Assembly: GCA_045837725.1 (NCBI GenBank)
Contig: JBEWZL010000101.1
Location: forward strand, 1 to 64,000
Reading direction: 5' to 3'
Length of the DNA stretch: 64,000 nucleotides
Source: Vermamoeba vermiformis
Lineage: Eukaryota
Made by a program: the position numbers and the translations under genes. Numbering within the stretch: the stretch's first letter is position 1; each line of letters starts with the position of its first letter. Under the pieces are notes generated by a model. That model did no database searches. It had not been told where the DNA came from and saw nothing but the letters and a program-made list of their open reading frames with translations. Shown one piece after another: positions 1 to 64,000 of this stretch.

Positions 1-41
1 CGCGTTCCCAAATCCACGAAATTTTGAATCAACGAATTGCT

Positions 42-1000
42 CTACATAATAATCGATATTAGTACCTTAAAATGTTATAATAATAACTATTTGACTTACT
101 TTTAGCGCGTTCGATGCGCGCAATTAATTACTGAAGCGGGGATCAATGCAGGGCCCCAGGGGATCGCAACGTTAAAGTATGCACGCACAACTCTAATGAT
201 AGTAAAGAGTTAAATAAATAAATAAACATCAATTTTACTTACTTTTGGGGCAATCGATGCGCGTCATTGAACTTCTGCGAGATCGAGTGGTTGACTTCGC
301 GATCTCTGGCCCCAGCTCCGTGGCATCTCCTAGGCGTAAAATTAGCATCAATTATTTAAAATGTTAATATATAAGGGGGATCACTTACCTTTAAGACAAT
401 CGATGCCCCGTATTGAAAGTTTAGCTGATCGAGACGCGTTGGATCTCGATCTCGTAATTTCTCTTCCATAACCGCCTTCGTTATATCTACTAATATAAGG
501 CGTTAGTATTGACCAATTTATTACCCTACGCGTACTTACGGGTCTTCTACTGTCAATGTAATGGATCTGTTAACGCGGGAAGATCGCGTTCGAGATCCGC
601 CACGGTGAATTTGTTTAACCTAAAAAAAACACATTAGGATATTAAATGATAATTAAATAAACGATTTTAACTACTTACTCTTTAGCCACTACCGGTCATC
701 GAGCGATCTACTTCGCGCTCGATCTAGAACCATCGTCTTCGTACTGACGCTCAAATAACCTATCAAATAATCATTAGTATATCGTATTAATAATAAATTA
801 AACAATTATTTAAATTTTGCACGAGCACGAAGCTCGATCCGATTTCTCTGATTTAAAAAAATTTTCCTTGATTTTTAAATTTCAAAAAGACGCATTTATT
901 GCGTCATATTGATTGTTATTATTCTTACGTAATTACTTACGGAATATTTCGATGCGGCCAACGCATCCGATCTCGCCAACAAGTTGCCTAGTCCATGAGC
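42..1000 (-). other. Chain of ~85-100 nt exon-like segments separated by short GT-AG introns; unknown spliced gene, relic or lncRNA
   Basis: On the + strand, CTTAC (reverse of donor GTAAG) recurs near 95, 238, 384, 535, 674 and 935, each at the end of an AT-rich CT...AC block. Two exons read open on the minus strand (DATELGPEIAKSTTRSRRSSMTRIDCPK; YNEGGYGREITRSRSNASRSAKLSIRGIDCLK). No continuous ORF could be assembled. Confidence 0.4.
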
Positions 1001-2264
1001 GAGCACTGAGAAGACCTCCAACGCGGGACACGAACGAAAAGCATGAGCATGCACTGAAACGACCATTGGTGGTCTAGATCCGGCAATACGAAAGTCAATA
1101 AAACTTTCGATCGCGCGCGCGTTTTTCCATTCATTACTGTAATGAAAAATAAATATTATAACGATGTCTTAAATATAATTACATAGTATTTCGTTAAAAA
1201 TCCGGATAAAATTCGAGCACTAAGCTCTAATCCGGATCTTTAATTTTTTAATTGAAAAATCAATAATTCAATCAACGATTTCCATATATTATAATTGGTG
1301 GAAGAGTCACCAGAAAATTATTACCTTTTAAGATCTCGGTCACAGTTCCGAGATTTAGACGCGACAAATTGCTGACTTGCATGTCGCGCTGCAACGACGC
1401 TGATTATCGTTGTGCGCGTGTTGACTAACAATAATATCTATAATTAATACAATAATTCGTCCCTTGTGATCGAACTATTGTAAATCCAAAATCGCATCGG
1501 GGATCGTCGCAAATAACTCGCGCTGAAACGGCTCTGGTGCCGTGGCGCGTAACTGTCTGCTGTAAATCATCAATAAAAAGTAAACAATTCGACCCTTGTG
1601 GTCGATCTCTCGTCGTTCTATTTTTAGTGACAAGTTCGTATCCGCTACCGGAATTGTCAGTGAGTAAGAATCGCTTCATCATAATATATTAATGCTTATT
1701 AATATTGTTAACATTGTTTCATGAATTAATTTAAGAGAATTTCGGTGATCTCGCGGATTTAAATCCGTTCGAACTTCGAGATCGGACTTAGAACCGCGAG
1801 TAAAAATAAACTATTGATAAATTACTGGTACTTACGGGTTATTTAGCCATTATTAGCCATTAATTTCTCCAAAGCTGACGCAATCCGAGTTGTCAGATCT
1901 CCGCGACGTTCTATGACTATCAACGTTTTCGAAAAAAAAACCAACCACTCCACACGTTGTTAGTAGGCACCTACTAACGAAATTTATCAAAATTAAATAA
2001 ATCCAAATTAATTATGCAAACTTCGCGATCTTGGGCATGGTCGTGCCCACCCGGGATTATCGCGATAACTACCTTACCTTATCAAATAATATCGCGACCC
2101 TATATTCAATAGATAGATCTCTGTTTAATCTATCTGTTCCTGCAATAAATTCTTCAAAAATCAATGTTCATGTTCTTTTTTGGCTATTTTGCTTCGATTT
2201 TTTGCCACGATTTTTTGGGCATGGTTTTCGCATCAATCCTGAGCGTTTCATGCCCATCGTATAA

Positions 2265-4082
2265 CCCCGGAACTACGCGCGTGTTCTTTTTGCTCGGCTT
2301 TACTTAGCTCTCAATAGCATTCTTAACACTCTTTTTCATTAGCTCCAACCACATTCTTTATGCTCTTTGTTTGTCAATTTTTCATCATCCGCTAACTGTT
2401 TTGCCATTAATTGACTCACACCATATCATCATTTTCATGATAATCATCTTCATCATTACATTTTCATCATCACATGATCATCATCATTAAAACTCTTCAA
2501 TATTTGTCATTTCTCTGTGAACTACCCCCTGCAGGGAAAGCAGCCCCGGAACTACACGCGCGCTCTTTTTTGTTCGGCCTTTTTTAGCTCCCAATTACCT
2601 TCTTAACACTCTTCTTTGTTAGCTCCAACTACATTCTTTATGCTCTTGTGCACCACGTCATCACTTCATCATTATCATCCTTATCATCATTATCAAATTA
2701 TCCTACAATTTTTATCATTTTTTTTTAAACTACCCCCTGCGGGGATCGATCCCCGGTACTACACTAGCGTTCTTTTTGTTCGGCCTTTTTTAGCTCCCAA
2801 TTACCTTCTTAACGCTCTTCTTTGTTAGCTCCAACTACATTCTTTATGCTCTTTGTTTTTTTATTTCCATCCTTGATTTGCTGTTTTGTTATCAAGTCAC
2901 TCACACCATATCATCATCACTCCATATCATCATCACATCATCATCATCACATTACCATCATCATCATCATTGAATTATTTCAAGTATCATTGAATTTCTT
3001 CGTAACCTACCCCCTGCGGGGAAAGCAGCCCTGTTACTACAAGCGCGGTCTTTTTGTTCGGCATTTACTTGCTTTCGGTACCATTCTTTACGCTCTTCGT
3101 TGTTAGCTCCAAGTACATTCTTTATGCTCTTGATTCGTTCAACCATATCATCATCATTGCCATGATCATCATCTTGTCTTCATCATCATCATCATCATCC
3201 TCAGGATGATCATCATCACTGCATCATCATTACATCATCATCATCAACTAATTGCAATTTTCATTCATTTTCTTTAAACTTACCCCCTGCGGGGATCGAT
3301 CCCTGGAACTACATGAGCGTTCTTTTTGTTCGGCTTTTACTTGCTCTCAATGCCGTTCTTTCTGCTCTTTTTTACGACACATCATCACATCATCATCATC
3401 ATCGTTCTCATATTCACGATCATCATCATTGTCATCATCATCATATCATCTAATTTCAATTTTCATTCATTTTCTTTAAAGTTACCCCCTGCGGGGATCA
3501 ATCCCCAGAACTGCACTAGCGTTCTTTTTGTTTGGCTTTTACTTTGCTCTCAATTCCGTTCTTAATGCTCTTTTTGCACGACATTGTCACATCATCATTA
3601 TCATCCTTCTCATGATCATCATCATCATCATCATAATCATCACCATCATTATCATCATTGTCATCATCATCAACTAATCTCAAATTTCACTGATTTTCTT
3701 CATAAGTTACCCCCTGCGGGGATTGATCCCCGGAAAAGAGTGCGCGGAGCGCTATTAGATCCAAATATCGATCTTTTTGCTCTTTTTTACGTGCAAAATG
3801 ATGGGAATTACGCGCGTTAGCGTGATTATCCCGTGCTTAAAGCGTACGTGTACCAGTTAACAGTCATTGATACCATTGCAATGATGATCATCATCACCAT
3901 CATCATCATCATCACAATCAAATCAATTCAATTTTCATTCACTTTTTCAAACCTACCCCCTGCGGGGATTGATCCCCAGAAAGAACGCGCGCGGAGCGCG
4001 ACTAGATCCAAATCGCGTTCTTTATGCTCTTTTTGATGCGAAAAACGATGGGCTTTACGCGCGTTAGCGCGACTATCCCGGA
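2265..4082. repeat. Degenerate tandem array of ~200-280 bp units: core (C/T)TACCCCCTGCGGGGATCGATCCCCGG, a T-rich body and a (CAT)n-rich linker
   Basis: Cores start at about 2525, 2733, 3010, 3283, 3485, 3710 and 3956, with a partial unit at 2265 and a degenerate core at 4258. The first units share the body GTTCTTTTTGTTCGGC...TTAGCTCCAACTACATTCTTTATGCTCTT. Confidence 0.9.
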
Positions 4083-4255
4083 TTTAAAGCACGCGTTGCT
4101 GTTACTTTACATTGATTAGTATACCAATGATGAAGAATGACATCCTTCATTCTTCTATTGATTTAAAGCATTCGTGTACCAATTAACATTCATTGATTAG
4201 AATTAACAATGAAATTTCATTCTCTTATCCTCATCATTTCATTCATTTTTATTTG

Positions 4256-4740
4256 GGCCCCGCGGGGATCAAGACTAAAGCAATCACGCATTAACTCTAA
4301 CAATACTAAGGAGTTAGTAATTGTATATTTATAATATTAAAACGTAAATAAACTTACCTATTTACCACAACACTGATAATTGGTTCGCGAATCCAGTCAA
4401 GTTGCGGATCGCATTTCTTCAACACTTTAGCAAATTTAGCCAATCTACTGTCATATTATTTTAGTCACTATATAGCACAATCATCGAATATTACTTACGG
4501 GCCTTGAATCTTCGACTATCGTGACAATTCAGCGCGTCAGATCCCTCCACCGATCCACTAAGTCAGCCTCATGCTAAACCTATAAAAACGGAATTAATAC
4601 ATTATATTATTACTTTTGATAATCTATAGTTTAAACTTACCGATGCAATCAATGTGCCGTGTTAGATTTAGATCGCGCTACTTGTCACGACAATATCTAG
4701 TAAATGGATTGCAGGCACGGGATAAAATCAAGTCACCTTT
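4256..4740 (-). other. Second chain of short exon-like segments, apparently related to the 42-1000 chain
   Basis: Reverse donors CTTAC near 4353, 4494 and 4636. 4256-4320 (GGCCCCGCGGGGATC...ACTCTAACAATACTAAGGAGTTA) resembles 151-212 (GGCCCCAGGGGGATC...ACTCTAATGATAGTAAAGAGTTA). Confidence 0.35.
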
Positions 4741-4774
4741 ACATTTATTAATAATAGCAGAGGCAGTGCTAAGT

Positions 4775-4881
4775 GTTTGAGTCGACTCAAAAAAAACAAA
4801 AATAAAATGCTGCGGACGCCAGGAGTTGAACCTGCGCTGGTCAGAAATTCCGACCAAAAGTTTGAGTCGACTCAAAAAAAA
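4775..4881. repeat. 22-bp direct repeat GTTTGAGTCGACTCAAAAAAAA, each copy containing the 16-bp palindrome TTTGAGTCGACTCAAA
   Basis: Identical copies at 4775-4796 and 4860-4881, read directly from the sequence. Confidence 0.95.
4808..4870 (-). pseudogene. tRNA-like 3' half (class II, Leu/Ser-like) with no D-arm or 5' half
   Basis: Minus strand reads GACTCAAACTTTT-GGTCGGAATTTCTGACC (variable-arm-like hairpin)-AGCGCAGGTTCAACTCCTGG (T-arm/B-box)-CGTCCGCA, followed by a T-rich tract. Confidence 0.5.
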
Positions 4882-5371
4882 TTCAATTCGGGCCCCACGA
4901 GTTTACCGTTTTTATGCAAGCAGCGTGTACGAATTGTGGTGAGTGCAATTTCTGCAACGCCTTGCTCGTGGCCTTGATTTTGAGACGATCTGCGTCGATG
5001 TAGAAGAACAGGGTCTTAAAATTCCGGGCACTGTTTAAAAAATACAATTAAAATTGTTACATATTATATTGAATTATTAAAAGGTAATAAGCCATAAATA
5101 ATGATTTTTTTAAAAAAAATAAATCCGATCAAGGACTTATCTGAGCATTGCTTTCGCGCTCAAATTATAAATCGTGCGTATAAAATTATTACGTGTAATT
5201 TTTTTTACTATGCAAAGACTTGTGGTAATCTTGCTGAAAGATACGCAGCAATAAAAATGTCAAAATTTGACGGAATTACGTGTCATCGGAGACAAGATTC
5301 CGTAAATAACTCGAATTCCGTAAAAACGCGTCTGGCGGGTAAGTGATTTACCAATTTAACCTCCTACATTG

Positions 5372-6590
5372 CTGACGAAACACCACAGCCCACAGAAACG
5401 CGCAATCACTTGTCATCCACGGTAGCTAATGTTTACGAACCCGTTTTCAAATGCTTTTCAAGGTAAAATTAGTATAATTTAGCATATTTTTAAATTTTAA
5501 CAATATTTTTAATGAAAAAAAAAAACCAATTAACTACTCGCTTAATTACATCCTCGTTATTAATCCTGTGCATAAAAAATTCACTTGCTTAAACACAAAA
5601 ATATTAAATTATTATTTTAAAAGCAGCAAAAACTGCTGGGCAGCAATACACGTAAGTTACGATCCACAAAAAAGCGCTTTTAACTTACTGGTTGGATGTC
5701 TTAGGGATAATAATTTGTTGCACTACCAGAGGATGCATTCCCATATTCATCCTGTTACTTGCACGGGTCATTTGGAAGACTGTAATTGCCAATCTGAAGC
5801 ACCACTAAATTGTTTACCGGGCCAACCCGGCAATGAGATTCAAAGTACAACAAGCAAACTCAAAGCACTAATGGTTTGTTTTGTGTTGTTTGAGTGCGAA
5901 TGTAATTTTAATAAAATCATTTCAGCCAGTCGCCTCGCAAGTCTTTGCACAAACTCCAAGCATTAAAGGTATAATTCCTTTTTAGTTATACAGCCATACT
6001 AATGCCATGCACAGAAATTCCTTATCTCCAAGAACAGGATCCAGGATCAAATTTCAGCAACAGAATTTTATGTTGTAGCAGAAAGAATTTGCAATACATC
6101 AGTCAATTAAAGAGTACTTTGGGCATGTCTTTGCAAATTTTTGACTTAGCTTGGTAAGCTCATGTCTGAGTGTCAATTAACCTCTAACTCTAATTGTCCA
6201 GGAGCAATGACGAGTTCAAAGAGCTGCATCCAAATTACTTGTCTTCAAATACACACATCCCAGTATGTAGTAATGTTAATAATAAGAATTAATAGTAATT
6301 CTTTTTGCAGGTATCCTTCAGTAGCTTATTTGCACAGTCAGTAATGAGCATTTATGAAGCTCTAAAAGCTGATGCAATGGGTTTTGACATGGTGAAATTG
6401 ACCTCCCATGTCAATCCCTTAATGGACACTCAGTTTGTTGATTGCAAACATTGGTTGAAGGTATGTTGTTGGAATTTATTGCTTTTTTTTAACAATATTT
6501 CTAGCTAGATCAACCTGGCTTTATGTTATCGCAATCTGAAGCTGCTCTCCACTATTACATTTTGCCTTATTATTGGTATTTGCTGTATTG
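5372..6590 (+). pseudogene. Multi-exon gene or transposon-gene relic of unknown product, CpG-poor
   Basis: A series of short exons bounded by AG/GT sites (donors near 5463, 5652, 5874, 5969, 6153, 6462) with open frames such as DNNLLHYQRMHSHIHPVTCTGHLEDCNCQ and VSFSSLFAQSVMSIYEALKADAMGFD. No recognisable motif, and integrity is uncertain. Confidence 0.35.
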
Positions 6591-6820
6591 CTCTCCTAAA
6601 GCCCTTGACAAACTCTGGCTTGCTTTGCTCCAACAAAAGTCTATTCTGCTTGTGGATGATTGCTCAAATTTTGATGCAAGCCAATCTTGCCCCCTTTTAT
6701 CACACACAATTTTAATCAAAATATACTTGTTAAAACAGTTTGATTACATAAATTCTCCTGATTAGAATATCTTTGGCCTTTATAATTTGCTAAACTTAAC
6801 TTAGTTTTCTCAAAGCATGT

Positions 6821-6911
6821 CAAGGTGTCCATGGCTTTGCAGATACCTTCTTAATGATGGAGTCAAATCCCCCTCATGTCATCAGGTATCTGCAAAGCCA
6901 TGGACACCTTG
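6821..6911. repeat. Perfect 28-bp inverted repeat with a 35-nt spacer
   Basis: CAAGGTGTCCATGGCTTTGCAGATACCT (6821-6848) and its exact reverse complement (6884-6911). Confidence 0.95.
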
Positions 6912-6971
6912 CATCACTTTTGTTTATATGCATTTTTGCAACAACTGCAGACTTCATTTTGTGATGGTATT

Positions 6972-7244
6972 GTCCCTGCTGTGCGGATGGGCATCCGTGC
7001 TGTGCAGACAGCTGTCCCTGCTGTGCGGACAGGCATCCATGCTGTGCGGACGGGCGTCCGTGCTGTGTGGATGGGCGTCCCTGCTGTGTGGACAGGCATC
7101 TGTGCTGTGCGGACGGGCGTCCGTGCGGTGTGGACAGGTGTCCGTGCTGTGCGGACAGGCATCCGTGCTGTGCGGATGGGCGTCCGTGCTGTGCGGATGG
7201 GCGTCCGTGCAGTGTGGACAGGTGTCCCTGCTGTGCGGATGGGT
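6972..7244. repeat. 21-bp minisatellite, 13 units, consensus GTCCGTGCTGTGCGGACGGGC
   Basis: Units are in exact 21-bp register from 6972 to 7244. This explains the repetitive ORFs in all six frames. Confidence 0.95.
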
Positions 7245-7869
7245 GTGAAGTTGCCAAGGCATAAAAAAATTCACCCTTGGCTACAAAAAAACTGTAAAAT
7301 GCTAACCCCAACGTGATATATAACCCTAGACCCTATATAAGTAAGTATGCATATTCAAAATAGTTGCCACGAAACTAAGTTCCTTAACCTTAGGCTCAGC
7401 CTTCATTGTAAACCTGCCAAGGCAAATGGATGAAAAAACAATGTTTGTGATTCAAAATTGGGAATACAAAGACAGTACAGATTTTCGTATAATTGTATAT
7501 TCAAAAATAAACAACATGTATTCAAATCGTGGGGTTTTATTCAAAAATATGACATTTTCCAGGCTTTAGGCCTATAAGCCTTAAATTAGCTAAGCCTAAC
7601 TATATATATAATATGACATTAAAAAAACAGCTATAGAAACTTTGTAGCTACTTTTTACAATATTTTATTTTTAACCCTCTCACCCCCAAACCCTAAAGCT
7701 ATATTAGTAAGAACTTCTAGACCTGTTTACCTTTTATCTTTGTCAAAAAATTTGCAGCTTTTTTATCAAAGACAATTTGTCTGGCTTTGAGAAATCCTTG
7801 TGGCCCTAGCAGTGCTATTAATATTGAAATAATTATTATTGGTGTGATTGCCCAACAAAATTACTGCTA

Positions 7870-8270
7870 AATGCTGTAATGGTGTGCTGCTACAAGCTGG
7901 TCACCTGTTACCATCAATACTAATAAACACTTCCACTTTCTACAATGTGCTCAAGGGTAGACTAAGAAACTGACTTTTCCTTGATGGGACAGTATGAGTG
8001 TTAAACTCTTCAATCCAAAAGTATATTGACTCTAAGGCAGCATTTAAGGTGGGCCATCAATGCTAATGTTGAGCATCCTCCTTGGCGAAAGAGGGATTGT
8101 AAATCTCTGCTTAACATCAGCTGCTAAGCACCATTATCAAAGAACTTACTCATTCCACTAAATCCCTGCTTCTTATTCAAGGCTAGGCAGCTTTTGACAA
8201 GCTCATAATCTTCATTGGACTCCTAAACTTCACTGGGCTTGGATTTGAGAATTTGGTTTTGGCCATTCTG
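7870..8270 (-). pseudogene. Probable decayed multi-exon gene fragment
   Basis: Exon-like blocks between reverse splice sites read NGQNQILKSKPSEV*ESNEDYELVKSCLALNKK and ADVKQRFTIPLSPRRMLNISIDGPP*MLP*SQYTFGLK, with in-frame stops, in near-CpG-free DNA. Confidence 0.3.
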
Positions 8271-8453
8271 CAGAAAAATAACTTCACCCTGAACAATTTA
8301 TTAATTGTGGTTGCGCTGAAATCAATAGTTTGGACTGAATGAATATAAGCAAAGTTGTTGGAAATTGATATTTAACAACCAAAAATTTGAAGTACCTGCA
8401 ATCATCTTGGCTGGTAACCAGAAGCTCAGTACATACAAAAGCAAATTGAACCT

Positions 8454-10138
8454 TTAAACTTTATTTAATAAGGATATTCTGCCAGCAAAAACACCTTGTG
8501 GCACTACATCAGCAGAAAAGCCATCCAAAAATACACCAACATCCTTGTGAGCATACAAATCTCTCACCACAGCTTTAGTGTGCAAAGGGTATCCCAGTTG
8601 AGTGAAGTTGAACCCAATTGTCATTGGATGAGGGTCATTGAAAGGACCAGAATAGAATAATACAACAACCTTATCACCACCACTGAGAGGTCCTGCCCAC
8701 ACTTGCATTGGACCCAGCTGCCAAATTAAATCTCCCTGACTATAGTTAGACCTAAAAAAACATGGCAACAAGCACTTACTGCAACACCAAGTGGGTCTTG
8801 GTTAATGGCAATCAGCTCTTTGTTGGTTATTATTTGCAGAGTCTCATCTGTTAGCTTGGTCAGATCATTACCAAGGAGAAGAGGGGCTTTCATTAGACAC
8901 CACAGAGCGAAATGTGCCCTAAAATGACCATATAAGACTCAACACTATCCTCTCATTTGAATCTTACTGGTATTGTGCAGTTTGCATGCCGCCGTTGCCG
9001 ACTTCAAGCATGTCAGGGTCGTTCCAGCCACCAGGGCCAGCAAATTTGGATAAGCCAATGCTATTGTCGATGTTTCGCAGCAACTCGTCAAAGCTGTCTC
9101 CAATGTCTTCGGTAGTACGCCAAGCATTACCGACGCGCTTCGAGAATTAGACCAAATGCATAACAAGTCACTTGTAGACTTACTGCGCCGTAATTCCACG
9201 TGCCGCCTTTGCCAGCATTGCACAGCGAATAAAAGATTGGCCGACCTGTCGCATTCAAAGCATCGCGCATTCGCGAGTAACTAGGATACTATTATTATTT
9301 GAAAGAAAGAACGCGTCAAACCAGAGCTTACTTACAGGTATTCACCACTGACCGTGTGATCGGAGAAGCAATAATCGTACTAAGAGTAAGAACAGAGCAT
9401 GTTAGTGAGCAGTGCTAAAACTAAACGGTACTAGCCTTCAAATAATCCACTCCCCAATCAGCAAACGTCTGCGCGTCGATTTTCTCGTAACCGTACGAGC
9501 CTTAATGTAAGGTTAGAACTTTTAATAGATGGTAATAGACGGTGCATACCTGGTCGTTTAGCGCACGTGAGAGTACCACAATCGGCATATATGCCAAATT
9601 TAAGTCCGCGCTGGTGTGCTAAACTCACGCTGTTAGTTTGAGCATAATGAATCGCGCTTGCGTACCGTAATTCGCTAAAAAAGCCATGCCATTAGGGAAC
9701 GCCACAGGATCGGCCACTAATCTATCGTTTTCATCACGAGCAATCGCCCAACAATCGTCAACTAAATACAGGTTACTTCAGCAGATCGCGCGTCACCAAT
9801 TTCTTACTATTGACGTATTCGTAGCCAAACTTCTTCAAACGAGCTGACATAATATTAATTGTGTTGATTATTTTCGTTTCATTAACTTCGCAATGAAAGG
9901 CATTCCAGCTAAACAAAAGTTCCGGATTAGAAAAAACTATTTAATTGCGCATTGATTAATTTCTAAAATGGTTTTATCAATATGCGTAAAGCATAATTAA
10001 GTTAATTATTTTGCTAATAAAACAAATATACCTGTTCCAGCCCATAGGTGGCGTCCGACCAAGCCCGTTATTAAGCGCTTGGGAGATCTGAAGAACCAAC
10101 GCAAATACTAATATGACAATATACGATTGAATGCTCAT
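8454..10138 (-). CDS. Alpha-galactosidase, glycoside hydrolase family 27, secreted, about 10 exons
   Basis: Spliced translation: signal peptide, then LNNGLGRTPPMGWNSWN, DDCW, ADPVAFPNGM, GLKFGIYAD, FADWGVDYLKYD, MRDALNATGRPIFYSLC, AWRTTEDI, AGPGGWNDPDMLEVGNGGM, AHFALWCLMKAPLLLGND, IAINQDPLG, and a C-terminal beta-sandwich (QVWAGPLSGG). Confidence 0.95.
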
Positions 10139-11046
10139 CCTTGGTTCGCTCAACGAAAAATTAGCGCGATATCAAACAAAAACGCAAAAAAAGATTTTCT
10201 TTATGAATGCAATTGCCAGAACAATACAGAAATATTTAAGTCGAAGAAATTAAAATAAGTGGCGTAATGTAATGATAATATTGAATTCTAGTCGGCAGTG
10301 CCACTAGGATATCTGCAAGGTATCTGAATATAACCAGATCTCTTGAATAAGAGGCGAGTTTATTACTTATGCAACAAGAGGCGTTGATATATATATAATA
10401 TTCGTACTTTAACCTTACGAAACCGTAGTTGATCTCGCTGTCATCAGTCACCATCGGTTAACTCCGCCAATATAGAAACGCTTAATTTTAATATTGCCAG
10501 TATCGCCTAACTTTAATGCACTCCTAGTGCTCGCTCGCGAAGCTTGCACTACCTTTTGGATCATGTACTATGCTTAGATCACTAAGAAAACATGATAAAT
10601 ATCAAGTGTGGATGCGCAAATGGGCACTAATATTTTGCCAAGAACAACTAGATCGTTTCATGCGAAGGTACCGATTCATTCGCGATATTTTTATCTTGAT
10701 AAAGCAGCGAAAGTAATATTGAAACAGTTTAACTTTAAAGTTTCCAAATTTAGCTAACGGCGGAATTAATGCGTAAATAATCTGACGGTTGAAATACAAT
10801 TAAAGATTTCAGCAGCGTATCACTTATAATGTGAAAATAATCAAGAAAGTACTTACTACATCATCTTTCTCAGCTCTGCAACATCCGAAAGAAAGAGTAG
10901 TCAGCTGCTATTCTAATGCGGGGTTTGAGACTCGCTCCGTTCTTTGTGACGGCTGTAATAGCACCAGTAATGTTTCAAATTTGACAAGCAGATACGGTAT
11001 ATACTGACAGTTGAAACAAGTTCCGTCGTTCACAATGTTTCATGAA

Positions 11047-11132
11047 ACGTGACTCCAACACGTGGGGGGCGCGATACAGCGTGCTGATTGGCTCTTCTAA
11101 TCGGACGTCATCAATCACGCGAGGCATAAATA
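11047..11132 (+). promoter_or_regulatory. Putative Pol II promoter elements upstream of the orphan gene
   Basis: ACGTGAC at 11047, CACGTG at 11059, reverse CCAAT (GATTGG) at 11086, GACGTCA at 11104, and TATA-like CATAAATA at 11125, about 70 bp before the ATG at 11202. Confidence 0.35.
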
Positions 11133-11201
11133 CCGACGGCTTGTGCTAGTTACTTACTTCAAGTCACTTGAAAGCAACAACACGACTCCACAACCAACAT
11201 C

Positions 11202-13373
11202 ATGTCCGACAACCCAAACGTAATTCGTCCTTCCGAGACTCGCCTTATGGGCATCTACTTCTCTCGCAAGACGACTCCATTAGACCCGCAAAATCCGAGT
11301 GTTGATATCGTCAGCACTGAAACTACCTTCGCAGTGAGCAACGTCACGATCATTGCGATTTTGGGTACCATCGCCGGTCTTCTTGGTTCATTGGAGTATC
11401 TTGGATCGTTCCTGACTGGTCTCGTGACCGACTCGAGCGACACTGCCTCCCCCAAAGTCGATGATCGCACGATCTTCGCCATCGCCTTCAAAAACGGCGG
11501 ATGTGGCTCCCTTGACTTGACTACTGCCTTCAAAGAGTTGCAAACTAAGAAGTGGAGAAATGGCACTGTGGAACTTGCTGCCAATTGCAAGTTCTTTCGC
11601 ACACTGACGAAAGACGAGGCCGGAGTTTTATCCGACTTCCGTTACAAACTTCCGCAGTTGGATCTCTTGACGCAACGAACACTCCTAGTTCTTGATGGAA
11701 TGTACGGCACTCCTGGAGGCGTAAGTCATAAGATATTACATTAATGCTTGCTTACTTACCTTCCACACACAGCCTACTGCAAATTTGCTTTCCTCCCTTC
11801 GTGCTGTTAGTGACGGCGACCATACTGGCTCTGGAGGCGGCGACGACCCGCAATCAGCTGCTTGGGCGAAGGGACTCTTCAACCGCATTACTACTGGAGG
11901 CCCTAACGGATCCATGGCAGGCAAAATCGCTGTTAACTTTATGAGCACCGTGCCTGTGGCCGCGAGCTTCGCATTCAGTGGCAGAAAACCAAGCTTCAAC
12001 ACCTTCGACGATACGACCAATCCGTTGGTTCAGATCTTAAAGGACGCTGTGACCTCTGCAGGTATGATTGCTTTGATATTGTCATGGAGAAGAGCTCGTA
12101 ACTAATTCGTTTGAAAGCCGAATCTGCTGCTCAGGGATTGGCTGATTACTTGAAGACATTGCGCAAGCCTTCAACTGGCTCTGACGAGACCGATGATGAT
12201 CGTCAGACTGCCACTGTTGTTAAGGGTAAGAATACAACATTAATACTACTACGACCATACTCACAAGCGATGCAGGTATCAAGGACTCGATGCCGTCCAC
12301 GGGCAGAACTGTTGCACAGCTCGCAGTATTTAACGCACTCGGCAACAAGGATATGGCAAAGCTCCCTCGACCCCAGCAACTTCGTGTTGCTTACACTGTC
12401 GCTAACGCTACGCGCGCTACAGTTGAGGTTAGTCACAATTCATATAATGATATTTATCTGAATCTTACATTAATATGAAGGCAACGGGCAACCACATTGC
12501 GGATCTGTACCAAACCAACAGCATTCCCAAAGAATCGGAGCTTGCTGCAGTTGGTGCTCGCAGTTTGCTTGACTTCTTGAAGAGCGTTGGTACCACCGTT
12601 GCCAATGGCGTTTTGCAAGCCGCGCCCGTTGTCTTGAACGCCGTGATTAATTCATCGAACGCTAATAACGCTCTTGGATCCACTCTCCCTCCTGATGTTG
12701 CCCTCTCCACAGCTGGTGGTCTTCACGAACTCGACACTCCAACGAAGATCATTCTAGCCTCACGCATTGTCAACGGCACACCAAATACTGACGCTACTGT
12801 CGTATCGGACAAGGCCGTTAGTGACTTGGCAGACCGCCAAAGCAACCTCGGTGCGCAAGCCACCCTCGACACGTTCACCAACACGCCTCAGGCTGGTGTG
12901 TTCAGAGACAGTGAGCCTACTCAAGAGCAGCGTGACAAGTTCCGTAACGTCGCACTCGAAGTGGCCAACATCTCGCCGACCTTCTCGAACGTTACCGATA
13001 TCGGTGCGACCAATCTTGTCACCGATGCTTCTTTGAAACACGTAAGTAACGGACTACGAGCATTCATTGCGACAGTAGTATTGAACGTACTATCAGGCCG
13101 ACTCTCTTCGTCAAAGCACCCTCGAAATGGGCATTCGCTCGTGTGCCAACATGATTGCTGACCATCAAAGCGCGGAGATCCTCTACAGAGTGCACCTCTA
13201 TCGTCTTAAGAACGGACTCGAAGTGCAACCAAGAAGCTTCACTGACTTCTTGAAGGTAAATAGGTTAATATTAAATGTAAAACAGTTTATTCTAATATTC
13301 ATATCAGACTGCCGTACCAATCGCTGCTAATATTGCCAAGGTGGCTGCTCCTGCTTTGTTAGCCTTGCTCTAG
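11202..13373 (+). CDS. Orphan protein, 617 aa, 7 exons, with two amphipathic RSxxDFLK-led helices
   Basis: Exons 11202-11720, 11773-12061, 12118-12225, 12276-12427, 12481-13041, 13097-13255 and 13308-13373 join in frame (1854 nt) through six GT-AG introns. No family recognised. Confidence 0.85.
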
Positions 13374-13917
13374 ACGCGAGAACGAAGAATGCATTCTTTC
13401 TCCTTGATCGCAGCGTTTCAATTTTAAAATTTGTTTCTTAGACCTGGCTAGAATTTCATATCAATAAATAAATTTTTTAACTTATTTTTAATGCGAATAA
13501 GACTTCTAAATTTGTTATTTTGTTGTGGTTCTTACTCATCCGAGTCAACGACAAAATCTGCTCGTTTATTCCATGGATTCTGTTAAATGATGCAACAAAA
13601 CATTAGTATTAAACATTAGTGTTGCCTTGTTGTGGTCGTGGTTCAGAAAATTCGGCAAATAACTTTTTTTAAGCCTCGTACCACAACCACACGTAGTAGC
13701 ATTAACTGAGGCAAATTATTATTAATATTAATATTCTAATTTGGTTAATCCAAAAATTCCACTGACTGCCGGTGTTTTTGGCTCATTCAACACGCGATCA
13801 GATTTAATCACAACAAACGTCAGTTTAAGTTATTGACAAGTAGAATGCGTCAGATAAATATTCTGTAAATTTATAGCTCGTTTTAAAGATGAAGACCGAA
13901 TTTATTCCGTAGATCGT

Positions 13918-14618
13918 TTACAAAAGAGCCAAAGCAACGAGACCAGCAGAGGCAACAACGGAAGCGGCACCGGAAGTACGAGTGGGAGTGGAAGCCTTAG
14001 GAGCGGCGGTGGGGGCAGCCATGGGGGCAGTAGGAGTACCTTGGTAGACAATGTCGCTAGTGAAAGCGTTCAACAAGTTGCGAGTAGCGGTCTGATCAGC
14101 TTGAGTGACACCGTAGCCATTCAAAATGGAGATGAGAGCGTCATTGAAAGCAGTGGATTCGGCGGCACCAATCATCATAGGTTGGTGAACAGCGGCCATA
14201 TCAGTGCGACCTTCGTAGGCTCCAATAGTACCGTCAGTGCAGTTGAAGGCGCTCTTATCAGCGAAGAATTGAACCAAGTGCAAGACGAGAATACCAGCAG
14301 CAGTAGTGTCCTTGGTGAAGTCGGTAGAACCAGCGGGCTTAGTACCGTTGAAGTAGATGGCGAGAGGAGATCCAAGAGCACTATTAAACGATACTCGAAA
14401 GTCAATCACTGTACGCCCGATAATAGGAAAACAATCGCTGTTCCATCCTTCGACAGATACACTTACGCAGTAACGAGATCACCAACAATGATGTTCATCA
14501 ACTCGCTGTTGTTCTTACCCAAAGCATTTGAGTAGTAATCGCAAATGTGACCAGTTTGGGCTTGAGTGCCGTAGATGGTAGCGAAGAGAATGACGGAAGC
14601 GACGATGTATTTAATCAT
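13918..14618 (-). CDS. Secreted, probably GPI-anchored truncated (2/2) haemoglobin-like protein
   Basis: Two exons (intron 14381-14466). Signal peptide MIKYIVASVILFATIYGTQA. LVQFF...YEGRTDMAAVHQPMMIGAAESTAFNDALISILNGYGV matches the group I truncated-globin pattern YxGrxMxxxHxxmxIxxxefxa...GV. A P/T/A-rich linker and hydrophobic tail (SGAASVVASAGLVALALL) follow. Confidence 0.8.
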
Positions 14619-15342
14619 CTTGCGTGTTGTTCGATGCACTTGTATTTGATAATGCAATGATTGATGCAACAATTTACTACTTTATATCGTGTTCACCACG
14701 TGACGAGCCTTCCCAACTGAATATCATTGGTCGCGAGGATTGAATCACATATGGGAGGATAATTTTAGCCCCCAATTTACCATTTTAGGAAGCGTCGCGA
14801 CTAGTTTACCAACTCACCCAATTGAAAAAGAAGGTCGGGCACTGATATTTTATGGCATCTAACGAGTGCAACTATTGATTGACGTTAGCTTCCGTCGATT
14901 GGTGATGATAGATCGCGTAATTTCAGTCAGATCCGGTTTGGCGATAGATCGTTGTAAGATACTGTAGTCGTCGTTTTTTTGTGCACTACCCTACTCATGG
15001 GAGGCTGCATTTCGACGCAAATTCGAAGGCGCGCCGATCCCAAACCAAAATGTTTCACAGTCCCTATCGACAGAATAGATTTTTCACTTTAATCCAGCAT
15101 AATTCTACAACAACCACATTGGAATATCTTTCATTGCGCAGCGAGCAGCAAGGAAGAAGCCGCTTCATCGATCGGGTCAGATGGTTCTGCTCTCTAGTTG
15201 CTCGATGCCTCGCGTGAGACCAAATTAAAATTTACATCTTTACAACCTTTCCTTTCAGAAAATTAACTGATAACCGAAATGTCGATAAATTTACTATTTT
15301 ATTCAATCTAATATACAATTTTTGTAATTAATTTTCCTATAC

Positions 15343-18300
15343 TTAATTGTCTACAACGGAGTTAGTCTCAAGCAACGGATTGTCAAAGACTTCAAAATCG
15401 AGTTCGTTAGCCATAGGCTCGAAGTTGATATCGAACGGATTGTCAAACATGTTGGCCTCGGTAATAACGATGGTATCAGTGAACACATTGTCTTCCAACA
15501 GATTGCCCACAGGCTCGGCATCCGCAATATCGAAGAATGGTTCGCGCAGTGTCGCAAATTGGCCGCGTCGAGCAGTGCCGTGCTGAGGTTGAGTCGGTCG
15601 ATTGGCCACGGGTCTGTTGTTGTTCGCTTCGTTAGTGTTATTCTCCGTGCCGGGTTGATGTTTCTCTCCGACTTGTGCCACGGGGTTGTTGATGGTCACG
15701 TTCTTGGGGGCCGCGGGTTCGGGTCTTTCGATGGGCTCAGCAGGGGCGGAGCGGACTGGACCACCCTTGTCCTTTAATCTCTTGGGAGGTTCGCCGTACT
15801 TCTCGATAATACGATCGACCAAAGTGGCAAGTTGCTGCGAGGAAATTAGCCAATGTTTTTTGTGAAAGATCCGTAGCTCGTGTTAGGTACTTACTCTAGC
15901 GCGGGCTTGATCAGGCAACTCCGTCAAGGCGACCTTAATCTTCTGTTGATTACGATAGATGTGAGTGTGCAAGTAAGCCAAAGAGTTCTCGCGGACAGTT
16001 GCAGGCACAGACAGATTCGTTGCCATTCGTGGATTCGCCTTGGCTTCGGGATTCTAAAAGAGAATTAGAACAATTAATATAACCAAGTAATAGGTTACCG
16101 ATAATACTTACGAGAAGTGACTTGTAGTAGTGAATCATCTTGGGCTTGTTACGCTCAATGAAGTCGAGCATACTCTCCATAAAAGCTTCTTTCTTCGTGT
16201 TGGCCAAGTTAGCAAGATTCTGAAGTACCTTGGCAATCAAGACCAATTGGCGTTGAGCCACAGAGTTTGGCGGCTCCCTCAACAGACCATAATAGTGCGG
16301 GGCGGTAATGGCCGGGCAGACGAAACGCAAGAACAAAAAGCCTCCCAAAGCCTTGTAAATTGCTTCCGAGTCTCCGTATTGTTCGGTGATGCTCGATTGA
16401 ATACGAATGAAGACTTGACGGAATTCGCTGCAATAAACTTGTAAATTACCATAAAAGGAAATAATATTTCAAAATGCAATGCTTACGCAGGGACGTTTTC
16501 ATCAGCAGCAGCAATAGCAGTGAATAGCTTTTGACAAGCAAGGGCCAATTGGTACACGTTCTGATCTTTGTCGACGTTAGAGTCCTTCAACTTGTTTGGA
16601 TCGACCTCCATTTCAATGGTCAGCAGAGAGGCAGTAGTATCCGCACCCAATTTCTCGAGCTTTTCTTTTTCTTTTTGGGCATTGGCAGCGACAGTGTTCA
16701 ATTCATTAATGACACGAGCCAAAGTGAAGAACAAGAAGCGCGTGCCGACGATCTGAGAGTAGAACTTGAACATCTTTGAGGCCATTGAGTTCTGTCTGAA
16801 AATAGTGTTCTCACTCGCTAAGCATTGTATTAGATATGAAACCGATAAGAGGGTTTGTACGTACTTGACTTGCGCACTTCATCAGATGCAAAGAACTGGA
16901 TCAGATCCGAACCGATTCCTTTGTGGTGACTCAAGTAGACAAGAGCCTTAGCTACAGCGTCGTACTCAGTGGCAGCCGTAATGGCAACGAGGATACGCAA
17001 GAAAGTACGGTCCTTGTTCATCAAAATGTCTTCGAGCTCGCTGTACAGTACTCATGAGAAACCAGGCCGGACATTAAGTCGAGATGATACTTACACATAA
17101 TCGTCCTTAGTAGTAACACGGAAGTGCTGAACCATTTCATTTTGATAAGCGACCTTCTCGTAGTCGGGCTCCTTGACTTGCACAAATAGACCTCGTCTTC
17201 TCTTTTGATAGCGAGTGAAGAGGTAGTAGAACACACCACCACCAATCATAAGAGCTCCGGCAATGGACATACCAGCGGCAAGACCGGGGACAGAGAAGGG
17301 AGACACTGAGCACAGGCATTAGTTGCTTGGTTGTGAGGCGTTATCATGGCGAGCAATACGTACCCCAAGTGAATGACAAAGTGTTGGTGGCGTACTTCTT
17401 GTCATCGAACATCATTTCAATGTCTACTGACTCGTCAGCTGTGCCAGGGACAACAATGACGGTCATCTACGCGAACATTAGTACGAGAGTTGACAAGGAT
17501 TGCTGTGACACGTACGGTAGTACTGTTGATAAATTCGTATTCAGCAGCGTCCTTGCCCATAAGAATCTTAATCGAAGGATGGTTGATGAAGTACTCGCCG
17601 ACGAGAGTCACTGAAGCACCGCCGCTCGCTGATGCAGAGTCAGGAGTAATAGAAATCAAGTCTAGTACAGCCGTTAAGTATCTGAAACATGAATGAATAG
17701 TTTTGACTTACTAGGACAACCACCGTCGGCCCAATCTCCCGTGCATCTCTTCAAGGTCGAGCAAGAGTTCTCTTGCAAACACCAACCGCAGTATTGTTTG
17801 CGGCTGCAGTCGTCGCAGTTTGAAGTGGTTTCGCAATCGACGTAAGTGAATTCAATGGGCGTCAACAGATTAGAGCCTTTGTATAGCACGCCCAGAGCTA
17901 CTTTGGAGGCAACTCCACTAGCAGGGAGTGCGCAAGCCACTGTGTTGAGACCGGTAATGTACGCGGGCACTTGAGAGAGACCTCCGACTGTGCAAGTGAG
18001 GAGAGATGGTTCTGAAACGGTTTGGAAGAGTGATCTCTTAGCGGTCACTGGAGCATCAACTGGAGCGTCAGAGCTGGGCGGGTTGTCAATGGCTGTCAAG
18101 TTGGAAATAATCGACGAGTTCAACAGAAGGAAATCCGGCAGACGTGGGGTGAAGGTCAACGTAACGTTGGAGTTGCCAAAAATGGACATGTGATTGGGCT
18201 CAGGAGTCACAGCTACGACAAAGAGTCAGTTAAATTGCGCGCGACTAAGCCAAAACACGTACTTAAACATTGAGTGAGGAACAAATCCTCGGCAGTGCAA

Positions 18301-21300
18301 CGACTGGCTGAAGTGCACGAGGACGAGGCCACGCACCAACCGCAGTGAGGTTGAGCCATACAGAACGAGTTGCACGATGTTTGTGCGAACGTCTGGCATT
18401 CGTAGTACGTGAACTGCAAGGAAGAGTAAGGTGCGTAGATAATGCCATTCATCCAAATCGTCAAGTTGACTGTCTGTGTGAGCAAGGAAGTTGGAGTCGC
18501 GCAAGACAACACGCTGTTGCTTTCCACGACGGCAGGTGAGACCTTATCACCGAAGTGACACTCGTAGGTGAAGTTGGTACGAGAGAAGAAGGGACCACCG
18601 CTCACGGAGACAGTTTCACCACCGAGGACGTAGCCGTAGTTGGGTGTAACTGACGTAAGGGAAGGGCAGACGTCTGTTTTGAGCTCAGCATCGGAACACA
18701 CTTCGTCACATCCCGCTGTACACCACGTGCATTTGGGCGTGACATCCGTGATGCACTTCGAACAGTCCCCAGTAATTTGAGCGCAATCTAATGACGTTAG
18801 TTTAGGTCCGATAAACGTAGCGTGCTACTTGTTGATACGTACCATACCACAGGAAGGGCAGGGAATTAGTCCAAGCATAACCGTTATATGCCAATGTCAC
18901 AGTACCAGTAGCCGCTGCACCAACAGCAGGAGCAGTGCAATGCACTTCATTCGCAGCGCTGTAAGTAGCTGGCGTTATCACAGTTGAAGCTCCATACGAC
19001 CAAAGGCACGTAACGGAACCACTCAAGAGCGTAGGATTGAAAGCTCCCGTAATGACAATCGTTGCATTACCAGTCTTAGAGACACTGGTGGGCGCGACAG
19101 CAGAGATACCTAAAGAGCATTCATAAGCAAGGTTATTGGTGGTTATTCAATCTTACTTGGACACGAGGCAGAGGAAGTCAGTTTCGTGTTGGCGCAAGTC
19201 ACACTGGAGTGCGTGCAAGTAGCACTAGCGCTGCAAAAAACGCACTCGGGCTTAGTACCGTCCAAACATGCCCCGCACGACGTTCCGGTACAATCTGAAA
19301 AATTAATTAGCCAATTAATTGCACCGCACCAAGCACGTACCGTATATCTCGAAGGGAAAGTTGGGCACAAGACGCGAAGTGGCACCAGTGGTTGAACTGT
19401 AAAGCCAGAGGGACACTGATTGCGTTCCAACACCCAAACTACTGTGCACAGTGCAAGTAATTGAAGTCGGTGAAGAGACTGAGCCAGTAGTCGTAGCGCT
19501 ACCAATGACGTCACCGGCTGCGTTGAAAGCGCAATAGAAAGTTAGACCGCTCAAATAGGCAAAGCTACCAGTAACTACACCACCGTTAGCAAAAACTAGA
19601 TTAAACCAAACAATGTACTTACTAGTCATCACTTGACCTGATTTGACTGCACCGGTGTAAATGCGCGACGGAGACACTGAAGAGATGGCTGCACAAAGGA
19701 TGTTAGCCACTGGGCTCAAACGGTGCTTAAATAGACTACTTACATGGGCAAGTACCAGTCTTGTTGCATTGAACTGAGCTGTAGTGACAATTCTGAGAGT
19801 CAAAGCAGAAAGCGCATTCTCCTTGTGTGAGCGAATTTGTACAGCCAGAGCAGTCTTGACCGTAAGTATCGCAATCTGTGGTGTGTTAGAATAACTGAAA
19901 GTAAATTAGTAACTATAGTAAACACGTACCGAACAAGTAAATGGCCTTAGACTTGGAAGCCAAGGTTGCAGACGACGTGCTAACTTTTAGGACCAAGTCA
20001 ACGTTCAGCTCACGATTGGTACCACGGGCAGTACTCCAGTTGGTTACTGTAGGAGGCTTGCACGTGAGGGTGTTAGAACGAATCAATGTGGCCGGTGTTG
20101 GAGTATTGGCAATGGTCGTAGAATCGCTGCTGTACAAGCACTGATAGTTGGCGTTGATATTTTTGTCGATGGTGATTGTGAAGTTTGTGTCTGCAGACAG
20201 GGACAAATTAGTGAGCGAGGCACTAGCGCGAATGATCTGGGCCTCCACTTACTGCCAACGATGGACGCGCTTGCGGGAGAAATGTTGCTGATAACAGGGC
20301 ACGAGGTACTGAAACCGCTGGCACAGCCTCTTTGCGAAGCACATTGCATTGTTGGAATGCAAAGTCCACATTCATCGCGTGTAAAACAGCTAGTGCACGG
20401 AGTGGAATTGGTGAGGGCAGAGCAACCTAGAAGAATGTTAGACGCCTTATAACACTCGAACTACGCTAGCTTACTGTAGTACGAGAATGTGAGCGAATTG
20501 GGAGCCCACAAACTACCGCTGTAATACACTTTGAAAGTCGTGTCACCAGCAGAGGCAGAAGGAGACGTGCAGCGAAGCGTGGCGCCGTTAACGACAGTAG
20601 CACTGACGCGAGATGCGGTGCCCCACTGACACTCGAAGCCAGAGTTCAGAGTGTTACCCGCAGGATCGGTGAATTGACCAGTGACGGTGACCGTAGTTCC
20701 ACCGTCAGTGCTGCCACTCGTAGGCAAGATCGACGTCAATGCTAGAAACACAACGCATTAAAACCGATGATTAGTGCACGGCAACGACTTACTGGGGCAA
20801 ACGTAAGTGCTGGTATAGAAGTTTGAAGCAGCGCACGAGGTTGGCGTGACGCAAGATCTGCTGGTCGAGCAGTATCCGCTGCACAAAGGTGTTAGTTTCA
20901 ATCAATTGCTAACATGTTACCAGCACACGTACCAGTAGTTAGTGTCACTGTTACAGGTGGTGCAAGTGTAATCCGTGCAGCCTAATCGAACAGTTGTAAG
21001 AAACACGAACACAAAGTATACGAAGGATACTTACTTGCTGTACGAACCATCGACACGGTATCACCAGCGGTATTAATGTACATCATCTGGAATTTGTTGT
21101 TACGAGGATCGAGATCACCCGTGTTGACGGTGATTCCCGAAGGGAATGAATATACACCAAACGTGTCAAAATTGGGGTCGTTCAAATTAATGCGGATAAT
21201 TCTTGATGTTACTGGCGTGCTGCGGCTGATTGCGTTTAAAAATACAGCACCATAGGTGTCATCTGAGACGAAAAGATTAGTGTTGAATTTTGGGCGTAAA

Positions 21301-22777
21301 ATACGTTTCATACGTACCAACTTGCAAAGAAGAAATGGACGCATCGTCAATAAAAGAAATTCGGGTAAAAGCCCAAGAGCTGGCATCGATCTGTCAAAAA
21401 TTCCACGTTAATATTAATTGCACCAATTTAATGGTAAAGTTTTGAAATACCTCCGTAAGCACACCGAGATCACCTCCGATGTAAATCTTATTCAAGGAAG
21501 GGCTGACATCCATTGCTTGGATCTGGATTTGGAATTAGATTCGTTCACAAAAAGAACCGGATTCTGGTGGACCAATTATGGCATTTGTGATTGATATCAA
21601 TATTAAAACTATCATTACCTGGCCAACTCCTCGAGTAATTCGAGTAATAGAGTTTGCTGCAACATTAGTGTTGCTAACAGATCTGTATAATACGACGGTA
21701 TTAGTATTTAACATGCACGTAACTAATGAAGCTCATATTGCCGGGAGTGCATACGTCACAAAAAGGTTTCCAGATGCACCACCAAGAAAAACATTGCCGT
21801 TTATGATGACCAACGACTTCAGATAAGAGGCGCTACCATAGACATCAGATGAAACGTAATCACTGTTTGCACCGCTTTGATAGACATTTTTGTAGTAACC
21901 AACTTCAGTGTCTGCGGCAACCCAGATTCCTTTCTGAACACTGTCCAAAGCGCACGCCTATCGCCCACGTTAGTACCAGGTTTAATTTAGTACTCAGTAT
22001 ATTTACTTACGTTCCAAAAACGCCAACTGGTCTGACCTCTGTTACGGATCGAAGCAGTCGTCTGCGGATTACCTTGGGCATTAAAGTTGCTAAGCCAGTA
22101 AATGCGACGGTATATTCGAGTGCAAACAAAAACTAGAGAATATTAGTGAAAGGAATGCGAGAACAGACAAACATGACGTACTAGAGCCATTGACTGCGTC
22201 AAAAAAAGCGCCGATAATTTGGTCGTCGCTCTCAATAGTTTGGAAAATTGGAGTGCCCATGTTACCCGGGTTATCATAAGGGATCTATTAATATTAGTAA
22301 AAGCTTATAATAGTGCATTGCTACGTACGGCAAATAAGTTGTTGCCAACCGCGACCAAGGCTCTGGCGTTTGTGGAATCGCTGCCATAAACATAACCAGT
22401 GGGCTGTGCATAAGTACTAGAGACAGTTGTTGTTGATAAAATCTAAGGAAAACGTCAATAATAAACTCGGAATTGGATGACATCCAATTAAAAATAACCG
22501 TTAGCTCGGAAAAACAATTAAATTAATTTGTACAATCAAATCAACCTAGCCTTAAAGACACTTAATTTAGTGAGAAACGGCGTTCTACTCGATTAATTAG
22601 GGCAAATAAAAAATTAATCACCAATCCCGAATCCCGGGTGAAACAAGTCAGGCAATATAATCAAGATGTATCACTTACAGTCATGCCACGCGCGCTTTGA
22701 GCGTTGATGGTGTAGGGCAAGCAGCAAAGCAGCCAAACTGAGGCAAGAAGCACGGCAGTGAGGTAACGTCGTGCCAT
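15343..22777 (-). CDS. Plexin-like single-pass receptor: signal peptide, beta-rich N-terminal domain, about 7 PSI-IPT/TIG pairs, TM helix, RasGAP domain
   Basis: N-terminus MARRYLTAVLLASVWLLCCLP. PSI repeats such as CDDCSRKQYCGWCLQENSCSTLKRC and CMAQPHCGWCVASSSCTSASRC. IPT repeats such as LTSILPTSGSTDGGTTVTVTG and LTSVTPNYGYVLGGETVSVSGG. TM GLAAGMSIAGALMIGGGVFYYLF followed by RYQKRRR. RasGAP motifs IFRQNSMASK (Arg finger), FLRFVCPAITAP and LIAKVLQNLAN. More than 20 short introns. Confidence 0.9.
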
Positions 22778-23713
22778 AGCTGCAAGTGTAATTTAACTAG
22801 CTCAGTCGTCGTTTCGCTAGGTCAACACTGAGAGTGCTAGTGCTTTCAATTTCAATTCAATAATCAATCAAAAAAAGAGCCAAAATTATTGACAGAAGAC
22901 CCAAAAAACCGTGACATCCGTCTGACGTTTGCCAAAAACAGCAAACCAACTCCACGGGTTTCGATGCATTCAATTTGTGATCAGCTCTTCAGGCTGCAAC
23001 AAACATGACTCGACCGTACCGCTTCAGCATTGCAACAAGTTCGTGGCCGTCGCAGTACGGCGGTTAATTGGGACCGTAAATTTGCTTGCTGGTCCCATCC
23101 ACCGTACAATTGAATCACCTTGCGAGTGTACTCATGGTTGCTCTGTTGTTATCATGTTAGCATATTTGCGTAACTTGAAAGGTTGTCTGACACTACAGGC
23201 CAAATCTAATTTAGTCAATTAATTTGCTCGAGCAAATCGAATTACTAAAAAAATTGGCTAATTCTGGTTATATTATGGACATATTAATTCGATCATTAAA
23301 ATATTAAAACAATGCCCTATTTGATTCAGTTATTGATCTGCAATTAATTGTAACGGTAACCCCGCAGAAATTTTAATTATGACCTGTTCATGGCAATGAA
23401 ATTTAATGATATAATTATTACCCGACGTCCACTGCGGAATTAAAAGAAAGTGATTCCTAGCTTGTAACCGACCAGCCAGCGATCGTGGCAACCATTTTGT
23501 TCTTCTTCACGCTCTCTTTAAGTAGTTTCATTCTTAATTGCATCCATCCTATTTCATCGATAATAAACGCTCAATTATTAATAAAATGGTTCAAATCTTT
23601 TTGAAACACGAACCATTTCATTTGATCAACCACGAAATCATTGAAGACCAGCGTTCAGACGACTTTCGAGAATTAAAACAGTGTTTTGCACGAGCTCTGA
23701 ACAAGGAGGCACA

Positions 23714-25313
23714 ATGCAGGGCTGTTTTAAGTTCTTTGGTCTCTTGATTTGTTTTTCGGTTTTCGTAAGTTTACTTAATTTCGATTATTTACGGCTGAAA
23801 AATATTATTCTAATGCTACAAAATTCTAAAACGTAATTTTACGTAGTTTATTCAATCTACAGCGGATCCAGTGCGGATTGGCGTTGGGGTTTATGTTCTC
23901 AATGTGGATTCGGTCGATTTAATGAACGGATTATTCAACTGCGATTTTTATTTGTATTTGCGCGATGAAAATGACACTAGACTCGATAATCAGCTCAATT
24001 ACACCCTCATGAATGTTGGACGCTACGTCTTTTACGGAGTTGAACGTCAACATACGCGTGTAATATCAACATTTAGCTTTGCACCAGACACTACTGGCTA
24101 TCCACTCGATGTTCAGATTTTATGTAAGCAATTTCTCCTCGATCTAGAATTTTAACTGATTTTATTGAGCTGTGTATTTTTATTAATGCTCTTCTCACTT
24201 AGCAATATTATTGACTATCGAAGGCTCGTCAATAGGTGAATATGAATTTTATCCGCGAGATGACCTAACGGGCATTTCATCGGATCTGCGGTTGCGAGGA
24301 TGGAACTTTTCAACAGAGGCATGGAACGCCTCAGTGCGCAACAGGTACTTCCCGCCTGAAAAACGTACAGCCTCGTTATATACATTCGAGTTTAAAATCA
24401 CGCGACCTGATATGATGGCTGTGAAAGTGTTTTTACCTCCCGCGATCTACATCATTTCAGTGCTGATCAGCTTCAGCATTCCCATTTCTCAATCCATCAC
24501 TAGACTAAGTACGTATTAATATACTGTACTTTATTGTCGTGTCGTTGCTCATTTATCTCTCACAGGTATCGTCACATCTGCACTCGTCGCGGAAGTATTG
24601 TTTCACAACTCAATTACGATACCATTCACAGGTACGAGGAACAACAATTTAACGAATTTATTTTAATTTTAAATCATTACAGGTGCTCCAATGCTGGCTG
24701 ACTACTTTTTGTACATTTGTTACGCGATCATCGTCATAGCCACCATTGAGAACGTTATTTTGATTCACATGAGCACCAAAGAGAGCAAGAAGGCAATGTC
24801 TATGACGAGGTACATCGAATCACGCACCAAATACCTCGTCTGGCTCATATTCCCATTCGTGTATCTGTTCTTGTTCTTCCAATGGTGGATCTGTCTCATC
24901 GTGATTATTTGTCCCGCGGGCATCTATTTCTCGGTCAAGTACGGCACTTTCATTCACAACCATACGAGCTTTAAGCTAACTATTTGGATCTTGCTAGGGC
25001 TGTAGTCCGACGAGTCCGTGTGGTGATTGAAAAGCGACGCAAGAAGCGCGAAGACATTTCGGTCAAGCACGACAGGGAGGACGAAGAGTACAACCAAGAG
25101 CGTGGCTCGCGCATCGAAATGACGATTGCTAGCTCGCAGAATGTCGATGTGTCTCGGACTGACATGCGCAATGAGGTGCTGAAGAAAGAAATCGAAGAAC
25201 ACGATCGCAGGAACTCGTTGCGATCAATCGCCACCGTGCCCAAACTCGCTGAAAGTATGGCCTCTGACGCTGATTCTGAGTACAAAGTGTCGCGCGGCTC
25301 TCATGTAGTATAG
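23714..25313 (+). CDS. Cys-less (Pro-loop) pentameric ligand-gated ion channel subunit
   Basis: PVRIGVGVYVLNVDSVDLMNGLFNCDFYL, Pro-loop GYPLDVQIL, LRGW, FKITR before M1 (KVFLPPAIYIIS), M2 RLSIVTSALVAEVLFHNSI, M3 LADYFLYICYAIIVIA, M4 YLVWLIFPFVYLFL, then a further hydrophobic stretch and a charged tail. Confidence 0.85.
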
Positions 25314-25403
25314 TTATTTGTAAGTGATGTAAATGTGTAAATAGTGAGTCAAAACGTTAATCGATTTATACAAAAATTTACACTAGTGGTAATCAAACAA
25401 AGC

Positions 25404-26221
25404 TTATTTCTTTGATAAAGCCTTGCCGAGAATAATGGCACCAGCAGTCAGCACTGCGGCGATGGATCCGACCACGGCGACACCCACCAATCCGTCTGAT
25501 TATTTGTTGTTAGTAACGAAACCATCATCATATATCATCGTGCGTACCTTTTGTGATCTTGTCCTCTATCAAACTGTTCAATGCTTGGGCTTGCATGTTG
25601 TTTGGCTCTTCGTTGAGCAAGATCTAAAGCCGTCGGTCAGACACAAATCTTTCTCGCCAGATCTAAACGGCTTACCGTCAAAAACTTGCGAGATTCCGTA
25701 TATTCTTCAACTCTATAGAGGCCCAATGCCATATAATAAAAGCAACTGCGTCGCAGTTCTTTGTCGAGTTTGGGATCGACGATAATTCCTGTTCACGAAC
25801 AATCCATGAGACTGAAATCCATATTTACTATTAATCATACCTTGTAGTAGCTTAATTCCTTTGTTTTTATCACTTCTCTTCTTGCTGCGAATCAAACAGA
25901 TTGCATAGGCAAAAGTACTTTCGATCGTTGGTGTTTCCTTTCTGTAAATCTCTTCTGCAATCTAATACATTATCGTGTTATAATTAAACGTCAATTTAAA
26001 TATCAATAATGAAGCTGGAGAATTCTGGCTGATTATTTGAAAATTGAAATAGAATATTCTATTTTTTTCCAGAAGTTCAATAGAGGTGCCATTATATTAT
26101 TGGGTTAATTATGCTAATATTATTTATAGGATTTATTGTACGAAATTGACGTGCTTACGGCAAGTTCTTGGGAGAAATCCATTGTCTCCTCAGTTCTTAA
26201 TTGTTCTTTGATATTCTCCAT
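25404..26221 (-). CDS. FIS1: Mitochondrial fission protein Fis1
   Basis: Spliced: STFAYAICLIRSKKRSDKNKGIKLL, SCFYYMALGLYRVEEYTESRKFL, LLNEEPNNMQAQALNSLIEDKITKDGLVGVAVVGSIAAVLTAGAIILGKALSKK (TPR region plus C-terminal tail anchor). Confidence 0.9.
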
Positions 26222-26521
26222 CTTATATAATATATTAAACTCTAAGAGTTGCTATTTGATGCTGTGGTTGTCGATGGCTCTGAAATTAAAGAAAACAGGG
26301 AAATCGAAAAATTGTTCGCGACACGCACGTAGAATTCTCAAAAAAACACTTCAACGTGCTCATGCTGCGTCATCGAGCACGGTAATGACTGCCTGGAACT
26401 CTCACGCGTGCATTCTCACCTAACAACAAACTTTCGACTCGAAACGATGTCAATTATCCGCATTTTATTCTTTATAACCACACAATGCATTGTAACATCT
26501 TCACCGTATCGCCGTGCTATA

Positions 26522-27380
26522 TTACGTCCGCTTTATCTCTTGCAAGCACTCTACAGCCAAGCTGGACATCATATCCGGTTCTCTTCTTTCAAACGTCAGT
26601 AAAAACTCCTTAATCAGTTGTGGTAGCTCTAAACAGACGTATTTGACGATACTGCGTTGGAACGACTTGGTGCACTGGTCGAATATGTGCTTGAGATAGG
26701 CATACAATAGCACATCTAAGCCGAACTTCTTCATCCAGCGGCAAGCGGCAACAATACTCGTGCATGTAAAGTAATTCCAATCGATTTCTAAAATATGCAC
26801 GATTAATTGACAACTTTTTTTGGCGTTATTGGTACGCACCTCCCGTTGGATCAGGGGTGTCCTCCTCTATTTCTTGGAAATGCATCGTGGGATCGAATGC
26901 CCTGGCCTCGTACAAAGATTTGATGCCTATTGCGCGTTAGAATTTTGCCTTAATATTTCAGAACTTACGGAACGAATCCAGGTTGAAGGAGTGAAACTTG
27001 GCTATGAACTCGTTGTGTGTCTTTAAGAATTTATCCTTCGCTGAGATACACCCTTTCCTTTGATCCAAATCACCGAATATTTTTAAATAAAGCACTCCCC
27101 AATAGAAATCTTCTGTACACGCTGAATCCACAATTTGTTTCCACCTTGTGCAGGTTAGTTTAGCATTGACTATAGCTCTTATATCTTTCGTTGATGGTGT
27201 TGCAACGCATAGCATATCGATAAGGATACAGTGTTGAATTTCAAGCGGAAGAGCCTCAAAGATACCCAAATCTGATACCCGCGCATTAACAACAAAGGTC
27301 TCTTCGTCTTGTTGACCATCGACCCGTGCTTTTTTAGTTGCTTTCTTATTCCTCGCCGCAATTATGGCTTTTCGCTTCAT
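26522..27380 (-). CDS. F-box protein (3' end uncertain, may extend to about 26360)
   Basis: Basic NLS-like N-terminus MKRKAIIAARNKKATKKAR, then F-box-like FEALPLEIQHCILIDML...AKLTCTRWKQIV. Two introns join in frame. Confidence 0.7.
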
Positions 27381-27793
27381 GTTGGCGTGCAAAGATTTAA
27401 TTAAACTTTTGATCAAATTTTGTTTTTGTTGACGGCCATCAAATTGGAGGCTTATTATTACGTCATAAATTAATATTTAAATACGTACATTGCACCTACC
27501 TCTTTTGTGCACTTTATCTCGGACGGAGAATGGATTAAATCCAAAATACACACAAGTAAATTCTACAACTAAGGGCCATATAGATGATATCGTTTAATTA
27601 GAAGATCTATGTATATATATCAAATGTTGTCCTCGGCGGTTAGAAAATCGATACAAATGCGACAGAAAAATTTACTAACGTTTTTTTTTTTGGACTCACG
27701 TGCACCGCTCTTTTATCCATTTAAGCGAATAGATTGACCACATCTCGTGAATTAACCTATTCGCTTTGTAATATATATCATTAGTTAGCACTT

Positions 27794-29746
27794 ATGGATA
27801 CGCCAATTGCAGCGGAAGTAAATGGCACTTCGACAGACTTGCCAGCGGATCCTGTTGTCGCGTTGGGTAAGGTTTATAAAGCTAGTCAAGTAAATCTTAT
27901 CGATGACTTATCGTTAATATAGATCGTACGGGCCCTCCCGATTATGCTATCACTGCCATTACCGGGTTCACAAGTTTGATTCTGCTGATTGCCTCCGTGT
28001 TTGTCATATTTGCTCGGAATTACGAGCCCGTGAAGAACAAACAAGTGCATATATTATTACCATCAGTATACTCTGGCGTAATATTTATTTTGAGCTCACT
28101 GGTAAGATCAAGATCTGACACTCGAATTAATTTAATAATAAGAAAACGGTTTTTCCTCGTGAATTCTTTATTTTATTTTGTATGATATTCGTAGTTAAAG
28201 ATTTCATATCCTTTTTCTTTTTTTATACATTTCAGTTTTTTTTCGGATCTGCTTCGTGATTTTCGACGGAAAATCATATCTCTTTGGACTTTTTGTTTGA
28301 AAAATTTGTTACTCGAACTCTAATATTAACGTCTCAATCTGTTTTTAGGTGGTAAATAATCATTATACGCGAGATGCTGATAGTTTTTGGGGTCTTTGCG
28401 TGTTCTGGGCATGTAAGTACCTTTTAATAGTGCTAGCATTTGATCGCCTTCCATTATTAATTGGAACGCTATTTTGACTATGAATCGTCATAAAGGAATT
28501 AAATTTAAGAGTTTGTGATCTGATCGACTTCGTTTTAGTTTGGGTTAATCTCGTGCTTGGACTTGGACCCTGGTTATCCTGCTTAGTTATTAGGCCGTTT
28601 AGATTATTATACACGTTCAAGTATCGCAAAGCTGTCACCCCGAAGCGAGCCTTTGTAATGTTAACTATTATGAACATTCCGTATCTCGTCTATGCAGTCT
28701 GTAAGCAGCCGCGCATATTATGACTATCGAATATATAGTAAGCATATTTAACGAGTATTTATTATACAGTTGCTCAAGGATTCGACGGTTGGGTTTACCA
28801 TCCCGAAAAACGGATTTGTCAAAGCGCAAGTAAGTCTAGAATTCCATTTTTCATATCTTCGTACGATTGTACCATTATCCCCGATAAAAATGTGTCCTTA
28901 GTAATTTTACACGAAGAAATTTTTTAATTTTTGATTCACTGACACTCGTCACCTTTTTGCTGTACTAAAGATTCTCAAATAGATTTTGGTTGGACAGTTG
29001 GAATCTTGGTCATCATTGTCGTGTATATTATAACCTACCTCGTACGTCCTCAATTTTAATCAATCAAATTAATAATTTCTTTTTTCGCCAGATCGTATCA
29101 ATTTTGCTGTACAAAGTCAAGTCCAATTCTAAATTCGCGGATTATTTGGAACATTATTATTACGAATTTCCTATCATCAGGTATGTTATTCATATTATTT
29201 TGATATCAAAAGCTTTTTTAACGCATCCAAACAGATTGGGCATTATCATTGCTATCTTACTGGCAGTGGCCAATCTCATTATTTGGGCTATCAAACAAGC
29301 TTTTGACGTGTCTAATGATGTGCGCGTATGGGGCCGGTTCTTTCAAACTCTAACGGTACGTTCGTAATGTCGATTTTCAGACAGTCTGTGATAACACGTG
29401 TCACAAAATGTCATTCTCAAGCTGACACTTTTACCTACAGGGAGTGTTTGCGGTGGCATTCTTCTTCTTCGTGCCCATGTCCAAGCCACTCTGGAAGTGG
29501 TTGTTCTCACGCGACGCCTATCTCGAGCGGTACCGTGACTCGATGACACACGCGCGCAGATCTGCTGCAGCCAGCGCGGTCGATTCAGCTATTGCTAGCG
29601 GTGCTGCACCAATGCCCGATACTCCTCGCGAAATGTCCACGCAGAACCATCTCAGCTCGCCGGAGATTGATCAACACGATGAGGAGATCCAGGAGGACGA
29701 TGTAAATATGACGAGTGACTCTAGTCGCGACATGAGCGATGCCTAG
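27794..29746 (+). CDS. Seven-transmembrane protein resembling the 7TM module of plant RGS1, with no RGS domain
   Basis: About 7 hydrophobic segments over ~10 exons. GLCVFWA/VWVNLVLGLGPWLSCLVIRPFRLLYTF resembles the recalled RGS1 TM3 region. A low-complexity acidic tail ends at 29746. Confidence 0.65.
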
Positions 29747-29878
29747 GTCAGCCTGTGTATGTAGAATTTATTTATTGTTGTGAATATCATTTGAACCCAT
29801 CCGATTATATAAATATTACGGAGTTTAAATGAACACGCACTAGATCTTGATCCATTTGGTTTATATACACTGAGGTTT

Positions 29879-31782
29879 TTAGGCTCTATTTACACTTGTG
29901 TCGCTAGCTCCTCTCGGAGACAACGTAGCAGAGAAAGAATTGGACGAATTGCTCATCTGCTGAATGATCGTGTCGTCCGAAGTGAACTGGATCTTGCACT
30001 TGTCGCAGGTCTGTGAAGGCAGCACATTGAACAGCATCAATGTGTAGAACGAGAAACACGACGCGCACTGTCGATAAGCACCTTGCAAGAATGAGAATAC
30101 GAACATGGCTGCTAGTAACCAATATGAGGCGTCAACTTGTCCAAGCATGAACAAAATAACTAAAAAGAATCAACGTTAGGAGTACACTTCGTACGTAGTT
30201 TGGCACGTACAAGAAGCAGCGGAGAAGATAAATCCAACGAGCTGTGCAATTCTTTTTGGCGGACCAGCGATGTAGTGCGGCTTGAATCTTGAAGAGATTG
30301 CCACGACGAGCCTGAAAGTCGTTTGGTGAGTTGATTGGTGGTACTCGCAGTGCTACACGTACCATGCCTGAGGGTCGTAAAGAGGACCCGAAGCGAATCT
30401 AAATAGCATGCCTGCAGTGACCGGGATCCACCACCACGGCCAGTTGAAAAAGTAGCTAGTAAACAAGATGATCACGATATGAACACACGTTATTATGGCA
30501 TGTAAAACACTATCGAGCTCGTTGATCGGATGAGGAAAGTTGAATATGTCTTTCTAAATAAGGAAATGTTAATTCGCGACAGGAACTTTGACATTTTGGC
30601 ACTTACAAATCTTTTCGGTCTGTTGCGCCAGAATACCATTGTGCGCGAGAGAGACAGCTGAATTTCTTGCTCGGAATAGATTTGCACGTCGTGTTTGACC
30701 TTGTCCATAAAAGGCAAGTTTACCGGCGTGAATTTCTTGGCTGACCCAGTTTCAGCCCCTACAATTGCAACGGTCGAGGTCGGTTTTATCATCTGCAATG
30801 CCACCGTTGTGTAGCCGTGGTCGTAGCACGTGAATCCGAGCAATGAAATCATGACAAATAAGTAGCACAAGTCTGCGCCTATTAACGCCATCCACGGACC
30901 ATATTGATACGGATTGGACAACACATCAGCAAAGACAATATGTAATGCTAATATTATGATCCATGCTGCGTGCAATATGATCACGAATATTTTCAGCTTC
31001 CGGATGCGTTTGGTTTTGATTGCTTTTTCGCGTAACAGGATGCAGGCGATGATAAGTCCCAAAGAGCTGGCCATGAAGCAAGCAGCGAATGTGATGACAA
31101 ATTGCTTCGAGTCTTCGTGTTGATCAGCCACTACGCATATGGGTATAATTAGCGCCAGTAGAGCTGCAACAACGGCCGATTGCATGAGTCGTAATTTTCG
31201 GGCAAACTTCCGAGATGAAACCATTGATTTAAGTGAAGAACGAGTCAACAAAATACTGTAATAAAAAATAGGATTAATAACGTGCTAAAAGCAATTCATT
31301 GGCTGCGTTAATACGATCTCAGATCAGCTCGAATTTGCGACTTTAATTCTGAATAATGACCGGTGGGTAGCTTACGATAATTTTAAGTGAATATAGAATA
31401 AAATAAGAATAATTTTAAAGGAGAAAAATACGTACACGAGGAGGAAGATCAAGTAACAGACGATCTGAGCTATAGTGAACGGCAAAGTGAAGAACAGCGC
31501 TGCAAACCATTTCGGTAGTGAGTATAATTCGCCATGACCGAAGTACGCAATGCCGCAGAACGTAATCATGACACATCCGCCGAAGCATAAAAGTATGGCG
31601 AGCTGCACGCTCAAATTCATCTTGAATCCTTTAATAGCCACTCGCGCGCATATATAGCCCACTACAGACAGCGTAGCAGTAATCATCATGACGAACCAAA
31701 GCACGTAGAACACATCCAAGGGAAAGTGCCACGTAAAGCAGCTCGGGGAATGCCAGCCAAAATACAGCGGCTGGCAAGCCAT
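29879..31782 (-). CDS. Membrane protein: N-terminal 7TM region fused to a C-terminal DUF4395-like domain
   Basis: Seven hydrophobic segments in 31782-30820, then IFNFPHPINE, FRFASGPLYDP, IAGPPKRIAQLVG, CASC and VLPSQTCDKC, which match the recalled DUF4395 pattern (FPNPVNE...GPPKRFAQ...CxGC...CxxC). Confidence 0.7.
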
Positions 31783-32471
31783 CTTGTTGCGCTAGTAAGA
31801 AAATGAATCGAATGACCACGGCAGAAATTATTCGAAACGCACGCGTTAAAGTTGTAAACTGTCACCCCATACTAGATCTCCTTTTATGACACGAGGCTAA
31901 ATCGGGCAAATAAATTCGGTATTTGCATATCTTGCCCATGGAACTGTAATAACAACCTGCAGAGATTAGCTAGGAACCAATGAACGTCGAAAGAATCTTA
32001 AAAAACAAAATTTAAAAATAAAAATATCCTAAAATTAAAAAGAAGCGGCCAATTTCAAAATCTGGCACTGGAATATCGAATTAAAAATGGATGTTAGCTT
32101 ACTTGAACAAAGACGCAGAAGCTCGATCCGCTTCTCGCCGAGTTAATAACTGCCCAATTAGGCTATTCATCGGGCCATACCATTAATTGTGCGATGGAAC
32201 TGAATAGTGGTGATTACTAAGATATAGTACTGACAAATTTTGGAAAGAATGAATACCAGAAATACGACATCCGATTTTCAGACCTAAAGACGTCTTTGTC
32301 AGGAGCGCGCGAACTGAAATTTACTCGGACTTGTTCATATTTGGCCAAACTTCTTCAAGTTGTTGCAATTTTAGTTCATTCTCGCTTTTGACACGAAAGC
32401 AACACAAGGTAAGCAAAATTGAACGAAGATTTTCTTCTTCTCAGCAGATCTAATCCGTATTGTGGTGTAGA

Positions 32472-34221
32472 ATGTCAACAAATACAAACCATCACCAAGA
32501 AGCTCACGGGCACAATCACTGCGCACATAACCACGGAGCCAAGGTCGCAGGAGATAACGCTCATTGCTCATCTGGCCCAGGTTACGCCAGTCCGCTTGAC
32601 GCCATGCACAACGGGCCTCGCGAGAAGTTAATCTATGTCCCCGCACTACCTGAGGGCACTAATCACCCGGATTACCTTGCGACTATCGACGTTGATCCTG
32701 CGTCCCCAACTTACAGCCAAGTCATTCATCGCTTGAGCGTTCCGTTTGTCGGCGATGAACTCCATCATACCGGCTGGAATGCTTGCAGTAGCTGCCACAA
32801 CGATAGCTCGCGAAGCAGAAAGTACTTGATCGCTCCAGGCTTGAAATCTGGAAATATTTACGTAATTGATACTGCCTCGGAGCCAAGAGCACCTAAATTG
32901 CATAAAACAATATTAGGCAAAGATATTGTCGAGAAGACTAACCTTACCTGGCCGCATACAAGGTAATTCTTGTTTTACCTGATTCGAACTTAGTTCTGAA
33001 ATTGCTTCAAATTTCTACTACTGTCCTTCCATTAACGCGAGTTATATTTAGCCATTGCTTAGCTTCAGGAGATTTGATGATCTCCCATATGGGTGACAAA
33101 GATGGCAACGCACAGGGCGGATTTGTTTTGGTTGATTCAGATTTCAACATTAAAGGCCGATGGGAGCAGAACAATAGCAGCACGCAATTCGGATATGACT
33201 TTTGGTATCAGCCGCGCCATAATGTCATGGTTAGCTCTGGTTGGGGTGAACCGAACTCGTTCAAAAACGGATTTAACCCGGCGGAAGTCCCAACAAAGTA
33301 CGGCCGATATCTCTGGTTCTGGGACTGGAAGAAACAAGAAGTAGTCAAGAAAGTGGTAAGTATATCGGGTATATTCCGAAGATTCCTTTCGCTTACGATC
33401 CGGATCTATTTTTAGGATCTTGGCAACGAAGGCTTAGTGCCTTTAGAAGTGCGATTTTTGCACGATCCTAACAGCGCGCATGGATACGTGTGCGCAGCGT
33501 TGAGCAGCAGCGTGTGGCACTTCTTCAAAGACGAGCACGGTGAATGGCAGATCGAGAAGGTGATCCAAGTCGAGCCCGTGGAAGTGGAGGGCTGGGCACT
33601 GCCGCACATGCCAGGTCTGATCACGGACTTTGTGATCTCATTGGACGACAAGTACATGTACTTCTCTAACTGGCTGCACGGAGACCTCCGACAATACGAC
33701 ATTTCCAACCCTGCCAAGCCTGTCCTCGTTGGTCAATTGTTCTTGGGAGGTTCCCTGCGTCGCGATGGTGCTGTCAAGTAAGTAGATCGATCGCTAAAAA
33801 TAGAGTTAAATTGAAACTGAGTTTGCTGTCCCGTGAAATTTTGACAGCTTAACCAAAAATATCTTCTTTCAATTTTTCACTAAATCTTCCATTTAGGATC
33901 AAAAACGGTGAATTGGGTCCAGAAATTCCTACCATCAAGTCACACAAACTGCAAGGTGGGCCCCAAATGCTGCAACTCAGTCTCGATGGCAAGCGATTGT
34001 ACTTGACCAACTCGTTGTTCAGTGCGTGGGACAAACAGTTTTATCCCGAGCTCGTCCAAAAAGGCTCGCAATTGTTGCAAGTCGATGTTAACACCGAGAA
34101 GGGCGGCTTGAAGCTCAACGAGAATTTCTTGGTCGATTTCTTCAACGAGCCTTTCGGACCTGCACTCGCGCACGAGATCCGCTTCCCAGGTGGTGATTGC
34201 ACGTCAGATATTTGGGTCTAA
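32472..34221 (+). CDS. SELENBP1: Selenium-binding protein 56 / methanethiol oxidase family
   Basis: [99 protein letters not shown], and C-terminal [10 protein letters not shown]. Three introns. Confidence 0.97.
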
Positions 34222-34242
34222 AACAGAATTTATCAAAACCGT

Positions 34243-36029
34243 TTAGCATAGTTGTAGCACTGCTTCTCGTTCTCTTATGTTTGTGAAGAACGAGTCGTTG
34301 ATATAAAACTCCAGGTTTTTGCCTTCGCTATTGACAGCTTTGATGTCGTGACCTAACACAAGTGTTATTAAGATTGGACACATATATAACGAGTAATTGC
34401 CTACCTTGTGCTAGGAGTGTTTGCATCAGAGTGATTGTATGATAAGGTACGCAGAAAATTATTTTCCAAGTGTACAGTGCACGCGTCACTTGCCCTATCA
34501 CGTGAAAGATGGTGTTGTTGGAGCCATTGCCGAGGATGTCGTTCCAATTCGACTTTGGAACGGAGTTTACGAGGAATAGAACGACGTCGTCAAGGTCTGG
34601 GTTTGTGAATGACACCTCCACTGTGTTGAGCAAGATCTCTGACACGTTGACAAGTGCGTGGGTCAGCAAGAACTGCATGACTTGCAGTTTGTTTTTAAAA
34701 CTCTTCTTGCGCAACAGAACTTGATCCGTCCACTTGCGATCGAATTCAAAGCCTTCTTGCACGAGTACTTTTGCTACTTCCAACAACGCGACGTCCTTGG
34801 TGGCCGCGGCGGTGAGCACATCCAAAAGAATTTTCGATTGGACTGCAGGGGAGGCAAACACGCGTTTCAATGAATTAGTTCTTTGCAATAATTCAACGCC
34901 TTTCAGTGAAATAGCGCGATTAATGGTGTCTTGTATATCGACGAGCGGGAATTGGCTGAGAGGTTCGGACCAGATCTGTTGTATGATTTCTACGGGTTCT
35001 TCTTCGCATAAAATTGATAAAAATATCTTTGCGGACTTGGTAAGCAATTCTTTTTCGTTTCTAGCGCTGAAATGTTCCAAAATCATTTGCAAAGCTTCGT
35101 GATCCCACTTGACACTGACTGCTTCGACTAAAGGCCGCTGGCATTTCAATAATTGGTCGTTGAAATCTGTCATGAACTGTTTGAGAAGCTGTTTGGGGTT
35201 CTTTTGTTGAATAAACTGCTGCATCCAACAGAAATAAGTCATTGGGCTGTGTTTGGTCTTATTGAACAACGGTGAAGTGATGAATGAATTGATAAACTCC
35301 GCGTCATTCGATTTAAAGCACAATCCAACCATCAAGTGCTGATTATTGTGGATCAGATCGACGAGCTCTGTGACATCCGCGCTGGATTTGACTTGATCCA
35401 AAAATAACTTGTTTTTATGCAATAATGCCGTTTTAAACGCATTATAATATATCTCCGGGGCATTTGACATATCTATTTTCGTTTCTTTTGTTAATAATAA
35501 GCGTTTGACCCCTACGAAAAAGGAATTGAATTAATCCATCCGATGTGCACGAAAAATAATTCATAAACAACTTACATCGTTCAATATGCACAAACGAATC
35601 TGTTTTAGCTTTATCCATGGCAATAGCTTGGATTAAGGATTTTACGGTGCGATTATAAAGGTATTCGTAAGAAAAAATTGTTTCAAAAGACTGTCTGAAC
35701 CCAATTTTCCGTTTCGGAACTCTAAAAATAAGGCATCAGCATTATATATTATTATTAAGTAATTTGAATAATTTAGAAACGATAACTGAAGAAATATCTT
35801 TACTAAGAATTATTTACCTTGATAGATCGTAGTCGTTGGCAATAAGCTCGTCTAATTTTAAGAGAGTAGATAAAATCTCTTCTAAATTAAATATTTTTAA
35901 ATTTTCTTTGCTCGTTTGGCGCAATTTGAGCACATCTCGCGAAGGTGATAGGCAGAGGTACTGTAAGAGCTCTGGCAACAGGTCTGTAGGTAGAGTATTA
36001 AAAGAAAATGCCAAAGCTGTTGTTGCCAT
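34243..36029 (-). CDS. F-box-like protein with a helical/ankyrin-like C-terminal region
   Basis: MATTALAFSFNTLPTDLLPELLQYL...LKLRQTSK (F-box-like), a 380-codon exon, and terminal ankyrin-like NNTIFHVIG...LLAQG/HDIKAVNSEGKN. The last exon stops at 34243. Confidence 0.65.
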
Positions 36030-36264
36030 GATGTGGTTGGAACGGAAAAAATGCCCGATCTGCCAGAAAGTACAATAACGCTTCAATAATTGTATCAAAA
36101 ACTGCATAACACTCACTAACCACGAGACTTCTGAACACCTCCTTTTATCGAAGTGGTTGAAATGACCCCAGGCAAGCACAAACAAAATCTAAACAATTAA
36201 TTGTAGTCGCACGTGTTGTTTATTTTACATTGCTTGTGAGCACACAAGGGTCTATTCTTCGATT

Positions 36265-37950
36265 TCAAAACGAGTTCTTGTGAATGACCGCGGCACCACG
36301 CTCCTCGTACTCAGCCTTCGTGACCCACTTGTCGTTGAACGTGCTCATGAGGGACAACACGCTGCCACCCATCCACGCGGAATAATTCCTCGTGTTCGGC
36401 ACCACGACGCGCAATTTGATGCCCGAAGGTGTTAGGGCCTGCAGCTCTCTTAACAATCGCTCGTTCAATCCGTCCAGCATCGATGTGCCGCCGCTGAGTT
36501 GCACTCGCTCGTACAATTCTCGTCGAATGCTCATGTCGCACTTGTTGACTGTGTTGTAGATGAGCTAAAAATAGGATTCAATCGTCAGTAACTGCATGTC
36601 AGTACCATCAATGACACGTGTCAAAAATCTAACAAAATTTCACGCAAAGGATTCAACCGTGCATCTTGTTTTAAGAAAGTAATATTTCATGGCGATTGTA
36701 CTATATTGTTATTAATATTGCCCGTTGTTTTATCGTTCGTACCTCGTGCAGACCAGCACTCTCGTCCTGTCCAATCAGCGCAGGGTTGAACAGAGCTTCA
36801 GCGCACTGATACCGCTCACCACCGAGTCCTGCCTCGTTCACTGGCTCGGCTAGTTTAGCGCTCAAATCATCTCTGCGCGGTACTACTGCGCAATACTGCT
36901 CCTTCAATTGTCTCGCTGCGTTGAAGTCCAACACGCCACTCGAGGGTTGGTAACTTGAAATTTCAGTTAGTGATATCGCCACGTGGTTATTACTAAATAT
37001 GGCAAGTCCTTACTTCCGTTTGTTCAATAATTCCAAGAGATATTTTGTTAAGTCTCGACCACCGACATTGACCTTTTGAAATGCAGCTGGAATAGCGTAC
37101 CCTTCATATATCGGTACTATCTGCGTGGACATGTCGCCGAGCTCCACCATGACACCTGTCAAATTAATTAATCACGTGCTACTACGACAACAAAACTTGG
37201 CTCAAACTCGTTTCATAACATATTTCATATCAGCCAAAACTATAATATATTATGCTGTGATATTAATATTTCCATATTAGGAATACCTGTTAACCTTCCA
37301 CCAATCGAATACAGAGACAATAAGCCTTGCAAAACAATCAACAATGAGGGCACCTTGTTCTCTTCAAACATTATTTGTGCTGTTGTTTCGCGTGCTTGTT
37401 TCGTGTTGAATAGTGTTTCGGTAAGTAGGACTTTGCGTTCCGATGCTTTGCAATTTAATTGGTTGAAGGCGCTGTCCCAGATCTAGCGACAAAATTGTAC
37501 CGTCAATAAAATTTCAATTAGTAAATAATTATTTAGGCACTCACTAATCTCATATTATCAAAGTCTTTAATCACGCCATATTCAATAGGATAGGAGTAGT
37601 TGTAAGAATTGTCGGAGGAAAAAGAACCGACCACAGGAGTGGGATCTGCAACACAAAGTTAAAATACTAAATAAAATACAAAAAAATATGGCAATAATTA
37701 CCGTTAGCTTTTCGGCCAATTACTGAAGGAAATATCACCGATGGTTTTTCGTAGCCACCAAATCCAGCTTTTATCGAGTCTGCAACGAGGTACAGTTAGC
37801 TTATTTATTACAAATAATTTAAAATTGTTCAAATAATGCTAGAAAACATCTTTGAAGCCCCAAACAAATTTAAATTAGTAGTCTTTTTTTAATTTAACCA
37901 AGCCTCCTACCAGATCCGCAATCAATAACAACGGGGTCTAGATCCTCCAT
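36265..37950 (-). CDS. Divergent actin-related protein
   Basis: PVVIDCGSDSIKAGFGG, PSVIFPSVIGR, YPIEYGVIKDFD, VLLTETLFNTKQARE, QIMFEE, TQIVPIYEGYAIP, VGGRDLTKYL, ERYQCAEALFNP, LSGGTSMLDGLNERL, YSAWMGGSVL, WVTKAEYEERG. Confidence 0.9.
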
Positions 37951-38134
37951 ATTAATTATTACACTTGTTGTTTTGGTTTCTGTCTCGTGTGATTTAGCGA
38001 ACTCAATTCGACCAGGAATTTAACGCGGTGTTTACTAAATTTATTTCTGATTAAAGACCACAGCAATTGAATAATTTAGCATAAATTTTGTCAGTAATTG
38101 AATTATTCGAACTACGGATTGACCAATAAAGAAG

Positions 38135-39071
38135 ATGGAACCAAACTCAGCTTTGCCGCCTCTCGTAACACTGCCAGATCAAATCAAAATTCAAAGTGAG
38201 AAATTATTTAATTACAACATGGCGATATGAACGCTAACGTGTTATTAATTAAGAGGTCAAACTGCCAGAATATTCCGAATTTTTTAACACATTTGTTGGG
38301 GTGACCGACACTTCGAACTGGCTCGTGCCAAAGAGGTAATAATAATTTCTTTATAATATTTAATTAGTATTTAATTATCAGAGTATTAATGAGTGCTTAT
38401 CCTGGTTCACTGGATGCAGCTGAAGCAACCCAAAAATTGAAAGCCTTTCTTTCGGCAGGTACGTTTAATTCCAAGTATTAATGGTCGCTCACACATTATA
38501 GGCATTACTACATACGTATGCTTACAACCATCGGACGAGTTAACGCGCTTCAGATCCTATCGCGACGAATTAACCGAGCTGAACGAACAAAATGAAAACA
38601 AATTGCCTTTGCAATACATTAACTTCGAGATTCCAGGTAGGTCCTATATGATCCTATACATAATAATTCGTTAGTCTAACACGTAATTCTAGATATGTTT
38701 ATTAGCGAACATAATGAAGTGGATCGGTTCACTGACGAACTGGTCGAACGGTACCACAGAGGCGAAAATATCTTGATTCATTGTTGGGGCGGGCACGGTC
38801 GCACTGGCACAATAGCTTCGATATTCTACGGTAACACTGCCTTATTCTAACTTGCCAATCGAATCGCTAACATGCACCTTCCAAATTAGGCAAATTATAC
38901 AATCTTCACGCAGACGAAGCGCTGGAACGAGTAGCATTGTACCACAAGTGTCGCCGTACATCTAAATCTAATGCCCCTCAAACAGTTGCTCAGCACGAAC
39001 AAGTGCGACATATTCTAGGCGAGTACCATAAAAAGAGAGCTGCATCCAACTCTGATAACGCGCAAATGTAG
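38135..39071 (+). CDS. Protein tyrosine / dual-specificity phosphatase
   Basis: Active-site motif IHCWGGHGRTGT (CX5R), upstream TDTSNWLVP and LMSAYPG, and Q-loop PQTVAQHEQV. Confidence 0.85.
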
Positions 39072-39150
39072 AATAAAAAGTGTTTCTAATGTATTATCGT
39101 TTACTGATCCATATAATCTTCACTATCAAAGACTACACGACGTATATTTC

Positions 39151-41390
39151 TTAGAAAGGTTGCTCGTTGATGAATCGCTCGAACATGGCTGCAAAAACAA
39201 ACGAATCAGAATATTTCCTAATAAGGAAATAACGCTGCGCAAATAACTTACCGAAAGCAGGAACAGGCTTGAATTGAGGCACCATGTGGCCAGCACCCTT
39301 GACGGTCAAGAAGTAGAAGTTGTGCACGTACTCAGTGACCATGCCGCCGACTTGTTGGTTGTTGTCGTAGTACCATTGGCGCCAAGGATTCTTTTCAGCC
39401 AAGCCCATCAAGTTCGAGGTCCAGTACTCGCTGCCTGTGTAGGGCACGGCAGCGTCAGTATCACCGCTGAAGATCAAGACGCGGATGTTGTTCTGCACGA
39501 GCTTTTGGTGGTAAGGCACCAACGAGTTCTGCAAAATGTCGCTGTTGTAGTTGCTGTTCACAGTTTCGCTGCAAATAGTCCACTCAATGTTTTGTTGGTT
39601 CACGTGGATCGCGCGTTGAACTTCGGGTTTCTAAAATAATCCTCGTAATTAATCATATGAAACGATAATTCATAATTATATATACGCCGCCAATGTTGAT
39701 ACAATGTGCACATTAAAGTTTGCAAATGAAAATTTTGACGGTCAAATGAATTTTCTAGATCGCGTGACTTACGTTCAAGTAGCGAGTGGCCTTGTCAGCG
39801 TCAGTGCAAGGAGGGACCAACATAGTGCTGCGCTTGTGCATAGGCTTCTTGCCCATGAACATACCACCAGGAGTACGGTCATCATTGGGACGTTGGTGGT
39901 AGCATTCGGAGTAGATGTCGTAGATCTGCATCCAAAAATGTAATTAAATACTGACCGACAACAAATACAAATATAATATTATCATTATATATTATATTCT
40001 ATTATTACTCGACAATATTTGAATTAACTAGCGCTTGGTACTTACGTCAATATCGTCCATCAAGTTGTTCACTTGGTTGATGGCGTCTTGGCACTGATTG
40101 CTGTTGGTGTCGTTGCAGTATTGGTTGAGTTGGTTCCAAGTCTTAGTGCTGAATACACCGTGGCCGTAGAGGAACGGGAACAAGGCGACAAATTCGGAAT
40201 CCGCATAAGGATCAGTAACTCCGTTACCAACCATAATACTATCATAGAAAATTATCAATACGATGTAATAATATAAGATATTATATTATCTTATTATTTC
40301 TTACCCCTTCAAGTTAATTTGAGGGTTGCCTTGTTGGTTGCCAGTGACGACTGCAACAGCGGTGGAAGGAACGTAAACTCCGGCCTAATAATACAATATA
40401 AATACACGTACTAATATAATTAAATATAGTAGCTGCTTTTTGGATCAAGCTGACTAAATTTTTAAATTGAACAGATGTGCTACTTACATAAGACTCGCCA
40501 GCAATGTAGAAATCGTTGCCGCGGTATTGAGGGTACTTGGCCAAGAAAGCTTGGATAGCGTTGTAGTTATCGGCAGCTATTAATAGACTCAGTTAATATT
40601 GGACTAACAAACAACGTCAAAGATCCATCAGGATCGCGTGCCAGATCGAGCAGTTTCGTTCTATTCAACCAAAAATATACTATAACGTACCAGTTTGACT
40701 ATCGCTGTTGGAGGTATAATCAGAAGAAGTGTTGCTGTAGCTGAATCCAACACCAGCAGGGGATTCCAAGTAGAGGATGTTGGCGAGCTTGTTCCAGCTA
40801 AAATAACGCAATAAATATTAGTTGCTAAACAAATAATATATGGCGAATATAATACGCACCTTTGAGGTCTGGGGATCAGCTTCAAGTCGTCAGTGCTATC
40901 GTCAAAGATCACGGGACCGTGTTCCTTTCAAATTGAACGATTAATAGCCGCATAAATTAGTATATGCTCTATAGTAATACTCACATAGAAGAAACCGTCC
41001 AAAGAAGAGCAACCAGGACCACTAATAAAATAACAATTAATGCCAGATCGAGACGAAAATCTTTGTCACCAGAAAATTCCAAATAATGTTTAATAAACTT
41101 CATAACGTACCCGTTCAACCACAAAATAAGAGGAGAGCTAGTAGGATTGCGTTGCGATTCGACAAACCAATAATGGAACGCGCGACCATTGGTAGTGTTA
41201 ACGGTCAAATAGCCTGAATATTGACGGGCCAAAGTAGGACCGTTCTATAATAATAATGTAAGTAATTGTGCAATTATGTACAATATCGATCAGCACTCAC
41301 GTAATACGGCAAGTTCTTGATCAGATCGGAGTTTTGCGCCAAGACGGCGAGGGCAGCGAATGCAGCCAACAAGATCAATTGTGCTCTCAT
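39151..41390 (-). CDS. Serine carboxypeptidase, peptidase family S10, secreted
   Basis: Signal peptide [99 protein letters not shown]. Confidence 0.96.
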
Positions 41391-41813
41391 GGTGAAGATG
41401 CAAGCAAAATGAGGCGGACCGGCAAATTGGATTGGGATTGAAACAACAGAAAAGTAGAGAGAAAATTCCCTTTCTTTAATAAATCGTTTCGTCAACCAGA
41501 AATGATCACAATTACTTGAGTTTCTAGCCGGCTGTCTCAATTAATATTGCTGGCTAATGAAGCGCTAATAGAAAGAAGATGGACCGTCCCGTGTGAATCG
41601 TTTTTTTGTTTGTTGCGGAACAACCTGTTTGATTTAATTATTATCAAGTACTAGAACATGCAACTACTACCAGTTAACTTTAGTCGGTAAGTTACTAATC
41701 CGAACTGTTCGGATCAAAATTAAACTTAATTTTGATTTAGAATTAAAAAAACGGCAGAATCTTGCTCGTAAATCGCCGCATTTTTACTAAATTTAATTTT
41801 GTAGTCTCAATTA

Positions 41814-44758
41814 ATGGAACGCAACATTGGAAATGTCAGATTTGTGCGAGTTAAGGATGTTGGCACGAAGCTGAAAAACGAACAATTATATGACAAAATT
41901 CTGCGAGTAGCAGATGATTTTGTTGGTCAAAAGTTGCGCCCTCGAACTCAATATTGGTTTGTGTGGGATCAAAATGTCACCGAATTTCAGATCAAAGGAA
42001 GTTTCGAGCGGTTAGCCCCAGATATACCACATAAAGGCCATTGTATATCTCGATTATATTCAAAAAAACCTGGCAAGAACATTTGTCGCCTCACCCACGC
42101 CCAACATCCACAGATCGAGTTTTTTATTTTTGTCGAAGCGGAAGAAAAACCTCACCCTGCCGACGACGTAGAAGTGCCGAATAATGTTAATACTTATGAT
42201 TATAATAGGTCGTAAGTAACGTTTGGTTTAGTATCAATTTAAAATTACTAACGTGTACAGCTCACCTGTCAATCCGCAAGACGAGACTGCTAATTGGAAT
42301 AACCCCTCTACTAGTACACCAGATATGAATCAGTGTGTAACGCATTCTTGCATCGTGAAATGAATTAACTCGTTGTCCAGTAACACCGCACAAACGGAGA
42401 GCGCAAAGGAACGAGTGAATCTGCTGCTCTTGGTTCCGCCACACAATGAAATACTCCAATTAATCCACGACACACTGACCAGCATGGAATTTCAACAAGA
42501 AGTCGTGTCTAACGATCAATGTCTCTACAGTCGCAGACAGCACATTGACTGGTTCGTGCTACTGTTCCCGTACAGTGAAGTACGAGCGACTTACTTGGCA
42601 CAATATTTACTACTGGCTAGTGAAGCACTGTTGTGTCTGTTTGACAGCCAGCAGCAGCTGGATTTGGTTGTCATTAACCAGATCTTGCATGAAAGCGAAC
42701 ACCTGCAATTATTGACCCAACAGAAGCACTTAGTATCATCACACCTCCATAAAATGGCAATCAACTTCTGGGAAATGGATTTCAGAGTTCAGGCAACAAT
42801 ATCAGTAATTGAGAATGCATTCCGTCAAATGACTAGCCAGTTCAAGCCTTTGGCCGTAGGAGCTTTGCAAGCAAAATATCCTGTTGAACAACCTGCTGCA
42901 CTACGTAGCTATCTCAATGCTTGGCTTTCAACACCTACTTTCACCACAATGAATGTCTATGTGTGCTTCAGATATGAGAAGTCAGTAAGCACACCATTCA
43001 GTCAAGTGCAGCAAAATATCTACCAAGCAGTTAAAGGTGTTGGCATTCCAGTTGAGTCATTTCAAGTTGAATGCATTGTGCAAGGCAGTATTTTGGCCTA
43101 CATATCATGTCCAAGCTCTACATTGTGGCATGTGATGGCAGTGCAAGACAAGTTATTCACAGCCTTTCAATCACACAGCATGGAACTGACAAGCATCTAT
43201 GAAGCCACAATAAGTGATGTTGAACAGTCAATGGCACGTGAAGACAATGCTCCTTACAAGGCAGAGTTGATGGAACTAAAGCAAGTGATGATAAGAGAGG
43301 GAGCCAAACAAGATCCTGACAACAGACAGTAAGTGCTGATAGATTACTAATCTTGACACTTAACTATAATATTTAGGATTTATTACTCAAACAAATTTTC
43401 ACCTGAACAAAGAGAAGCCATTGCTCTCTTTGACCAAGGCAAAGAGAAGTTTGAAGAAGGCAATTATAAAGAAGCTTTGGAAGCTTTCACTAGCGCCAAA
43501 GATCTGTACCCCAATAATGCACAAATACTTCAATACCATGGTGCAACAAATTTCATGTTGAGCAATTACCAAGAAGCTCTTAAAGACTTGCACAACGCAA
43601 ATCTGTTGCAACCAAATAATCAGTTTACCCTCAGCTACAGAGGAGCAACAAGACGGCAGCTCGATGATTATGAGGATGCTTTGGCTGACTTGAATGCAGC
43701 AAATGATCTTCACTCCAATGATGCATTCATATTAAAGCAGCGTGCATTAGCAAAAATCAGTTTGTTTGACTCAGTTGGAGCGTTGGAAGACATAACACAA
43801 GCTATCAAGCTAAACCCCACAGATAAAGAAGGGGTCACTTGGAGAGATAGAATTGTGGTGCTGAAAGACTCACTGAATGGTATGTCACACCTCCTTAAAA
43901 CTGGTAATTAATGGTTTTAGGAAACAAGCTAATTGAAGCAAGTGAATTCAAAATGTTTCATATGATTGGTGAAGGGGCATATAGTGAAGTTTTTCTTGCT
44001 GAATGGCATGGCATAAAGATAGCTGTAAAGAAAGCAAAATCACAGGCACAAAGAGCTGGAGAAAAGATTCTCAGGTATGAAATTTTGAATGAATTTTAAA
44101 TAATAATTACAACAGCTCACTGCAGCACAAACATATTGTTAAAATTGGAGGTGTTGCTACTGATCACATGATCATCATGGAGTACATGAAAGAAGGAACT
44201 CTGAGTGATCACTTAGCTAAAACAATGTTGTCCCACCCAGAAACTATTCAAATTGCATTGGACATTGCAAAAGCACTGAATTATCTCCATTCACTAACAC
44301 CTAAAGTTATCCACTGTGACCTGAAGGATGCTTCTATTATGGTAATTCAACTTCTTATTAATGAGAATCAAGCTAACCAAGTTCATACAGCTCTATGGAG
44401 GTAGAAAGCATGCTAAGCTAGCAGGCTTTATAAATGCAGTTGCTATGGAGAATAACAAAAAGAGAAGAACAGTTCTTGGTATGACATACTTCATGGCGCC
44501 AGAAATACTTGCAGAAGAAGAATATGATGAAAAAGTTGACATCTACAGCTTTGGAGTACTGTTGTACAAAATGAGTTCAAACAACACATTGCCTATATTG
44601 GAGGACGTGCCCGCTTAATACGCATTCAACAAAATGTAAAATATCTAGACCTGTCACAACTAGTGCAAGATTGTTGCGCAACAGATCCAGATAAACGACC
44701 AAGTGCAGCTCAGCTAGTGCAGTACCTCAAAAAGATGAAGAAGGCAATAAAGTTGTAA
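41814..44758 (+). CDS. TPR-repeat protein with a C-terminal degenerate TKL-type kinase (probable pseudokinase); start uncertain
   Basis: TPR repeats at 43430-43860 (YQEALKDLHNANLLQPNN, YEDALADLNAANDLHSND). Kinase motifs IGEGAYSEV, IAVK, IHCDLKDASIM, KLAGF, FMAPE, KVDIYSFGVLLY, DPDKRPSA. Confidence 0.8.
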
Positions 44759-44806
44759 CCCCATATCAGTGCATAAACAGAATTTACTGAATTGAACTTC
44801 AAAGCT

Positions 44807-47800
44807 CTATTTCTTTGGTGGCTTCAGCTTTGCAATTTCCTCCTTCAGTTCTTTGACAAGCTAGTAAAAAGATTAGTATTCAATTGCCGAATGAGATTTG
44901 ACTTACAGGTTCCATGCGTGACTTGGAGGCAGTAGTAGCGAACTCATTCGTGTTGTAAGTCTCCATCCACGCTTCAATCTCTTTGAAGATTGCTTCTTTG
45001 CGCAAGTAGAAGTGTGCTTTAATAACTTCCTCGTAGCCGTAAGCTGAATGAACGGAATTAGGTATCGTGCTTTTAATAATGCAAGCACCTTCACATACCA
45101 GGATTGCGCAGCTGATTGATCATGGCCCACCTGATAGTTTGTTCAAATATGTTCTCGTTGTAACTGCGATTCTGTCGACGACCTTCCGGCGTGTGCATCG
45201 TGCGTTCGTAGCCTAAGCGCACTTGTTAGTAAATGAAGGCAAGCGTTAGTTTGTAGCACGTACCAGGCTCGTTGAAGTAAGGCTCGGGCACCAAGATGAG
45301 TGACTGCACTGACACCAACACTTGCAGCAGCGTCGATGTGTCTTTGTTCCAGTTCTCGCCTTCTGCACCGCTCCATGTGCCCAGCAGTGACAAGCACACT
45401 ACGATGTCAGTGTTATTCTCGTTCACCCATCACGACCACTCTTTCGAATAGCTTACCTTTGCCGTTATTGTACAAGTTGGGGTTGAATCGAACACTGCCG
45501 TTACCCGTGGTCTGAATAACACGTTAAAATGCTTTCACTAATAATCCTTACGTCGCGAACTTACTCTCAACCACACGTTTGGTGGCACGTTAGGATAATC
45601 CTTCGGGAAGAAAATATCGAACAAGAAACACCCGTTGCTGTACGGAGTGTTGCTCGGGCCAGTAATCAGTGCTGTCATCATGTCCATGCGCTTCTCATCT
45701 GAAACAAGAGTTAGTACCTGGTCGGTGATAAGTGCAATATGCTACGTACCCATGCGAGCAAACACCGATGACTCCAAGTTGATGGGCAGTGATGTGGACA
45801 AGTTGCCTGTCTCGGCTGCAAGACGAAGCACACGCTCTTTACTGCTCGCAAAGTCAGTAGCCTGAGCCTTGTAGTAGTGTTGATAAGTGCCGCTCAAGTC
45901 TGCTGCATCGAACTGCATTGGCTGCATAATCTCAATGTACTCGCGCTCATCTTTCAAGTGTTGTTGTCGCTGTTGTTCTGCTGCTGACAAGCCCGAGTTA
46001 TTGTTGTTCGTGTTGTACTCGACTGGTGTCGTGTCCATTTGTTGATGGGTCTAAAAGGAGGCATTAGTATTCGCGTGTCAATCTGCCAAACATGACACGT
46101 GTCAAAGAGGCAATCTTACCTTTCTGTAATGCATCAGTGCGCTCTCAACAAGTGCGTAAGTGTTCAAGATCTCTTGCACGAGTGGTCCGTCAATGGCCTT
46201 GTTTTCACCTTTGTTCACGACCTTCAAATAGATGCTCGCTTGACTGTGCATGCGCGTCATCAGCTCGTACACGGACTGCTTCTGATGCTCGAGTTTGTCC
46301 AACAGTGGAATCAAATCTTCGTTTTCAGTGAACGCTTTGACCACGCCCAACAACACCTTGTACAGCGAGACGTGTCGCTCCATGTCCAGCAGCGAGTCGT
46401 TGTTCAAATAGTGCTCCAACACGGGCACGAGCGCGGACTCTTCGATGGTCAAGAACCGCGTTTGTTTCTCTTCCGCTGCAACTTTGTGCGCGTTCTCTTT
46501 GGCCAAACACTCGCGGATTTCATTCAGCACTAGTTCGTGTTGCGCATCACGCTCTTTCTGTGCAGCAAGGTACGCAGCGACACTCCAGCCGCTGTTGCCG
46601 CGCGAGTCGTGACCGTAGCCAGTACCCTTGGCCCAGTACTCTTTCTTCTCGGCGGGTGCTGCGGGCTGTGTTGGTGCGGGTGTAGCTTCTTTGGGTTTGG
46701 GCGACACGGCAGTATTGGTCGTAGTGACCACTGTCAGTCGCAATTAGAGCTATTATTTAATAGTGCGTAATAATAGTATAATAGGAGGGCGTATATAAAT
46801 ATTGAAAAAGTAGCACGAATAAACCTTTAAAAATTCGTAATATTTTCAAAATTTGAATTGATATTTTTGAAATTAGCCATGTATATAATAATAATACTTA
46901 CGCTCAGCGGGAGTGCTGTACTTGTCTTCTTTGCGGATCTGATACTTTAAGTTGGCACGAGGGAAATGGTCGCTCAATAATTCTAATTGCAATAAGAGCC
47001 ATTCGAGTCGCGTGTATGAACCCTCAGTGAACTTGCTCTTGTCGTTCATGGCCATATCGACATTGACGCGGCCATAGTCCTCCAATAATTTCCTAACAGG
47101 ATCAATGCCGTAATTAAAGACGCGATCTTGAACATTTTCAAGGGTACAAAAACCGACTGTGCTTATCATATTTAATATTTATATTATATAATATCGATTT
47201 GATGTTCATGGATCGATTAGAGAGCTTAAAATAGTCAAAAGAAATGGAAAGCAATTTCAGATCGACTAAAAATTAAGGTATTTAACGGAAAATTGGCGTA
47301 GAAATATTCAATAAAGATAAATATTGCTGATTTGGCACGTCATATACTATACAGCTTTCTGATAGCATAAAACAAGGCTTACTTGATCAGTTCCAAATAG
47401 TAGCTCATATCGCGTACTGGATCCCACTTCTCCAGCTTGAAGCCCTCAAAGCTCGTAATCTACATAATAAGCGTCAATAAGCATTATATCATTAAAACGT
47501 ATCCTTGCAGTAGTGTTCGTTCGTTCAATTCGTTACTAAACAGATCTGATGAAAAACTAAAAATAACTTACGCGTCCCATCATGAAACCAACGAAACGAG
47601 GGCGAACGACTTTAACGAGAGGAGGATAGAACGGGTACAAGTCCATTCTGAAGGTAATATCCAACTCGATGTAGTCGTAGCCAAACTTGGAATTGAGATC
47701 GGCAAGATCCTTAGAAATATTTGTTTTAGGATCAAAGCCGAACATCTTAACGTTCCATCTGTAGATATTGTCGTCGATTGGCTCGGCTGAGAATCCCTAA

Positions 47801-49173
47801 ATTAACAACAAAAGTTATTAGAAAAATATTTTCGTAACGGATCCAAACTTCGCTTGTAGGATGCAATTCGATTTGGTTTACGTTTATAGTATTGATATTA
47901 CATACCAGCTTATCGCTCTCGTCCATAATCTTCAACAAATCGTTCGTCAAGACACCAGTAGCGGCGTTTGAGGTGAAGATCTGTTGTTGTTCAACACGAG
48001 CAGTCTTGCTGTCTTTTTCTTTTTCTTTCTCGCGCTTCAATTGATTTCTGAGTATATAGAGTATTAATTATCAATTCATAATACAACGCCGTTAAATTTG
48101 TTCAAAAAACGCAGATCTGCTAAATATGCAGTACTGATGTGAATTGGATTAAAGTTGTAATTATTAATAAATGCGCATATATGTTGTATTAATATAGTTA
48201 TATTCATACCTAAGTTCTTCTTCTTTCAATCTCCATCTCTTCTTTTTCTTTAACAATTCAAGTTCGTGATCTGCAATCTCCAAACCATCGTCAAAATAGC
48301 TCGCTATAATAATAATTAGTTAATGTATAACCATATGATGTCAATTGAAGCATCGTAGGTATTATTTAGCCGGATGTGACTGAACGTACCGTCCATATCT
48401 TCTTGGCGAGGTTTCTTGGGCTTGGCTTTAGCAGCCTTCTTTTTCTTTTGCAAATCCAACGCTTGAGTCAACAACTCGTTCAACTTCAACGAGGCAGGCG
48501 AGCTATCGATAATCTCGCCGACTTTGTTGATCCACTCCTGAATCTGCTTTGATTTGGTAGAGATAACCTAATTCGAGTATTAATATCGTGCAATTATATA
48601 TTTTATGCTTATCAGCCACAAAAGCGATAATATAGCGGCGTTAAGTGGCTAAGTAACAATTATTTCTATTTTTGAAATTGAATTTTCATATAATTTATAA
48701 TTCCAATAAAATTCTAATCATCTGCCGCACTCATCAGCTCTTTGCTTATCAATGATTTTATCGTATTTAATTCAAAATAGGTGCACCAGAAATATCACAA
48801 CAATTATTTGTGTATTTTCCGCCACGAGCTTTGTGCATTGATTGAATTCGCTTAAATAATTTGCATTATATGTGCATTAATATAGTACTTACGAGCTTAG
48901 TCGAAGAGTTGGGATAGTCATCGGGGTACTTCACATAAAACTCGTCATCTCGGTATAAGAACGTCACTTTGTTGTCAGCATGGTCCAATAATACAATCTA
49001 TAATTTTAATAATTAGCATTTATATTATACTCGCAAATAAAATTTATTTAGCTCAGTTAACGAGCAAATCCCTAACACAGAAAAAGTCAAGATAAATCGC
49101 CTGCAGATCTTACCTCAGCGTCCTCTTGAGTGGACATCCACTCGTCATAATGAGTTTCTATTTCAGACGACAT
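44807..49173 (-). CDS. Large ubiquitin-conjugating enzyme: RWD-like N-terminus, UBE2Q-like UBC fold, BIRC6/UBE2O-like catalytic UBC
   Basis: First fold: [21 protein letters not shown]...[15 protein letters not shown]. Linker [10 protein letters not shown]. Second fold: [67 protein letters not shown]. Confidence 0.9.
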
Positions 49174-49541
49174 GTTGCTTATCACAAAGGGAAGTAGTAA
49201 ATTAACAACGCAAGATTTTTTAGGTCTTTGACTGAAATCATCGCCCCAAACGACACAAACAAATAATAATACTGCAGGCACATATCGTATTAAATATAAT
49301 GACAACCATTAGAACGAGGTAAGCTTATTTAGCTCGATTTCAAATTCAAATCCGATCTCCGACCACATCGCGATCAGAATCTCGTTTGGGCATTATTTAA
49401 ATATTATACGAATATTTTGGTAATGAAGTTGCAGCAAGCCAATTTTTATCAATTAAATAGGTGATATTTATTTACAAAAATGTACAAAAAACGCAGGCAT
49501 TCGAACTCTTAGCCCAAATACCGATTAAAATAAATTAATTC

Positions 49542-51299
49542 TTATGCCCTTGATTTCTTAGGACGATAATGGCTCTCGCTTTCTGACCGTCGTACGCAGC
49601 ATAAGATCGGCATCATTAAAACACCAATGAAAATGACGCCTAGTGGGGCAAAGACCGAATAGAACGGATACGGGTTTGATATTGCAACTATGCACGTCTC
49701 CGTTGGTATCGCATCGCCATTAGGATTCCAATAACTTCGAACCAAATCTGCTGCGTCACGTGCTTTGACGCATCGTTGCATAGATAAGGTCTCGTAATGT
49801 TCAAATAGGCCCAATATTTCTCTGCTAATCAAATTGTCGCCGAAATCCACGCCAGGAGCTGTACGGCCGCACGAAGACTAAAAGATTTTACGTAAGTACG
49901 AGTACCACTTTGTGATTCAAAATCTCTGTTGTAACAACAGGAAATATTAAGTAAGTACCTGCAAAAAAGGGTTGCTGTCGGGACAAGTTGCTGAAGAGTC
50001 ACCATACTTCATATTCTCGCCACTACCAGTATAATAAGTGTCCGCAAAGTCGTGGATCGCACTACCATAAATCGTCCTATTTCCGTCCTACGAAGCGCCA
50101 AAATTAGTGTAAGTCTTTGAATATACTTTTAAATATTATACGTAATTTCTCCAGCATTAAGATTAGTTGAAATTATTTCTAAGACCTCAATCTCGGTAAA
50201 ATTCAACAAAATTGCTGGATATGGAAAAAGATATTATCTGAATTAGAATTCCACGAGATGGTTCATATTTGCGCATACGACAAATTCGATCGTTTATAAA
50301 TGTTGTTCTTACCGAAACGCGCATCGTAATGAAATTGTAAAGTGATTCGATCTGTAGCGCTTGCTGTGTCATATTCTCGGCATTTGCATAGACGTCATAA
50401 CTGTCCGCACCATACCATATATATAGCTGCTTTTGCACGTCTATTACAAATTCCGTTAGTGGCTGACAGCACAAGCGGAAAATGATCGTTTTCTCAAAAT
50501 GGATCGGTATTTCAGTTTGTGATTAAAATTGGTTGAATCTAATATGAAGATACGTACCAGTCGTGCCCATTACATTAACCCAACTTTGAATTTCTTCGGG
50601 CGAATACAATAATACGACCCAAGCGGTGAATTCTGCCGAGTTCCATTGCGTAAGCTGAGCTTTGATGTCTTTCTCTTCTATGCCTACATTTTGCACCCAA
50701 GGCACCATTAAAGCGACGTCATAACTGAGCGTCTTCAACCAGAAGCTGACTTTTGTTACAAAAGAGAAAAAATATTCCGCAGTTTCGCCATCCAATTCAT
50801 ACTTGATGTAGACTCCTTTGAATAATGCCTCTGCGCCAGGTGTATTTTGTAACTCGTAGGCGAGTGAGTATAATCCGGTCTGAAAATCCTTTTCGCCACC
50901 TCGCTTCTCGATCTGGTAAATGGATGTTTCTAGTGACACAATAAAGGATAGATTATACTTGACTAATATGTCCAAAAATGCTGTGTGCGTGATATCCGCA
51001 GCGGTACTCCACGGGCAAAATAAGAAAACGGACTCTGCTCCCATTTGTTTGATGAGTGCCATGTCTCGTTCCAACTCATCTTGATAGATGTCCAAAAAAC
51101 AATCATCACTGTTTGTCAATCCAATCCTTGGCAATGAATAGACTACTGAATGATGTTTTTCTGCGACGTCTGAAGTTACTGATGAACTTGTTGAACTTGA
51201 AGGGCTGGATACGGGAGTCGGTGCAGCAATCACGGTCTGAAAAATTACCAAAAATAAATAAATAAGCGACCATGATTTGCTGAGTGAATGATTGCTCAT
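49542..51299 (-). CDS. Single-pass membrane protein with a clan GH-A TIM-barrel-like ectodomain, possibly inactive
   Basis: Signal peptide and S-rich linker; ELERDMALIKQMGAESVFLF resembles the RDxxLIKxMGANxIR motif; WYGADSYD, AIHDFAD, HYETL; C-terminal TM VFAPLGVIFIGVLMMPILCCV followed by RR. Confidence 0.55.
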
Positions 51300-51890
51300 T
51301 TGATCTATAGTAATCAAATAACGTTAGTCCGATCTCGATCCTGCTTTCGTAACAACTTACTAATCTTGAATGAGCGAAATAGCCCTTCGTGTCGCTTAAA
51401 TGAGTATGTTGAGCAAAAAGAAGCCAAAAAAACAGTAGTTCATACTGAAACAATCGACGTTTTAATAGTTCTGTGAAAGTTTGTGGGTTTATTTGGAGAT
51501 TTCGTCAATTTTGAATATTTGCTGCGGTTCGTTTTAGGTGACAATAAGTGAAATACGTCGCTTTACCTGAGTTTTCGGTAGACATAAATTCCCGAATGGC
51601 ATGGAGATTGAAAAAAAGGTTATTGGATCCGTTCAGATCGCGTACCAGTATGATTTCCTTTTATAGAAAAAATGACACCTCGCATTGACCCGAGCCTACT
51701 CTCTTTTATTTAATTTCAGCATTTGCAAACGGATAACTACTCCTCGGCGAGTAATAATTATCAATAAAATCAGGAGAAATTAATTTGAAATTTGTTAAAT
51801 TTTGGTTCATTTAATAATAGCTTAATGTACAAGTTTGTTTCGCTTTCTATTTTACAAAAATATAATTCGATTTTTCGAGTATTTAGCATT

Positions 51891-53902
51891 CTACCTATTC
51901 GTATCGTCGGACAAGTATTCGCTACCGATCGAAGATCCAGCTGGTCTACCGCTAGAGTTCGTTCCAGTTGCAGGCGTATTCTCGGAGGGATAATAAAACA
52001 AGTAAATCTCCAAGTACATCACTGTTGCTCGTACGAGACCGAGAACGGGTATTACAAAATAGGTCCAGATCTCGGGCATGCCAGTGAACATGATGCTCAT
52101 CAATGCAAATATGAATTGAGCTATCAAAAACGGTATGATGATAATAACCTTCTTAGTGAACTAAATATAAACAATAGATTAGAACAAGGTTAAGCATCTC
52201 AAGCGAATCTAGATCTGTACCCAACATACCACCTCTATCGCATTCATTCGAGGCATTTGTCCTTCAATACCCTTCAATGCTTTCTTCCATCGAACGGCCA
52301 TGACGATCAACAAGATTGGCAGAACCTAAGTACGTGAAATGAATTAACTTCCATATTTGGTAAAGATGTTTTTAACGCATTAACGTACCAGCCACGTCAA
52401 GCCCGTAATCATCTGCAATATAAGAATGCCCAAGAAGATATCGTAAGAGACATACAAGGCAACTGAAGCAATTAGAATTACCCCGCCGAGTACCTAAATT
52501 GAATCATTGGTAAGTATCGCGACGAAAGCTACAAGTCTACGCTAAATATAGCTTTACTCTGCACTTACTGATGAGATAATAATCAGTGGCTTGACGCGGA
52601 TAAATTGTACAGTCGTTGCAGACTTAACATTGTCTAAGACGGTACGCCTGAAAGTACGGATGTTAGCGTTGCTGTATTCGAAAAACTATTCGCGGAATAA
52701 AGCAATTTACCATGCGAAGAAGATGAGCACCGTGGACATGAACAAGCTCATTTGCGCAATAGCAGCCCAAATAGGTCCATGCAAGTACGCATTGACCGAC
52801 ATCGGATATCGGACATTTATCAGCAACGAGAACGCCACTCCGAATGAGTAACCTGATTAAATACGAGTGATTAGTACCGGAGGAATATTATAGAAGCACA
52901 TTTAAGCTCTTACTAATCGAAGCGACAATAACTAACGAAATAGCTATAATAGGTACTCGTTTGTCCTTGTTTCGCGAGCTCGTCAAGCTACGATGCAAAA
53001 CAAAAGCCCCAAAGATGACTGGACCGAACTTGATGCACAAAAGTATCGAGTAAATAGCTCCTGTCGCGTCTGCTAGGAACAACTCCTCCCAAACTCCGAC
53101 TTCTAAATATAGGAATTAGATCCGATAATTCGAGCCACGAACGTAAAGCGGTTAAATAGTAATGCATAGTCCTGGTACGTACCTGACGATAAAACAAAAG
53201 TAAGGTCGGTCAAGTTCTCGATCTTGTTGACCTCATCCATGTCCTAAAGCCACGTTAATTAGAAATCCGGAAAAATAAGAAAAGTAGAATATAAAGGCTT
53301 CGTTACGTACAAAAGTACTGATGAAAGCAATAGGAAAAGGTGCCGCGTACTGAGAACCATCCACTGAAAAAACGTTGAAGCCGGCAATCAATTGCTGCTC
53401 GACTACTAATAAAGCAAGCTATATAATAAAGTGATTAATATCATAATTGTCCTGTTTACATATTTACGAGTTTGCGACCAGTACGAAATTTTGGATAAAA
53501 AAGGCTCGGGCTGTATCTTAAAATAGAAACACAATATCAAGTTACTTACCAGCTCTCCATCAGTATCACGGGCCATATTTTGAGCTTTTACTTCTACTGT
53601 ACATCCACCCAAGGGCACCACGATAATTTTGTTCAGCATCTGCTCGCGTTCTTTGGGAGAAGGCAGACAACCGTCGGTCTCAGAAAAGTATAATCTTCCA
53701 GCAATTTCGTAATTTCCTAAGCGAAATTGAATGGAATAAGCCTCCGATACGGGGATAATTTTTCCACCGCAGAATTAAAATTTAATTCCTTGATCTCGTG
53801 TACGAACTTACGAATTCCGACTCGGCCCGTTGGTGTAGGGTACGAAATATTTGTAAGAGATCCATTGCTATCTAGAGCGACCAAAGATGAGGAGGCCGAC
53901 AT
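51891..53902 (-). CDS. Multi-pass (about 7TM) protein with an N-terminal PA (protease-associated)-like domain
   Basis: DGCLP...NKIIVVPLGGCTVEVKAQN matches the PA pattern kIvlvxRGxCxFxxKaxNA. Subsequent exons encode about seven hydrophobic segments and an S/T-rich tail. Confidence 0.6.
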
Positions 53903-54453
53903 GAACTAAAAATTAAATTAGATTCGGATTGATTTTGAAACTTTTACTCCTTCGTGCTTGTACTTACGAACAAGAAAATAATGCATGATATCCTTAGGAT
54001 AATATTGTTATGCATTTTAAATGCGGCTCTGGGTCAGTCCGATATCGGGTTGTTCTTGATCGAACTAGTTGGAAGATCCGACCTGAATTTAATTTCTTTG
54101 ACGAGTTGTGCTCTTGTCTATATCCTTTCAATAATAATACGTAAAAGCCGCTCGCGAAATCGTAAAAAAACAGTCACATTCCAAACTAGTCAATTTGCCA
54201 AAAAAGGCAAGATAATCGTGTGATAGCAGCCAGTTAAGTAACTCTGAATTATGCCGTACCCGAAAACTTTGTCACATGTCTACCGTTTAATACCCGATTC
54301 TGATTTAGGCTACCGTTTTACTGGTGCTAAAAAATTATGTACAAATAAATTAATAGTTAATCTCCCGCAGAGCTCAACTTATGCCAATATTAGACATCGA
54401 ACATTTCGAGTGTCACATATTCGCTCGTCGACGGCCTTATTCCACTCACGCTC

Positions 54454-57400
54454 TTATTTCTTCTTTGCCTTGGATTTTTTCTCCTTCGCCTCTTTTTTCG
54501 CGGATTTGCTTTCTTTTTTCGACTTGTCTTTGGATTTCTTCAAGCTACTTCGCTTACTTGAGCCATCTGTTTCGACCTTAACTTCGACTTCAGCACTAGG
54601 TTTGTCTTCAGCGACGTCCTTGGACTTCTTTTTCTTTTTGCTCTTGAACAGCGAGGCAAACTTGTGGCCCGTCTTGTTGGCAATATTTTGTGCCTTGTTG
54701 CCGCTTTTCTTCTTGCTTGATTTATCCTTGGGAGACTCCTTCTCATCCTTCTTTCCTTCAGCTTCCAGTTTTTCGACTGAGGATCCTCGGAACGAGACAC
54801 TGAGACCCTTTTTGAGGCCCTTCTGTTGCGGATCTCGCATCGCTGATTTCAATTCGGGGTCGTTTTTGCTTTCGGTAAGATCATTGGACTCTTTCTCAGC
54901 GTCGGGGACCTTGCGTGACTTGTTCGATCCGCGCGAGCTCTTCAAGTTTTCTTTAGAGCCCTTCAAATTATCCTTCGAGCCCTTCAAGCTATCCTTCGAG
55001 CCCTTTCGAGATGACGGCTTATTTTCTTTCTTTGGCGCAATAACTTCGGATGTTGAAACGTCGTCTGGATTGTACTTCTCAATGGGCAGTTCTTGGCCGT
55101 CATCTGCTACTCGCTTCATGAAATCATCGCGCACTCTAATCTTGAGCTTCTTAGATGTCTTAGCACGCTCTTGGCGCTCTCGTCTTTGTTTTTCTTGGAG
55201 CTCGCGGTTGGCATAGAAGGACTGAAAAAATATGGGTCAGATCGAGGATCTTTCGAGAACGGGTGAATTAATTAATAAAAGGCGTTGTTATTCTTTCGAT
55301 CCTCTTATGGATATATTTTTAAATTAAAATTTCGATTAGCTTTGTCGGTTGAGATATTTCAGCAAAGTTTTAATCCAAACGCTTCCGAGATATTTCGGAT
55401 GATAAATCTTACCTTAAACGCTTGACCAAAGTTGTAAATGATCGCAAACACGCGTTCTCGGGCCGCAGGGTCTTCGCCGATCCACTTACAAACTTCAGCT
55501 TGCTCTTCCATAACTTTACCAAGGCGCTCGATCAGCGACTCGATAGGCTTTTGATTTTGGGCCAAGAAGGTCTATTAGAGCATTGAGTTAGTAAGATCTA
55601 ATAAATAAGTGAAACCTATACTCGAGCACTAGCCAGGAAATTTTACTACGGAACAGATCCGATACGTACCTTGATGAACGGAACCATGGTGCTGGTAGGG
55701 TGATTTTCGAGGTATTCGCGCATAGTATTAAGACTGATGCTCCATTGGTTGACTTCTAATGAAAGTTCTTGCAGGGCAACTACAGATATTGTCGGTTAGA
55801 TCCACGTTAACTTTAACATGTACTGGATCCCGTCCACTACGAGTCGAGCATTGCTATTAGAACTTACCATCTTTAGCTTCTTTAAGGCACTCGAGCTCTT
55901 CGTAGAAATGCTTCAAGCTCGTTTTTTCAAGGTACTCCGCAATCCAATCAAACAACGAAACATCACCGGGTTTCACGGTTTGTAACTGCAAAATTTCAGT
56001 TAGTTAATAACGTGCAACATTAAACACAACACGCAGTTGCAATAATACGCACCTTAGTAATAGAGGCCAGCTTGAAACCCTTCATGGGTCGGTGATCTAA
56101 GATCGCAACTAGCTGCATGATCGTCTGTAAATTGATTCGTTAGTTTTATATTACAATGTATTTCGCATGTAATTTAGGTATTTTTAATATAAAAATGCCT
56201 CACAAAAGGTAAGATCTAATTAAAATCCTCGAGGATACTTACAGCCAAAACTTTCTTAAATTGATTGCTATGACGCACAACGCCGACAGCTTTCTCGACA
56301 AAGTTGAATGACTTGTCGATATCAGGCTTTCTTTCCTCGTAGATAAAGATAAATCGTCGCAAAACGAATCTCTCTTCGAGATCAGGGATTTTAGCGAGCT
56401 ATTCAAGGAGACCATTAGCACTGAATCTGGTTAACTATAACATGTTATTATTTACCTTCAAGAAAGCGCGATCCACAGCGCCGAGCTTGGTAAGTTCACC
56501 ACCTTCAGCGAGGTAATCGTTAATAACTTTGATCTGCAGTCAGAGATTAGTTATTGGAGAACGAATATAAGTACGTTAGTAACATACATCCGTTTGAGTA
56601 GGGAAGCACGTGTAGCCGTTATCAGCATTGCTGTATGATAACATCGTGTCTACCAAATCTCGGTTCTCGAAGATGACCGGGTCGAAATTGGCAATCTTTT
56701 GCACCAAAGCATCAATAGTGAAGGATTTGATCTCGCCACGCTTCAAAATAATCACTATAAAACGAACAAAGTGAGTTTGAATCCGGTAGAAATCTCGAGG
56801 ACCGCATGCGAATCCAAAACTTTTTCGTAAAGAAAGCTGGTTAAGCTTGATAGTATTAGGACTACTTACAGAAGTTTCTAGAACGATTTGGTTTCAAGAA
56901 TGACACGATATCGTCTAGCGGCAGCGCTGATTTTTTCTTATCGTCACCCGCTTTCTTCGCGCGCTTGGTGAATGCCTCGATAAAAGCTTGTTTGTCTAAC
57001 AAGCCTAGCTCACCAGCTAAGCTAGCGATTTCCGCCCATAAAGTGGAGTCTTCGACCTGGAATCACAAGACGTTAGAAGTTCATCTGGCTGAGCGGAAAA
57101 AAAAATGTGTGAACGGATGCCGATCCTTAAAAGTTCGAATTGTATTCGCGCAATGTATAGTAAGCATCAGAACAAAATGTTCGCTCGCCCGATAAGGTAA
57201 ATAAATTGAAAAGAGCTTTGCACGAAATTTTTCCGCGATGTCTTAATTAATTAATTGGTGCCAGGCACTTACCTTTTGCAAACGATCCCAATGGACGTGA
57301 ATAATCGAGTCGTCCTTGAACTCTGGTGGTGGTGGGGGTGGGGGAGGTGGGGGAGGTGCTGGTCCACCTGGTCCGCCGAAATCTGCTGCACCGTCTCGCG

Positions 57401-58977
57401 GTGTCTCGGGATCTTGCACGTTGCCATTCTCGTCCTGTAAGCATCTCTCGTTAGTACTCTATCGCACTTCATGTACTCGTCCATGCTGTACGTACCAATA
57501 GGCCTTCAATAGTGGCACCAGCATCGATCAAATATTGCTTCAAGACGCGCAAAGCTTCTTCTTCGGCCTTTTTATCGAATCCGTTAATCAGAGCACCACA
57601 ACGAAGGTTATTATATGATTGCACGTACCTTTCTCAATTGGCGGAGATAGTTCTCGTTGTTAGTAGGCGAGGGAATGAGTTTGGCAGCTTCAGCGCGCTT
57701 TCTCTGTTAGGACGTCCTTTAAGTAAAAGCCAGATGTAGGTGTAATCTTATTATATACGTACCCATTCGATATAGAAATAACTGAAAATCAAAGCTCGTT
57801 GTTTCTTTGAGCTGCAATAGCGGATTAGTCAATCTGAAAGTTACCGTTACAAAAATTCAAAAATCCTTACCGAGCAAAGAATAATGCGCATCTATCAGAT
57901 TTTCGTTTATCACCAGGCGTAAAAAAGAATCCTACATCACTGCCTTTTTTGAGATACAGCTGGAATTTTAAAAAATTAAAACTAATCCAAATCTACTTAG
58001 GTTTGCTTGTTACGTACCATAATTGGCACAGGCAATGTCTTCGCGTTGAAAATATCGAAGTAACCGCCATGGCTGTTAACTGTAAGTCGATCTGGCTTAA
58101 ACTCGAGAACTACAGGGTTATTCTGTTTGTACACGGGATGGAACCATTTGACCTATCACGATGATCAGTTAGCCCATTTTGCGTGCTTGCTTGGTCGTGT
58201 GATCAACTTGAAACTAAGAACTAGTTACTGGCAAGATTTGCAGCTTGACTGCGCAGATTTCAAACACGCGATCAAGAATTCGCTTGCGAAGCGTACCTGA
58301 AATTTGACGGGAATAGCTCTCTTTCTTTGCATCTTGGCATCTTTCATAGTGGAAGGTTCTTTGATCGAGGGAGCTGTAAGAGCTTCAGCAGATGAATTTG
58401 AGCCGCTATCCGGGATCTTGATCGGCGGAACTCGGTTTGAATTAGTACTTGCTGAAATACTATCAGTGCTCGTACTAGTAGCACCGGTTCCTTTTTTCTT
58501 CTCCATCATTTTTCTCAATGATTTGAAATCCATTCCGCTATCCTCGATCAACCTTTCTTTGATTGGTGCTGTTTGAGCGGATGTGCTTAGTGTCGTCGAG
58601 TCAGGTAAGTGAATATCATTGCTTTCTGCATTATTAATATTTTCTTTAGGCGCTACTGGCACTTCTTTAGTTGAAGTCGAATCTGACTCTTCTTTGCTAT
58701 CCGCAGCAGCTAGCCCTTTAGAATTTTCAGACTTTTCTACGGTCTCAGTAGCGGACTTATGATCGTCCGCACTTTTATCAGCCTCTGATGTTGCTGCTGT
58801 AACTACTATGACTGGTGTTTCTACTTCGCGCTTGGCATCTGAATCCGCTGCTGATTTAGCTGAAGTATCACCGGCAGCTTCTACTGCTTCTTCTACGACG
58901 GGTTCTGGGCGCTCATTGAGTTTGGCCGATCCCTCACTATGAGAGACTTCAGCACTCGCTTCCACGGAATCCGACAT
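54454..58977 (-). CDS. Formin (FH1-FH2) with a long acidic N-terminus and a Lys-rich C-terminal tail
   Basis: Poly-Pro FH1 near 57321-57375; FH2 start IHVHWDRLQK/VEDSTLWAE; LNQNRSRNF/IILKRG, MKGFKLASITK, DVSLFDWIAEYL, KWIGEDPAARERVFAIIYNF. Confidence 0.9.
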
Positions 58978-59459
58978 GTTGCTTGATCTGGTTTAAATTT
59001 GACAATACTAATTTTCTTTCAGCTGCGCATAATTTTACTTAGGTTTCTGTTACACACGTCGATATTGCAAAGAAATCTATTCTAGCTGTTTTTTGACTGC
59101 GCGTGTCAGTTTCTCGATCAAATTTTTGAGAGATTTCACTCAATTTGCTATTTTCGGTGAAAAATCGTCTGACTGCTTCAAGAACCATTTCTATTACTTG
59201 AATGCAGACATAAATATTGACGTATATTTTGTGTAAAAAGATATGCGTTAACGTTGTGCTCCAGCGCAGATCCAGCTAGGAGTTTATGGCTTTGTGGATC
59301 CTGCCCAGATCTGCAATCGTTAATGCTTCCTCTTATAAATTGATCGCATTTTATAGTCATTTTAGTGTCAATAAGACTCGGCTTTTGTTTCGCTTGAGTA
59401 AATTTAATTAACCGGATGCGTTTTGATTTTATTTGTGTAACATTATACGAGCACAACAC

Positions 59460-60565
59460 ATGTCAACTAATCTATATCAACACGTCCAAAAGTATAGACA
59501 GTCATTTGATAAGATTGCTAATTACTTGGAGACGTGGACTGCGATCCGGATCGAATCTGAGTCGTATTTCTCGAGTAAGTCCACCACTAAATTTGTAAAT
59601 TAAATTAGTTCTACCAAAAATCTTTGTAGTCAATGTGGAACCACATATTCATTTCGGTACAATTATTTGCGGCTTTGCAATTTATTTCGAAAATGATGGG
59701 ATCTAGATCTTGTTTTCAACCGAATCTTTCAAAGCTTTACCATTTTTCTTTGCAATATTTAATATTTAAACGCAGCTTTGCATAATGTATTAACGCGCAC
59801 GAGACTGTTAGCGGATCAAAACCAATCTATTGGAGTGCTCGATCAGTTTGCTTCAATGCGTGAGCTCTTAGCTCAAAAACATGTTGAAACACTGGAGACT
59901 GTAATGAAGGCGCTGAGATCTTGCACGTAAGTATTGTCGATCATATAAGAACAGTAATTGGCTGCCGAACCAAGACACAGTTTAGACTCGATCCCGCGAT
60001 CCAATTCCCCGTCCTGAGATTGCAAATATTATTCAACATTATATATTTTAGTTGCACTTGTAGGATATGCGAGTTATGTTAATTAATGTACTTATACGCA
60101 GCAACTCTTTCACGCGGATCAGCAAGCAATTAGACGAGCTGGCAGTAGAAGATCTCAAGTACTACCAAGGCCTAGTGAACTCATTCGACCTCGAGGAATT
60201 AACTGCACGCACAGCTACGCACCCTTCAGTCGCTGAATATGTTGAGTGGAGTCAATTCATCGCTGATTCTTATCGCAAGGAGTGAGTTTGGATGTGGTTT
60301 CGATGCTACTTTTATAGGCTTACTAATACCATTTAGACTAAATATCAAGGCATCTATCGTGGAAGAGATCGACTACAATGATTTGAACAATATCACTGAC
60401 TTGCAAGAGATGTGGGCCAAAGATATTTGTGTCGACAAAGCCAAGAGTAAGACGACATCTTTATTGCACCAGATTCATGAACGAGAACTCACCGTTTTTT
60501 TAGTGAAAGAATTCTTGCAATTGGCCCAAGGTTTCATTGAGGAGCATAGCGTTGTCTTGCTATAA
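59460..60565 (+). CDS. C1orf109/AIRIM-like protein (AFG2-interacting ribosome maturation factor family)
   Basis: Spliced MSTNLYQHVQKYRQSF...LDQFASMRELLAQKH...RTATHPSVAEYVEWSQFIADSYRKE/LNIKASIVEEIDYNDLNNITDLQEMW resembles the recalled C1orf109 motif PSVADMLEW...YRK...DLANIQAL..W. Confidence 0.6.
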
Positions 60566-60693
60566 TACCCGAAGGACACGGAAGTTCTGACCCCGGATCC
60601 ACTTCCGATCTCTTCAAGACAAATATTCATCTCATTTGCAGCGAAGTGAATGTATTGCACTAGTATTGGGCAAAGCCACAGTAGCGACTTTAT

Positions 60694-63600
60694 TCACTCA
60701 TAATACGGGTTAACGTCGTCGTCGTTTTCTCTTCTGAGAGGATGATCCGGCGTAACTTCGTCTTTGTATTGCAGCGCTTTGATCCAATCGAGATACAACG
60801 ATTGATAGTACTCGTGCAAATGAGGCACGTAATCCACTGGTGTTTCACCTCGCTTGTTTTTGATCGATGGATCGCACCCAGCTGTCAATAAAATCCGCGA
60901 GTTAGAAACAATGACAATGCACGTTCATAACGGTGACACAAGTTCATAATATTGACACTCAGATGACACTTTTGACACTTTTGAGACGCATGTGTGAAAA
61001 ATATCATTGGCACGTGTCATCATTGTCAACTCCGTTTGGCATTGCTATTGCGACACTCACCTTCCAAGAGCTTGAACACAGTGACAAAGAACCTCTCCGA
61101 GTAGCGCGTGTTGTTGATCTTGCCGAGAATGGACTCCACGAGACCGAGATGAAAGTACTTGCATGCAATGTGCAGTGCTGTGTTGCCGTTGTTGTCTTGA
61201 ACATTCAAGTGTGCCTTGTACCATAACAGTATTCTTAAGAACTCAAAATCATCGGTCTGTAATTAAATTAGTAAGGCATAAACAATGGCTTCTCAGCGTA
61301 AATTCCTAAACTTACATTATCTTCCAAGATCTGCGAGTGGAAGTTTAAGTTAGCTATATGGTTCACATGGAAATAGATATATACTTACGCGTTGCAAAAT
61401 AATCATTAAGAAAGTCTGACCAAGCCAATTTTGTTGAGTTAAAAGTGCGGGATCTTTTTTTACCATGGCGAGTAGTGAATCAGTGGATAACTTATTATTT
61501 TCCACTAAGTACTCTAAAACACCTTGTGCTGGTGTTTGTAGCGGTACGTGCAACCAAGCGCCTGAAAACCAGATTCAGTACTGAATTCAGATCGAAGATC
61601 GTGCGCGTAACCTACTTGGCATTCCAAATTTGAGAAACATCGGAATATTCGCGTCTTTCATAATGTAATATAATGGGGGAGAACCTCGCACACTAGGTTC
61701 ATTAATGTCGAGACCGTATTCTTTGATCAGTTTTAGGATCAACTCAAATCTCCTTCTACACGAAAAGTTAACTAATATGCTATGCGTTGCATTGAAATCA
61801 TATCTTACGTATGGCTAGGCATCGGGAAGGTATTACAACAAATTCTATTAAAAAGGTTTAGTGGAACGTAACGAGCAGATGCCAGTACACAGACAAGAAA
61901 AAATTGGAATATGGAGGACAGCATCGCTTAAAATACTTACAGACCAAAAGGAGTGTCATTATCATCATTCTTTATGGTCCATTGCGTATTTAGCTGAGGG
62001 AATTGGGCCAACAGTGGATCAACTACATAATCGTACGGACCAATATGCTCTTGTGCGATCTGCAGCATGGTTAATATTAAATAATGTACGGATAAATAGC
62101 TTTACCAAATGCAGGTAAGTATTGCCAAAAGAATCTAGCAGATTCAAATCCGACAAAGCCAATAGTTTTGTAATAGTCTCCAAAGGGTTCCGAAGCACGG
62201 AGCTACATAAAAATTATAAGGGCATCTTATATATGGCAATTACTTACTCGAAGTCTACTTCTTTTAGCGTTTCTTGAGAACGAGTCTCGAAATTGATCCA
62301 AGGAGGTTCAATTAGCGGTGCGAGGGGTAAGTCTCTAAACATGCAATATTATTAGGAACCGATTAATTAAATTGTCTTGCTCTTACGCAGTAAAATCTTT
62401 TGCGGTCGGCGTTGAAAAAAATAAGGTGCCAAAAGTGAGCAGATTCGCCATGAATTTAGATTCGCTAGAGTCAACTTTTGGTTTATGATAAACCATTCTA
62501 GATATACGAGTCGTTATATGAAAATATAACATGGCCGCTACGAAGAAAGAAAGAGTCAGTTTAGATCAAAGGTTTTGGGATCATTACGTACGGGTTAGTT
62601 TTAGCGCATATGTTTGCAAATTTGGATTAGCCCCATGATCGAGCAAATATTCTATTGTTGCATTGCACCCTCGGAGTACTGCGTAGTGTAGTGGCGTGAA
62701 GCCTTCCGCATCCCTAGCAAAAATAGTTGCAATGATTAAAGTGACGCTAGTTTGTGCTATTTAATAAATACTTACCGAGCATTAACGTCAATATGGTCTA
62801 TTATTTTAGCCAGGAGATTTGGGTCTTCAAATCCGGCGAGCAAATGGACACAATTTCTTTTCCAGATCTGGAGATGTTGAGTAACCGAGTTTCCGTATTG
62901 AATAAAGAATATTAAAACTTACGTTATCGCATGCCTTAGAATCTATTTGATTGCCTACAAGGGTAATGAAATTTCGAATGAATGTTAGATTCGACGGCCT
63001 GGTCCATTCCACGTGGAGAAATCCATAAATGGAGGCCAGGAACGGAGTTATTCCGCGATTGTCACGTGCGTTGAGATTTGCGCCGCAGGTCAGTAACTTT
63101 TTCGCAAGCCGCAAATCGAGCGCATAACAAGCTGCGTGGAGTGGCGTCCAGCCATGTTTGTCCTGTTCATGAACCGTTAGTTAAATCGACCAATCAGATT
63201 CAATCTACTTACTGCAATATTAACGTCAGCGTGTCTGTGGAGAAGTACGTTGATCCGTTTTAGCTTGGTGTCTGATGGCAGCAAAGACTTGCAAACTAAC
63301 AACAACGCAGTCTCTCCCTCGCGCGTTGTCGCATTAATGTTACAACTGAAATCGCTTATTCGTGCGTTCAATTCTTTATCAATGGTATTTTCTTCTTCTT
63401 CTTCTTTCATTGTCACATCGTCATTTTGGTCCTTGTCTTCTCCGAGTGTACGTGGGGCAGATTCGTCAAGCAAAATAGTCCAGCGCTGGAAATTCTCGGA
63501 TTTTAACTGTTTTGTAATATAATTACGATATTTAGTTAGCAACACCAAGTAGTGCAGAGTGTTGTAGCCCTCATTGTTTAGCGCATCTGCATAATGTTGC

Positions 63601-64000
63601 CGAAATACGGATCTGAGACAATTCGTTACAAAATTGTGGTGGAGTTCATTACTTACATATTATTAATGAGGTTTTTTTGTGTAGTTATTGCCTTAACAGC
63701 CAGCTGTGGTAGTATTAATTTTTGGTCGATCTGGTACGTTTCAAGTACTCGCCAAAACTAAACGTACTATTAATGGCTAATCATAATAATAATATTATCC
63801 TCAGACATACTGAATCTACATTCGCTTTAAATAGAGCATCTAGTGCACCGGGAGTCCATTCAATAGTTTCGAAAGACATTAGGGTCCAAAACATGAAACG
63901 ATATGCATTTCGTATGGCAAGCTAAGAGAGAGCAATGTCAATAATAGGCGATAATTGGAGCATATTGACTTTCATACCTCTAAAAATGACTCGCCGTTTG
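60694..64000 (-). CDS. Ankyrin-repeat protein, 5' end outside the window
   Basis: Multiple ankyrin motifs: NNEGYNTLHYL, TREGETALLLVC, GANLNARDNRGITPFLAS, DAEGFTPLHYAV, DSFGNTYLHL, QDNNGNTALHIAC, GCDPSIKNKRGETPVD. Confidence 0.85.

What the first reader, a model, noticed from the sequence alone, without database searches (positions are those of the whole stretch)
15343..22777. Plexin-like receptor-RasGAP in a protist-type genome, with an unsplit GAP domain
Seen in sequence: signal peptide, a ~350-aa beta-rich N-terminal region, about seven alternating PSI and IPT/TIG modules, one TM helix, and a cytoplasmic RasGAP with both catalytic signatures (IFRQNS, FLRFVCPAI) and no large insertion between them. 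The tail is acidic with DNPF/DNPL motifs. Established: plexins are Sema-PSI-IPT-TM-GAP receptors whose GAP is split by a Rho-binding domain; to my knowledge they are described from animals and choanoflagellates. Inference: this is either a proto-plexin predating the RBD insertion or a convergent assembly coupling surface sensing directly to Ras/Rap switch-off. Best candidate here for an undescribed signalling system.
Basis: partly seen in the sequence, partly recalled or inferred. Interest (0 to 1): 0.82.

Follow-up and report, generated by a model that had tools for sequence, protein, structure and literature searches.

The report
Amoebozoan plexin-like receptor with canonical RasGAP
This is one real, spliced gene for a cell-surface receptor that looks like a plexin outside the cell but carries an ordinary Ras-inactivating enzyme inside, and it belongs to an apparently undescribed family of membrane-anchored RasGAP receptors in amoebae.

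Summary
The minus strand 22777..15343 holds one 29-exon gene for a 1903-aa protein. Spliced contigs from three public studies and a collinear 1886-aa ortholog support the model.

Order of parts:
- signal peptide
- compact seven-bladed beta-propeller (about 330 aa)
- seven PSI-IPT pairs
- one TM helix
- conserved EPDY juxtamembrane motif
- RasGAP domain
- acidic tail with one NPF

PSI and IPT modules resemble those of plexin, Met and RON. The GAP, however, is a canonical NF1/p120/SynGAP-type RasGAP (Pfam PF00616). It gave no Plexin_cytopl, Sema or RBD signal.

Its closest GAP relatives are other TM-anchored RasGAPs with different ectodomains: LamG3 in Acanthamoeba and Balamuthia, and EGF in an unnamed protein. 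These form one clade in the tree.

Named family members come only from Amoebozoa (Vermamoeba, Echinamoeba, Soliformovum).

Most likely this is an independently assembled receptor-RasGAP that switches off Ras or Rap locally on ligand contact. Function is inferred, not shown. Six text searches found no description of such proteins.

I rate it a new variant of a known kind, interest about 0.6.

The parts
15343..22777 (-). Whole coding region: 29 exons, 28 GT-AG introns, 1903 aa, stop codon included
   Evidence: model. (collinear with P0031). (spliced contigs from 3 studies).
22679..22777 (-). Exon 1: start codon and signal peptide (MARRYLTAVLLASVWLLCCLPYTINAQ...)
   Evidence: Hydropathy peak at residues 5-23. 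The same N-terminus occurs in ortholog fragment P0028.
21035..22696 (-). N-terminal seven-bladed beta-propeller, residues about 28-360, end of exon 1 to exon 9
17364..20981 (-). Seven PSI-IPT/TIG pairs, residues 361-1342, exons 10-23. Most exon borders fall at module borders.
   Evidence: Pfam TIG and PSI on window exons and on relatives. Cys map of 7 x (8+2). PDB matches to plexin, Met and RON PSI/IPT.
17095..17305 (-). Exon 24: TM helix (about 1350-1373), basic stop-transfer stretch QKRRRG, and conserved juxtamembrane EPDY..VAY motif
   Evidence: Hydropathy. Family alignment.
15895..17040 (-). RasGAP domain, exons 25-28. Arg-finger codon (FRQNS) at 16795-16797. FLR arginine codon at 16325-16327. 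KVLQNLAN motif present.
   Evidence: Pfam PF00616. PDB matches. Motif alignment.
15343..15834 (-). Exon 29: end of the GAP-associated helices and the 138-aa tail. The last 63 aa are acidic, with DNPF and DNPLL.
   Evidence: The tail is shared only with the closest orthologs P0031 and P0001.

Best explanation
This is a single-pass type I receptor of an amoebozoan family in which a plexin/Met-like ectodomain is wired directly to a canonical, catalytically intact RasGAP domain. The ectodomain is a seven-bladed propeller on a stalk of seven PSI-IPT pairs. The GAP domain starts about 40 residues below the membrane.

Shown here: the gene structure, its transcription as one spliced molecule, the domain order, the GAP type, the conserved catalytic motifs, and the family.

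Inferred mechanism:
- The propeller binds an unknown surface or soluble ligand.
- Engagement, by clustering or by enrichment at a contact site, concentrates the tethered GAP under the membrane.
- There it accelerates GTP hydrolysis on Ras and/or Rap and extinguishes the local Ras/Rap patch. From general knowledge of Dictyostelium, such patches drive protrusions and macropinocytic or phagocytic cups in amoebae.
- In this ortholog group the acidic NPF tail probably recruits EH-domain endocytic proteins to remove the receptor.

Inferred origin: the architecture arose by domain shuffling of a TM-EPDY-RasGAP cassette with various ectodomains inside Amoebozoa. On this reading it is convergent with plexins rather than ancestral to them.
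For: One gene:
- Spliced contigs from 3 studies match the model. X1 record 1 bridges the GAP, the TM and the ectodomain.
- The model is collinear with the ortholog P0031.
- Vermamoeba, Echinamoeba and Soliformovum transcripts have the same architecture.

Domains: among 26 family members, RasGAP matched 26, TIG 25, PSI 20 and TIG_plexin 17.

GAP type:
- Profile against the PDB: NF1 1e-44, p120GAP 1.6e-41, SynGAP 3e-37.
- The arginine of the FR finger motif is present in all 25 aligned rows that cover that block (one row reads LR instead of FR); FLR (WLR in 2) in 26 of 26; the K..Q..(A/S)N motif in all 25 rows that cover it.
- The FR-to-FLR spacing is 125-154 aa in 28 of 28 members, so no RBD-sized insert exists.

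Shuffling:
- The nearest other GAP domains belong to LamG3-TM-RasGAP proteins (Balamuthia P0226, Acanthamoeba P0017, P0231, P0233) and an EGF-TM-RasGAP protein (P0230).
- Of the proteins of 800 aa or more that scored above 220 bits on the GAP profile, all but the window's own close ortholog group had a TM-like segment (19-aa hydropathy above 1.9) shortly upstream of the GAP; that group's TM (about 1350-1373) scores 1.65. RasGAPs without a TM scored 145 bits or less.
- In a quick ML tree of 50 rows, 35 TM-type rows lie on one side of a branch with SH-aLRT 97.
- The EPDY..VA(F/Y) motif is shared across ectodomain types.

Against: - No experiment or expression context bears on the ligand, the GTPase specificity or the regulation.
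- Whether a constitutively membrane-tethered GAP is regulated at all is unknown.
- The NPF tail occurs only in the window gene and its two closest relatives, 3 of 28 members examined. It cannot be a family-wide mechanism.
- Some signals point to plexin kinship. The best PDB sequence match of the N-terminal profile is plexin-A4 (1.7e-6), and the alignment runs about 70 residues upstream of the PSI into the last blades. The PSI alone gives about 15 of those 21 bits. TIG_plexin matches 17 of 26 members.
- No plexin, NF1 or p120 sequences could be put into the tree, so convergence rests on profile scores rather than on a joint phylogeny.
- The outgroup sample is small: fungal Bud2-like, trematode SynGAP-like and a few unnamed proteins.
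- The window's own organism is not identified.
Confidence: 0.7

Rival explanations
1. Proto-plexin. The amoebozoan receptors and choanozoan plexins descend from one ancestral propeller-PSI-IPT-TM-RasGAP receptor of early Amorphea. On this view the plexin lineage later diverged its GAP, inserted the RBD and elaborated the propeller into Sema.
For: - The order of parts is the same: seven-bladed propeller, PSI, IPT array, TM, GAP of the RasGAP superfold.
- The best PDB sequence matches of the PSI/IPT modules are plexin A, RON, plexin-A4 and Met.
- The N-terminal profile's top PDB match is plexin-A4, covering the last blades plus PSI.
- TIG_plexin matched 17 of 26 members.
Against: - Plexin_cytopl and Sema matched 0 of 26 members.
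- No plexin cytoplasmic chain matched at E<=10, although NF1 reached 1e-44.
- The GAP cassette is shared with LamG3 and EGF receptors.
- No semaphorin, Met or RON chain matched the N-terminal profile.
- The propeller's strongest sequence relatives are multi-repeat surface proteins with Peptidase_C25, Big_3_5 and Calx-beta domains.
- The published survey (passages read) found no Sema proteins in Capsaspora or Creolimax (PMC6374515).
Confidence: 0.13
2. Mainly an adhesion or recognition molecule, comparable to IPT/TIG-rich allorecognition proteins of social amoebae (recalled). The GAP domain would serve as a scaffold or Ras/Rap-binding anchor rather than as a regulated enzyme.
For: - The ectodomain is long and rigid-looking: seven PSI-IPT pairs with 13 N-glycosylation sequons.
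- There are many paralog clades per species: Vermamoeba P0005 and P0062, Echinamoeba P0216 and P0220.
Against: All three catalytic signatures are kept throughout the family, which argues for selection on catalysis: the finger arginine in 25 of 25 rows that cover the block, FLR/WLR in 26 of 26, and K..Q..(A/S)N in 25 of 25.
Confidence: 0.12
3. Annotation artefact: two neighbouring genes, a secreted or TM PSI-IPT protein and a cytosolic RasGAP, read through as one.
For: None was found.
Against: - A single spliced contig spans the GAP, TM and ectodomain exons, and the joints agree across 3 studies.
- The ORF is continuous.
- Full-length orthologs lie on contigs too short to hold introns. For example, P0031 has 1886 aa on 6090 nt.
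- EukProt transcripts marked as complete ORFs have the same layout.
Confidence: 0.02

Closest known systems
Plexins (Sema-PSI-IPT-TM-split RapGAP receptors of animals and choanoflagellates)
   Same: - Type I receptor with a seven-bladed N-terminal propeller followed directly by a PSI.
- An array of PSI and IPT modules whose nearest solved relatives are plexin, Met and RON.
- A single TM.
- A cytoplasmic domain of the RasGAP superfold with an arginine finger.
   Different: - The propeller is compact (about 330 aa, 2 Cys) and has no Sema Pfam signal.
- There are seven strictly alternating PSI-IPT pairs. By recall, plexins have 3 PSI and 6 IPT.
- The GAP is PF00616, close to NF1 and p120 (1e-44), not Plexin_cytopl.
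- There is no RBD insert.
- The juxtamembrane region carries a family-specific EPDY motif.
- The named hosts are Amoebozoa.
Cytosolic RasGAPs: neurofibromin, p120GAP/RASA1, SynGAP
   Same: The catalytic domain and its three signature motifs are shared. E-values are 1e-44 to 3e-37, and the alignment to p120GAP runs over the whole GAP-related domain.
   Different: Those proteins are soluble and are recruited to membranes by C2, PH, SH2 or Sec14 modules (recalled). Here the domain is permanently tethered about 40 residues from a TM helix, behind a 1340-aa ectodomain.
Met/RON receptor tyrosine kinases
   Same: The ectodomain follows the same logic: propeller, PSI, IPT array and TM. The IPT modules match RON and Met chains.
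   Different: The cytoplasmic effector is a RasGAP rather than a kinase. No kinase family appeared.
LamG3-TM-RasGAP and EGF-TM-RasGAP proteins of Acanthamoeba castellanii, Balamuthia mandrillaris and unnamed sources (P0017, P0226, P0231, P0233, P0230)
   Same: They share the TM-(E/K)PD(Y/F)-RasGAP cassette and fall in the same GAP clade.
   Different: The ectodomain is a concanavalin-like LamG3 or an EGF module instead of propeller-PSI-IPT. The proteins are about 900-1050 aa. In NCBI they carry only generic RasGAP or 'ira2' names.

Membership tests
Plexin | N-terminal Sema domain (Pfam PF01403) | tested here: not met
   0 of 26 family members matched at E<=0.01. None of 5 matched at E<=1. No semaphorin, Met or RON chain matched the N-terminal profile at E<=10.
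Plexin | Seven-bladed beta-propeller fold ahead of the first PSI | tested here: met
Plexin | PSI and IPT/TIG modules in the ectodomain, and a single TM | tested here: met
   (TIG 25 of 26, PSI 20 of 26, TIG_plexin 17 of 26). TM.
Plexin | Plexin-type cytoplasmic GAP (Pfam PF08337 Plexin_cytopl) | tested here: not met
   0 of 26 matched. 0 of 10 matched at E<=10. No plexin cytoplasmic chain matched the GAP profile at E<=10.
Plexin | Rho-GTPase-binding domain inserted between the two GAP halves | tested here: not met
   The FR-to-FLR spacing is 125-154 aa in 28 of 28 members. The alignment to p120GAP is continuous, with only one short gap.
Canonical RasGAP (Pfam PF00616) | Profile match above the gathering score | tested here: met
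   Window exon 27 scored 63.7 bits against a cut-off of 28.3. 26 of 26 relatives matched.
Canonical RasGAP (Pfam PF00616) | Arginine finger (FRxxS), FLR motif and K..Q..AN motif (motif definitions recalled) | tested here: met
   The window protein has FRQNS, FLRF and KVLQNLAN. The motifs are conserved across the aligned family.
Canonical RasGAP (Pfam PF00616) | Stimulation of GTP hydrolysis on Ras or Rap | not testable with these tools
   This needs a biochemical assay.
Met/RON receptor tyrosine kinases | Cytoplasmic tyrosine kinase domain | tested here: not met
   No kinase family appeared.
Amoebozoan TM-anchored RasGAP receptors (provisional grouping proposed here) | TM helix 20-40 aa upstream of the GAP, juxtamembrane (E/K)PD(Y/F) motif, and a GAP domain in one clade | tested here: met
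   In one search, 35 rows lie on one side of a branch with SH-aLRT 97. That tree was a quick search with a limited outgroup.

The most novel reading that the evidence does not exclude
The propeller-PSI-IPT-TM-RasGAP receptors of Amoebozoa and the plexins of Choanozoa share a common ancestor. If so, a plexin-type receptor-GAP existed in the last common ancestor of Amorphea. This gene would preserve the ancestral state: an unsplit, NF1-like GAP and a minimal propeller, before the RBD insertion and the Sema elaboration.
Probability: 0.13. Interest if true: 0.85.

Novelty: new variant of a known kind. Interest (0 to 1): 0.6.

Why it matters
Plexins are the textbook case of a receptor whose cytoplasmic domain is itself a small-GTPase GAP. 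The literature read here places their origin in Choanozoa, by shuffling of pre-existing PSI, IPT and RasGAP domains with a new Sema domain (PMC6374515, passages read).

This family shows that amoebae also fused an ectodomain directly to a GAP. They used a canonical RasGAP, and they did so repeatedly with different ectodomains: propeller-PSI-IPT, LamG3 and EGF.

It makes two questions testable:
- How does a permanently membrane-tethered, NF1-like GAP become ligand-regulated?
- How do amoebae couple surface contact to the Ras/Rap patches that shape pseudopods and feeding cups?

It also supplies the outgroup needed to decide whether plexin architecture is ancient or convergent.

Tried and rejected
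- Automatic splice search. The first searches gave wrong N-terminal exons and a false last intron. I replaced them with a hand-curated model.
- Whole genome. None is held for this window.
- Word-based search with the ortholog's N-terminus. It found nothing at E<=0.001. This is probably because the cluster representative lacks that part, so it is not evidence of absence.
- Sema chains in the fold lists. None were among the 50 rows shown. That absence does not exclude a Sema relationship.
- ESM Atlas search of the N-terminus. All scores were below 0.9, so these are leads only (Reg_prop, Ldl_recept_b, SGL).
- Sequencing runs. No RNA holder was listed. Raw RNA reads of run X13 laid 0 reads, so that run is no test.
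- Earlier findings of this scan. Three look-ups returned nothing.
- Other ORFs in the window. Pfam on the 10 largest gave no family at E<=0.001, so the organism could not be placed from neighbouring genes.
- Source names for the propeller's bacterial-looking relatives. None were on record.
- Literature. Six searches returned nothing relevant: 'plexin+RasGAP+amoebozoa', 'plexin+Vermamoeba', 'RasGAP+IPT+transmembrane+amoeba', phrases such as 'transmembrane RasGAP', 'RasGAP+Acanthamoeba+ectodomain' and 'plexin-like+Dictyostelium'. In the eight 'plexin+Amoebozoa' papers, the word plexin referred only to the PSI domain name or to choanoflagellates in the two I opened.
- Supplements. Supplementary tables of these papers could not be seen and might list such proteins.
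Full report
**1. Gene model**

The region is eukaryotic, with about 46% G+C and many short introns. On the minus strand an ATG at 22777 opens a reading frame that is broken by short GT-AG introns with GTAAGT or GTACGT donors and CTAAC-like branch sites.

Two automatic path searches gave partly wrong N-terminal exons. A hand-curated model has 29 exons and 28 introns: 27 of 44-96 nt and one of 236 nt. It encodes 1903 aa and ends at the TAA at 15343-15345. Most exon borders in the ectodomain fall at module borders.

**2. Is it one gene?**

Three independent lines say yes.

- *Ortholog collinearity.* The model aligns from residue 16 to 1903 with P0031 (1886 aa), at 78.7% identity over 1897 columns. 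No insertions or deletions occur at exon junctions. P0031 and three near-identical proteins lie on contigs of 5.8-9.4 kb. Those contigs are too short to hold introns of the kind seen here, so I infer they derive from transcripts.
- *Spliced contigs.* Contigs of three public runs from three studies, 95-99% identical to the window, carry the spliced form.
  - Of the 15 joints listed, 13 coincide exactly with my introns once the tool's stated cut ambiguity is allowed.
  - Two (17467|17517 and 20741|20795) are 1-2 nt off, with substituted letters at the exon edge.
  - 14 more joints were not shown.
  - X1 record 1 (2221 nt) runs from 15342 to 17988. Its internal coordinates equal the summed lengths of exons 29 to 22 plus part of exon 21. 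So the tail, GAP, TM, IPT7 and PSI7 sit on one spliced molecule.
- *Named transcripts.* EukProt transcripts of Vermamoeba vermiformis, marked as complete ORFs, have the same layout.

The kind of these runs is only guessed as RNA by the tool. The removed introns are what show that they come from spliced RNA. Raw RNA reads of X13 laid nothing, so that run is no test.

**3. Anatomy**

| Part | Residues | Basis |
|---|---|---|
| Signal peptide | hydrophobic core 5-23, then INAQS |; same N-terminus in fragment P0028, |
| N-terminal domain | about 28-360, only two Cys | |
| Seven PSI (8 Cys) alternating with seven IPT (2 Cys) | 361-1342 | Cys map; Pfam TIG/PSI |
| TM segment | about 1350-1373, followed by QKRRRG | |
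| Juxtamembrane motif | EPDYEKVAY | |
| RasGAP | about 1410-1690 | |
| C-terminal helical stretch, then tail | tail 138 aa | |

- The ectodomain has 13 N-glycosylation sequons.
- The last 63 residues have 16 acidic and 0 basic residues, with one DNPF and one DNPLL.

**4. The GAP**

- Pfam places it in PF00616. Window exon 27 scored 63.7 bits against a cut-off of 28.3.
- Ortholog fragment P0025 against PDB sequences gave p120GAP 3e-24, NF1 1.6e-23, SynGAP 3e-23 and IQGAP2 1.7e-6. Plexin chains matched only in the PSI/IPT part.
- A profile of ten cytoplasmic fragments gave NF1 1.1e-44, p120GAP 1.6e-41, SynGAP 3.2e-37 and IQGAP 8e-16. No plexin cytoplasmic chain matched at E<=10.
- Plexin_cytopl matched 0 of 10 fragments at E<=10 and 0 of 26 full-length members at E<=0.01.
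- The arginine of the FR finger motif is present in all 25 of 26 aligned rows that cover the block (one row reads LR). FLR (WLR in 2) is present in 26 of 26, and K..Q..(A/S)N in the 25 rows that cover it. The motif definitions are recalled.
- The FR-to-FLR spacing is 125-154 aa in 28 of 28 members. The alignment to p120GAP has only a short gap. So no RBD-sized insert exists.

The GAP is therefore unsplit because it is an ordinary RasGAP, not a primitive plexin GAP.

**5. The N-terminal domain**

- The first AlphaFold2 run, with 6 rows, was poor. pLDDT was 60, and the best matches were six-bladed propellers.
- With 30 rows the model reached pLDDT 81 and pTM 0.85. It has 27 strands arranged as seven four-stranded blades, with the N-terminal strand closing the last blade, and the PSI follows.
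- No Sema chain is among the rows shown. That does not exclude a Sema relationship.
- By sequence, Sema (PF01403) matched 0 of 26 members.
- The family's N-terminal profile hit plexin-A4 at 1.7e-6 in the PDB. The alignment covers the last blades plus PSI1. It scores 21 bits, of which a PSI alone gives about 15.
- The same profile hit Bacteroides hybrid two-component Reg_prop propellers at about 2e-6.
- No semaphorin, Met or RON chain matched.
- Against 1.84 billion representatives, the profile found 454 proteins at E<=0.001. The strongest matches outside the family are multi-repeat surface proteins with Peptidase_C25, G8, Big_3_5 or Calx-beta domains. Their sources are unnamed.

The domain is a compact extracellular propeller of a widespread, un-Pfam'd repeat type. 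Kinship to Sema is not shown.

**6. The family**

- Twenty-six full-length relatives were scanned. RasGAP matched 26, TIG 25, PSI 20 and TIG_plexin 17.
- Seven PSI signatures are found by pattern in 17 of 28 members.
- Named members are Vermamoeba vermiformis, Echinamoeba exundans and Soliformovum irregulare. All are Amoebozoa by my own knowledge.
- Several paralog clades exist per species.
- The window's organism is not identified. Its nearest relatives are unnamed environmental sequences.

**7. A wider cassette**

- The next-closest GAP domains belong to LamG3-RasGAP proteins (Balamuthia P0226, Acanthamoeba P0017, P0231, P0233) and an EGF-RasGAP protein (P0230).
- Among the proteins of 800 aa or more that scored above 220 bits on the GAP profile, all but the window's own close ortholog group had a TM-like segment (19-aa hydropathy above 1.9) shortly upstream of the GAP. 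In that group the TM at about 1350-1373 scores 1.65. RasGAPs without a TM scored 145 bits or less.
- In a quick ML tree of 50 GAP domains, 35 TM-type rows lie on one side of a branch with SH-aLRT 97: 27 TIG/PSI, 4 LamG3, 1 EGF and 3 others. Twenty-three TIG/PSI rows form a clade at 99.
- Caveats on that tree: the search was quick, four end branches are long, and the outgroup is limited and has no NF1, p120 or plexin.
- The juxtamembrane (E/K)PD(Y/F)..(V/I)A(F/Y) motif is shared by all ectodomain types.

This pattern fits shuffling of one TM-GAP cassette with different ectodomains.

**8. Mechanism (inferred)**

The receptor presents a propeller on a long PSI-IPT stalk. The GAP sits about 40 residues below the bilayer, where prenylated Ras and Rap reside.

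I propose that ligand- or contact-driven clustering raises local GAP density and extinguishes Ras/Rap-GTP. In amoebae that would locally suppress protrusion or cup formation. The role of Ras patches and of NF1-type GAPs in Dictyostelium is recalled, not tested here.

The acidic NPF tail suggests EH-domain-mediated endocytosis. It is confined to the window gene and its two nearest relatives, 3 of 28 members.

Substrate choice between Ras and Rap cannot be read from the sequence.

**9. Comparison and novelty**

The protein works like a plexin, in that a receptor is fused to a GAP. It fails three defining plexin features that were tested: Sema, Plexin_cytopl and the RBD insert. It is a member of the canonical RasGAP family.

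The plexin-origin papers, read as passages, searched by Sema domain. They place plexins in Choanozoa and note that PSI, IPT and RasGAP occur separately in unicellular eukaryotes (PMC6374515; PMC8011033; PMC6792448).

Six text searches found no description of TM-anchored RasGAPs or plexin-like proteins in amoebae. Supplements could not be read.

Predicted proteins of this family already exist unnamed in public databases. The novelty therefore lies in recognising the family, not in new sequence.

Noticed in passing
window 15658: Contigs of all three runs carry a 9-nt in-frame insertion relative to the window, GGAGAAGGC or GGGGAAGGC on the + strand. It lies in the tail-coding exon, so it is a three-codon length polymorphism between strains (table 4).
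   Followed up: no
window 6972-7243: A tandem repeat of period 21 (13 copies, also read as period 63 x 4.3) lies inside overlapping 152-aa ORFs on both strands (6858-7316 + and 6874-7332 -).
   Followed up: no
window 2785-4090: Two long tandem repeats (periods 202 and 247) carry (CAT)n/(ATC)n tracts. The 2001-4000 block has strong strand asymmetry, with GC skew -0.35 and AT skew -0.22.
   Followed up: no
window 13918-14681, minus strand: The downstream neighbour has ORF pieces that begin with a hydrophobic leader (MIKYIVASVILFATIYGTQAQ...). It is probably a small secreted or membrane protein. The 186-aa piece gave no Pfam family.
   Followed up: partly
window, ten largest ORFs outside the gene (e.g. 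34328-35530 -, 42364-43332 +, 54248-55216 +): None matched a Pfam family at E<=0.001. The neighbourhood therefore gave no clue to the organism or to a ligand gene.
   Followed up: partly
P0226, P0017, P0231, P0233, P0230 (related proteins, not in the window): RasGAPs of Balamuthia, Acanthamoeba and unnamed sources carry LamG3 or EGF ectodomains, a TM and the same juxtamembrane motif. This looks like a broader class of receptor-RasGAPs.
   Followed up: partly
P0066, P0069-P0075 (related proteins, not in the window): The propeller's strongest sequence relatives are large proteins with 4-9 repeated matches, combined with Peptidase_C25, G8, Big_3_5 or Calx-beta domains. The propeller repeat itself has no Pfam model.
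   Followed up: partly
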